A DNA stretch of 63,617 bases, filler included, from Bigelowiella natans CCMP2755 (taxonomy: Eukaryota; Protista; Cercozoa), in assembly GCA_000320545.1 (NCBI GenBank). It is 6 parts of 6 records of this genome, joined end to end, with 100 filler letters (N's around TTAATTAATTAA, not from the genome) between each part and the next. Parts side by side here need not be neighbours in the genome. Positions count along the whole stretch, not along the records: positions 1 to 19,850 come from ADNK01002877.1; 5 more parts are not named here. One strand, written 5' to 3'. Of the stretch, positions 1 through 63,617 are shown in pieces. The first letter of the stretch is position 1. Each line of letters begins with the position of its first letter. The position numbers were made by a program, and so were the translations under genes. The notes under the pieces were generated by a model that had not been told where the DNA came from, did no database searches, and saw nothing but the letters and a program-made list of their open reading frames with translations.

Positions 1-89
1 CGGCCTCTTCCTCAATCTGATCGGTCAGTTGGTGAAATAGTTGGATTTTCGGATAAATGGCGATGTTAATAATGATGACGATTTTAATG

Positions 90-121
<32 letters not shown>

Positions 122-347
122 GCGGGGCGGAGTTGTTACTGTGCTGATACCCTGCTGTACTCTGTCCTCCCCCCTCCTTCCCCTCCTCGTACGCTTGCTT
201 TTGCAACCACCATTTCAGGGGCAGTGGGGGGTACTGCGACGGCGTTTATCTTGCCAAGTTATCTCTATATGGCTACGACGAAGAATTTTGCAGATTTGAG
301 GTAATTCTCCACGAAGTCAGTGTGCTATGCTGTTTTTATGTTGTAGC

Positions 348-381
<34 letters not shown>

Positions 382-665
382 CCAGAAGCAGAAGGTGATG
401 ATCTAGACATCGCAACAACACATGTGAAAAGGAAAAGGCGCTTTGTCCGATGCTGATGACTATATACGTGTTCGCCTTTTCCAACCATTTCCCATTTTCC
501 TCTTTGTGATTAGAGTTCCTGTGTGTGCTGGTGGGGATATGTGTGTGTGTGTGTTTGTGCGTGCATTGTGCATTGTGCAGGCCTCTTGCCGCGTGTCTAT
601 TCGGAGCGTTCGGGGGCTTCATTGCATTCGTTGTGAGCTGCATCGCTTTTGCTAAAGGAGGGTAG
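1..665 (+). CDS. 3' part of an amino-acid transporter (Aa_trans/SLC38-like), multi-exon, 5'-truncated
   Basis: TLAFATTISGAVGGTATAFILPSYLY resembles the penultimate helix of AAAP transporters. Manual splicing (~..300, 407..469, 581..665) gives a final hydrophobic helix PLAACLFGAFGGFIAFVVSCIAFAKGG*. Confidence 0.55.
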
Positions 666-2276
666 AGTTACGCGAAGCGGGGAGGGGGAGAGGAGTAACC
701 TCATCGAGGTCAAATGGGAATCAATTTGTCAATCGTCTGGGAAGAAGCGGCATGCGATGAAGATTTTGTACATTATCTTGCGACTGTAAATATCCAAGAA
801 TGCGGTTTCGATTTATCCCGCCCCCCACCACCCCCCACCCCCTTCCTGCGTCCATCAAAGCACAAAGTTTTCAAAAGCCATGGGGGGGCTGACAGTCGGA
901 GTGGATCCTGGATTGGCTGATAATCAAATCGAGAGACTACGCATGGTGTTTAGGTCGAATCAGGCATCTTCATGCATGTATTTCGAGGAGATTTAAGAAG
1001 AAATAGCACGTTGTTACCATACGAACACTGGGGCATTTAAGTCCACGACGGACGGAAGTTTGTTTCGCTAGCTAACGATGCATTTCTAATGAATGCGTGC
1101 GCTCGTTCCTCTGTGTGTCAGCAATCTAGCAATTACGATGAGCGCAGTTTGAGCGAGGAGACGTATGTACAATGCAGTCGATACAACTTACGGCAGCAAT
1201 GCTAGAATGTCGCAATGCTCAATTGTGCGCAAAGTATTTACAGACGCGCGCTAGCAAATGAGAGTACAGAGTGTATAAAGTCGCAACAAGGACGAGAAAA
1301 ATAGACTTGCTGGCACTGTCATGACAACTTAGTCAAGCACAACAGTGCCTTTGTTGTGCAGTCTAACAGTCTAGCAGTGCATGTGCGTGTGGTCAAAGTC
1401 TAGTATGGCATGACTGACAAATGCAAAGCGCTGATGTGAAATTCATTAAAAGATGAGCACAAAATGAAAACGAATGTGCATCGCATAAAGCAAGCTGCTA
1501 TTCATACAAATGCTATGACTAGTGTACGATACGTACATGGTTGTAATGCCAATGAAAAAAAGGCCAAATGTCTACTTGATGTCTATATTATTACATGTGC
1601 GCATTTCTGCTATTGCCACTGCGCGTGCTAGCGTGCGAAGTGCTGTTTCTTGGTTTTTGTATGAAGGAGTCATCATTGTGATGAGCATGGCACAACTTTG
1701 TGCACACATGCCTAGGTAGCTATGTGCGTGCAAATCCACTAAATTCTGAAACCAACTAATCTACCAATCGGCCTCTGATTTGTCTCTCGCACTTGCAGAA
1801 TTTGTGTGAGTTGAAACAAACGAAACTCTGAGGCGCTGAATGACAATGCCACAGCCAGATGCCTCACGAGGTAGTTCCCTTTTAGTAATGATCCTCCTGA
1901 GGCTCTGATGTCGCGGGTTCAAAATTGACTCCATCTTCGGATACCCATACCCACTGGTCCTTTGATTATTGGTAGACAACACACTAATCAAACTCTCAAG
2001 GCATGGTGTAGAAGAAGGCGGTGTTGGAGAAAAGGTGAGCGAACGAATACGATTTGTCGCGAGGCGAAAAGAGCGATCGCAATTTTCGTATTCTTCACCG
2101 CGGAGATCACAGCGAAGCCAGACGATATGCAGCGAGAAAAAACGGCTAGGAAGACTATAGCGTGCAAGAACACACAATTGCATAGAAGGGCTGGAACGAA
2201 TAAAAACTGTCGGGGGCATTTCTTAGGCGATGATCGCCGCTTGGTTTGTTTTGTTTCGAATGACGACATGCAATGA

Positions 2277-2380
2277 CCAGATTTTCCGTGGAGAACCCTG
2301 CGGCAGCGCTGGACGCTCCCCCCATTTCTATAATCTCGTTGCGTAATGCCTCTGCAGTCAGCTGAACATAATACACGGTG

Positions 2381-2424
<44 letters not shown>

Positions 2425-2707
2425 ATACATATCTACATCAACGGAAAGCCTCTCGCAACGTCATCATCATCATCATCATCATGGGATACAATCCATTCAT
2501 TTCCAATGGTAAAACCACCTTCCTTGCGGTTACAGAAAAGTTTCTTATTATATCCTGCAGCTGCTGTTGCGACAACTGCCGGAGGTACGGTCTACGCGGC
2601 GACGCAAAACACGAGTTTTGATCAAAAATCAATCGGAAAAAAAACCGACGAGTGCTGTGCTGCGACATGGCAAATTCTAATATTAAATGCGCATTATATG
2701 AATGTAT

Positions 2708-2754
<47 letters not shown>

Positions 2755-3045
2755 GCAGTAAAACTGAAATCGATACAGAACTAGAATGAAGAACATCAAA
2801 ATAATAACGACGACGATGTACTAGTACTAGTTCTGCTACTACTAGTAGTATTAGTAGCAGTATTACTTGTAGAAATCAAGTGACTGGGGCTTGCTTCCAA
2901 GGGCTGAAAAGCTGACTAATCTCTTCCTCTTCTTGCCTCCCTATTCAATAGCGCACATAAGCATGAGAAGTCAAAGAAACAGAAAGACGGGACAAGTAGA
3001 AGATGCGAGTGTGATATACATACACACACACACACACACACACAC

Positions 3046-3083
<38 letters not shown>

Positions 3084-3323
3084 TATTAATATACATTTTC
3101 CATATATTTTATATGGCATATATCATCATAAACATCATCACAATATACTTGATCTCGTCGCATATCTACGCATAACACGCATCTTTGTAGTCGCACACAC
3201 CTTATTTTTCGAGCCCTTCGCTCTATCTGCGTTTGCACTGCTATTCCGCTGTCTCCTCCCCCCCGTCTTTCTCCCAGCTGGTTCTTCACTGCCCATCTCA
3301 ACGTGGCGGCCTGATTGAACAAG

Positions 3324-3357
<34 letters not shown>

Positions 3358-3542
3358 AAAAGTGGTAGGCTCTGCACACGAAGGCAGCCATTCTCTGCTG
3401 AATTCGCTGCTACTTCTACTCAGGATGCATGCAGCACGTACCAATCAGAAACGATCCACATCGATCGGCGATCTCGGCCTTGGTTCCACGGCTCGAGACT
3501 CTTCCATTGGCGACAAGAACACACACACACACGATCACACAC

Positions 3543-3587
<45 letters not shown>

Positions 3588-3759
3588 CACACGTTACAAA
3601 AGTCGATGCGTTTTGCCGCATGCATTCTATCTGGTCGCAGTTATCTCCAATGCAGCTGCAGCTCGCACCCGAAGACTCTCGCCAGTTGTCGCAGGATCTC
3701 CGCCGTCCACTTGCTCGTCGAGAGACTCGAGACCAGATTCTGATGACGGCAACCATAAC

Positions 3760-3790
<31 letters not shown>

Positions 3791-5452
3791 CTGCAAGAAA
3801 GAAAAGTCTCGCGTACCTGTTTGGCGCCCACATCCCCTGGGTTGAAGAAGGAAAAGGCCTGGATCTCGTGCTTCCGCCGCGCTCTCTGGCCAACTGACCC
3901 GAACAAAAGGCGGTGTAGCAGTTTTACCTGCATCGATCGAGAGAGCCAAAGGTGAGAGGAGGAGAGAGAGGGAGAGGGAGAGAGAGAGAGAGAAGGGAGA
4001 GAGAGAGAGAGAGAGAGAGAGAAAAGCAGCGTGATTGAATTATACGATGGCAATGACAGTGATAATCATTGCAAAACCAGGATATCGTCTCGACTGAGCT
4101 TCTTAAGTCCTTTCATTATCGTCGAGTTGAACCCGAGCATCCCCGTGCGTGCAGCTGTTTTATGCTTTGCGTCATTTGAGCCTTTTCCCTCCTCCTCATC
4201 TGTCGCATCGTCACTGTCGTTCTGGGCGACGGTCTTTGCCTTTGCTGCCGATGCTGCCACGCCGGCTGCACTGCTGGCTTTGGTTTTCTTGTCTTCCGCA
4301 GCGGAATTGGCCTGTTGTGTTGATTCGAACGAAGGCGAATGTTGTTTCAGTCTCTCCTCTCACACTACCTCTCTTCGATCATGTTGCGCCTCCCCTCCCT
4401 TCTGCCGCTGCAATGCGTTTGGGCGTGTGGTGGCTACCTACCGGTTGTGTTGACCCTACCTGACCCAACTTCTTCTTTGCCGCAGCTAATGCCATGGCCA
4501 CGTTGCTACTAGACCGCGTTGTTTTCCGCCGCTTCGAGGAGGAGCTTCCTGCTTACCCGGGCGATAAATGATACAAGTCAAAATGGGAAATACTCGATGC
4601 TGTTCTTGTTGCAACGTCACCTCTTGACGAGCTCGCAACCTGCGAGATGCCTCCACGGGAAGGTTTACGCACGACGCGCTTTCTCCTCTTTCCACGCCTC
4701 GGTGCGCTCGCTGCAATGGCGGTGCGGCCCAAGGCGGTGAGAGGTGCCTCTGCGTCCGAATCGGAATCATCAGAGGATTCGTCATCAGAACTGTCACTTG
4801 ATGGCTTCTTCGCCTCCAAGGGATTTGAGGGCGTGGTGTTATTGGTGGTGGTGGTGGTGGCAGTGGTGGTGGTAGGATTTGGATTTGAAGAGGCAGTAGG
4901 AATTGGGGGAGAATCAGCGGTAGCAGCAGGTGTAGAAGTAGAGGGCGGGGGGTCAGTATCCTTGGGGATTATTTTGTCTTTCAGCACCTTCAGCGGGATG
5001 TCATCGGAGTCATCCTCTTCGCCCTGCATGCCAGTCGTCGTGCTCGCGGAGAGGGGGGTGGGACGGGTTGATTCCCCCGGCATGGAGGGAGAGTTCTCTG
5101 TTCTCTCGTGTGAGGATGAGTTTAGTAAATATTTTATCGGGAAATTAACCAACGAAGGACTCATCATTAGGCTAGTCTGCAAACTAGCTGATTAACTGGC
5201 CAAATGGACCGCTGCTGTCGAATACAGAATTCTATGAAGTATTGAGGGTATTCGGTAAGGACGGTAAGTTGTTCCGGAGCAGCCGCGTACGACACACAAC
5301 AACAACATATACAACAGTAAATTATTGGCAAAACTATTCGTCGAAAGAACCTGAGGATTTACTATTACGACATCAATATATCGCCGAAAGTATTTAGATT
5401 TACCACGAGGTGGAACCCTCTCAACCTCCAGAACCAACAAAACTTCTCCCAT
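2277..5452 (-). CDS. DEK-like chromatin protein with long disordered N-terminus, multi-exon; both ends uncertain
   Basis: Spliced LKKLSRDDIL|VKLLHRLLFGSVGQRARRKHEIQAFSFF (~4080-3860) resembles the DEK LH.LL(Y/F)G..G....K..I..FS motif. QQLQDIIRNFSVTARK|LTAEALRNEIIE resembles DEK_C. Acidic/Ser-rich exon at 4553..5182. Confidence 0.5.
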
Positions 5453-5502
5453 GTTTTAGCTTGTCGCAGATGTAAAATCTACATAAATTTTCCCATACGA
5501 CA

Positions 5503-7969
5503 ATGGAAGAAATAGAAAATCAAAGCAGAGCTCCTGTGCGCTTTGGGAGAACCACAAAAAACATGGCCTCGTTCCTATTCATGTCCAACAACCGGGGGGC
5601 GAGCTCGGGGGCGAAGACGGAAGGGTATTTATTCAAGCGTGGAGCTGTTAACAAGGATTATAAGGAAAGATACTTTCGCCTCTACGGCTCGTTGATGCGC
5701 TACTACAAGGATGAGTTTGCAAAAAAGTACATGATGCTCAAATGCTCGAATGCATATCGATGAATTGTTAACATTTTGTAAAACGTAGATATTTTAAGCT
5801 AGATTGCGAAATACGCGATTACGCGTATTTCACAGCGAGCTCAAACTCAGCCGTGTTTCAGTAATACGGCATTTCAAATGCAATTCGGGCATTTTACCGT
5901 TTCAACGCAATACGTGTTTCATGAAATACCCGTGAAATACACGATGAATTTGAACAAACTACACTAATCCTAACCTGACATTTACATATTTCAAAGCGTA
6001 CTTCTTGAAATACGCGTGTTTTTCGCAACTTAGACCCTAAGTGAATCGATACATCGATACATTCTGATTCAGCCTAAATGTTCTTGGGTATGCATTGTTT
6101 TGTTATTCTAGTTCTCTTGGCGAAATCATCCTCTATAACTCTCTGATTGTTAATTCCCCTGTGGAGAAAGGGTCTGCAAATTGTGCAGTTGTTTTGATAT
6201 AATAAGCAGCGTATTACGTACAAAAGTGAGCCATTTAGCAAACGCGATTGTGTTATGTAAAAGATTCAAAGTTGTATCGGCGAGTCGAACGTTCCACCTA
6301 CGAGCACGGACCGAAAAGGAAGTCGAGGTCTTACTGAGTGAAATGTTGAAACTATTTCAATGAACTTATCCTTGTTTGGTGCTATTTAGCGTTGGATACG
6401 CAACGTCGCAAATATTAACGGTGTAAAGGTGGATCAAGACATCGTTAAGGTTATATTACAGGAAAAATCATCCAACCCTTTCGTAATTTGTCTTTCTATA
6501 GTTCCTTACTGAAAATCCACCACTGCAAAAGCCGAAAACGATTCCAAGTGACGACTCAAGATCAGTATGTTTGGCAGTGAACGTGTCGTTCAATCCTCTC
6601 ATTAAGACTTCCGTAGGTTGCACAGAGCAGTTATCTTTTCAAGAAAGGTGCTTTGAATACAAGTTATAAAAAGCGATGGTTCGAGCTCAGAAGAGACGTA
6701 TTATCTTACTATGAGAACTCAAGTGCGACAAAACCCAACGGAATTATTGACCTAGTCCGCTGTATGCTTGTAACCGAACCGGCAATCAATGATAATTTGG
6801 GGTATTATTCAAAGAGTATAGTTCATTCTGATGGGATGAAGGAAGTGAATATAGAATATATGTTTGCTAATTAAAAGATTTAAGCTAATATGTGAAGACC
6901 GTACCTTTGATCTAAAAGCAGGGAACAAGGAAGACTACAATGTAATTTCAAACTTGGGTTTCTACATACTTCTCTGTTGTTTTCCGCTATGAGTGTAGAT
7001 ATTGCAGAAAGCATTTCTGAATTTAAAATCTTCTTTATATTGTCTATATTAAGGTTTGGATCGCCTCATTAGAACGCGCACCAATATTGAAGAGATGCTA
7101 CTCGAATGATTTCTGTAAGAAATGCAAATCAACGTAACTGATCTGTTATTTCCAAAGCATGCCATGTGGAAGACTTTGCAGAAGGTTAGTGAGAAGTATG
7201 TATTATTATCAAAATCAGGGCAAGACGCCACAGCACCTAAATATCAAACAAAGGTGCGAACAATAGTTCAAATGAGTAACAACCTTTTAATCCCGAATGA
7301 ATTTTTCATAGAAGGGAAATCGTGGGAAAGCACAAGCATTCTCGGAAAAAGACGACGACGGATTTGACTTTGGAGATGGTATTGAGGCTGTACAAGAACG
7401 GAAAAAGTCATCGACTCCACCGGTAGTCCCTGAGAAGAAGAGGATTGTAAGAAAGGAAATAAAGACTGGGGGGAAGGGGTCAAAAACTAAAAGCAAAAAA
7501 CGAAGTTCAAGTAGGAAAAGAGGCGCCAAAAAGAAGGATGAAGGCACAAAGGTTGTTACGGGACCAACTGGAATACAGCCTAACTCCAGAGCAGATATTC
7601 TCGGACTGTAAGGCATTTTGACTTCCTAACTCGAAACATGAATACTTTGTTTTGATGAATTACTTGGGTATATTCGGTGTGTCATTAAGGAATGTGAAGA
7701 GTGATGAGGGCGACTCTGAAGTAGGAGCTAACATGGAAAAACCGAACCTTTTGATAAGCATATTTGGAAAGGATGGAAATGAAATTAGCAGGGAAGGTTC
7801 GCAAGACATCGCACCAACAAAGCCTGAAAAACAATTACAAGTTCCAACCAATGCAAGTTCTAACAAAAGAAATTCGTTCGATGATTTTAATCCTTTTGAG
7901 CATAGTGAAAAACACAATGATAATGCTTCAAATGAAACTAAACCAAACGATTACAACCCATTCCGCTAA
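5503..7969 (+). CDS. Tandem PH-domain protein, multi-exon
   Basis: First PH domain: KTEGYLFKRGAVNKDYKERYFRL...FKVVSASRTFHLRARTEKE. Second PH domain: YLFKKGALNTSYKKRWFELRRDVLSYYE...PNGIIDL...RTFDLKA. The acidic tail carries NPF motifs. Confidence 0.85.
5799..6033. mobile_element. MITE-like foldback element in the first intron of the PH gene
   Basis: Ends CTAGATTGCGAAA and TTTCGCAACTTAG form an imperfect inverted repeat; internal GAAATAC/GTATTTC sub-repeats occur in both orientations; no ORF. Confidence 0.5.
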
Positions 7970-8284
7970 AAATAAGTTTTTCGCTAGCAAGGATAGAATT
8001 CTTCTAAATACAATTGAAACAGTGCTGTGAGCATGCTTCAATGTAAAGCAAATGATGCGGATGCAAACGCTACGCATGTTAGCATGCCGTTTTTTACTAG
8101 CATATACTAGTATATTTTGTTGCTGGCCCAGGCAGACAAGCAGAGAACATGCATTTTTAAGCTCAGCATGCGAGAAAATGAAATTGTTCACTTCATGAAA
8201 GCTGCCATGAGACTACACTACTGCTGCATGTTGCCTTGTCATCACAACATCTGCATTGTTGGCACCACTACATTGTATAGTAGT

Positions 8285-10620
8285 TTAGGTCCGAATTGAT
8301 CTACATGCTAGGTGCACAAATGTTCTCCGAAAAACACTTTCTTTCACAATGGTGACGTTATGTTTTTGAGCAAATCTTATTTTGCGCGTTTCGTGCACGT
8401 TGAAGTTCTTGATGATCAAGAGGGAAGTGGATTTGTGCAAATCATTTTGAAATGTGCAACCTGATTCCGCTGCCATCATCCTCAGATTGCGTCTCTGGGT
8501 CTTCGAGAGACCTGACGAGCACACCACTGCACCTTGTCGAAAGATAATTTGTTCCACAGATCGCGGATCTTTTAGAGTTCTCACGCCCCTTTTCCGAAGA
8601 CAGTATCGCCTCTTGGTATCACGCCTCATCTCCCTTGAAACATGATTTTTTCGCTTCCTCGGAAAATATTCATTGTGAAGTCTGTCAAGTTTTTGGAGGT
8701 ATCTCTGTAGGGAATTTACTACAGTGCTGGCAACTTTCTCCCCATTTTCGTTCATCAAACGTCTGGTCTGCTTTTCTAAAAGTTTCATTATCATTTCGTT
8801 TTTCTCAATCTTGTCCATTAAAGCACCAAACTTCTCCTTAAAACAAATAATCAAAACCATTTTAGGGCTTAGTACATAACTAAATAACGAAATTGTACGT
8901 TGAATGCTGTTGCCGTGTTTCCCATCTTTGTCATCAACATTTCTCGGTTCTCGCTTTCTTTTGATATTTCACACATCATTCTAGCTTTATTATCAGAAGA
9001 TTCTTTCCTGGCTTCTTTTCTCCATGAACTAAGCAAAGGCATGATTTTGGCCATAATTTCAGACACGATGTTTCGTCTCAATGCAGCGGTTGTATCTCTT
9101 TGTCTTCGAATTTCTAGTCGAGTGGCCTTCATTAACTCAGAAGTAATTCTTTGCATTTCCCCCTCAAAATTAGATCTTTCCTTACCTTTCAAGTTATTGA
9201 TAATTATGGAAAAACTTTCTGCAGAATGTAAAACAAAATTAAAAATTATTTAACCTAATAAAACACTATCATCCATTATTAGCTCCATATCAATATCCCT
9301 GGTTTTTGAAATAAATTTTGTTGAGACGATCCCATCTATATTTCAATGAGTAAGGCACATTTAAGTTGTACCGTTCTTTTTGAGATTGGTATTCCACATC
9401 GTGAGAATTGACACTCATGTCCAATGTACTATCACTCAGATAGGTTGGGAGAGCCTTGACTTCTTTTATTGGAGTCTTGCATTTAATCCTAGTAATTGGA
9501 TCATACTGATGCCCATCACTTGAATTGCTATCTTTCTGATCTAATATCTCGCTTTTTACTCTTTCTACTTCAGATCCTAACAGATTTTTATTGGCAAGAT
9601 GAGACTTCGAAGACACCTTAAGCATACAAGGAGGTCCATGTTGAACATTCTGAGGGTTCATCTGATAGGTGCCGACGCAAGACCGTAACTTTGATGATGC
9701 AATTGGATTGTCTTCAGAAGTTATACATCCTTGATCGTGTATACTTTTCGATTCGTTTTGTGATTGCTGCGAAATTTCAACACTAGATCTAGGCCCAAAG
9801 ATTGCTTGAGTGCACTTCCATGTTTCGCCTTTCAACAGAGGAATAGATATGTTCTCCGATAAAGGATCGATTTCCTTTTTATTCAGATCGTGGGTTATCT
9901 CATGTCCAGCTATTTTTTCGCGATTGATCTTTGATGGGGTTTTCGATGTGTGGTTATTTGTAGCTTTTAGCACAACACAACATTTATTATCGGTTCTAAT
10001 TTCAGCCTGTAGTTTTTCTTCATGAGCACCATCCAATACTTCATTGCTATGTAAACAGAGACTCTGTGCAGCTTCCATAACAGCATTTATTTCAAGATCG
10101 AAAGCCTGCCTCTCAGGGATAGTAGCAATCTTTTCGTTTGCACGAGAAACTGTTGCATTTTGAGAACTTGGAAATGAATACTCTTCGCTTAAATCTATTT
10201 TGTTAGTTGAATTCACCGAGTTTCTAGTTTCTTCATTAAAATTTCGAGACAGTTTGGCTCGTTTCCTACCAGACAACATCATAAACACAAAGTATGTAGT
10301 AACAATTCATAGCCTTATCAAATAAAGATGCGTTTAAGTTCATTTTTGAAATCGCGCTCCTTGCTTAGTTTTGTGCTGGAACGACTCAACGCAATTCTCT
10401 AGTGAATCTAAAATGTTCATCAAATGCACTAGTTGCTCAATAAGCAATACCTTCTAGACCTAAGACGTCTTTCATCAAGCTTTCGATCCCTAATGTCTTC
10501 TGGTGTTTGGGGATCTGCAGATTGAAAAACTCGAGGCATGTTTGATGCAGCTTGGAGGGAGAAGTATTCAATGATGGATTTAGACGAAGTCAACGTAAGC
10601 GCTTCCTTGCTAACTGTTCC
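8285..10620 (-). CDS. C-terminal BRCT-domain protein with disordered and coiled-coil regions, multi-exon; 5' end uncertain
   Basis: Last exon IFRQGAVVCSSGLSKTQRRNLRMMAAESGCTFQNDLHKSTSLLII..RKIRFAQKHNVTIVKESVF fits the BRCT pattern. Same-strand ORFs 8869..9192 and 9290..10288 lie upstream. Confidence 0.7.
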
Positions 10621-11391
10621 GTTGGAAATTTAAACGAGTTAAAGCCTAATGGTTTGTCGGTTTTGTCGCATGTGAAGAAATGCCTCACAAATGACATGAT
10701 CATTTTCAACTTTCTTGTCGCAACGGAAAACGCATCTAGCTTCTAGTCAACTAGCATTGTCGGATGTGAAGGTTCATCAAGGTTCATTTCAGTGAATCAC
10801 CACTTCACCACCCTGGTGACTGTCAATGTCATCTTTGAAGCTGCCAGTTTGACCGTGCATCTTTTGTTTGCCGTTGCAGTTGGTTGCCTTTGTGTGCGCA
10901 TTTTTTTCAATGAATTCAGAGAACTCACGTCTGAACACGTTTGCACAATTTGGCACGATGTTGAAGGCAACAGCCAATTAGCAACGACGTGATGCTGTGC
11001 CAAAAAAACACGAAGTGGAAGTGCACACATTTCAAGTTCAATGTCTGGGCCACAGGGTGTATGCTAGCATGGGACAGTGAGTGTGCAGCATTGTGATGCA
11101 GCTAAACAATGCGCAGACTAGCAGATGCGGATGCCAACAACTTGATGATCTGGACATGTGCACAAGAACCTGCGCATCGAACACAGATGCTGATGGGCAA
11201 ATTGGGAGCATGTAACTCTCAAAGAACTCATGAAGGTTGGAGATTTTGCATGAATGTTGCTCACGAAGGTGACGCATCATTCCTGCCAATAGAAATCATG
11301 TTTTTGCTCTGTTGCACCTGTGGTGGTGTTTGCTGTTGCTTCGGAGTCAAAAGATCTACGTGAAAAACATGATCAGCTCTTCGATGAAATT

Positions 11392-12156
11392 TTAGAGTTG
11401 TAAAAGGTCTATCAGATACCCCCATCGAGACAGAAATGAGGTTGAGGATCTCCGTTCTCTTCTCAAATGTCGCAAAGGAATAGTCGGTGGTTGCTGGGAA
11501 AGCTGACTTCTGGTCAAGGGCTGTAATATCTCTTCAGCATAGATGGTGAGTTCTGAAGTCGTCTTTCTGAAGAATTCTTTAAAAGTTCCAGCATTGTTAT
11601 ATTCGAATCTAAACTCCTCTATTTTCCTCCCGATTCTTTCAAGACAATTATCGATGCTAGTATCGTACTTATTTTTGTAGGACCCTTTTAATATTTTATC
11701 ACATTTTGGCTCTTTCCTAGAAACAGCCGAAGCGTCCATATGGCCTACAATGAAAAGTTAGGTTTTGGTTTTATTTGAAATCTAAAGTTTCTGACCGGAC
11801 AAATGAGAATCAAAACGAATAGCCATAATACTTCTCCAACACAGCTAAAAGTAATTTGAATGATCGGTCTTTTATCCTATGCATATGTTGTAAACAAAAT
11901 AGTTTTGTGCTTTTAGTTTTGTGGGAATTCGCACTTCCAATTAAGATAAACAACCTCTGATGTTGTGAGTTCTGTTACTGCAGTTATTTCCGTACCTGGT
12001 TACCAAAATCGGGAAATTTAAAGTGGATATTTAGGGCAATAAACTATGCTTTCTTCTACCGATATCATCATCTGCGTTTTCATCTTGTTTCTTCTCTTCG
12101 TTCATTCCATTCATAACCGGTGGAACCATCTTCGACCGATTATCTCGTGACGACAT
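11392..12156 (-). CDS. Unknown protein exons; either a separate gene or the 5' part of the BRCT gene
   Basis: ATG at 12156 (MSSRDNRSKMVPP...), short AT-rich introns and ORF 11392..11739. Confidence 0.4.
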
Positions 12157-12769
12157 TGATTCGTTCTTCTCACTCTTCTCAACTGTAAACCATACCACGT
12201 CTCATAGCAAACGAAGTTTTTTTAAAACCAGCAACACAGCGACAAGTTTCTCATCTTTCTTTTAGAACACCATTTGGGTGCTCGTCATCCACCATCCGGG
12301 ACCTCTCGGCGCAGTAAAAAACCGGATATTTGCCGATAAATTCAAAAAAATAAACATTAATTCTTCGCCATGAAGGTTTGCACATACATGCATCATTCAG
12401 ATGCGCACATCTGGACATGCATCCAAATCGCAATGTGATTCAATCTAGTCAATGACAGCATTTTTTATTCATCTTTGACACTACACCACATTCTTGCGTC
12501 ATCTTTGATTCATCTTTGACATCACACCACATTCTTGCTTGATGACGCAAGAACGCATGTCCATTCGGACATGCACTCATCATGGATGCACACGCAACAT
12601 CATGCATGTGTCATGCATGCTGTTGCCACGTCTGTCATTGTTTGGTTCCTCAATGATGGCCTTGATGTGACGATCATTGACACTTGTTTTGCTGTGGTGA
12701 TGTGGCCGCAGTGATCATCATCTAGGGCAAACCATGAACACTTCGGATGCAATGCAGACTCGAACTTTG

Positions 12770-14224
12770 TCATCGCAATGCAGCCTCAAACTCTCGCAGA
12801 ACTTTACAATTTGACAAGCACACATTCCAGCAATTTGCACATGGTATGTTCTCGCAATCGCAATCGGATTCCAGGCATTCTCTGCACCTTCTGCTTTTCA
12901 CAGATCTCATGTTCGGACGGAAGTGGAATTTCATGTGGTTTTTGTACCCACCTTGGAAATGCACGCCCAAAGCACGTTCGTAGGCTTGGCGAGAAGGTGG
13001 AACCCACTTGTGTGACCTCAGTGATGAATTAGTTTTCAGCTTGAAGTGCAGGTGCCCATTTCGATAATATAAAGCTCTACCCAACTGCCAGTGATGAATT
13101 TTCGATTTTGTAACATTCTCCTTTTCAAGAACTACTACTTGATAACTGTCGGTGCCATGGACAAGTTTGTGATGACCATGGCGCATTGACTCATAGATGC
13201 CTTCTCTATCAAGCGCAATGACCTCGAAAATTCTCCCATCTGGAAATGACAAGCAAGAATTTACCACAGGAAACGCGGGTGCGTATGGCATCTCTTTTCC
13301 AGCGAATACACTCTCGTATTTTTGCCTGGAAACTTCACAGTTTCCTTGTGTGATGCTCCCTTGTGGCCAGACGTATCCATCAGCCCAACATTCTAACTCA
13401 TTTTGCGGCACCCCTTGATTCGCATATGAGAGTAGCATTGTCATATCATCGTGATCACGATAGTGATGTGCCCAGCGTGCAAGGTCTGCGATAGATTCTG
13501 TCGTAAATAGCGAGTAGATCCCATTGCAAAGTGGGTAGTAACAGCAAATAGCTACCTCTGCGTCCCCGTAACGGTCAAAAAACACAGAGGAGTCAATGTA
13601 CGTCATGAAGTCGTGGTCGATTAAGTTAAAACGTCTAGGCGGAGCAATAGTTTGGTTCGGAAACTGACCTTGGGCGAATTTATTTAGTATTAACCACCTT
13701 GAAAATGCTGTGGACCATACTGTGTCAGCCCTCCTAATTGATACTAAGGATGAACGCTCAGCTCTCATGGGACAGATGGCCTCGTTGATGATCTCTAACG
13801 GCACTTTCTGCCATGTAATTCCGGATTTTAGTGCCCACTGTCGACATTCTTCGCCCTCTTCAAGTAAAATCACTTTGCGGTTGTACTCTTTGGCCTGGAG
13901 GAGAGCAACTTTAAGAAATGTTGGGCATTTTTGTGGAAACCTTGCTATGCACGTTTTGTAGTTGTCTGGGTGCTCAGAAGGGCACACTGGGCAGTTTTTA
14001 AGGTAGATTGTAACAACGGGCACATCTTGCACATGTCGATTGACAAAGGAGAGATCGTCGTGACCTCTTTTGTTTTTTTGGGGATCACTGATGCAGTGGT
14101 AATTTCGAGTGTTCGTCCAGATCCCCATGCTCACCGACACGGCGCAGAAGGTCGCCATGATGACAAAAATGACCAGTGAACGCCGCTGCCAACCACCTTC
14201 TTTCATGTCTGCCTTGCCCCCCAT
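12770..14224 (-). CDS. Intronless type-II membrane protein, putative glycosyltransferase-like, with Cys-rich C-terminus
   Basis: 484-aa uninterrupted ORF. N-terminal anchor LVIFVIMATFCAVSVSMGIW, DxD-like LIDHDF after a hydrophobic strand, DDMTML motif, and tail CRECLESDCDCENIPCANCWNVCLSNC. Confidence 0.55.
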   Translation of the reverse strand: MGGKADMKEGGWQRRSLVIFVIMATFCAVSVSMGIWTNTRNYHCISDPQKNKRGHDDLSFVNRHVQDVPVVTIYLKNCPVCPSEHPDNYKTCIARFPQKCPTFLKVALLQAKEYNRKVILLEEGEECRQWALKSGITWQKVPLEIINEAICPMRAERSSLVSIRRADTVWSTAFSRWLILNKFAQGQFPNQTIAPPRRFNLIDHDFMTYIDSSVFFDRYGDAEVAICCYYPLCNGIYSLFTTESIADLARWAHHYRDHDDMTMLLSYANQGVPQNELECWADGYVWPQGSITQGNCEVSRQKYESVFAGKEMPYAPAFPVVNSCLSFPDGRIFEVIALDREGIYESMRHGHHKLVHGTDSYQVVVLEKENVTKSKIHHWQLGRALYYRNGHLHFKLKTNSSLRSHKWVPPSRQAYERALGVHFQGGYKNHMKFHFRPNMRSVKSRRCRECLESDCDCENIPCANCWNVCLSNCKVLREFEAALR

Positions 14225-14677
14225 CGCAAACTGGCAACAAGGCTAGAAACGAACATTCCTGCAGACTACGTGTTTTCACTGCCAGACCACTGACTACGCA
14301 GCGCGACAACTTTCCGGGGTGATCCCTGGTGTTCTGCACCGAGCGACAGGCAATCGCGTGCATGTTTACAGAAAAAACCGGACATTTGCCGATGAATTCA
14401 AAAAAACCACAATTAATAATTCTTCGCCATTAGGGTTTACACACATTTCAGCACTAATGCGTTGAAAATATCTGACCAAATAGGCATCTAACAGCATGCT
14501 GAAAAGAGCATTGGGTCTGATTTCAGTGCGCTTTGACGAAATGCGGCGAGAATATCATGTTGTCGTTGAAGTAAAATTGAGCCCTAAATTCTGTAAAACA
14601 TAGAGCTTCGCTGCTAACAAATCTAAAAATACAATTGGCAAGGCCACAGCTCAAAGCGCAGATTAAAGGAGCTCAAG

Positions 14678-15775
14678 ATGGAAGTCGAAACCCCTACTAC
14701 CAGGCGTGATGCCGAATCGAAATCTAGCCCAGAAGCAGACTCCAAGGCTCTCGAAAATGAAGGAACTCAACACCGAATTACTGAGGATTTTGTGTCGAAA
14801 TTCAACAAGGCGTTCACAGATGAAATTGCATTGAAGTTTCGAAAAACCCATGCCGACAATTGTCATCATTGGGACTTTACCTTTTTAATTTGGCATCGCA
14901 AATTCGTGAACAGCTTTTGGAAAGAAGTGGGCTTACCTCGAACATATGCAGTATTGACTGATGAGAAAGATAGAGAGCTCTATGCTTCTCTTCAGAAAAG
15001 TGTGTGGCAGGATCGAAATGGCATCTTTCGAACTTACCTTGACAGGAACAAACTGAATCAATGGGAAGAGAACGACACTCTAGCAATGCGTCGAAACATT
15101 GCTGAAGGATTTGTTTCATCTTCGTTTGCATTAGACTTAGATTTTGCTGGACCTAGAAATGGATATAACATTGGGTTCTCATCTCAGATTGAAGAATTCC
15201 ATGATATTGTTCATATGGAAACTGGTCGATGCATGAGAAGTGTGAGGACAGCCGGAGGCGACCAATGTTTTTTCATTCATCACACTTTCGTGGACTTGGT
15301 GTTCGAAGCTTGGCTCGAAAAAAACAAGCCGGATATTCCGGTTGACAAGGCATATTTTGACAGTGAGCCTGTTTTCAAAACTGAATACAAAGACTACGAT
15401 GAATTCAAAGCCCTATGGGGCGAACGGCATTTTACTAGTGACGATTACAAACATGTAAATCGGATCGTAATGTCGGTACCAGCAACAAGAACTTTACTTG
15501 TCTTTGATGAGATTCTTCATATAGAGGAGGCTCGTCGTGTTATCGTGTATCATAGAGGTGAGGAACTCGGGCGTTTTTCCATCATTACTGGAGCACCGGA
15601 AACATGTGAATCCTGTAAAACCAAGAAGCACAAAGGCCAGTTTCTTCTCAGCAAGCTGGTACCATTGACGGAGCTTTCATTTAGAATAAACTTCGAATTT
15701 TTCAGTGAATGGAGCGAGGCGAAGGAAGAATTTAAAAAAATAGGAGTTTCTGTCCCATATGTTGCTTCCTTTTAG
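14678..15775 (+). CDS. Intronless tyrosinase / type-3 copper protein
   Basis: CuA-like HADNCHHWDFTFLIWHRKFV; CuB-like EEFHDIVH...AGGDQCFFIHHTFVDLVF; C-terminal domain with CESC (CxxC). Confidence 0.85.
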   Translation: MEVETPTTRRDAESKSSPEADSKALENEGTQHRITEDFVSKFNKAFTDEIALKFRKTHADNCHHWDFTFLIWHRKFVNSFWKEVGLPRTYAVLTDEKDRELYASLQKSVWQDRNGIFRTYLDRNKLNQWEENDTLAMRRNIAEGFVSSSFALDLDFAGPRNGYNIGFSSQIEEFHDIVHMETGRCMRSVRTAGGDQCFFIHHTFVDLVFEAWLEKNKPDIPVDKAYFDSEPVFKTEYKDYDEFKALWGERHFTSDDYKHVNRIVMSVPATRTLLVFDEILHIEEARRVIVYHRGEELGRFSIITGAPETCESCKTKKHKGQFLLSKLVPLTELSFRINFEFFSEWSEAKEEFKKIGVSVPYVASF

Positions 15776-16468
15776 AGCTGTGTTAGTTTACGAACACGAT
15801 GCATGTGTGCATAAGGATGATTAAACAATGCGTGCTGTGGTGGCTTTTTGTGAACTTGAGAATCCTAAAAGCATCTTCGTGATTTCGTGGCTACATACAA
15901 TTAGTTAGGACAGTCGAGTTCACGAACACAATGATGCATTATGTGCATTCGTGCGGCGTGAGAACAGTAAACGACTTCCACCTGTATATCCTTTTTGCGA
16001 CTCACTATGCTAGTATGGCTGCATCGATGAACTAGATGATGCTCACAGGCAGCAGGGCATGACTACTAGCTAGCTAGACTAGATGGCTACAGTATTTGCA
16101 CGGCGGACGCAAATAACTATGATTAATTCTAGAATTGGCAAGTCTATTAGCATTGAGTTGACACACCAACATGCTACCATGCACAGCGGTCAAACACAGA
16201 GATGTCTCTCTCAGTATGACGTCGTTGAAGCTGCAAGATTGCCATGGGATATGTGATGCTGCTTTGCTTGCCAATGCTAGCATGTGCGCATCACATGCCA
16301 CATCTAGACATGTAGAAACCATAGATTCTCAATGCAAGTTCCAAACAAACTAGCAAAGCACAAATGGGCACATTTTCTGGGCTTCAAATGATCTTAGCGT
16401 CAACATTGTCCTGAGCTTAGACACATTTAGCGGCAGCATCTACCTAAAAGGCACTTGAGAGTCACGTT

Positions 16469-18853
16469 CTACCAATTATTCTCTTTTTCTGCGTCTTGGG
16501 ACTTCCTTCTCTGGCGATAAATGTCACGACTTCTCCGCCATGACGCACTTTCATCGCTCTTCAAATCCCTAAAAAAGCTGTCGACGACATCTGGACTTTC
16601 TTCAGCCGCGTCTCCTAGGGGATCGCTGTAAACGCCCCCTCCCCCAATCACAACGGGATCGAGTCCCTCCTTTTTGCGGTACATATTTGTGTCCCTCAGA
16701 CTGAAGGAACAGCCGCAATATTCTTGCTTGTAAAATTTTTCATCGGCGTTAATTCGATATTTGCGAATATTCATTTCTTCCGTCTGCCAGTCGCTTTCTA
16801 TGTACTTCAATCCATCGTAAGCCGCGGCCGCGCGCGCGCCTGAATCATTAACTTGATTTTGATCCTTCCAGCGACTCGTTGCGTTCGTAGTAGTGAAGTG
16901 CGTGAAGCCGTGTTGCGCCGCATAGTCCGCTGTGCGCTCAAACCGCATATCAAAGCACATCGAACAGCGGCGGCCACGCTCGGGATCATACTCCATGCCC
17001 TCTGCTCGCTTGTACCACTCATCGGCGTCGTAGTCTGCATCCACAAAGGGAATGCCTAGCTTCTCCGCGTACCTCTTGTTTTCATCTTTTCGGATCTCAT
17101 ACTCTTTCCTCGGGTGTATGTTGGGGTTGTAGAAGAAGATCGTGACGTCCAGTCCGTGCGAGTGCATCTCCTCGATCATAGCGCCGGAGCAGGGCGCGCA
17201 GCACGAATGAAGTAGCACCTTCATATCTCCACTGGCCTTGGTACTACTCCGCACTAAGTCGCTGAGAGTTTTGGTGATGGTCTCTGCTTCCCCGAGGGCC
17301 TTCTTCTCTCCCCCCTGAGAATTGAACAGGAGAGAGGCGTCTCCGTATGAGAGGAATCGGTAGGCATTCTGCAAAGCATGCTCGTAAACAGCATGGATCG
17401 GTTTTGCGCCTCCAAGGAGCGCTCCTACTAGAAGCATCAGGGTCGAATCCGGCTGGTGGAAGTTCGTGACGATAGCGTCGCAGAGCCGAAAGCGATACCC
17501 CGGAACGATGCAAATGGAGGTTTGCCCTCTGAGCTGAGAGCGCCGTTGTCTATCCATTTCATCTAATAGCTGCGCAAGAGCTTCACTGGCTGTCGGAACA
17601 TTCTCCGTCTCCAGCTGCTTCTCGATCGCGTAAGGTTCCCATTGCTCTATATGAAAGCCCTCCTCGGCGGCTTGCCCTCTCCGCCCCGCCCTTAGGATCA
17701 GCTTGACGCCCAGCCAATACAGAGATTCCAGGCACCTCGATGAAGTAGTTCCGACAGGCACAACGCTGCGGCGCGCCTCTATGCTTTTGATGATACCGAC
17801 CAGAGCTTCTCGAGACACTGAGAAACGCTCTTCGTGCATGTTGTGGTTGACGATTTTCTCAGCTCCCACAGGCCTGAAGGTGCCTGCGCTCACGTGCAGC
17901 GCGATCCTGGACTGCTGGATCCCCAGCCTCTCTATATCCGAGAGCATCGAGTCGCTGAAATGAAGCCCAGCCGTGGGCGCTGCTACGCTGCCAGCACTCT
18001 GCTCGTTCGCATACAAGGTTTGGTAGAGCGCGGTGTCCTCCGGCCTCGCGTCGCGCCCCATGTACGGCGGGAGGGGGACATGCCCGAGCCGGTCAAATAG
18101 TTGTTGCGCAGACTCCCCGACAGCAGCGGTGTTGATGAGTCGCACGGACGCCTCCACGCCCTCGCCTTCCCCCTCCTCCTCCCATCGGGAATGGACCTTC
18201 TCGACTTGCAGACGCGGGGGGCACGGCTCCCCCTCTTCTTTGCCCCCCCCACACAGGGGAAGCTCCTGCCCTTCAGCCACAACGCAGCGAAGCATGCAGC
18301 GCCAGACTTGCCCCTCACACTTAGCTGAGAGCGCAATGGCAGGGTCGTCAACTGGCGTTTCCGGGGAGAGAAACATCGCCTCGACGGGCTCCGAGCCTGT
18401 GTGAGCCCGCGCAAACAGCCTCGCAGCAAATACCTGGGACTCATTGAAAACTAGGTGCACGTCGTCTTTGGGCAGCACGCTGAGAATTTGGTCGAATCGG
18501 ATATCGACGTAGTCGTCCAGGGCCTTGCTGCGGTGGTGCGACCTGAGCAGCTTCCGTGCAGCTCTCGCTATGCTGTTTTGTGGAAGGCCTTCCTGTGGGA
18601 GAGCAACTAGTAGCTTCGATTCCCCCCTCGCTGCTGGCTCCCGAGCGATTCTATCAGCGGGTAATTCGTAGGCATAATCCTTTACAAGCACGTCCGGGGC
18701 GAAGGAATGCAGGTCATTGCTGTGGGCAGTTGAAAGAACTCTTACTAACACACTTCCAAAGACGCGTCCGGGGGTGTTCCTCTGAGAGGGGCGGCGAAAA
18801 CCAAACGATCTCAATACGCATTTGCGGTTGAATCCCCTCAGCTGTACGGACAT
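16469..18853 (-). CDS. queA-queH: QueA-QueH fusion (SAM:tRNA ribosyltransferase-isomerase + epoxyqueuosine reductase DUF208), intronless, with basic N-terminal extension
   Basis: QueA motifs: YELPADRIA, LVFNESQVFAARL, GHVPLPPY, YQTLYA, GSVAAPTAGLHF, LHVSAGTFRPV, VGTTSSRCLES, TNFHQPDSTL, YRFLSYGDASLL (ends ~17321). QueH starts at ~17224: LLHSCCAPCS, FYNPNIHP, PERGRRCSMCFDMR, SRWKD, YKQEYCGCSFS. First ATG at 18853. Confidence 0.95.
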   Translation of the reverse strand: MSVQLRGFNRKCVLRSFGFRRPSQRNTPGRVFGSVLVRVLSTAHSNDLHSFAPDVLVKDYAYELPADRIAREPAARGESKLLVALPQEGLPQNSIARAARKLLRSHHRSKALDDYVDIRFDQILSVLPKDDVHLVFNESQVFAARLFARAHTGSEPVEAMFLSPETPVDDPAIALSAKCEGQVWRCMLRCVVAEGQELPLCGGGKEEGEPCPPRLQVEKVHSRWEEEGEGEGVEASVRLINTAAVGESAQQLFDRLGHVPLPPYMGRDARPEDTALYQTLYANEQSAGSVAAPTAGLHFSDSMLSDIERLGIQQSRIALHVSAGTFRPVGAEKIVNHNMHEERFSVSREALVGIIKSIEARRSVVPVGTTSSRCLESLYWLGVKLILRAGRRGQAAEEGFHIEQWEPYAIEKQLETENVPTASEALAQLLDEMDRQRRSQLRGQTSICIVPGYRFRLCDAIVTNFHQPDSTLMLLVGALLGGAKPIHAVYEHALQNAYRFLSYGDASLLFNSQGGEKKALGEAETITKTLSDLVRSSTKASGDMKVLLHSCCAPCSGAMIEEMHSHGLDVTIFFYNPNIHPRKEYEIRKDENKRYAEKLGIPFVDADYDADEWYKRAEGMEYDPERGRRCSMCFDMRFERTADYAAQHGFTHFTTTNATSRWKDQNQVNDSGARAAAAYDGLKYIESDWQTEEMNIRKYRINADEKFYKQEYCGCSFSLRDTNMYRKKEGLDPVVIGGGGVYSDPLGDAAEESPDVVDSFFRDLKSDESASWRRSRDIYRQRRKSQDAEKENNW

Positions 18854-19138
18854 CACAGCGGTTAGACCGATCCTCCCCCCACCTCCCCGCGGTTCTTCGA
18901 CTTCGAAATCTCGGACGCATTTTTCTCGGTAATTACCGGTTTATTTCGCCTCGACATTCCTCGGAATTCCTTTCAAATTTCTTGTCGCTTAGCAAGAATT
19001 AAGGCGAATTTTCCTTCTTTTTGTCACCCAGAATTATCGGGACGAAAGAGTCAGGTCGGTGCCGAAGGCAACGAGTATCCCACTGGCCTGCCCTCCCCCC
19101 CCCCTCTCCCCTCCTAACTCGCACTGCTTGCATCAACA

Positions 19139-19791
19139 TTGCTACGTCCCCGCGGTGAGGAAAGGGAGTACAGGAGAGGAGCAGGGCTCATTCTATGGGT
19201 CCTTCCTCTCCTCTACGCAGGAACCATAGCCCTGATGAGGAGGGAGGCGACTCCCAGCGGCGACAGTGTGCGGCTGCTTGGAATGGGGGAGGGACCGAGC
19301 ACGAGGTGGAGGAGGAAAGGCGTGCAGTTGAATGAGTTCGGTGGCTGGAAACGGAATTTGGTAAGAATCAAAGGGGATGGGTTCTGTCTCTTCAGGGCAC
19401 TCGCATATCAGGTGCACCTATTCTTCGTCTGCTTACAACGAATGGTCAACAACATATTCACGTGTCCTTCGTCTGCACTGCGCTCCACTACCCGCCGCAG
19501 GAAAAGAACGATTCCGTAGCGATGGGAGGGGCATCTTCGTGTCGCACAAACGTAACCAACCAGAGCCGCAAAATGGTTGACTCCATTGCCAGCTGGGTCG
19601 AAGGAGCGTTTGCGTCAAAGCATCATCACGAGAAAAACGATGCGAAATCGTTGAAAACTAGTAGAAACGGGGGCCGGAAGAAAGCGCCCAAGAGAAATGC
19701 CTGCGTAAATGGGAACTGCACGTTCCTCATTCATTCGCCCCAGGGAAACAGCGAAAATAAGAAGCAGTAAGTTGTAAGTAGCGCTGCCAGT

Positions 19792-19844
<53 letters not shown>

Positions 19845-19850
19845 ATGGGG
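19139..19850 (+). CDS. OTU-like cysteine protease, 5' exons, truncated at contig end
   Basis: LVRIKGDGFCLFRALAYQV matches the OTU catalytic GDGxCLFRA box. Confidence 0.7.
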
Positions 19851-19950
19851 NNNNNNNNNNNNNNNNNNNNNNNNNNNNNNNNNNNNNNNNNNNNTTAATT
19901 AATTAANNNNNNNNNNNNNNNNNNNNNNNNNNNNNNNNNNNNNNNNNNNN
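19851..19950. other. Artificial contig linker
   Basis: N44-TTAATTAATTAA-N44, which gives stops in all six frames. Confidence 0.98.
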
Positions 19951-20059
19951 AAAATAATAATAATAATAATAATAATAACACACTGTCCAACCAATAGACA
20001 ACGACATGCTCACTATAAATGATATATACAATTTGCCTTTATATTATTGTATATATGTT

Positions 20060-20104
<45 letters not shown>

Positions 20105-20123
20105 TGTGTGTGTGTGTGTGCAG

Positions 20124-20558
20124 GTATAAAGGCACAACATCCCGTTTAAAAGAAGTTCCAAAGTATTCTGTACCGATCGATTCTGTGTACTCGTCCAACT
20201 CTACAAAGTCATCGGCCGGCATCGTATCCGAGCCATTCCTTGCCAACTGCGGGTGCGTGCACACACGCGCGCGCTCACACGCACACATATTATTTTATAT
20301 GCATAAACACAATTGCTTTATTACACAAGGTACACTACGACAAAACTAGAGTCGTTTTTGGGTTGCGAAGTACATATCAGCAAGAGCAGCAGCACATCCA
20401 ACCATCCTCCCCTCCCATCATCTCATATGCTTCGTTTCTTCGCACAGATACGTTGGAAGGATCCCTGGACATCGACCCAACTTCCTGTGGGTTCGTGCAG
20501 GCAAGGAAAAGCTGCAAATTTCGCATGTCATTCTTGCCTGACTAACGCGAATGGCTGA
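20124..20558 (+). CDS. 3' exons of an unknown protein
   Basis: AG/GT-bounded segments splice to ...EPFLANCG|YTTTKLESFLGCE|IRWKDPWTST...NANG*. Confidence 0.35.
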
Positions 20559-21422
20559 TAGACCACACTTTGACCTCGTTTGAAGCAAATGTTCGTGCTC
20601 GTCCTCTCACCGAGGAGGATGGGGTTTGTGCTAAACCTGGACAATCTGCCCGCTCAAGCTATCGATCTGCAAAGATTTGCGAACCATGAGCTTAACTATG
20701 TACGAGTTGTGTTCGTGCAGAGACTGCTATTGCAGATGCTGTTCTTCTGAAATGAAATGTGCTTGCTTAGTGTGCATAGCATGACATGCGCATGCACGTG
20801 TGGTGAAATAGCCGTCAAGCAGCTATAGATGTAGCCTTTTGGTGGTGCTAATCGTAAGGTGTCACGAAAATTGCATGCGAACTCACTTTCTGCTAACCAC
20901 AGTGTGCACTACAAAGTGTACGGAATATTGTGTCATGCTAGGCAATCAAACACATCTAGCCATAACGGCTGTAGGTGCTAATATGATGTGCATGCAGATA
21001 CGTGCAGCCACAGGGCAGTACTGAAATAAAGCAAACTCCCTAATCATGATTAATTATTGTCATTGCATGCTAGCGTGCGCTATAGCGCGCATCACTACGA
21101 TATCAGAAGCACGTGTGCGTGTGCGATTGGGATCGGAATGATCATTATTAGCTTTAAACGTTAGCTGAAAGTTTAGTAAGAGAGCATACGTACAGCCATA
21201 TATATGCCAGCACACGTACACGCACATTGTGAATGCGTTGCTATATATATACGAGGTCGATCGATCATGGACATGTACACTATATAGCCTTTATGGCTCT
21301 ATATAGCGTAGAGCCTATCAGCACATATGTTATCCACTACACATGTGGCATATGACACAAAAAACACCGCGCAGCATATGTTCGTATACGTGCGTACGCT
21401 ACTATATAGCCTTTATGGCTCT

Positions 21423-21459
<37 letters not shown>

Positions 21460-21971
21460 CCACTTTTAATTGTCGCGTCTGCTGCGTGCCAAGCCCGCTT
21501 GCGACTCCACCATCGCAACGTGAATATATATGTGCATATTTGCAGACACAACGCTCGCTGGCTGGCGCAGCGTGCACACGTTGTACATGGTACATGGAAT
21601 GTCATGTATTTTACCATAGCATGTTGCTGGGTAGTATCTTTCATCTAAATGATAAATATATTGCGACCGCTAGAGGCGTGAAAGGTGCATAAACTTCTGA
21701 GATCTATATAAATTTCAAAATAGGTCAATGTGACCATAAAATCTTTCAGCCGTCGTCCAGCTCATCAATCAGCACCTTTATCTTTTCCTCCCTTAATAAA
21801 AGCACAATTGGGAACAAAGCATTTGTGGGGCGACACGCAAGGAGGAGAACGACAACTTAATGCTCAATTTCAGTGGTGCACTTACTTGCTAATTGGTGAG
21901 ATTCTTAGAGGCCGCGGCTCGTTTCTCAACATCCTATATCCGAAGATCCATAACAAGGTTTTTGAACATTA

Positions 21972-22035
<64 letters not shown>

Positions 22036-22049
22036 CACAGATATCAACT

Positions 22050-22784
22050 AGATCTATTTGATTGCGAGCGAGTAGATTATCACCGATTTCGGCTAGTTTG
22101 CAGACGAAATCCATCCGGTTTTATCGTCTTTGAAGTTGCAACCACGGCCCAATATCCGCTTACATACCTGTTGGTAGTTTCACAAATCACACAAAAATGA
22201 CTCTTAAAATACTACTTGGTTTCTTATTTTTCCTTTTTTCTGTGCAAAGGCCCGAATCTAAGAAGACTTGGCGCATTTTGATCGAGTTAATTCACTTCTC
22301 TCGTCTTCTTTCATTCATACTTGTACAGATCTGCACATGTGTCAGCCTCCTTAAAGAACGCCTCGAAGTCCTATCATACACCCGCACATAATAAGAAACT
22401 ACTGGCGATCGAAGCATATCGATTTGATGAATATATCCCCCCCCCCCCCCCCCCCTTCCCGCTCTCGGTATACTTGCATGACCTTTCCATCGAGATGAAA
22501 ATTGATCTTAAACGTCGTTCCACTCTCCGCTTCCCTATCCCCCTTTCTCAGTACGCCGGTAGTTGCTGCTGCTGCTGCTTGTGCATTGGACAAAGAAGAA
22601 GAGGACGAATGATCTCCCCGTCGTTGAGTTAGGAGATTCCCAATCCGCCCCTTTGGGAGCAATCCTCTCGGGGTTCCGCTTCCTGCAGTGGAGAGAAGCT
22701 GTTCTGTCCTCACCGTATCCGATGCTGGCGCCGCTGCGGAGGAGGAGGAGAGGGGGGAATGTGAGGAGGAAGAGGAGGAGAACT

Positions 22785-22819
<35 letters not shown>

Positions 22820-23676
22820 TCTTGTTTGGATTTGGAGTTTCGAGGGCGGCTGCGTCTAGGGGTACCCCCCCCAATAACACCCCTAAAGCGACTCGTATAG
22901 GAAGTAGAAGCTTCTGCTGAAATGGGACCGGGAAGCAGTGGGTTGGTTGCCTATTTTGCGTTATGTTCAACGAAAATCATGGAGGGATTGAATATGTGTG
23001 TGATTATCGTTCCATCGTTGGCGTGTGTACGTGTATTCTCGTTGTTGGTGCTCTGATGCGTGCGGGTTGAGATCTACATTGGAGGCGGAGCTTGATGAGG
23101 AGGATAACTTGTGAAAAGCTGCTGCTTTAGGATGCCTCTGTCTGCTGTCGGGTGGTGGCTCCTTGCCCAGAATAAACAGAATTCGGTCGGTGGGAATCGG
23201 GCACATCGTAAGCTTCCTTCGCTCCTAATACATACACGATGATGAAGAAGATATATGCAGGCAGCAGCTCCTCTGAGATATAAGGAAGTAAGGTGGAGAG
23301 TTTTGCATGCATGTGTGTGTTTGTTTGTTTGCGCGCGCGCCCACGATGATACATAAAAAAAAGAAAACGAATTGGGACACTGTTTCTGAGCTCCAAGCAT
23401 ACCTCTCTGATGTATTTCCCCTGACTACTTTGAATGAAGACGTTATGAGCTCCGCTTGACGCTATATAACAGGCACGAACAATATGTAAATATATTATTG
23501 TATGGATGTTAATCAATCCCCCCCCCCCTCCTCCCCCCTTCTCTCTCTCTCTCTCACCCCGGAAGCTTTCATGACCATTGGGGAAGGACCGTGCAAGATA
23601 CTTTCGAGCAAACGTGTACAGCTCCTCCGCTGACAATGTATAAGCGTGTTACACTTATACTCATTATATGTGTGTA

Positions 23677-23718
<42 letters not shown>

Positions 23719-24953
23719 CGCCTGTGTGTTTATGCGGTCGTGAGGACCTGTATCACGATTCATGACAAAGGAGTGCTTTTGTGCTCGCAACAAATCGTCG
23801 ACCGTCAACTAAGATGTTAGCATAAATGCTGTCAGCCACTCTCTGCGGCATTTTCTTTATCGGGAAATTTATGGCCCTTGTTTTTCTAAACAGGGCAATG
23901 AGAAAAGGCCGGGGGTTGTGCTGCTGACCTTTGGCTCAGGATGTACAATTGAGGGAATTGCGAATGTCAATCTTACTGAGTGCCGATTATGGTCGTCAAG
24001 GTGCAATTTTCCCTCACTGAGGCTGCCAGGAGCAGCGTTCTTTCTCGAAGAAGAAGGGGAAGACGACGAAGATGAGATGCTACTTTCAGTGAGCTTCATC
24101 GCCCTTGCTCTTGCAGAGAGCGACCGGCGTCCAGCTAGCTGCTCAGGATTGAATATAAGAGAAGACAAACATCGCGGAAAAGATGACATTAGCAATCAAC
24201 TCACGAACTTTGATGGTACATCTCACAAATGAATGTTGGGGTGTATTTTGCCTGATGTTGCTGCAAAAAGCTGTAAACACTTCTCTTCGGAAGTTTGCCC
24301 TAAAATCTGCAAGAATTCACACACCTTGAGGCCACCGAGAGCAAGCGGTGGTAAATTCGAGGAACTTTTGCGCACAATCGGGTCTAGATGCTTGCATGCC
24401 CCCCTTCTCAATGGGGAGGATGACCTGTTATCTCCTTTCATTTGGGGCATGCTCCGATCCTACGAGGCAAAGAGATGAGGTTATCTTTTCCAACCCGAAA
24501 GCTTTCATCAGCTTTTTACCGTATCACCCCAAAGGGCGCTTCCTTCCTTAATTTTCTTGCCTCTTGGGCTTCGGCTCTTGCGCCGCATCGAAGCTGATGC
24601 GTCCGTCTTGCAGCAGGCACGAGTCGAAGAGCAGATCTACTACGAGCCCTCCTCCTCCTCCTCGTTCCCTCCTTCCTCTCTCATAGTCTATGTGTGAGAT
24701 TCGGTTACAGAAGATATGGCGTTACTCGTATTATCGTGAGATAAGTTTCTGGTGCTCTGTTCTCCGATGATTGACCTAGATCTATTAATAGTTTTCGAGG
24801 CCGACTATTTATTTCCTGCTGGGAGAAATCCCGAAAAAAAAATAAAAATCGGTAAAGTACACGGGCCCATTCGTGCTTGCGACAAGATTTGGTGCTCCTC
24901 GAACCCAAACAGCTTGCCGCCTTTTCCTCCTCAGAAAGGCTTCCCGGCTCCAC
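22050..24953 (-). CDS. Unknown, largely disordered multi-exon protein
   Basis: Series of same-strand exon-like ORFs (24953, 24450, 24195, 23636, 22970) separated by microsatellite introns; no family recognised. Confidence 0.35.
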
Positions 24954-25057
24954 GCTTTCCGAATACAGAAATAATAGTCTGCGACAAAGAATTATAGATA
25001 TCGTCGGTATAAATCCTAGGCTAATCGGCGATTCGTGACCTATTTTCGAACTTCAAA

Positions 25058-27416
25058 ATGGAAGGGCTAACCCAGCCCCCCACCCCTGAGGTAAACAATC
25101 CCGCATGTTTCGCCCAATGTGAGTCGCCTCACGTATAAATATATGATCGTGACATTAATGTCTAGACGCAGGAGGAGTCTCAGTTGTTCGAGGAAAGTCT
25201 CCCTCTCCCGTGCTTCAATATACCGAAGCTCAGGAAACGTGGCATGTGCGTCGTTTCCGACCTTGCCAGAGCTCCATCGAAGAACGAGAGGGTAGTCTTA
25301 TATCTTTAACTCGCGAATTTTCTGAGCAAATTGATATTTTAGAGCTTGGATGCGAATGGTGGCGACGATACTACAGATGAAGAAGACGAACCCCCGGACG
25401 AAAACGCCTGCCTAGGTCACAACACCAGAAAAGAGAGTGGTGGCCAATGCCGTAAGAAAGACGGAGAGCATGGCATATCGCGTACAAATCAAAGCGTATC
25501 AGAAGTATCAATGCTTGGGACTCGCTGCGATAGCGACAAAAAGCACCAAAAACTGGGCCCCCCCGCAGCAGCAACCACGACGAATTAAGTCAGGACGCAT
25601 TGATCAAGATGCTGCCATTGGTTACTGATAGCTTCATAGAGAATGCCCCCTTGAGTCAGGATTTCAACTATTCACAGCTACTAAATTGTCGCTCCCCCTC
25701 CACTCCCTCCCTTACCCCGCGCTCTACACAAACCCCTTCTTCGCATTTGAAACAACCCAAAATCACCAGTGCAGCATTAGAACAGCGGGAACAGGTGATG
25801 CTCAACGGTGAGGGCATTGAGGAAGATATGAGCTCCGCTTCACCATTGTTAGTCGAAAGATTTGATCAAAGTACTGCCTTGCGGACACCGAAGGCGAGGA
25901 TGCATGGGTTAGGCGGAGACGATACTCCATCCTCCACCAAAAACGCCCCCTCCTCTTCTCACGCACATCCATTTAATACTGGACCTACAGCATCAATCAA
26001 CTCTTCGTATTCATCTTCATCCCCTTCGTCGCTGATTTTAGAGCGGGCAAAGCAGCACGACGGGTGCTCGAAAAGCAAACAAATGAATCGCCAACTGAAA
26101 AAAGACAGCAGCAGCCGTGCATCTGGGAGCAGCTTAATCCTTGACTCCTACGACGACGGCGACGACGATATTGTGCCTGCAGATTCTCAGTGGAATATGC
26201 GAGTAAGGAGGAGGAGAAGGCGGCTACAAAATAAAAGAGCCAGCAGGAGTAAGGAGGAGGGCGCTCCCAAAAGCTGCAGTAGTGGTTTGAGTGCCAGAAA
26301 TTCTGATGGCGATGAAATGAAGAAAAGGAGAAGCAGCATTAGCAGCCGTAGCACATGCAAAACGGTGAGGTTTTCCAGGTCAAACCTGCCTTCAAGTTGT
26401 TCAAAAACAGTTAGCGAGGAGGCGCAGAGAAGAAGCGAGAAGGAGCAGACAGCGAAGATGATGGTTGCAGAAGGGGGAGGGGGACAGAAGGTACAAAACC
26501 CCATTCTCACCACCGACCCAAAGACAACTACTACTACTACCACTACCAGAACTTCTTTTGAGACTCTTCTCATAGAAGATGACGCAGAGGAGTGCCTCCC
26601 ACTTCCCCCCTCTGGATCGGGCGGTGAAAGGTACAACAAAAGGAGAACACGCAACAATAATAAGCCTATTATCAGGATAGACGAAGAGGACCCTATCTGT
26701 GACAGCAGCTGTAGCGAAGACTTCGGCGATGAGCGCAAGAGGAATGGTGATGGGGGAAAGTATAGGAAGCGCCCCGGGGGACAAGAGGAGCAGGTGGATG
26801 AGGGAGAGGCCGAGATCACAGAGGATGAGCTTGGCAGCCGCAGCAGCAGCGGCACCGACGACGAGATCGAAGATGACAGCAACGCATTCAAAGCCGCAAT
26901 GATGGCTGCTGCTGCCCGGGAGGAAAAGGAAGAAGCGAAGCACCAGCTTTTGCCCCCCCCCTGCTCGACATCATCTTGCATGTCCTCCTCTAGCGAAAGC
27001 AGCTGTTTGGATTGGCTGCTTAATGGGAGAGAGACGAAGGAGGAGGAGGAGGAGGAGGAGGAGGAGGAGAAGAGGAAAAAGAAGCGCCCCCCCTCCCCGA
27101 AGAGAGCGAGGTCAGTCTCTACGGGGAAAGAAAAGAAAGACGCTTCCCTTTCCTTCTCCTCCTCCTCTTCCTCCTCGTCCTTTGTCATCGATGACAGCAA
27201 AGCTCCCGCCTTTACGATGAAATTGAGAACAAGAGAAACGAGATGGAGAGTGGCGTGCCGTAGAATACTGTGGGCCTCTATGGGGCGCAGTCTCGAGCGG
27301 AAGGACAAGGGTGGCGGTGGTACCATTGATGATAGAAGTAATGCCCATTCGGGCAATGGATCATGATGGTATTGGCGATGAGAATACATGTCCCCAAGAC
27401 CGTAGAAAAAACGATA
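25058..27416 (+). CDS. Unknown low-complexity acidic/Ser-rich protein, 3'-truncated
   Basis: ATG at 25058 (MEGLTQPPTPE|gt), short exons, then the long 25600..27366 reading frame with basic NLS-like patches. Confidence 0.55.
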
Positions 27417-27516
27417 NNNNNNNNNNNNNNNNNNNNNNNNNNNNNNNNNNNNNNNNNNNNTTAATTAATTAANNNNNNNNNNNNNNNNNNNNNNNNNNNN
27501 NNNNNNNNNNNNNNNN
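27417..27516. other. Artificial contig linker
   Basis: N44-TTAATTAATTAA-N44. Confidence 0.98.
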
Positions 27517-27522
27517 CGTATA

Positions 27523-27566
<44 letters not shown>

Positions 27567-27595
27567 GATCATCACGCTCGTCATATAGCATATAT

Positions 27596-27632
<37 letters not shown>

Positions 27633-28566
27633 ATATATCAACTGAACGGTGCTAATCGCAGCTCTTTTGTAGCTTTTTGAGATGCAACCTACACCGCTTA
27701 CGTACCCTGTCTAGCTGTGCACATTTGCTGTCTCTCAAGTGTTTCAGCAGTGAGACTAAGCGTACTAAAAATCCGTAATGGGGCGTTATCACAGCTATGC
27801 TTACATTCACATTGGGACTTGTAGTCCACACACGTGCACGCGCATGAGAACACATGCACCCATGTACTCTAGGTGCACTGAAAAAGTACACATGCTGAGT
27901 GCACATGTGCATGGGTGCGCTGATGTGTGCTAGTGTGGCACATGTGAGGTGAAAGGCACATGTGCATGGGTGCGCTGATGTGTGCTAGTGTGGCACATGC
28001 TAGACATGTGAGGTGAAAGGCATATGTGAAGTGCTTGATGCACATGTCGCAGACAGCATGCACGTATGGCTGCTAGATGGGGACTCATGCATGGTCCACA
28101 CATTCATCAGCACCGGCCATGCCAACGTGCGCACACAGTTTTTTGCAATCAGTGCAACTACCTAGACTACTGCCACACATACATATACCAGCACACTAGC
28201 TAGCACATGACGAATATACATTTTCTGTAATTCTACAGAATTGCATTGTCATAGCTGCACATGATAGACGACATGTATCACACAGGAGCATGGGTGTAGT
28301 GATCATCAATAGTTCCATTCAAGTATCATCATGATGTCCAGCTTTGCAATGCTGCGGCAAATAGGTGCGATATAGCTTGCACAGCTACATTACCAATAGG
28401 ATGGCCATTGATCAAATCTAAATTAATCATTACATCCGTCTGATAGTATGCACGTAGGCACGTGATCTTTGTGAAAGTAGTCAGCATTAGTACATCATTG
28501 TCTGACGTACATATCAACAATAACACATAAGCATAACAAAGTCTATGATGGATAGTCGCACTACAT

Positions 28567-30896
28567 CTAATGATATGCTTTGAGACTTTCACTTGTGAAT
28601 GCTGCATAATTGCACGTAGTGAAGGGGCAATTTTTATTGCCATATCGAGAACCAAGCGTGGGTACACGTTCGGGTAGCTGTTCTGCTGCTTGCCCGCTTT
28701 GAGCCTCCTTTTTCATTCACAGCATTCATAAGCACGTTGGGAATTATGAATACAGCAGCAATACATTGTTCTAATAAGCAAATCTTCCTTTCCTCCCTCT
28801 TTCTCATTATTCTTCTTCTTCATCTACTGCTACTACTACTACTAATAATAATAATAAATAATAATATCATTAGTTCAATGTATGATTTGAATGCTTCGAA
28901 AGTATTTGTTTAATACGATAAGTGGTATGATTACATCTACTCTTGACTGATTCCTAATAGTAGGTACTTACATCTATTATTTCTATCTTCACTGCTACCT
29001 AATAGTACGTACATACTCACACATTACACTACACTACCTTCGGATCGACTCCAGAAGGGACATTCATTGGCTCGTTCCAAGACGGTTGCATGAATACTGC
29101 GTAAGATTCGCGGCTAACATTTGCAGCGTCTGGACCTCTTACTGCATGTGGTGTGGCTTGCAAGATACCTCCTGTATGGATTTGAGACGATTCTCCAATT
29201 TGAAATAGAAGCGTATTTCCAGCATGAACCTTCTCATTGTCAGCTGGAAGGCTTACCTTTGAGGGGGGGGGGATCAGGTTATTAATGGCATCATCATGAT
29301 AGATGATGATAATCCACAAATGTGCTCGTGAATTACTAATAGTTGTCCTATGTCCGTCCTGCTACCTTTAGTAACTCTCCTTTTCTTGATCTTATGTACA
29401 AACCAGCACTTGGATCAGGAGATTTTGTTAGAAATTCGCCCGTCTTTGTATTCACAAATTGTCCTACAACCTGGTAGTAGTGATACATACGAATAGTAGT
29501 AGTAGTAGTAGTTGTAGTAGTAGTAGTAGTTGTAGTAGTAGTAGTTGTAGTAGTAGTAGTGCGTTATTCAACTAATCGACGGTGTGCACATACTTCTAAA
29601 TTTAATTAAAGGAAAAACGAAACTTTAATGGACGATGAATGTTGCAGATTTCTTAGATTTTAATTTTGTCCGACGTGTTCTCTCATCTCTTTATTCACGA
29701 TCTCTTATTATTATCTTCATCGCAAGAAGCATGCATCAGACAACCAAGCTTTGTGAGCAACAAAGCATCTTGAGCATGTGATTATCAGCCAATACGATAA
29801 ATAAAGAAATAGTCTGTAATCGGTAATACTACCAATCCAGTGAGGGAGCTGTGATCATTATGCCATCCACACCAATCACTGAATGGGTCATTGGAAGAAG
29901 AAGAAGAAGAAGAAGAAGAAGAAGAAGACGGCTGCACCTTCTCCTCTTCTCCATCGGAACTACGATTCTCCGCTTTCTTGTCGATTGGAAAGTAGTGTAA
30001 TAACCTTGCCTTACACACTTTGTTTGTTGAGATCATCCTGTGGAGTCGGCCTTTTTCGTAGGTGTGAGATTTGGACTCAACATGTTTATCGCAGTGATTA
30101 GCGACCATAACTCCCACCTAGTAATCGAGTTATGTATTTTTTATGTCGTCTTTGATTCATATAATATAAGCTAAATAAAACATATAGATTAATAACAACT
30201 GAAACACAATTAATATGTAGTATAAACACCACCTTAACTAATAGCTTTCCCATGTTCATGAAATTGGTTTCCAAACTTGGAAGTTCCTTCGTAGGCCATA
30301 CGTTTGGGGTTGCAAAAGAAGGATATTTCTCCACCACTTTTGGATCATCTGTTGGCTTGTTGAGCAAAGGGTTGTTGTAGTAACTACCCTTTGAGTAGTC
30401 GGGATGACCCTGAAAAGACGACATAACAACTTACCTCTCTTATTGTTGACAGATAGCGTCGATGAAGATTTAAATAGTATTATAGCTACACTAAACCTGA
30501 AGTTTTTCTTTCCCATGACTCCATCCGAAGCTGTAAAAACTGGCTTTATGCTCGTACTTCTCTTTCACCTTGTTCTCCATGTTAGCAAATCGAAATCCGT
30601 CCTTGAAGACAGCTTCCCTCAACTTTGCAACTTCTGGGATACCGTAGACACCGATGATTCCTATTTCATTGGGCGAGAGTGGAAAATTTTATTTCACCAA
30701 TTAAATATTAAATATACGAAAAAGAAAGAAGAATTTAAGTTTCTTCACCTAGTCCATCGTAACCGTATGCAGTCTCAATCGTCTTAGAGAGATCTTTCTT
30801 CGGGTCACAGATGTCTTCGAATGGAATGAGTACAGGATTGACGATCTTGGCTTTAAACTTGCTATTTTTCCCATGTTGTTTCGGACTCTCCTCCAT
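28567..30896 (-). CDS. 2-oxoglutarate/Fe(II)-dependent oxygenase (IPNS-like fold), multi-exon
   Basis: AYGYDGLGII, YSFGWSHGKE, KGSYYNNP, NVWP, KARLLHYFP, WCGWHNDHSSLTGL (HxD), FQIGESSQIHTGGILQATPHAVR (distal His), SRESYAVFMQP; last exon ...FTSESLKAYH*. Confidence 0.9.
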
Positions 30897-32983
30897 GAGT
30901 TTAAATCACTTCGAAATGTACACAAGAACTATCTAAAACTCTTGTTTTGAGTAAAGGGGAGGGCTTGGAATGAAGCCGAGTTTTGGATTGTGAGAGACAT
31001 TTCAGATTTTCGTCCTCAATTTCATCTGACAGACTACTAAAATAAATGCTATTCATCTTGTACGACAAATATTGTTTGCTGTATCAAGAAGAATTAACGG
31101 TTTCTGCCCCAGATACCAGTAGTCATAGGGATTTTTTTCAGAATCTTTAGTTAGTTTACATTTTTGTCTATGTGACACAAGGCTATTGATGTCGCAGAAT
31201 AATTTTATAGGCAGTATTATTCATATTCCTGTTAATCCCGGGACGTATTCTTACGCTCCGAAGGGGACTCGGAGATTAATGACCATCCGACGAAGATGAT
31301 CGCATTACCTTACCCATTGATTACTGAATGAATGAATGATGAATGATTAAATGAATGAATGACACTTAGTTTCACACATTTCATGTTGGGCAGTTCGGAG
31401 AGGTATCCAGTATGTAATGAATGTTTGAGTAAGGACATGAAAAATTCCTACTGCCATGACCGCTCAACAGTTTCCTGCAACCTTCGAACGGAAGAGCATG
31501 CAATCAGACGCCGGCCAGCAGCATGATTGGTAAATCGTTAGTAGGCCTGGGGCTATTTTGTTGTTGTTCATAATTTGAGGAACACATCACGATGAGGCGT
31601 TATTTGCCTTGGATGAGGAAAGAATTTTTCCCCTCGTCTAGCTCATGCCCTCATCGTCCAAATTTGACCAAGTATGAGTGTAGCATCATGGCGTCACGCA
31701 ACTAAACGCTGTGTGCTCAATTTTTTCACTCAATTAGTCAAATGAGAGCTTGCGGAATTTCATGCCGCTAATTCTAACTCGCGATGACGATGCGCCGGCG
31801 CGCGGCAACTAGCAGCAACCATTCATGCGACATGTGGCCACGTCTGGAGGTGCACCCAAAGCTGCATGCGACAAGCGTGTGATGCAGGGCTGCGCCGCTA
31901 GAGCGCATGTTCATGTTTCGGGCAGAAAAAAATTCCAAGATTCGGAAGAAAATTGTGATGAAAAGTCCACAATGAAGTGCACGATGTGGGACTAGATGCA
32001 TGAATCTCGTGGCACAAAATGACTGTGTGGTGCAAGGCAAGCTGGAAGGCGTGAAGACCACAACAAGTTTGATGGAATGTCATTCATCCGTGCTGGAATT
32101 GTTGTCCTGCAAAGGGCTAGTAGCACATGTTGTTCAATGTTGCCCAGCTAGCCAGTTTTGCACTTGCGCCGGGCGGTTGCATGGTGAGTTAGACAGCAAA
32201 TGATCAATGAACGCGTGCGTGCAGGCGCGATCGAGAAGTAGAAAGCCACCTGTATGTCTAACCCTGCGCATGCACATCGGGGGGGCATGCAACATGACAA
32301 GACAACTAGATCGCAAATGCAACACTTGCAGTGGGTCTAGAATGTGCAGGTAGAGGCCGGAGAGACGAACAAAACATGTGCATTAGTCCCGCCGGCCTTG
32401 CATGTGCGGAACAGAGAGTGTTGATTTTAAGAGCGACGCTATTTAGCGTTGCTAGATCTAGAGATGCGCTCCCACACTACGTAGGTGCGCTAGCCATGCT
32501 AGCATGACACATGATGCATGTACACATGCATGTGTACACAAACATGTCTGCAATGTGCAAGGACACAGATGCTTTTAAATGCATCAAACACATTTTTACA
32601 TTTTAGTCGAGGCAAATAGATACAACCTAAGCGTTGTAGCTGCTGCTTTGCATAGCTACATTAGGATGACTATTGAAAAGATTTATTCACTTCATATTCG
32701 TCTCATACTTATATGTGCATATATATATATATATATATATACATATATTTAATACTGCATCTATTGCAGCATTTGCATCATCGTTACATTGAATACGATT
32801 AATCTAGATATGGATCAGGGAGCGTGTAGACAGGATATGGCATCTGTCGCCATTTAGGTGCAAACACATGCAATTCGAAGCAATGTGTACACTGCTGCAT
32901 GGAAGGTTTATTCTCCGTTAGGCCTTGAGGTATGAGTGCAGCACAGTAGTATCTTTCATGCTGTGTTCTAAATTTTCTGAAAA

Positions 32984-33433
32984 TTACTTGATTTTGACAG
33001 GATTTTTCGAAGGCTTTCCTCCGCATCCAAGCAAAGAGATGTGATATTCACTCAAAGCTTCCTCACACACATTGGAGGGAGCTCCTGTCATTGGATCATT
33101 TCCATACGTATTCTTCGGAAAAGCAATTACCTAATAAATTTCAGGTTAATGTGGGGAAAGACGCGTTCGCAAATAACATGTATCATTACAGCATCACCGT
33201 CATCTTATGTCCATAAAATAATGCATGTAGTAGTGTGTATAGCATCTCTCTAACTACTCCTGCTACTACTTAGACACCGCAGCTTCTATTGCTGCTGCAA
33301 TTTTTGCCTACCTCTCGTATGTTGTCCTCAGAGCAAAGGATTGCTGCTAATCTATCAACACCAATTGCTATGCCACCATGTGGAGGTGTACCAAATCTGA
33401 TGATTGATTATGATGATAGACAACACATAGTAC

Positions 33434-33468
<35 letters not shown>

Positions 33469-34013
33469 CATTATCGATTGTAGCTTCAGTATTGGTATTT
33501 TACCAGCAAGCTAGCAAACAGAATAGCTAACGACATGAAACAGTATCAACATTGTAGGTTATCTGTTGTTGCGGGTAGTATTTATAGTGATCTGCTTTTT
33601 TTGTCGGTGAGTAGTGTGGTTTACTGCTACTACCCAAGAGCATCAGTAAGGTGCTTGAAGTCTTCATTCGTGTTAGTAGTAGTAGTAGTAGTAGTAGTAG
33701 TAGCAGTAGTAGCAGTAGTAGCAGTAGTAGCAGTAGTAGTAGTGCTGTCGCTGTTGCTACAAGTGCTGCTTCCCCCTTCTTTTTGCCTTTTAATATCGTT
33801 TAACGATGATGGTGATGATGATGGCGGTGCCGCTGCTGCCTGTGTTGTTGATGATGATGATGATGACGACGACCCAAGGACTCCGAAAATCTATCGATGA
33901 TGATGCAAGAAATTATCTATTTATTATGATATGGAAGGTAGTAGTGATAATGTGGTTCATCGTGTCGATGAAGGAAGAGGACTCACCCTCCAAACCATAC
34001 GGTGTCGTAGTGC

Positions 34014-34048
<35 letters not shown>

Positions 34049-34644
34049 ATTGCTATTGCCCTACTTTGCCAAATCACTCCAACAAAAACTGGTTATCGTG
34101 CACATATATACTATTACTACAAATACTACTACTACTACAATTACTACCATTCGTTGCAGCTTTGCATCGTGAATTCGTATAGAGCCACCACCCAATTCCA
34201 TGCCATTAATCACTAAATCATATGCTTGGCTCTTTAGCCCATCCTCCATTTTCAAGATTTTTTCTGATAACAAGTTTGTAGCAGTACTTGCCGTCGTTGC
34301 TGCTACTACTTGATCATTAGCTGCTTCCTCGGCTGGCTCTTTTTCACCAAGCAGCCCATTACTTTCCTTCTCCAAAAATTGTAGGCTTTCCTTCGTTGGA
34401 GCTGTGAAGGGATGATGAACGCTCTACAACAACAACAACAACAAGAAGAAGAGTGAAGTTGCACACAAGTACAGGAGGGCTCATTGGACTTCACTATGTC
34501 TGAAGATGGCTAAGTAGTGGGATATCCTATCTTCTTCAACATTGCAGGACGAAGATGCTGCTGCTGCTGATGATGACGATGATGGTGGTGGTGGTGATGG
34601 TGATGAGGGGATACAGTATCAGGGAATAGCTAAATGAAGAGGAT

Positions 34645-34684
<40 letters not shown>

Positions 34685-35675
34685 GTACGATTGAGAGATA
34701 GCTACCTTCAGCAATACGGATGGCGGTTCTGTTATTGCTGATGGGGACGATGATGATGATGATGATGATGAAGTAGATGAGCCAACTGCAACTGCTGCTT
34801 CCTCAAAGAGAGGAAAGTCCGTTATCCATAGCGCCTCATAATTTGATATATCTCTGATGGATGCTTCTGAAAGGATACCCAAGTCCTACCAGTATTTATG
34901 AACTATTTATCTTTTTAGTGATTTCACTATTTATATGTTGCCATCACACTTGTATACGACCGATGATGGCGACTACAAAACTGTAAAGCAGATGATGTAT
35001 TGTTGAAAGAAAAAAACGTGCTCCTCCGCTTCCAGTAAAGACTGCGGCATTGATAGTTTTGTTGAGTTGAAAATAGTTTATTATTACACGTGAGTGCTAT
35101 AGCCCCACAACCATCATCCATCCATCTATCCACCACTACCACCACCTCCTCCTCTAACCACCATGAGCTAATACCGACATTAATAACAGTACTAAATACA
35201 ACACATGGCATTTGATTTTCAACATTCAAAGTTTTGAGTAATTCTTCTCCTCTTCCCCCTCCCCCTCCGCCTCCTCCTCCTCCTCATCATCATCATGTAC
35301 AGTCATTATTCAAGTGAGACGATGACCATTTGCGCGGAAGCTGCTTTTATCCGGTATTGACCCAATGCCTCAGCTGCGAGCAGGGGTGTGTCGCCGGAGG
35401 ATGTAACAAAGAGAAGATCTCCAGGAGATATATCAAACAATTTTTCCATCCTCTCTCTAATTCATCCAAATCCAGTCGTGCAAAGAAGTAGAAGAAGAGA
35501 AAGAAGAAGAAGAAGAAGAAGAAGAAGAAGAAGAAGAATTAGAAGGACAATTTGTTGCAACCCATCATCCTCACTCAACCCCCTCCTCCCCTCTTCCTCC
35601 TCGTTGAGGTTTGGCTTTATAGATCTACCCTTTTGGAAAGAAGACGAAGAAGAAGAAGGTACATGTAAATTCAGC

Positions 35676-35710
<35 letters not shown>

Positions 35711-35715
35711 TAATG

Positions 35716-35748
<33 letters not shown>

Positions 35749-36045
35749 GATATATTACAACAACGACGACGACATCTTAATGTCAGTTACTACTACTAGT
35801 ACCACCTATGAGTGGCGAGGGGAAGGAGTACTTTTGGCAGCTTAATGTTACCGCTACTATCTACTTTGACTGGATATACTCTGGTAGTGGTAAGTAAGTA
35901 GCACTTGATCAGTAATAATCATATTTAAACGATGACAAATATCACCATCCACATGCATCATGCTATTGATATTATATATATATATATATATATATATGTA
36001 GTATTGGTACATTGCCCTCTTAAGGTTTCTTGTTCTTCTTTTCTT

Positions 36046-36088
<43 letters not shown>

Positions 36089-36167
36089 ATTGTTTCATCA
36101 TAATGATTACTGTGAGGATGATGATGATGATGATGATGTTGATTATGTCCTCATAATGACTACTGTG

Positions 36168-36203
<36 letters not shown>

Positions 36204-36265
36204 ATGTCCACCTATCTGCGAATGGGTGCAATATGCTCTCCCTCAACTTAGATATATCTTTCCTG

Positions 36266-36299
<34 letters not shown>

Positions 36300-36700
36300 C
36301 AGGCAGCACTGATCTATAAATATGTGTTGAGTCGTGATATATCTTCTACGTCTAAATATGATGAGTAGACACTACTACCTACCTACCTACCTACTAAGTT
36401 TTGCACCGAGTCCTTTGGCATTTATTCCTTTAGCTGCTGCACACCATCCTTAAGAACAAAACAAGAAGAAGAAGAAGAAGAAGAAGAAGAAGAAGATGTG
36501 TATGATAGATACATAAATAGGTGTTATCATAATTGAAGATTCTGCTGCTTGCATAAGTGTAGCAGTATTAGTAGTAGTAGTAGTATCATGTACCCGATTT
36601 TGGATCAAGACCAGCGTCTCTGCAAATATCCGAAAATTCTACAATCTTCATGCCGTATCTTTGAGTTAAGAGGAGAGAGAGAGGGAGAGAGAGGGAGAGA

Positions 36701-36749
<49 letters not shown>

Positions 36750-36837
36750 AGCACAGATCATCATTCGAATTGCAGTGAAGGAAAGACAGCTACTACAATA
36801 ATTATATAAGAATGCACCACAATGTAGCAGGAACAAG

Positions 36838-36868
<31 letters not shown>

Positions 36869-37693
36869 CTTAGATCTGGCTTATCTGTACCGTAGGAGTT
36901 CATCGCTTCATGATATGTCATTCGTTTCAAAGGTTGCGTCGAGCGATTAGCCTCCCCCTCCTCCTTGATTCGGAGACATTTAGGAACCGCACTTATAGCC
37001 CCCATTTGATTTAGTTGAGAGAAAAGATCACGTAACATCTCCTCTACGATGCTCATTACTGCATCAGCATCCACAAAGGACATTTCGATATCCAACTGAT
37101 GAGAGGTTAGCACACACCACTATCAATCAAGGAATCAACCAATAACCAACTCAAATCATGTTAATCTAAGTTTATTCTAAGTCGTGCTTCTTTCATCCTC
37201 CTGACCATAACATGCACTGTTATTATTATTATTATCGTTACTATCATCATTATTATTTTTGATATAGTATTATTTGGAGTGATATCATCATTTTCGTAGT
37301 CTTCTTCTTCTTCTTCTACAACTGCCAAAACTGATACAACAACAACAACTACTACTACTACTACTACTACTCTAATCAGTCTCCTCCTCCTCCTCCACCT
37401 CCACCACCTCTTCCTCCTCTCTCCTGTGCTCATTACTACTCTAGTAGTACGTAGTACTTGTGTAAATTCTGGTTGTCTATCTGCTCTTCCGCTCTCATCT
37501 CGGTAGCATCTTGCCACTTGGAAATATCTTACAGTTGTCATCATCCACACACCATTTGTCGTCGTAGTACATCATAAATAGTAGGACAGTTGTCATCATC
37601 CACACACCATTTGTCGTCGTAGTACATCATAAATAGTAGGACAGTTGTCATCATCCACACACCATTCGTCGTCGTAGTACATCATAAATAGTA

Positions 37694-37734
<41 letters not shown>

Positions 37735-37777
37735 ATACACATACACACACAGGTAGCAGTAGTAGTATCAAGCGGTG

Positions 37778-37819
<42 letters not shown>

Positions 37820-37902
37820 CTTTGTTTGGTGATGGTATTAGCAGTAGATAGGAAGGATGGTGATGATCATCCTCATAAGGGTCTCTTCTCTTTCTAACGC
37901 AT

Positions 37903-37952
<50 letters not shown>

Positions 37953-39077
37953 GCATTTACAAGAAGCACCTTTCAAATCCTGCAGTCATAAGAAGCTGCT
38001 TATATTGCTGGGGGCTTTGAGGAAGCGCATAAAACTGGGTAGTAGGAGTAGTAGTAGTATTAGTAGTAGTAGTAGTAGTAGTGTGTACCCAAACAATGAT
38101 TACAATAAACTCATAACTTGTTACTCTTCTTGTTGTTGATGATGATGATATCGATTTTGTTTAAATTTTCGACCTGTGCTTTTGCGAGCATGATTGCATA
38201 CAGTGCCAGCATGATGATGATGATTATTAAAAGGTAGGTAGTAGTAGCATAGTAGTAGTAGTAGTAGTTGTAGTTGTAGTAGTACTTTATTCTTTGTACG
38301 GGTAGGTACTAGGAACTCTCTTGCTCCTTCTGGAGTGCTCTTGAATAATGTTGGTGTTTCTACACAATAATAATGACAGCACTTTGACCACTCACTCTTA
38401 TCTTCACATTGTAATAATAACGTGAATATCAGCATCACCATCATCATTAACATCTTCATCATCATCAGCAGCAGCAGCAGCAGTATATCGTCAACTCCGC
38501 TATTCGAAAAGTTTTTCAATTATCGTCATTTTGCTTCTTTGCAGCAACACAACATACCACCCTCCTCTTAGTAGTACCATTAAACCACTATTATTGCTAC
38601 TATTCTTAAGGTAGCAATAGATACACGACATGAGCATCATTACGGCTTTTGAATTGGGATGAAATGAATCTATCAATAAAATCTACCCCCCCCGCCCTCC
38701 CCCCGACCTATTTCTATGAAATCTTTTTGGTGAAGAAATTGTCTGAGAATGTGAGTCATCTTGGAACGGGTTTTGATATTTGTGTGAAGTTTGTGTCGCC
38801 TGAGATCTAAATATCGGTATTGAAGTCTCAGAGCTTCATTAGTGATATTAGTCCCTGTCTTAGCATGCTCCGTAGGAAATGGCAGAGACGTCGACGATCG
38901 GCGGTTTAAGACCTCAACATCGTGCACCACAACCTAATAATCGATAATATCATTATTATTATTATTATTGTTGTTGATGATGATGATGATGATATTCTTC
39001 TCACATATCGTATTATAAGGGTAGTCGTCAGTGAGTCGGAGCTGTTGTTCGTTACTTCATCCCATAATAACGCGACA

Positions 39078-39115
<38 letters not shown>

Positions 39116-39589
39116 TTATTATTACTATCTGTATATACATCATGCATGTTTATTACTATCTGCAGATATATTATGCATGCATGCACTTACAGTGGTACCT
39201 CTAGGTCTCCATTGAGCTGATCCGCTTTGATTTCCTTCTCAGGTCTTCTCCGCCAACAGCCGAACACACGAACAATGCTTTCTTCTGGAACTGATCGGAA
39301 TTGGTGGAAATTGCTCTCACAAGTCCTGCTGTCTTCGGTCGCATCCTCAAGACTCCACATTAGCTGCACGCGCCCAGATCGATCTATTAGGAATAATTAC
39401 CAACAGCAGTAGAAGAAGAAGAAGAAGAAGAAGAGACGGCAGTATCAATGTTGCTTGTCAACAGGCAGGCAGATAGCTACTGCAATCGCTCGTTATAGAT
39501 GATCCCGACGTCGATGGATAGATAGATAGTCGGTATATTCATCTAAGAAAGCTTACATACAACTACTTATGGTGGAATAGAACATATGC

Positions 39590-39628
<39 letters not shown>

Positions 39629-40600
39629 CGCGAATAACTGCAAAAGCAACACTGCCAAGATGCCTGCTATGTTCCAACCATCCTAAATAAAACAAAATAA
39701 ATTGAATCGTATCCTCACACAGATTAGGAGGGGGATGAAGTTGTAGGAACTATTGTTGCTGTTGTTTCTTTTGCTCTGTTCACAACTATGAAAGTTGCTC
39801 GAAATTGTAGGAACTATTGTTGCTGTTGTTTCTTTTGCTCTGTTCACAACTATGAAAGTTGCTCGAAATTGTAGGAACTATTGTTGCTGTTGTTTCTTTT
39901 GCTCTGTTCACAACTATGAAAGTTGCTCGAAATTGTAGGAACTATTGTTGCTGTTGTTTCTTTTGCTCTGTTCACAACTATGAAAGTTGCTCGAAAAATT
40001 GTAGGAACTATTGTTGCTGTTGTTTCTTTTGCTCTGTTCACAACTATGAAAGTTGCTCGCCTCTTTTTGATTTTCTATTCTTCTTGCCATTGTTACACTA
40101 CTTTCCTCATCATGATTTACCTTCAATGAGCAAGGGCTGACCCTCCTCAACGCCTTTAACATCCGCACAAAGCGTTCTTTCTGGCTTTGTTGTTGCGGTG
40201 CTTGTTGTTGCACAAGTTCGGGTACTACTATTGTGCTGCTGATTGCTTGTTGGAACTATGATGAAACTCTGTCGTTGTTCACCTCTGATAATTCGCCGTC
40301 TTATTACAGAACCAACTTGGGTATGAAGAACAGTAGCTCCACGAGATAATGCTGTTGTTTATCAATATTTATTTATGACTACGTCAGCAGTAGTAGTAAT
40401 AGTATTATGCGATGATTGCAAAATAACAACAGCACACAACAGTTATTACGGCTACTGCTATATGTATACCCCTGATCGATTTGGAGAATAACATAGTTTC
40501 TGAATAGGCTGGCCTGAACCGCCGCCTTGTTAGCAGAGCGATTTTTAAGAATAAATGCAATCATTAAGGATGAAGAATTTGAATGCAGACATACCACCAC
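32984..40600 (-). CDS. aspS: Bacterial-type (organellar) aspartyl-tRNA synthetase, highly intron-split; 5' end uncertain
   Basis: RTLCADV..G|[151 protein letters not shown]. Confidence 0.95.
37531..37699. repeat. 55-bp tandem repeat x3 in an aspS intron
   Basis: Unit ACAGTTGTCATCATCCACACACCATTTGTCGTCGTAGTACATCATAAATAGTAGG at 37531, 37586 and 37641. Confidence 0.9.
39737..40058. repeat. 64-bp tandem minisatellite x5 in an aspS intron
   Basis: Unit GAAATTGTAGGAACTATTGTTGCTGTTGTTTCTTTTGCTCTGTTCACAACTATGAAAGTTGCTC at ~39737, 39801, 39865, 39929 and 39993; no spacers. Confidence 0.92.
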
Positions 40601-41149
40601 GACCTTGAAATGGAGGATGCTTTATTCTGCCTAGTTCAGAATGCTTGTAAGAGATGGAATGCCTAGAGACGAATGAGCAGCGACGAAGATCGTAAGAGTG
40701 ATGACTACGACGACGGTGAGTTCAATAACTGAGAACTTTGCATCAAATCTAGCCAATCAGCACATACCAGCCCACTCATCTTTCATACTACTTCTACTAT
40801 TCATTACCCTACATGCACTAAAGACTACTATTTTTCGCTGTCCTCTTAGCATTTGCATGTAGTTCGTGATTGACACACCAGCTTGGTCAGTCTTTCTTTC
40901 TGGCCGTCGTCTTTAACAACATACGAGTACAATTTCAAATTTTGTGCTCGTATTCAACCTGCGACAATGACTTACTGGCATTATTCGTTATTTATAAATA
41001 TTCAGGTAATTCACCACATGCGACAATAAATAAATAGCCTCAAAATGATTGAACACCGAAGATTTTATCCTCAGATTTTTCATTTGTTTTTTGAGCATTT
41101 CTGTTTGTATCAGTTCATGGAATGCTTGCTTATTGTTTCACTAAATATC

Positions 41150-41895
41150 ACTACGACTTGCATGATTCTTTGTCGTAGGTGATGAATATTCAATTAATTT
41201 CACTGCGATAGCTCCGACAGAGCTGAACTGGAACCTTGCCGGTTCCCCCTCCCCTCAAGGTCCGCCAGAACCTCATAACCAGCATGGAAGTAAAATTTTC
41301 TATCCATTTAAAAATTAACTAATGCTGTATTAAATTCCATTTTATTCAATAAATTAGTTCAATTCAAGGGAAAATTCGGCTGAGATGGAACGAGAGATGA
41401 AGGAGCAAAAGTTAACCGATAAAATGCATGATGACGATGAAAACAAGGGTGAGATTGGTACGCATAGTTCAGAACCTACAAGTCCAACGGGTAATTATAG
41501 AGATCAAACAACTACATAGTATATTAAGGATAAAAATTATGAACAAGAATTAAAAACGATAATAACGATGAGAAGAAACGACATATGATTAGTGTTATTT
41601 ATCAGCTCAAGGAGTATCGCTCGATCCTTCTACGACAAACCCTCTACAGGAAAGATATCAGTGGTGGAGTAACTTTTGGTTCATTTATTTCTGGTGCGTC
41701 CTCTTCGCCATGACGAATTTCATTTTCTTTTACTTTTCCCTGAAGGATTTCCGTATCGACAGAGCGGTGTGGTTTGTAGCAGTAACTGTGTTTGTCATCG
41801 CATTAGCCGTTTCACATCTTCTACACTCACTATTTGATTGTATGTCCAACACGGTCGTTCCTGCTGTTGATCAGCAAGAATCCACCGTAGTATAG
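41150..41895 (+). CDS. Unknown small membrane protein, multi-exon; 5' end uncertain
   Basis: Exons MEREMKEQKL..., LKEYRSILLRQ...GSFIS and DFRIDRAVWFVAVTVFVIALAVSHLL (TM helix)...ESTVV*. Confidence 0.4.
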
Positions 41896-42332
41896 CCGTG
41901 CGTGTACATACAAGAAAAATTCCCGGAAATATATGTTACATCAGTTTAGTAGTATTCAACAAAAAGTACGGCAGTGTGCATGAAATATCGAATAGAAATA
42001 ATGTGTAATTTAGTACGTGTCTTATCAGTGGGTACCTACGCTTGCCACTAATAATACACGTATAGTTGCTTTGCAATGAGCTTGGGTACGTTAGCAGTAT
42101 CACTCCGCCTTGTTGATATTATTGCCATAATTTTTTTGTGATGCGGGATATGCGGCATGATTGATGGGCTTCGCTTGTCAAACAGTTGGACAACTAGAAA
42201 ATGGGATCAAATTTCAGTCACAGCTATCTCTAGATCTAGCTAGCTAAGCTACACATATATGAGTCGAATGTAATGAATGAATTAAATTCTTCCAATTGTC
42301 ATCCTAATGTAGCTATGCAATGCCGCGGCTAC

Positions 42333-42409
<77 letters not shown>

Positions 42410-43564
42410 TGTATCTAGATACTTAGATGCACACTAGCTAGCTAGGCTTGTTCGATCCCGATCGCATCTAGCTAGTTATTAGCTAGACATACGTAGATTT
42501 CATTTGTTCGCGCGCGTTGTCACAGCTAGACAGCCTTGCACATTTAGACATAGCATGATGGTATGTACGTGCGCAGTGCGTGCGGCTATGCCGTTATTGT
42601 TTACGTGAAGTCGCACCAGCAAGCAACATGCACAGTCTAGCAGCATAATAAGCATCTGCTAGCATGCTATACTGCGCAATTGACTTGTTGTCATTATTTC
42701 AAATCCAATAATCACTACAACAACTTAGGAAATAACGCACATGACACGCACACAAACCTAGAAACAAGGTCACGCTAGTTCATCGGCGTGAGACGGATGC
42801 AATGATGTGATCAAATCTTTTCTGTGTGCCCATCCTAGCATCCCAATTTGCTTACACGTGCAGTACGGTGCAACATGCACGCACGTTGTAGGGACTCATG
42901 AGTCCACATACGTGTGTACTGTGTGTACGCGCATGTGAACACATGTACCCACCACACACTCCAGGTGCACCAAAAAGCACACATCTAGACATGCTCTGTT
43001 CACATCCACACATGCACCAAACAAACCACGACACATGCTATATATATAGCTAGCATGTGCCAAAAATTGCCAAACGTAAGCAAGTGCACATAGATGCACA
43101 TGGGCACATATGTGTGCGCTGACACGTAGCACATGTGAGGTTGCAGCAGGTGCATGCGAAGCTAGTGGCTGGTGTCGCAGAACACGCAGATGGAACGCAC
43201 GTGTAGGGACTCGTTTGCGACGCACATGCAGGTGAATGCTTCACAAGCGACGTGCTACGTACACACACGCGCACATCATATAAGACTAAGCAAAAAACAT
43301 ACACTAGACGTAGACTCTATAATATCTTATACTTCACCCTTCCCTGCGATCGATGTGCTCCGGTGCTATCTTATGCGATGCATGGATGGTCCTAGCGCGC
43401 ATGAAACATTGCCGCCGTATTGTGCATAACACAGTGCGGCCTTGACAACACGACGTAGAATTTTAACATTGAGTCGATACTCCTTCCAGAGCAACTGGGT
43501 ACTCAATGCGGTCCGCAAATGTACACACAAGGCTTATATGATAAATGTGATAATGGGTGCACGC

Positions 43565-43603
<39 letters not shown>

Positions 43604-43659
43604 TATATATCTTATCACAGTCAATTGGTAGCTCCGGGCGAAATAACCACGAACGCTTT

Positions 43660-43917
43660 TTCATGAAATAATACAACGTTTCTTCTTGTCCACGGGATTC
43701 GTCAACGCCTCAATAGAAGTCACCCGCTCCTCCTCTCCTGCAGTGCCGGCTTTGAACGGCTCTGTCGGAGTTTGTTTCCTGCGGGCACATCAAATATAAC
43801 CCTTGTTGAACTTCCGTTGTGGATACACATTCATGCACTTAAATTCTAATGCACTTAAAATTTCTTTGCAAAAACCTAGCAAGTTGCAAGTTCCATCAAA
43901 TTTTATATGAAATAACT

Positions 43918-43957
<40 letters not shown>

Positions 43958-44051
43958 TGGTGAGATTGAACTAAAAAGTACAAAATTTAAGAACTGCATA
44001 AACAAATACACAGATGTACGCACAGACACACAAACACAAAAAGGGAGAGAA

Positions 44052-44092
<41 letters not shown>

Positions 44093-45747
44093 TAGCAGTT
44101 TAGTATTTTCTTCATTCTTCACCTTTCCTTTTTCTTCTTCTTCTTCTTTTTTTTCTTTTCTGGAACCTTCACGACACTAGTTTCTCTTATATCAACACCA
44201 CCACCGTTATGGTCCTTTCTGTCACCAACTCCAGTGGTGGTAGGAGGATAGGATGTTGTCGGTTTAGGTGGCGAAGCACCGAAAAGATCGTCGTTGTCAT
44301 CCTCCTCAGCTTTTCCTTCCGATATGTTGTTGTTGTTGTTGGTACTACTTGAGAATGGAGGCGAAACAGTCACGACATTGCCATCACTATCGCCAACAAC
44401 GCGCCTATTCCATAGGAAATGATATCAAAATATCAATTGTGACTCACTCCTACTTATACACGTATAGGATTAAAGTAAGATATCAGGAAAGATTCCCATT
44501 TTACTTTTTCTTCTTCTTCTTCTTCTTCTTCTTTTTCTTCTTGATTGGGACCTATAAAGAAACAAGTTATGAAGACATCAACTATTAATATCTGTGAAGA
44601 TGTAATCAATACTTTCTACACTGTAGGTACTAATATTCTTCTACTTATCTAGTATTTATAACAGTGTGTAGACGAATAATTTCGACGTAGTGCGTCAAAT
44701 AAATACCACAGCAGAGGATACAGCAACTGATGGCTCCATTGTTGCAACGGCACTAGAAGACATACTAGTTCCCGACTCCATGCTAGGAGGGGGGGGTATT
44801 CCCATGCTAGGCCCTGGAGGGGGTGGAACGGCGGCGAATCCTTGATAGATTATAACATTGGGGTCAAGAGATCGTCGCTGGGAAGTTGATGATGATGGTG
44901 GTGTCTTAGGACAAGGAATTTCACTACAAGAACAATGTTACACAACCAGTGATTTTGGAACATCTACTACCATCCCAAACCCATCATTATTTCCTCTTCG
45001 TTCTTGCCACAAAGGATTGGAAGGATGATTCTCTAAGCATTCGATTTCTATTTGGATTAGCGATGCTTCACGGGAATGAAACTCCCAATTCTTCTTGGAA
45101 ATTTCTCTATGAACTGATAGAGCAAATATCTACTCATACTGCAACTTTAATGCTTCCTACCTCCTGGGCCGGGAGGCGGAGGAACTACTGCTACTTGAGA
45201 AGCAGTAGGAGAAGATGTTGACGAAGGAGTTGCTGCAGCAGGAACGCTAGCAGGATTCAAAACTTTCCTTGATTTTTTTTTCTTTTTACGCGATGATGCT
45301 ACAACAGGAACTACAGAATATTCAAATATAGGGAAATCTTTACATAAGCGTTTGAATGCTTGCAATTTTGCAAATTACAAAACATAGAGGGAAATGTTGC
45401 TTAACTGCTTCAATGCTTTCAGTTTGCAAACTATGGAATATTCTAAATACTCCCTCCACACAAGCACAACTGTTTTCCTACTACTTACTTTATACAGTAA
45501 TGTTCCAGTTTAGTACCGACCTGGTGGTGCTATAGTGGACGCAAGTAACATTTTTGCATTCGCAAATTTTGAACGCTTGGAATCAGTAACGTTGCTACTT
45601 CTTTTACCATTACCATCGCTGCTACCCGCAGCTCCTGAAACGGAGCCTGCGTTTCGAACTCTATTGTTATTATATGATAAAAATAGGTAAACCAAATTTG
45701 AAACAAACAATTGCTAGGTCTGGTGGTGAGAGCAAGATGTCGTACAG

Positions 45748-45786
<39 letters not shown>

Positions 45787-46400
45787 ATTTATAAAGTTGG
45801 CCAAACATGTACTTATAATATTTGAAGGCTAAGTTAAATTGTGGTTCACGGATACGAACTTGCTCTTGTCTACAGTCTTTGTCCGGGATAGCTTGCCTTT
45901 CTTAAAACCCTAGAATAGATGTAGTAGTAAAGGTAGGCCAATTCATGTGAAACTGATGTGATGACGATTCATTTAGCTGAAATATTCATCAACTTACCCT
46001 AATGGAAGATAGGAGGGAGTTTCGGTCTGCCATCACTTTGAACTCCTACTTGCATATCATTGAAAGAAGGAGCGTCACAACGATAGCATTGGAAAAGAAA
46101 AGCGTGAATCCGCGAAAGCTTGCAATAGAGAAACACAATTTCTCTCCAGCAGCTTCTTAATATTCTAAATACTGCTATCATTCACAACGTCGCAAACCTT
46201 AACCAGGCGGCAGAAGTACGATTCAACACTCCGAACACCTAATTGATGTTGCCTATATGCCTGGCGCCTGGCTCAGGCGGGCGAGATGTGGACAGATGCT
46301 CCAAGAAAGCTGCAGTAAATCTCGAGAAATGTCTTGCCGTAAGCATAAAATGCTATCCATTCTGGTACATGAAGACGATGTTTGTGGTAATATCCCAAAA
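43660..46400 (-). CDS. Unknown Pro-rich multi-exon protein
   Basis: Same-strand exon-like ORFs at 45999, 45510, 45147 and 44119 with poly-Pro patches and DDLFG; no family recognised. Confidence 0.4.
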
Positions 46401-46652
46401 GGAGATCGGATAAAATCCCCTCAATTACCACCATGAGACATGAGACATTCTTTCTCAGATATTCACAATTACGTGCGTACTCGTACGACCGAAAGGCAGG
46501 GAGTGGAAAGGGCATAACTCAGATAACCCAAACTCGCACGCTACAACTTGGGCGGCAGAAACCCATTTTACAACCAACGGGGCGTTAACCACGCATTGTG
46601 TGGACCACCAGGTTTTGATTAATCGATTCTTCTTCGGTGAAGGAGTTTTGCA

Positions 46653-48330
46653 ATGAAGAAAAAGAAGACTCTCATTCTCCTGAAGGCTCCACATCCTCTG
46701 ATTGAACTATGGGACGAAGCTAAGGTTATTTACTTGTACGTTGTTCTAGTGTGAACGTAATTTATGTACAATTCTCTTGGTGGTATTGTTCTTCAAGAAA
46801 CCTGGACAACTTCTTGGGATATTAGAAAAATCAGGAAAGTCGTTCAAAATCTTCCCGGTAAATAAATGCACGAAATTGAGGTGTTGCGTCCGTGTTCAAA
46901 TCTTCAATTAATCAACCATAATAGGAATCAGAACTGGGAGAAGCATGTGCAGATGAAGAGTACAAAATTGTGGAAGCTGATGCCAAGAATTATGCATCCT
47001 TCCTGGTGTTCTCCGGGTAGGCATGGAGTTTTGAGTTCACGATCATTTTACGCTTCATGTTATTCTCACACATAAAGTATATATACATAGATGTGTGTGT
47101 GTGGGGGACAGGTCACAGTTTGTTAATGTAAAGCACACTTTTCTATTAATTTTGTGTTCCTCATTCCAAGATTTTGGTTGTGAATTTACTCCTTTTGTGT
47201 TCCTCATTCTAAGAGTTTGATTGTGAATTCACTCCTTTACTTGTTTCTCATTGCGGTTCGATAATGTCATCTACTCTCTCAACCAAATATCGCCATGTAG
47301 GTCGTCTCGCAGGGAGAATCTGAAGGGTGAAGTCGTTGGCGAGATTTCCAAGGTAGTAGAACTTACTGCTGTTGCAATTGCAGCAGCGATTTGTGATCAG
47401 TTAGGATACTGTTTCGACTTTGTTTCTTCTAGGTGTGGAACTTGCAAGCAACGCCTAAGGTTATTTCACAACTATTACGATTGAATCTTTGTTTATCATC
47501 TGAAGTTGAAAGGAAATTAGAATTATTCGGGAAACAATGAGTGATTATTTAAAAAAAAACTATTCTTGCCTTTGTTTTTGTTATAATTTTGATTATCAGT
47601 CGCTAGCAGCTCGTCTTACAAAAAAACGTGCAGAACAGATGGAAGATAGACTCAAGTTAGTTCGATTGATGCTTTGATGCTTCTTTTTCTTTGATTTCCG
47701 CTAAGATGCGACTTTAGAAATGAGTAGAACTAATCAGCTTCGCGCTTCTATCATATATAATAGGAACAAAGTGGAGATCATCACCTCTGAGGAATCTGGA
47801 GTGCAAGAGCTTCTAAATAGGAAAAGAATATTAGCTCAAAAAGAAGCAGATGCTGTAGCAAAGAAGAAGGGACGTGTCCTTAAAGTTAGGGAGAAGAAGG
47901 AAGAGGTATTTGTTTTTTTCCTTGGAAACCGAGTATCTTATTTCTCTTATCGCAACTGTAAATACCAAGTAATCATCTGTCATCCCTGAATCTTCCCATT
48001 AGGTTGAGGAAATGTTGATCAAGCTTTTCGAAAAGCAGGTACGTTCATGTGATTTTGCAAGTTGTAGATTTTCATCTAGGTTCACTCTGAACAACGCACA
48101 GGAGTATTATAGTTTCAACCAGCTTCAAAGTAGAACTAACCAGCCCTCGGTAATGCGTTTTTCTTCGTTTATCAAAAATATGCCAGAACCTTATGTCGTC
48201 GATAACTCAGGATCATCTTCGTGAGATTCTTAATGACATGTGCAAACTTCAAAAACTCGGACCAAACCACAACCTGTATGCGTTGGACAAGGACAAATAC
48301 GGCGACGTTTTGAAAGGAGAGCGCAAATGA
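46653..48330 (+). CDS. GTF2F2: Transcription initiation factor IIF beta subunit (RAP30/TFG2-like), multi-exon
   Basis: N-terminal LILLKAPHPLIELW (cf. VWLVKVP..L...W) and FLVFSG. Spliced winged helix VEEMLIKLFEKQ|EYYSFNQLQSRTNQPS|DHLREILNDMCKLQKLGPNHNLYALDKDKY. Confidence 0.8.
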
Positions 48331-48674
48331 TTACAGATAGATCATGCAAGACTTGCAACCAATCGATCATTGGAAAAATTGATGGAGGCAAAATTTGTCA
48401 ACGAAAGATGCGATCTAGCGATGCGCGACGCCAATTGGTGAATCTTGTGGTCGATCCCTGGCTAGTTGCCAAGATCAGCATGTAGATGATGACAATTTTT
48501 GGGAAAAAACCAAAAAAAGTCAGGAATTGTTCCAGAATTAGCCATGCTGTCTAGCTGTGCATTGTGATTGAAGTTGCATTGCTTGTCATTGCATGTTGAC
48601 ACCATGAATGTGAACTTGCATCGCAGGCCCACAACACTCGCTACGTCATCGTGACATTGAGATGACGCGCTGAA

Positions 48675-48712
48675 AAAGTCGAGACAAGGGGCTAGCCCCT
48701 CATCTCGACTTT
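48675..48712. repeat. 38-bp near-perfect palindrome centred on CTAG
   Basis: AAAGTCGAGA-CA-AGGGG-CTAG-CCCCT-CA-TCTCGACTTT. Confidence 0.9.
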
Positions 48713-49331
48713 CTAGCTTTCCACATCAAGCTCGTTGTTCGAACTGATGACGTTTCGAGTGCCACATTGACAGAGCTCCCTGTGCGATGCAGACTTGCAC
48801 GCGTGCTTTTGCCTCCAAGTGCACGTGTGGATTCGTTGACAATTTGTCGCGACACATCCATCTCAAATTTCATTTTTTCCCGCCCGGCCATGCAACCACG
48901 TGCTGATGATCTTGGCAAGTGGCCCCTCAGTTTCTTTCACTTGCACGCAGTTTTGCCCATTGCTTCGACGCTGTCGCAACGATGGACCACACTTCTGAGT
49001 GATGAATGTTGCCTGCCACAGCTCCGTCAAACCTGCAACGGATCGCCAGAACATGCATTTGGAAGCTTTTGCGCGCGACCAAGCGCGTTGTGTGTGTGAT
49101 GCAATGGACATTGGATTTGCTCGCATTTCTTTGAAACTTTTCGTGCATGTCACGTTTGGTCAAACACACGCGCAAAATCATTCAAAACGTGGCAGAGAAC
49201 AAACGCGCAGCGTGCATCCTCTGCACAACAAGTGTGAATTTTCACACTTTGCGCGGCTCACCGGGTTTGACGGAGCTGTGTGCAGTCGCAATTTGCTTGC
49301 ATCATTGGGCCCAACATCACGCAAACTTTGG

Positions 49332-49575
49332 TCCAGGATCAGGGTCCAGGATCAGGGTCCAGGATCAGGGTTCAGTTCTCGACCAGAGTCGAAATGACGT
49401 TCGAAAACAGGGTTTTGATTGGGGTCAGGGTCAGAGTTTTGGTCAGGGTGAGGGTGAGGGTCAGGGTGAGGGTGAGGGTGAGGGTCAGGGTGAGGGTCAG
49501 GGTCTGGGTCAGGGTCAGGGTGAGGGTCAGGGTGAGAGTCAGGGTCTGGGTCAGGGTGAGGGTGAGGGTGAGGGT
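49332..49575 (+). repeat. Telomere-like variant repeats (TCAGGG/TGAGGG)n running to the contig end
   Basis: (TCCAGGATCAGGG)x3 followed by a GGGTCA/GGGTGA/GGGTCT hexamer array; no TTAGGG unit. Confidence 0.8.
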
Positions 49576-49675
49576 NNNNNNNNNNNNNNNNNNNNNNNNN
49601 NNNNNNNNNNNNNNNNNNNTTAATTAATTAANNNNNNNNNNNNNNNNNNNNNNNNNNNNNNNNNNNNNNNNNNNN
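49576..49675. other. Artificial contig linker
   Basis: N44-TTAATTAATTAA-N44. Confidence 0.98.
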
Positions 49676-49801
49676 ATTCTTTATATCGTTTTCCTCTTCA
49701 TTTTAATTTCAACCCCACTTAAATTAGTGCTTTCTTTTACCTCCTTCATTTTACAATTAATGAGGGCTTCTGGGGCTTTTCAAAAACCAAACTTTTTATA
49801 A

Positions 49802-49832
<31 letters not shown>

Positions 49833-51728
49833 GTATTATCGCTTCGCAACATACATACATACATAGCACAGCACATAGCACGGCACGGCACATAGCACAT
49901 AATGACATCGTATGCTTCTTCATTTTTTTTTGGACCCCTACATTAATTAGTGTTTTTTCCTAACCTTATTCATTTTACAATTAATGAGGGCTTTAGGGGC
50001 TTTTCAAAAACCAAACTTTTTAACACACATGTACATGCACATATTAAAAATACTTACATACTTTACATGCACAACCCCCGCCCTTGAAAAAGACCCCTGG
50101 GAAACATGAGCATAATGATGTAACATGATGCAGCACAATGAAGCTGTCGCATCGCTTTGCGAGCAGGTGGGCTCTGCCCACATCGCAGATGCCGCCATTG
50201 GCGGTCATGACAATTGTTGTCATTGTTACTTGCACATCACACACCAATTGGCGCAGCCTTGCACACTGTTCACAGCGCAACAGGAAGGCAAAGACTCGAA
50301 GAACACACTCCACAAGATGCGCACACTGCCTCGGTGACGTCACGTGCACAAATCAGCTCACTTTCGCGCATTGACTTCCTTTTTGATCAGGTTCCAACAC
50401 GCAAATCAAAGAGATTTGACAAAGCACCGAAACCCATGTGCACCGACCCACTTGCTGATTTTGACGTTGGAATGGATGACAGCAGTCTGGCAGTGGAGAT
50501 GACATCTTCACGTTGTCTTCTGGTGACGATGATGACAGCGGTCATTGTGACTGATCAGACGAGTCACATCCATGGAATGGCATTCATCTTGCAGCATTTT
50601 CTCATGACCTTGTGATTCCACACGGACATTGCTAGATTGATGAGACACACGCGTGTCGCTGTTCATGAGTGAACGTTGCGAATGCACTGGCATGGCGTGT
50701 TTGTGACAAGCCTTTGATGCGGCTGAACTGGCATGAAAAGGCATCGTTTGTGCCCTGCAGTGTCGAATGTGAAACGCTGCAATCACTGTTTGATCTGACA
50801 CGATGCAAATCTCGTTCAGCACTCGACGCCATGCGCGCAATTGTGCTCAGTTGGAACAAACAGCATGACCGCATGTGGCGTGCACACGTTTCCGCTTTGT
50901 GCAATGAGAACATCACATCACCGTTGTCATTGCACTTCGCACATTCATCGTGACGTGTTTCACGAGGTGGTTTTCACGTTCACAAACATTGCAATCTGAG
51001 CTCGCGTTTGAGTGGGAGTTTTGATTTGCTTTCGACGCACGTGTGGCGCGTTTGTGGCCTTCACGTGTGGGATCAGCAACTCGCGGCGCGTGGTTCTTGC
51101 CTCCCAAGTGGACAACCAAGCAAGATCACGCTGGCACGGCTAGCTAGCAACTTGACATTCTACTGCGATGGATGCAGGCGCGATGCCAGGATGCTCGGCT
51201 GTGGATTTTGCTGTGTCATTTTCAACAAAGATTGTTTTCACAAAAGACATGGGATGTGCCTGTGATTTTCATCTCCAGTTGTCCAATGCAAGGTGTGCGC
51301 CTTGCACAGCTTGACATCGCGATGACAAATCAAAACTCAACACATTCTAGCTAGCTACCCTGCTAGCCTGTCTAGCTGTAGCAATGGGAGACTAGCAAAT
51401 TGCGCGCGCTAGCGCTAGCTAGCATGGCTTGTCTATTTTTGTCTAGTGGTTTTGGCTCTAGGCTTGTAGGGCTGTGTGATTAGCCGCATCAGCTGCCCGT
51501 AAAAGACACATACATGCATCTAGGCATGCTAGCATGCGAATGAGTGATGGCATAGCTAGCTACCAACATTCCAAAGAGTAGCCATTTGTGGGGGTATCTA
51601 GGTATGCTGACATCACAAATTGCTCTATACCTTCTACAAATTATTGAGGAGACGTGATGCTATGAATTGTAATTATAGTAAGAAAGATAATCTAGACACA
51701 TGTGCCAGAGAAGGGCCTGCTGTAACAA

Positions 51729-53105
51729 TCAGACCTCATGGCGACTCATTGTGCGGTTTAGTTTGGTGAGGAAGGCATTGTGCTTCTTCTTGTTGGAATC
51801 GTAACTCTGATTAGAATCCCGTGCAGCACCACCATCAGTATCAGCAGTAGCAGAACTATCTCCACTTTCATGTCTACTGTGAAGGCTATTGCTATTGCTA
51901 TGGCGGTGCTGGGTGCTGCTGCTGCTGCTACGGTTGTTGTTGATGTTGTTACTGCCCGAAGTAGACTTACTAGGAGTGCTTTTTGGCCTTGATTGTTTAT
52001 CATTTGTACGTGTGTTTTGTACATTTGGTTGCAAAACGTCATCATTGTGATCAATCATTGGAGAAGACAAGTAACCGCATGAGGACCATGTAATTGAGGG
52101 AGAAGTGGGCAAATATTTTAATAATAACATTTCAGATTTGTATTGGACGAAGAATAAAGCAGCAGCAGCGGGTAGTAGCATATTATCATTCAAGAATAGT
52201 AGTGGAAGTAATGCAATCCAACCATTTAGAGGGACGAATTGAATTATTAGAGATTGCGGAGGAAAGGAAAGAAGCAGAGGAGGAATAAGGAGAAGAGAAT
52301 GAAGAAGAGAGGGAAGAAGGAGAAGAAGATGAAGAGGAAAATGGTAAACAACCAATTCCAATTATATATAAACAAAATAGGAGGATAAAAAGAGGAGAAA
52401 CAAAAGTGTTAGATAATACAAAGAAAACAGTACGTGCTAAGGACGGCATGATAGTTGTATAATCTGTGTAGAAGGAAGGCCTTGCTTGACGATTGATAAC
52501 AATGTGATAGATAGATAGTTGTGTTTCACCACATTGCACTAAATTTGCGGCGTCCAAGCTGATGAACCCCTCTCTCACTGCGGCCTCTTCCACCACCTGT
52601 GTATGGAATGATGACGGTGATGATGATGATGCTGATGATGGTGGTGATGATGGTGGTGATGCTGATGGTGGTCAAACGGTGAATCGTCAATCAACAATGT
52701 AGATGAGTGACATAGGATTGATTGATTAAAATTGGATGCTTAATTTGATGATGATAAAACGTTATTTTGCCATCTTCGTACATTGTAGGGAAAAAGTGGG
52801 TCGGTTGCGCATTCGTAGTAGTACGTAATTTGACGGTGATAAGTAGTATGAATAATCAGGAAAATGATGATAACATACATTGAGCGTGTAAGGTGTAATA
52901 TATTGCTACAATTCGTAGTGCTGCTAATGAGAACATATATGATAAACTCTCTGTTATTACTCTAGTACCCATAATCTTCCTCACCATCCGTTTGACAGGT
53001 TTTAGCGACGTCTCGATGACAAACCTACCATCATCATACGTTGCTTTGGCTGCTGCTGTTGTCGTGGTGGTAGGAACGGTAGAGCATGTATCTATCACAA
53101 ATCTA

Positions 53106-53139
<34 letters not shown>

Positions 53140-53467
53140 TCCATGAGAAAGAAAAAGTAGAAGAAGAACAAAGAAGGAGACGTGCGCAGCCATCATCGAT
53201 TAGCAGCCCATTGATGTATAGCAGTGGTAGGGAGGAGAGGAGGAATTGAACGGGAACATGGAGAGACGATGAAAGAGCCAGAACAGAGGAAGGGAAAAAA
53301 ACACAAACAACAACGACAGCAAGCAACAAGGGGAGGAGAGAAGTGATAAGTGTTAAAGAAGGAGCACATAGAGGAGAGGAGTACTGAGAGACTTCTCCCC
53401 ATCTCCAATGTTAGTAGATGACAACACTTACTACCACTCAAATAAACGATGCAGTATTGCCAGTCAT

Positions 53468-53499
<32 letters not shown>

Positions 53500-54208
53500 A
53501 ACAATGGCAATACTGCCCAATTCAAAAATAGACCTCCAAATTCAAACACTGATAATACAGTACTACTGGTAGTACTACTAGCAGCTTCTTGTTGATGAAT
53601 TTCTGTTTGAGTGAGGATGTAAAGTAACCAACCTCTGCTTAGTGATAGTGCTCTTAAGAGACTTGATCTTCCCCTCGTATTCATCAAACATTTTACGTGC
53701 AAACACATTGGAATCATGCAATGCCCCCTGATTAGTGATTAGTTAATATTATTATTATTATTATTATTATTATTAGAAGAAGAAGAAGAAAAAGAAGAAG
53801 AAGAAGAAGAAGACTCGTTACTAATGATATACAATCAAAATACTAGTTACAAGACCAATGACTTCAATATAGCCTTATCGACTACGATGGACGACGATAA
53901 ATAATGGCTAATGCTGCTATTGACTGCTATTGTTATCATCATCATCCATCATCATTATCATCATAATCCATCATCATCATCATCATCATCATACTCAAAC
54001 TCATGATAACGATTGCAATAACAAAATAATAGCAGCACGCATACATACCTCTAATAGATTGATGGTTTGATCTCGGCTTGCGACAAGGGATCGCTGTTTC
54101 AATCATCAAAATGGTGGTGATGAATGATGGTGATGAAAATAACCATTAACAACGAGTAGAAAATAAAAATAGTAATATTATGAGGAATATGATAATGACG
54201 ACGATGAC

Positions 54209-54241
<33 letters not shown>

Positions 54242-54403
54242 AATGTGATTATTGCACCATATATTTTCCCACACGGCAGCATGCAGCTGCCTTTATTTGT
54301 TTTTCAACCGCCGCTTGCTCATTACATTTGTCCATGTATCAATATTATCTCCACTACACTTACTCATTACATTTATTGATGTATCTTCATGATCTTCACT
54401 ATT

Positions 54404-54436
<33 letters not shown>

Positions 54437-56382
54437 GTTGTCATCATCGTCGTCATATTTGGAAGTAGAATGCAATAATGTTCCATGACAATTCGTTATT
54501 GCCTTGGATGTGCTCTTTAATGTCAATATGCACTTACTACTACTACTACTACTACTACTACTACCACTATCACTACCTGGAATGCAAGTTCATCAGGTTG
54601 ATCTTGCTGCGTGTTGTCCATCCCTCCTGCTGCTACTTTCGAGCTGTGGATAATAATAACCACACCAACCCAACCAATATGGACGACGGTGTGTTATGCT
54701 AAGCAGCGTCAAGTACTGTTAATAACGATGGTGGTGTGGAAAAAGAGCTGTATTAAAGTAGTAGTAATTATCAATGAATGCTTGAGAGCGAGCAATAGGG
54801 AGAAGGATGCTCGAAAAGCGGGTATTAACATGGCATGACCCCCCCCCCCCCCCTTTACCCCTTATCTGATACTAACAATTACTCACCCCCCCCCTTTGTT
54901 TCTGGTCATTTCGCTCTTATATTCCTCGAGTTCCATTCTCATTTGTATCATATCCGCACATTTTCTTGACAGATCTTCCATTAAAGCTTCGTTTTGATGC
55001 TGCAGCTTCTCCATGTCAGCCGTCATTTCAAGCTTGTTATCATCTGATGAACCAGCCTTGCTGCTCTTAGATTTGCGTGTTGTAACGATTGGAGAGAGGA
55101 GGGACTTCTTCGTCTGTTCCATGAAGGCATCTGCTAGTTTTTGCTTTGAAGCAAGCTATTTCACGTACAGTATTACCAGAGGGGGAGGAGGGGAAAGGGG
55201 TGGAAGAGGGGGAAAATTAATGACGATAACTAAGAAATGAAGCAGCATTTTGAAGTGGAAAAGCGAATGAATACTTATTACTAATACTATTCTAACTAGT
55301 AGCACCTTTTCCTTGAGCTTCTTCAATTCTTCGTTTAATGTCGCAACACGGGTATTGCTCATCTTAGCTTCCTATTTGGTCATAGTATTGTTTAATGACT
55401 ACTTCATACTAGAGCCAGAATGTGATAAGTGTTTATAAATTGTATACTTAACAAGCATTAAACAATGCTAATGCTGCAGCTAGTATTGCTATTACTTCAA
55501 AATTAATACTGTCGGTTGTGTTGTTTACCTTTTGAGCAAGGGTAAGGCGCTTGTTAAGAACAAGTGTTACCCCATCGACAGCCTCTTTTCGCATGTTTTC
55601 CGTTTGAGAGAGCTTTCCCTGCACCTCTTCCATCTGGATCCGAAGTTTTTGCATATCTGTTGGTGATATTATCATCTTGTATTGGTATATATTCGTATTA
55701 TATTTGGTTGATATTATCATCTTGTATTGGTACTGCAACTGCTACCACTACTACTACCACTAATTCTGAGCAAATCGTTCTTTCATTATAAGAATAGTAG
55801 TGAGCTATGGACATTAGTATGCTTGTTCGTATTATTATTTGCAGTTGTAGTAGTACTAGTGGTAGGTACCAGCGTTTGCATCAGCAATAGTATCCTCAAG
55901 CCCCCTGTATAATACAACAACAACAACACCACCAACAACAACAATAATGTCAAAACAACACAACAACGCACGTATGTACCACCAAATCACAACATCATCA
56001 ATAACAACCTATTAATCGCTTTCATCTCATCATTTTTTTGTTCTAGCGTGGTGCAACGAGCCTGTTGTGTTAGAAGTAGTAGAGTACAAGATGCAGTAAT
56101 GGTATTAGTAATAGTAGTAACAGTAGTAGTAGTAATAGGAGGAGGAGGAGGAGGAGGAGGAGGGGGGGGGGGGTAAAAACCATGACAACTTATCACATAA
56201 AAAACATCACCATCTCCTCCATCATCTGTATACACCGCACTCTCATCACCATCATCATCATCATCACCTGCAAGCTCATAATCGTGTTGATCGATGATTC
56301 TCGACGTTGTTTGCGACCTTTCTTTGGTAAAGAAAGCATTCCTGGAGAATAACCATGACAAAGAAGAAAATTATCATCACAT

Positions 56383-56414
<32 letters not shown>

Positions 56415-56739
56415 GGAGCAGCACCATCGTTAATACAGGTATCATAAATGATCTACCCTACTTTTACTAATCTAGTAGTACCCTGCTGCTGCTTATTTGA
56501 TGGAGATTTAGGTGGATCCTGGGTTAGTAGTTTGGTTTTCTCTTGATCTCCTGCTTCTTCTCCCCCCCCCCCTTCAGTATCATCGTCGTCATCACTAATT
56601 CAAAAAATTGTGGCGGAGAGGGGAGGTTTTTCCCCTTTGGGGGGAAAAAGCGAAAAGTTAAGGGAGGGATCGAGGTCACCCCACACCAAGTGGGGGGGGG
56701 GGGGAGTGCAAAAAAAAAGTCAATTACCTGTAAGAAATT
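51729..56739 (-). CDS. Coiled-coil protein 3' part, possibly a kinesin-1 heavy-chain tail; 5'-truncated
   Basis: Heptad-rich exons. NEALMEDLSRKCADMIQMRMELEEYK and QRSLVASRDQTINLLE resemble kinesin-1 tail segments (LM.DL..RC.....LE; ..RNERI..LE). No motor domain in the window. Confidence 0.45.
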
Positions 56740-56839
56740 NNNNNNNNNNNNNNNNNNNNNNNNNNNNNNNNNNNNNNNNNNNNTTAATTAATTAANNNNN
56801 NNNNNNNNNNNNNNNNNNNNNNNNNNNNNNNNNNNNNNN
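56740..56839. other. Artificial contig linker
   Basis: N44-TTAATTAATTAA-N44. Confidence 0.98.
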
Positions 56840-56909
56840 TCCCCCTTCCCCCCCCCCTCTCTCCGCAGTAAATTTTAAAATTCATCTACATAGGCACGCA
56901 TATACGAGA

Positions 56910-56940
<31 letters not shown>

Positions 56941-56989
56941 GATTAATTATCACAATTGATCACATCCATCACACACATCTCAGTTGGTA

Positions 56990-57391
56990 CATACGTCATG
57001 TAATGGGAACAGCCTCTCGGAGTCGATGACAGGGAGCTGGGCAGCGACCAGTGCCAGGAAGCTCATCAACGCAGCGACGACTAAGGCATTGTTCCCGCGT
57101 CGAAGCAGATCTGGTTGTCCCTATTAATATAATACATTTTATGCTTACATATATTCATGCACTTGCGTGCGCGCGCGCGCGCGTGTGTATGTGTGTGTGT
57201 GTGTGTGTGTGCGTGAAAATCATTCTCGACGTCAGCCTGCATTACTTTGAGCAAGACCGCTCCCAACACCGAGGAGAATAGAATCACTGGCACCGCTGGG
57301 GGCAGCTCGATGCTAGCAGGACCGCTGGCCCCAAGAGAGAGCCAAGACAAACTTTGCGCTGTTGTTGTGCACGTGTAAGTTGATGATTCGT

Positions 57392-57454
<63 letters not shown>

Positions 57455-57455
57455 T

Positions 57456-57498
<43 letters not shown>

Positions 57499-58021
57499 TT
57501 GCTCAGAATAATCACGTGAGATTAGGATGTAGAAGTAGAGGTGTCTCGCTACTACTGAGGGCAATTGTGTTGGCCATATCGAGGAGCTTCGATGCAAGTT
57601 GCGACGACTCTATTAGTTCGCGAACGATGGTGCCTCCCTTTACATGTTGCACAGAACGGGGGGGGGGGGGGTGATCAGCATGTGTAAATATTAACACCGT
57701 CGCGTCATACACACAACACATACGTACACATACGCGCACGCACATCACTATATACCTAACATGCTATTTACCTCATAATAGAAGAGGACAGTACTCATTC
57801 ATTACCGCTTTAAACTACTTCATGGAGGAGTATCAAGACTACTACTACTACTACTACTACTACTATTGTGACTCCCCCGCCCCTCCTATACCCCACTACC
57901 CCTCCTACTAGACCTCTGCACTGCTACCTGGGAGATGTAGGCGATGAGCAAGGTCAGATTGTAGAATACAAACCCTAGTCCTATGCACCTAATGACGTGT
58001 TCGAAAAACGATGATGAGGAA

Positions 58022-58058
<37 letters not shown>

Positions 58059-59400
58059 CGTGCATGAATGAGGAGTGTTGTGGTTGTGTGCTAATCAATC
58101 CATTTTAGGCGGAAACCGACTTTCCGATCTGGGTTCCGAGCAGCTCTGTAGCCATAGCCTCGATGCTCGTTTGACTCCCCTGGCAGCACCATGTACCAAA
58201 AAACACATCAATTGCGAGTCGTCCAATAAATGGATATTAGTCGCCTGCCAGAGGAAATAGTAATCTATGGACGTCTACCCCCTTTATTTACATTGGAGGG
58301 AAATCATCGTAAAAACAGGAACAGCGCGCTCACCCACGCACGGACACAAACACACGCGCGCGCGCGCGCAGCAATTCGTTATCATTGCCAACACTCATTC
58401 TCCTCCTCCTCTTCCCCCCTCCCACATCTTTCTCAATCCCCCCTCACCCTGATCTTGGCGGTGCACCATGACTCAGCCACCAGCAGCCCTGCAGCTGCCG
58501 ATGCTGCCCATGTTAGGACCAATAGCCCCGAGGACGCCACGAACCCCGGCTTGGCTGCAACACTGGGGAGTGCTAAGATGCCGGCGCCGACCTACGTTAT
58601 TCGAGAACAGAGCATAGCCTAAATTGATCACGAGAGCAGAGCATGGTCCAAAGTTATTTCGTCGTCGTCGTCGTCGTCGTCATCGTTTGTGAAGTAATGT
58701 TCCTACCATATTTCCGGCAACAAGCGCGGCGGCGGTGAGAACTTTGCCGTAGTTTTTGTCGCTATTCTTTGCCGAAAGGCCTTCATTCGACTTCGGTGGG
58801 GAGGAAGCCTGCAGCATGAGGGTGTATTCATTACACGAGCTGCTCCTCAATCTAGTCAAAGAGACTGGGGGGGAGAAGCACATTTAAACTGAGAACATAC
58901 CCCTGAATTCTTCCCAGAGACCGTCGCAGCCCCTTTTATCGACGATCGCGAGGGAAAGCGAGACACCAGTGACAGTGGCAATGATGTCGATGATGTTACT
59001 TCGGGCGGAGGAGATGACAAGGCAGCGTGTAACGGCCACGACGAGATGAGGGCCTTTCTTCGGGCGAGTGAACAACTGGCAAAAGACATTTGGATTACTC
59101 TCTGTATCGACCATGGCATCATGTAGCACTGGAATCCAACGCTACCTTCTTCCCCTGCTTGCAGAGCGCCGTCCGTGTTGTTCGATACAGGCGCGTGTCC
59201 TCACAGCGCTCCGTACACCATTATTCGGGCCGACACATTGAAGCTGAGGGACGTTGTTTGGATGGGTTAGATATGAAAGATCATCGTTCGACGCCCCCAC
59301 TGTCAAATATAATGTACTCTTCATCTACCATCTCAACCCCCAATCCCCCCTTCCCGCCAGACACCCGCTCATCACATTGTTCAAATTGACCATTTCATAG
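56990..59400 (-). CDS. Tyrosine/tryptophan permease (HAAAP, TyrP/Mtr-like) with Ser-rich N-terminal extension, multi-exon, 3'-truncated
   Basis: Spliced VLTAAALVAGNM|VGAGILALPSVAAKPGFVASSGLLVLTWAASAAAGLLVAE, and FVFYNLTLLIAYISQ. Confidence 0.8.
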
Positions 59401-59708
59401 GATATCGACCTGGTGCGCTCTGCTTGCGTAGGTCAGAGGTTGTTGCAAGCTTGCCAAGGCAAAAATCAGCCAGTACAGGACTGGCGACATGGGTTCTTGC
59501 CCCTGCACGCGAGGGGGGGATAAAGGCAGCGGAAAAGCGGTCGGTGGCGGTGTGGAAACTGACTCGCCCCCCCAGACACACGACGGCTGCTGCTCCCTTT
59601 TTAAACAGCTTCTTGTTGACTTGATGTCGTAGCCAAGGATTTAGGCCGAAATAACACCCAGTTTTTAATGTGCGACAATGATTTTGAGTAGTCGCAGTAA
59701 GCAGGACA

Positions 59709-61135
59709 GTGTTATGTCATGCGCGACAAGAATTTGTTCGTTGTCTCAGGGAGCCCAGGCTTTCTTATTCCGAACCCCCCCCTCGGAGAGCCGCTGGATT
59801 TCGAGGACACATAGTCCGCAGGCTGGTAATCATGCGACAGCCTGAAGCTGCCGACGATAGCAGAAGGCGGAAGGAGCCCAGCGAGGGGGCCGATGACCCC
59901 TTCCAAGTGATCCTGTTTTATAAATACGCTAAGATTCCCTCTGGCAAAGTCGGCGATCTCGTCGGCGAGCAGCGAAGACTGTGCGAGGCCCTCGGCCTGA
60001 AGGGGAGGTGCGGATTTGAATGTGGGCTGCTATTTTATGGAAAGGGACGATTTGAATTTCAATGTCTCAGGGTCCTTGTCGGAGACCAAGGCGTTAATGG
60101 CACTCTGAGCGGGCCAACGAGCAAGATAGTTCGGTATGCTCCGTGCTGAGTGGTGGTCGCAAGCGGTTTTTGACACTTACTATTCGTACTCGCCATTGAT
60201 GAAGGTATCAGAAGGGGATTGAGCTGCACCTTGGCGGAGTCTTGAAAGGGGTAGGGAATTGCTAACGCTACATTTTTTTCATCAAAATGCCTCCTCGTCA
60301 CATCAAAGGTTGTTTGTTTTTGCAAGATTCAATGGAAGCGCAGCGCCAGTCCTGAGGGCCATCCATTCGCGGACCTTCAGGTAATTGCTTTTTATCTTCA
60401 ATTATTCTTTAGGAGCAAAGAACCGATAGTGTTTGGGTGGTTTCTCCTCCCCTCCACCCTACTCAATTCAGATAAAGCAAGTCAAAGAGATCGTGTCCAC
60501 CGGAGGTCGAAGCGCAACCGAATAACCAGTTTTTTTTCCCCTTGAATTCTATGGTTACCTCACATATTTGTGATGTCGGATTTCAGGCATGGGAGTAGAC
60601 CCGGCAAAAGATCCAAGTATACACAATGACGAGAATAGCCCCTCAAAGCAGATTATATTTATTTATTTTTGACCCAGCTAAAAACGTTTGTCTTTTTCCG
60701 TTTGATGCGGCTCGATTCGTCAATTTCGTTGCGTCCTCTTTTCTCTATATCCTCTACATACGTAGAAAGCAGCGGCGACCACCTTAGTCCAAGCTCCTTC
60801 CACTCAATGTTGAAAGGTGGGGTTGCAAAATAGAGGCAGGGAGACGAAGATATTTTGATCCCGCCCCCTCCCCCCCCCCCCCCTCACACAATTACAATAA
60901 TCTGATAGGAGGCAGTGTTGATGATACAGTCCTCATCGACGTCAGGTCGAATTTTAACAATCTCTTTATCTTGCACCCGCTTTGATTCTTAGTTTGATTT
61001 ACGCATGTTTAGGAATCGTTGGGAATACGCTCTCGGCCATTTCAAGACACAGAACCTGGTCGTGCATTGTGCGGTGTACATGTAGCATATCGTCCATCCC
61101 ACCCGTCGATAAGTACATGCACCGCGGTAGCGATT

Positions 61136-61188
<53 letters not shown>

Positions 61189-61277
61189 TTTAAAGCTGGC
61201 CCAAGATCCAGACACCAAGACATATGCCGAATTTAAGCGCTTTGTTGATAGGACTACTGCATGATTCACACCAGATG
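59709..61277 (+). CDS. UPF0176 rhodanese protein (TrhO/YceA-TSTD2 family), multi-exon, 3'-truncated
   Basis: VILFYKY, LCEALGLKGR|VLVGDQGVNGTLSG, PFADLQ|IKQVKEIVSTG, GDHLSPSSFH, VLIDV|RNRWEYALGHF, PDTKTYAEF. Confidence 0.85.
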
Positions 61278-61377
61278 NNNNNNNNNNNNNNNNNNNNNNN
61301 NNNNNNNNNNNNNNNNNNNNNTTAATTAATTAANNNNNNNNNNNNNNNNNNNNNNNNNNNNNNNNNNNNNNNNNNNN
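61278..61377. other. Artificial contig linker
   Basis: N44-TTAATTAATTAA-N44. Confidence 0.98.
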
Positions 61378-61444
61378 GTCTCTTCAGAACAGAGTCACAG
61401 TGAGGTGGACAAGACAATGAGTCAGCGAGCTCTTCAGATGATCA

Positions 61445-61502
<58 letters not shown>

Positions 61503-61525
61503 ACAAACAAACAATAATCCCGACC

Positions 61526-61873
61526 TTGATCTCGACGGCTGATCGGATTGGAGTGAGTGCACGCGTACCTGCACGGAACCCCCCCCTTCTGGAGGCGGTC
61601 GCGACACTGCCGACGAAGAAAGTTCAAAGCATCTTTGACAAACTGACAAGAGAAGAGCGCCAAGAGATAAATCGCTACCTCAAGAATCCCGAAAAATATT
61701 CACTTCTCGATCTCCTGGGAAAACTCGGAAGAATGTTCAAAAAGCGAAAATTTAGCATCTCTTCTGATGCAATCTTAAAAAAAATCGGTGAGCCGGTTGC
61801 AGCGGAATTAAAACGTATAAGGAATGAAATTCTGAAAGAGAAGCTTGCAAAAATTTGTAAATTGTCAAAATAA
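61526..61873 (+). CDS. Last exon of an unknown helical protein
   Basis: Amphipathic, protein-like 115-aa frame following a (CA)n intron. Confidence 0.4.
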   Translation: MISTADRIGVSARVPARNPPLLEAVATLPTKKVQSIFDKLTREERQEINRYLKNPEKYSLLDLLGKLGRMFKKRKFSISSDAILKKIGEPVAAELKRIRNEILKEKLAKICKLSK

Positions 61874-62311
61874 TAATAATAATTGTCATTGTACGAAACA
61901 AAAGAACAAAAATGTGTAGCCCTAAAGGCTGTGGAGTAGGATGACAGACAACGTGATGTCACAGAGTGTGATGTTTGGGGATCTCTTTGTGATGGACAAC
62001 GTAATGCGGTGTGCATGTGCACGTTGCATCTGCATTGTCACTGTGTCCACTGTCAGGGAATGAATGCATGGCGTGACTACGCACGCAGACTTGTGCAGCA
62101 ACTTCGCTGCGCAAATGCAGCACAAATGCATCGAATGAATAAGTGACACCACTCGCTGCATATCAATCACAATTGTCGCCACAAGGCTGCGCACATCAAT
62201 TGCTCAACAACATCAACTTTATAACTTTGTGGTGCAACTCATTTATTGAACTGCAACTGTGGGGGATGATGTTCTTCTTCTTGTCAACTGTTTCATTTCG
62301 TCATTATATCA

Positions 62312-63527
62312 TCACACTGCTCGACTTCGTTTGCAGGATGGGGCCTGAGGCTGCGATTGTGACTGCGGGGACTGCTTTCTTTTGCCAACGATCTTGCTCG
62401 CTGAATTATTCAATTGATGTGGGGTTGCAAATCCGCTCTTCTCAGCGAATGGCTTTGAATCTTTCCTGCATCCAAACTTCAGCAGCATCTTGTATTCAGA
62501 TTTAGTTACTGGAAGCTGAAACCAAAGGCTGTTGTTTTCCATGTGCACAAATCTTACCTTCTTTGCAGCTTCTAAAAACAATGGCGATTTCTTCGCCGAC
62601 GCTATGTGGTCATTGCTAACATTCAGATGTTGGGCAAGTACTCGATTCTTCGCCTCAGCTAGTTTGTTGTCATCTCTACAATCAGGGTTGGCTTTCATAG
62701 AGGCGAATGTTGAGGCCGTAGTTACATCATTGATTTTGTCAATTCGGTGCAGAGCAGTAGTGACGGCGCCGGGTCGAGTGGCTGCTCGTCCGAAAAATCC
62801 AAACATGGACAGTCTGCCACAACTTGCTGTAAACGCTAATGCAGGGCTATCTATCCCGGTTAACGGCATGAAGGATCTAGAACGTGCAAGGTCGTCATAA
62901 TGCTTTAAGTCCCGCGGATATAGAACGTAGAGCTCGTTCAAATGCGGAAAGCCCTTGGCACTCTTAGGCGAAATATAGACGCGGATCATGTTAACCTATC
63001 CAAGCAACAAAGAGCAATTGCTCCCATTACATCATGCGCATAAATGGAGGTTACGACAAAGAGCAGTGCTACCTGTGTTAGTCCACATGCGAATGTGAGG
63101 CGTTTGTGAAGCTTCGTTCTGGGTGAAATCAGTTCGAATATCTTTCCAGAGCCCGGCCTCGGGGTCTTCCTCCTTATCAGGCACCGTCTGAGTGAAACAA
63201 AAACATAAACATCTAAATAAACATCGATCTCTTAACATTGCTGCGTCGCCAGTCACACCTTCCGAAGACCATATTCCGTCTTTCCAGATCCGCAATGTGT
63301 TGTTTGCACAATTGTCCTCTCCCTTTCTTCTCCGATGATACAGCCATCCTCCACACTCCCTCTGCTATGCAGCAAGCGCACAAAGAGTCCCCTCTCCCAC
63401 TCCCGTAGCCCCTCCTCGGGACGGCGGCAAGAGAGGAGGGGAAAAAGGGCAGTACAAAATTGGCCAAAAGGGGCTCTGTCTTCACAGTGCGACCGAAGAG
63501 AGATTTTCTAGCCAAATTCGCCTTCAT
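62312..63527 (-). CDS. Unknown multi-exon protein with basic N-terminus
   Basis: ATG at 63527 (MKANLARKSLFGRTVK...), intermediate exons and a 225-aa terminal frame at 62312..62989. Confidence 0.5.
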
Positions 63528-63617
63528 ATGTTCTCTACGACAACTAAAAATGGGTAAAGACTTAGAAACAGAGGAAGCGCAGCTCTGCCTTCTTTTCGAG
63601 ATAATAATTTTGCGGCT

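Follow-up and report, generated by a model that had tools for sequence, protein, structure and literature searches.

A single gene for fused QueA and QueH domains

The minus strand of the window (the whole 63,617-nucleotide stretch of Bigelowiella natans DNA analysed here, filler included) carries an intronless coding sequence of 794 aa plus a TAG stop (16469 to 16471) at positions 16469 to 18853, reproducing exactly the uninterrupted ORF described in the first-pass annotation. In the ORF listing of the window, the open frame runs from 16469 to 18856, with a GTG at 18856 immediately 5′ of the ATG at 18853. The complete QueA motifs, linker of ~30 aa, and complete QueH motifs that the annotation had recognized were borne out by full-length Pfam matches and by the translation. 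The QueA domain (tRNA preQ1(34) S-adenosylmethionine ribosyltransferase-isomerase; residues 57 to 509, positions 17327 to 18685) covers model positions 1 to 322 of 322 of PF02547 (E = 1.7e-80; 271 bits versus a cut-off of 25), and the QueH domain (by family a cobalamin-independent epoxyqueuosine reductase; residues 546 to 720, positions 16694 to 17218) covers positions 1 to 174 of 175 of PF02677/DUF208 (E = 1.7e-60; 204.6 bits versus 23.5). Domain matches of this strength (E-values of 1e-60 to 1e-80) lie far beyond chance for a 2.4-kb open frame. A profile search of the 91.4-Mb genome returned a single QueA match and a single QueH match, both of them this gene and with the same domain coordinates.

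The QueA half shares with bacterial QueA the motifs PLPPY, YQT.Y, GSVAAPTAGLHF, GTTS.R.LES, TNFH.P.S, and YRF.SYGDA. It matched the solved structures of B. subtilis QueA (1yy3; 2.5e-47) and T. maritima 1vky (3.6e-45), with blocks 251 to 378 and 434 to 509 aligned, and was modelled by AF2 with pLDDT values mostly >85. The cut-offs of the NCBIfam QueA equivalogs were missed (NF001140, 279 bits versus 324; TIGR00113, 235 versus 267), the match being broken into two to three stretches by insertions. These scores appear to reflect insertions and divergence and fit a divergent eukaryotic orthologue, whose function need not be identical. The inter-domain linker (residues 510 to 545, positions 17219 to 17326) is predicted to be disordered (pLDDT <50 at residues 515 to 528 and 538 to 541) and is poorly conserved, with no consensus in the fusion alignment.

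The QueH half aligned with T. maritima QueH (7lc5; 8e-21) at all of CC, CxxC, and CxC, i.e., six cysteines, which show little or no variation across 24 aligned fusions. The first motif, HSCCAPC (Cys551, Cys552, and Cys555; positions 17189 to 17209), is invariant in those fusions, while CSMC (Cys630 and Cys633; 16955 to 16966) and YCGC (Cys713 and Cys715; 16709 to 16720) align to the RCERC and YCGC motifs of 7lc5. In the published structure of T. maritima QueH, the six conserved cysteines are reported to bind the Fe-S cluster and the adjacent metal. Past the Pfam QueH model, a C-terminal extension (residues 721 to 794, positions 16472 to 16693) carries conserved DAAEES, VVDSFF, and RRK motifs and a terminal NNW that are common to eukaryotic QueH proteins, and it was modelled as helices at residues 745 to 775 (pLDDT 74 to 90). 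Most bacterial QueH relatives end at about residue 203 of the 260-residue query. Compared with the bacterial enzymes (B. subtilis 1yy3, T. maritima 1vky and 7lc5), the B. natans protein thus has both domains in full length and all six QueH cysteines but differs in being a single polypeptide with a leader, in having QueA insertions at about residues 172 to 250 and 380 to 433, and in the conserved extension of about 70 aa.

Transcription and genomic context

RNA-type contigs from three studies, of 2,531, 2,564, and 2,521 nt, lie at 16366 to 18895, 16353 to 18916, and 16379 to 18899, respectively, and define an intronless transcribed unit on the minus strand at 16353 to 18916. Each run gave one colinear contig with no mismatch, gap, or joint that covers both domains and the UTRs. 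The DNA contig of run X1 is also colinear with the window and unbroken over 15800 to 19783, and the stretch was present in 20 runs from 13 studies.

On the plus strand, a divergent neighbour gene encoding an OTU-like Cys-protease motif (GDGFCLFRA) occupies positions 19075 to 19769. Its 89-nt GT..AG intron (19409 to 19497) was spliced out in three RNA-type assemblies, with the joint 19408->19498 seen in runs X15, X17, and X19, and was retained in the DNA assembly of run X1, where the joint is missing. As a control, this identifies the contig as eukaryotic and the three runs as RNA; it also bears out the first-pass remark that the contig carries a gene with a spliceosomal intron. The ends of the RNA contigs leave about 160 bp (18917 to 19074) between the 5′ ends of the two divergent transcripts, likely a shared promoter region. 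An out-of-frame upstream ATG is found at 18918 to 18920. Overall, the data identify the QueA-QueH gene as a genuine, expressed, nuclear eukaryotic gene.

The fusion in other eukaryotes

The fusion is not peculiar to this lineage: QueA-QueH fusions were also found in Diacronema lutheri, Pelagomonas calceolata, Cymbomonas tetramitiformis (KAK3284650.1), and Stephanoeca diplocostata (EukProt EP00041), with many more among environmental or metagenomic eukaryotic sequences. They come from five or more major groups of eukaryotes, one of them from a plastid-less choanoflagellate (in a transcriptome), and share with the B. natans protein the domain order, leader, linker, and C-terminal extension at 44 to 59% full-length identity. 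In the public databases these proteins stand under automatic names only, and the B. natans protein is missing as a full-length entry from a set of 5.8 billion protein clusters.

The abstract of the 2017 study by Zallot and colleagues that defined QueH reportedly credits gene fusions in the prediction for DUF208, and QueA-DUF208 fusions may already be mentioned there. That paper (Zallot et al. 2017) lies outside our full-text literature search, which found no paper on a eukaryotic QueA-QueH fusion; neither DUF208 nor QueA is mentioned by Henry et al. (2016) in their work on gene fusions.

Bacterial relatives and origin of the fusion

The QueH half is closest to the QueH proteins of Rickettsiales and other alphaproteobacteria (58 to 63% identity, as high as among the eukaryotic proteins). 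Named relatives of the QueA half are few, namely Galdieria (37%), a Bacteroidetes MAG (39%), and the bacterial QueA encoded beside alphaproteobacterial queH (28 to 36%). None of the 80 closest bacterial QueH homologues is fused to QueA; in four of these loci (Micavibrio and Rickettsiales MAGs) queA is directly upstream of queH on the same strand, as a separate gene. The two domains were therefore most likely joined within eukaryotes. Bacteria and eukaryotes are separated by a long branch with full support in the QueH tree, which is unrooted, with a single outgroup (P0058) on a branch of length 10, and so gives no direction of transfer between alphaproteobacteria and eukaryotes. Acquisition from bacteria, as proposed in the first-pass annotation for the bifunctional enzyme, is thus plausible for the QueH half, given its alphaproteobacterial affinity.

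The outgroup P0058 is itself a fusion, on a compact, prokaryote-like metagenome contig with bacterial-type neighbours. It differs from the B. natans protein in its opposite domain order (QueH-QueA), the lack of a leader, and its great distance in the tree. The presence of both enzymes in one chain provides independent support for their functional link.

Pathway partners in the genome

The same genome encodes a bacterial-like (chlamydial-type) TGT, which could supply the substrate. This 484-aa ORF (L002) is 100% identical to EukProt 'jgi/Bigna1/133900', in keeping with the B. natans origin of the DNA; it scores 381 bits to TIGR00430 and has an N-terminal extension of about 100 aa, a CxCxxC zinc site (CDCFTC), and a GGLAVGE motif remodelled to GGSLGRD. 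The residue corresponding to Z. mobilis Cys158 is Leu, a signature of bacterial-like TGT (PMC12301720). Its closest named relatives are from Cyanidium, diatoms, Pyramimonas, and Chlamydiales/Babeliales MAGs. The genome also encodes a QTRT1-type enzyme that matches mammalian QTRT1 with 449 bits; Val occupies its Cys158 position, and the motif reads GGLAGGE. For Q_salvage (the QNG1 family), the genome search gave clear matches at two loci and a weak one at a third. Another TGT-like locus, the third, on contig C393, is probably QTRT2; one exon gave weak, non-discriminating matches, and the other range contained stops.

Six-frame searches of the 3,736-contig, intron-rich assembly, which do not prove absence, gave no match for QueF or QueG. 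There was likewise no PF02592 match for the YhhQ/COG1738 preQ0/preQ1 transporter in the genome, nor was any preQ1 transporter found. The only QueC match was a 63-aa generic PP-loop that scored equally with NAD synthase. De novo queuosine synthesis, as judged by QueC and QueF, was thus not detected, and with no detectable QueC, QueF, or YhhQ any input must be a salvaged precursor. This agrees with one part of the first-pass proposal, completion of queuosine from preQ1; the other part, use of an earlier precursor, is unlikely because no QueF was found.

The N-terminal leader

The N-terminal leader (residues 1 to 46, positions 18716 to 18853) contains nine Arg/Lys and no Asp/Glu, is rich in Ser/Thr, and is disordered in the AF2 model (residues 1 to 44). 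It includes a possible R-3 cleavage motif (RVL↓S, residues 38 to 41). By composition, no signal-peptide-like hydrophobic core lies close to the N terminus; residues 31 to 40 are moderately hydrophobic (Kyte-Doolittle 1.9 over 11 residues). The first internal Met does not occur before residue 160. In the orthologues, Arg-rich, acid-poor leaders of 22 to 35 aa immediately precede the QueA core. Plastid import in Pelagomonas, a complex-plastid alga, would require a signal peptide; its orthologue has a short, Arg-rich, acid-poor leader without one.

From its composition, we infer that the leader is a mitochondrial-type presequence. It suggests that the fusion acts in an organelle, most likely the mitochondrion, rather than altering cytosolic queuine salvage, which the genome also retains. 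The nuclear and mitochondrial genomes of B. natans have both been sequenced. The mitochondrial genome is missing from the present assembly (no COX1 match), and the tRNA substrates are therefore known from the literature only: PMC4757882 gives trnD(gtc), trnH(gtg), trnN(gtt), and trnY(gta) among the genes of the B. natans mtDNA.

Proposed pathway and alternative explanations

The best reading of these data, which we consider probable, is a mitochondrial fused enzyme that converts salvaged preQ1, once in tRNA, to queuosine, while cytosolic queuine salvage is kept. The nuclear gene would give rise to a protein composed of leader, QueA, flexible linker, and QueH that is imported into mitochondria. 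There, the QueA domain would use S-adenosylmethionine to convert preQ1-tRNA to epoxyqueuosine-tRNA, and the tethered QueH, an Fe-S/metal enzyme with no need for cobalamin, would reduce this to queuosine-tRNA; in the cytosol, ordinary queuine salvage would proceed via QTRT1 and QNG1. The compartment, preQ1 as the inserted base, and the enzyme activity are predictions. Fusion would presumably provide equal amounts of both activities and allow the epoxide intermediate to be handed over on one tRNA.

If the bacterial-like TGT instead inserted queuine directly, QueA-QueH would be left without a substrate, or would be an occasional back-up for when preQ1 is available or a gene being lost. The pocket of the B. 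natans TGT, with Leu at the Cys158 position and GGSLGRD for GGLAVGE, speaks for this reading. Bacterial-like TGTs have pocket changes resembling those found in the enzyme from Chlamydia trachomatis, for which direct insertion of queuine is described (PMC12301720, citing Yuan 2019). In the view of the same paper, any bacterial-like TGT may be able to use queuine, and some green algae keep a bacterial-like TGT without QueA or QueG; YhhQ was not found in B. natans. However, the fusion is intact, retains every metal ligand, is transcribed in three independent studies, and is conserved over its full length across the eukaryotic groups mentioned above. Such a pattern implies purifying selection on both activities, which is sensible only if preQ1-tRNA and oQ-tRNA are formed, and we consider queuine insertion with a dispensable QueA-QueH unlikely.

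More doubtful still is a plastid or periplastidial location, or dual targeting, of the same enzyme, with plastid-encoded GUN tRNAs as its substrates. The B. natans plastid does have its own tRNAs, algae are numerous among the fusion-bearing taxa, and the leader is long (about 46 to 59 aa) as well as moderately hydrophobic at the residues indicated above. Yet import into the B. natans plastid or periplastid requires a signal peptide followed by a transit peptide (PMC3542566), whereas the sole hydrophobic stretch of the leader comes after eight basic residues and is broken by Arg. The Pelagomonas orthologues lack signal peptides too, the fusion occurs in the transcriptome of a choanoflagellate with no plastid at all, and the related Chloropicon proteins are predicted to be mitochondrial (PMC12301720).

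A cytosolic enzyme finishing queuosine on nuclear-encoded tRNAs, provided with preQ1 by a promiscuous eukaryotic TGT, is very improbable. Although promiscuity for nucleobases has been reported for the human eukaryotic TGT (work cited in PMC12301720), B. natans QTRT1 has a queuine-type pocket (Val at the Cys158 position, GGLAGGE), and there is a dedicated bacterial-like TGT that carries an extension of its own. A cytosolic location would also leave unaccounted for a basic, acid-free leader that is conserved across the orthologues and cannot be bypassed by an alternative downstream start.

Finally, bacterial contamination, or an assembly chimera of two bacterial genes and a eukaryotic contig, might be suspected from domains that are typically bacterial, a gene with no introns, and a GC3 of 0.63 against 0.32 to 0.48 in the neighbours, but it is rejected as having a negligible probability, since the DNA and RNA contigs are colinear with no chimeric join to bacterial DNA, a spliced eukaryotic gene begins 160 bp upstream, the closest bacterial QueH genes are unfused, and the nearest relatives are eukaryotic fusions with leaders.

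Implications

In the textbook view, queuosine is made by bacteria only, and eukaryotes import the ready-made base. Many marine algae need external B12, a dependence that may explain the use of a B12-free reductase. A 2025 paper broke the textbook rule for two algal groups, which have QueA and the B12-dependent QueG (PMC12301720). QueA-QueH would represent a second, B12-independent solution that looks more widespread, being expressed in a model alga and present in a choanoflagellate, a relative of animals. The near-Rickettsiales affinity of its QueH half also bears on the question of which genes organelles or symbionts have given to their hosts.

We tentatively propose, with the odds slightly against so broad a statement, that many unrelated eukaryotes (Rhizaria, haptophytes, pelagophytes, prasinophytes, and a choanoflagellate) finish queuosine in their mitochondria from preQ1 scavenged from bacteria, by means of a fused QueA-QueH whose reductase half is of alphaproteobacterial descent, possibly from the mitochondrial ancestor or a Rickettsiales-like symbiont. 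If true, this would overturn the rule of queuine-only salvage in eukaryotes and link decoding in organelles with bacterial prey or partners and with vitamin B12 independence. The fusion would then be a natural device for passing an epoxide intermediate between active sites.

Comparison with the predicted mitochondrial pathway of Chloropicon and Galdieria

In Chloropicon and Galdieria, a bacterial-like TGT, QueA, and QueG, with or without YhhQ, are predicted to be mitochondrial (PMC12301720, 2025). That report supersedes the view, repeated in the first-pass annotation, that eukaryotes lack the QueA and reductase steps. Common to these algae and B. natans are nuclear genes for the late bacterial steps of queuosine synthesis, a chlamydial-type TGT with an N-terminal extension in the same genome, cytosolic QTRT1/QNG1 salvage alongside, and no detected genes for preQ1 synthesis. 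The QueA of Chloropicon and Galdieria has a predicted mitochondrial-type leader, and in B. natans and its orthologues the composition of the leaders is consistent with a mitochondrial presequence. YhhQ was not detected in the B. natans genome; two Chloropicon roscoffensis strains lack it as well (PMC12301720), and hence it does not strictly define the pathway. The systems differ in the host, a rhizarian as opposed to a green or red alga, and in the reductase, which in Chloropicon and Galdieria is QueG and in B. natans is QueH, a cobalamin-independent enzyme of unrelated fold that is fused to QueA. The B. natans gene is not a new kind of system; it most likely represents a fused, vitamin B12-independent version of this pathway, whose first description, in 2025, came from green algae.

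The QueA-QueH fusion gene

The B. natans assembly comprises 91.4 Mb in 3,736 contigs, one of which, C860 (19,850 bp), contains a long minus-strand frame from 16469 to 18856. A GTG at 18856 is directly followed by an ATG at 18853, after which the next methionine does not occur before residue 160. From this ATG to the TAG stop (16469 to 16471) the frame encodes a 794-aa protein. On this strand, Pfam assigned QueA (PF02547) to residues 57 to 509, with the whole model covered (E 1.7e-80), and QueH (PF02677) to residues 546 to 720 (model positions 1 to 174 of 175, E 1.7e-60). The 794-aa ORF with QueA, linker, and QueH described in the first-pass annotation is fully confirmed, and its QueH motifs HSCCAPC, CSMC, and YCGC are in the sequence where they had been placed. 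All six QueH cysteines have aligned counterparts in Thermotoga maritima QueH (7lc5), and the QueA half aligns to the solved structures 1yy3 and 1vky. The score against the NCBIfam QueA equivalogs falls under the strict cutoff (279 versus 324 bits) because two insertions break up the match. An AlphaFold2 model built from 24 fusion proteins (mean pLDDT, 83) predicted confident domains at residues 50 to 512 and 545 to 775, with disorder at the N terminus (residues 1 to 44) and in the linker (residues 515 to 541). Searching the whole genome with the PF02547 and PF02677 profiles revealed no second locus, each matching the fusion only.

The QueH half ends in an extension of about 70 aa (residues 721 to 794, positions 16472 to 16693) common to eukaryotic QueH proteins, fused or unfused, with conserved DAAEES, VVDSFF, and RRK motifs, a terminal NNW, and three helices in the model. 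A few Rickettsiales proteins (loci L027 and L089) reach equally far into this extension.

Transcription and genomic context

Twenty sequencing runs of a single organism, spread over 13 studies, contain the stretch carrying the fusion, and the contigs of four of these runs were mapped onto positions 15800 to 19850. One DNA contig spans 15800 to 19783 unbroken. Three transcriptome-sized runs, each from a different study, yielded one stand-alone contig apiece of 2,521 to 2,564 nt, lying within 16353 to 18916 and consisting of the ORF, a 5′ leader of about 45 to 65 nt, and a 3′ trailer of 90 to 115 nt; all three are fully colinear with the genome, with no mismatches, gaps, or joints. A second contig in the same runs (19075 to 19769) has 89 nt (19409 to 19497, GT..AG) spliced out that are kept in the DNA run. 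This demonstrates that the three runs are RNA and that a gene with a spliceosomal intron, as had been claimed for this contig, adjoins the fusion. About 160 bp separate the 5′ end of the fusion transcript from the start of this neighbor, which is divergent and has an OTU-like GDGFCLFRA motif. Both domains are transcribed as a single unit. A chimeric join or bacterial contamination is excluded by the unbroken DNA contig, the colinear RNA contigs, and the spliced neighbor about 160 bp away.

An out-of-frame upstream ATG (18918 to 18920, minus strand) lies 67 nt ahead of the start codon, just beyond the end of the longest RNA contig (18916), and may or may not be within the mRNA. Other long ORFs on the contig encode a 365-aa tyrosinase-domain protein (14678 to 15775, plus strand), a 191-aa BRCT-domain product (8285 to 8860, minus), and products of 484 aa (12770 to 14224, minus) and 332 aa (9290 to 10288, minus) without Pfam matches.

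The full-length fusion protein was absent from the 5.8 billion protein clusters searched, among which there were just short fragments matching this contig. The same organism's bacterial-like tRNA-guanine transglycosylase (BL-TGT) is present there as a JGI Bigna1 model, suggesting that annotation of the genome overlooked or truncated the fusion gene.

Distribution and origin of the fusion

Both domains occur in the same order in at least 35 clusters (90% identity), with fusions in the haptophyte Diacronema lutheri, the pelagophyte Pelagomonas calceolata, the green alga Cymbomonas tetramitiformis (KAK3284650.1, automatically named "epoxyqueuosine reductase"), and the transcriptome of the choanoflagellate Stephanoeca diplocostata. 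QueH without a QueA domain is likewise common in eukaryotes (Tetraselmis, Heterosigma, Skeletonema, and many MMETSP transcripts). The closest fusion relative, P0001 (58% identity), is encoded on a 378-kb soil-metagenome contig. Its neighbors there are an RluA-type pseudouridine synthase, SelU (tRNA 2-selenouridine synthase), and an MTPAP-like nucleotidyltransferase, and the RNA-modification genes around it are tightly packed and apparently intronless.

The eukaryotic QueH alignment was scanned against one bacterial or archaeal genome per species (185,579 species), seeded by two conserved peptides, a possible source of bias. Rickettsiales, other alphaproteobacteria such as Bombella, and Micavibrio (listed as Bdellovibrionota in the tree's NCBI labels) accounted for nearly all of the 80 best loci. 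Their QueH proteins were 58 to 63% identical, on par with eukaryotic QueH proteins among themselves. In an unrooted maximum-likelihood tree, a fully supported long branch separated these 80 and one bacterial-type protein from all eukaryotic sequences, among which fused and unfused QueH were intermixed, some of the "unfused" ones probably being fragments. Together, the best loci and the tree point to a single alphaproteobacterium-like affinity of the QueH half, which would fit a mitochondrial or Rickettsiales-like source. None of the 80 bacterial QueH loci showed a QueA fusion; in 4 of them, queA is the gene immediately upstream, in the same orientation. The fusion probably arose within eukaryotes, perhaps from such a queA-queH gene pair.

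A reverse-order QueH-QueA fusion (P0058, L095:512-2320) on a compact prokaryote-like contig, and five-domain proteins with FolD, pterin-4a dehydratase, QueA, and QueH, show that these enzymes were joined on more than one occasion. The gene for P0058 adjoins an MFS nucleoside:H+ symporter-type gene that could encode a queuosine-precursor transporter. The larger fusions (P0361, P0005, and P0034 to P0036; 974 to 1398 aa) have the arrangement (NMT1/THI5-like)-FolD-pterin-4a-carbinolamine dehydratase-QueA, with or without QueH, and some are complete MMETSP transcripts.

Other queuosine genes

Three TGT-fold loci were found in the genome. L001 encodes an intronless QTRT1-type enzyme of 504 aa (449 bits against mammalian QTRT1) with Val at the position of Zymomonas mobilis Cys158 and GGLAGGE. 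L002 encodes an intronless 484-aa protein whose N terminus is extended by about 100 aa; its CDCFTC zinc site is intact, Leu occupies the Cys158 position, and GGSLGRD replaces the bacterial GGLAVGE. The third is a weak, intron-split match. The L002 product is 100% identical to EukProt entry "jgi/Bigna1/133900," which identifies the genome as that of B. natans, a chlorarachniophyte (Rhizaria) bearing a secondary green plastid. Its closest named relatives are from Cyanidium, diatoms, Pyramimonas, and Chlamydiales/Babeliales MAGs. The L002 product belongs to the "BL-TGT" class; PMC12301720 credits Manna and Harman (2016) with tracing this class to Chlamydiae. A bacterial-type TGT, one of the genes the first-pass annotation had proposed to look for, is present. 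QNG1/Q_salvage gave two clear loci and a third weak match.

L001 (L001:1108-2622, contig C556) is without the three zinc-binding cysteines, the human QTRT1 site ECPCPTC reading TTS..VG ahead of the conserved SRGFLH, and its N terminus is lengthened by about 120 aa with a high Ser, Glu, and Lys content. GC3 is 0.63 in the fusion gene (16472 to 18853) and 0.69 in the BL-TGT gene (L002:1510-2964), both intronless; it is much lower in the other ORFs checked (0.32 to 0.48; QTRT1, 0.47). The high values may stem from codon bias or from a foreign history common to both genes.

Provisionally, a six-frame search of this fragmented, intron-rich assembly detected no QueF, no QueG, and no preQ0/preQ1 transporter YhhQ; the sole "QueC" match was a generic PP-loop protein scoring equally well against NAD synthase. 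On this evidence, B. natans would be unable to make preQ1 itself; it has an enzyme that could insert preQ1 into tRNA and two enzymes that would complete the synthesis.

Predicted compartment and function

Residues 1 to 46 of the fusion contain nine Arg/Lys and no Asp/Glu, are Ser/Thr-rich, and include a possible R-3 cleavage motif (RVL|S, residues 38 to 41); the disorder at this end of the AlphaFold2 model spans precisely residues 1 to 44. Its only hydrophobic stretch (residues 31 to 40) has eight basic residues ahead and an Arg inside, unlike a signal peptide, and targeting to the plastid or periplastid compartment in B. natans requires a signal peptide ahead of a transit peptide (PMC3542566). 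Complete orthologues have Arg-rich, acid-poor leaders of 22 to 35 aa abutting the conserved QueA start. The Pelagomonas leader is among these, and plastid import there would need a signal peptide. Stephanoeca, the source of one fusion, is plastid-less, with transcriptome contamination a possibility. The mitochondrial genome, absent from this 3,736-contig assembly, encodes all four GUN tRNAs in B. natans (PMC4757882), and BL-TGT, QueA, and QueG of Chloropicon and Galdieria are predicted to be mitochondrion targeted (PMC12301720). From the leader type, the lack of a signal peptide, the orthologue leaders, the tRNAs, and this precedent, we infer that mitochondria are the most likely site of action.

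There, BL-TGT would insert salvaged preQ1 at position 34 of mitochondrial tRNA-Asp, -Asn, -His, and -Tyr; the QueA domain would transfer and isomerize the ribosyl moiety of SAM, giving epoxyqueuosine, and the tethered QueH domain, needing no cobalamin, would reduce the epoxide to queuosine. The flexible 30-aa linker would hold both active sites near one anticodon loop at a fixed 1:1 ratio. QueH in place of QueG would remove the B12 requirement, the reason also proposed for the use of QueH by Rickettsia (PMC5615194). The main uncertainty is whether BL-TGT inserts queuine instead of preQ1, as the Chlamydia trachomatis enzyme is described as doing in PMC12301720. We take an intact, conserved, and expressed QueA-QueH as indirect evidence for preQ1-tRNA formation. 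On balance we favor the view that the fusion acts in mitochondria as a bifunctional enzyme that completes queuosine from salvaged preQ1 without B12.

Comparison with known pathways

The fusion is real, expressed, widespread, and testable but introduces no new principle, and automatically named entries for it already exist in public databases. Our literature search, which did not extend to the paper defining QueH, found no paper on eukaryotic QueH or a QueA-QueH fusion. The abstract of that defining study, by Zallot et al. in 2017, reportedly gives gene fusions as evidence. The first-pass interpretation is supported in part. It holds as regards a real, expressed eukaryotic gene; its premise, the absence of these steps from eukaryotes, was the prevailing view only until July 2025, when it was overtaken by "a previously undescribed eukaryotic" pathway of bacterial type, comprising QueA and QueG, in the mitochondria of Chloropicon and Galdieria (PMC12301720). 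QueH is unmentioned in that report, and the two systems differ in the reductase, which is QueG in Chloropicon and Galdieria and a fused QueH in B. natans.
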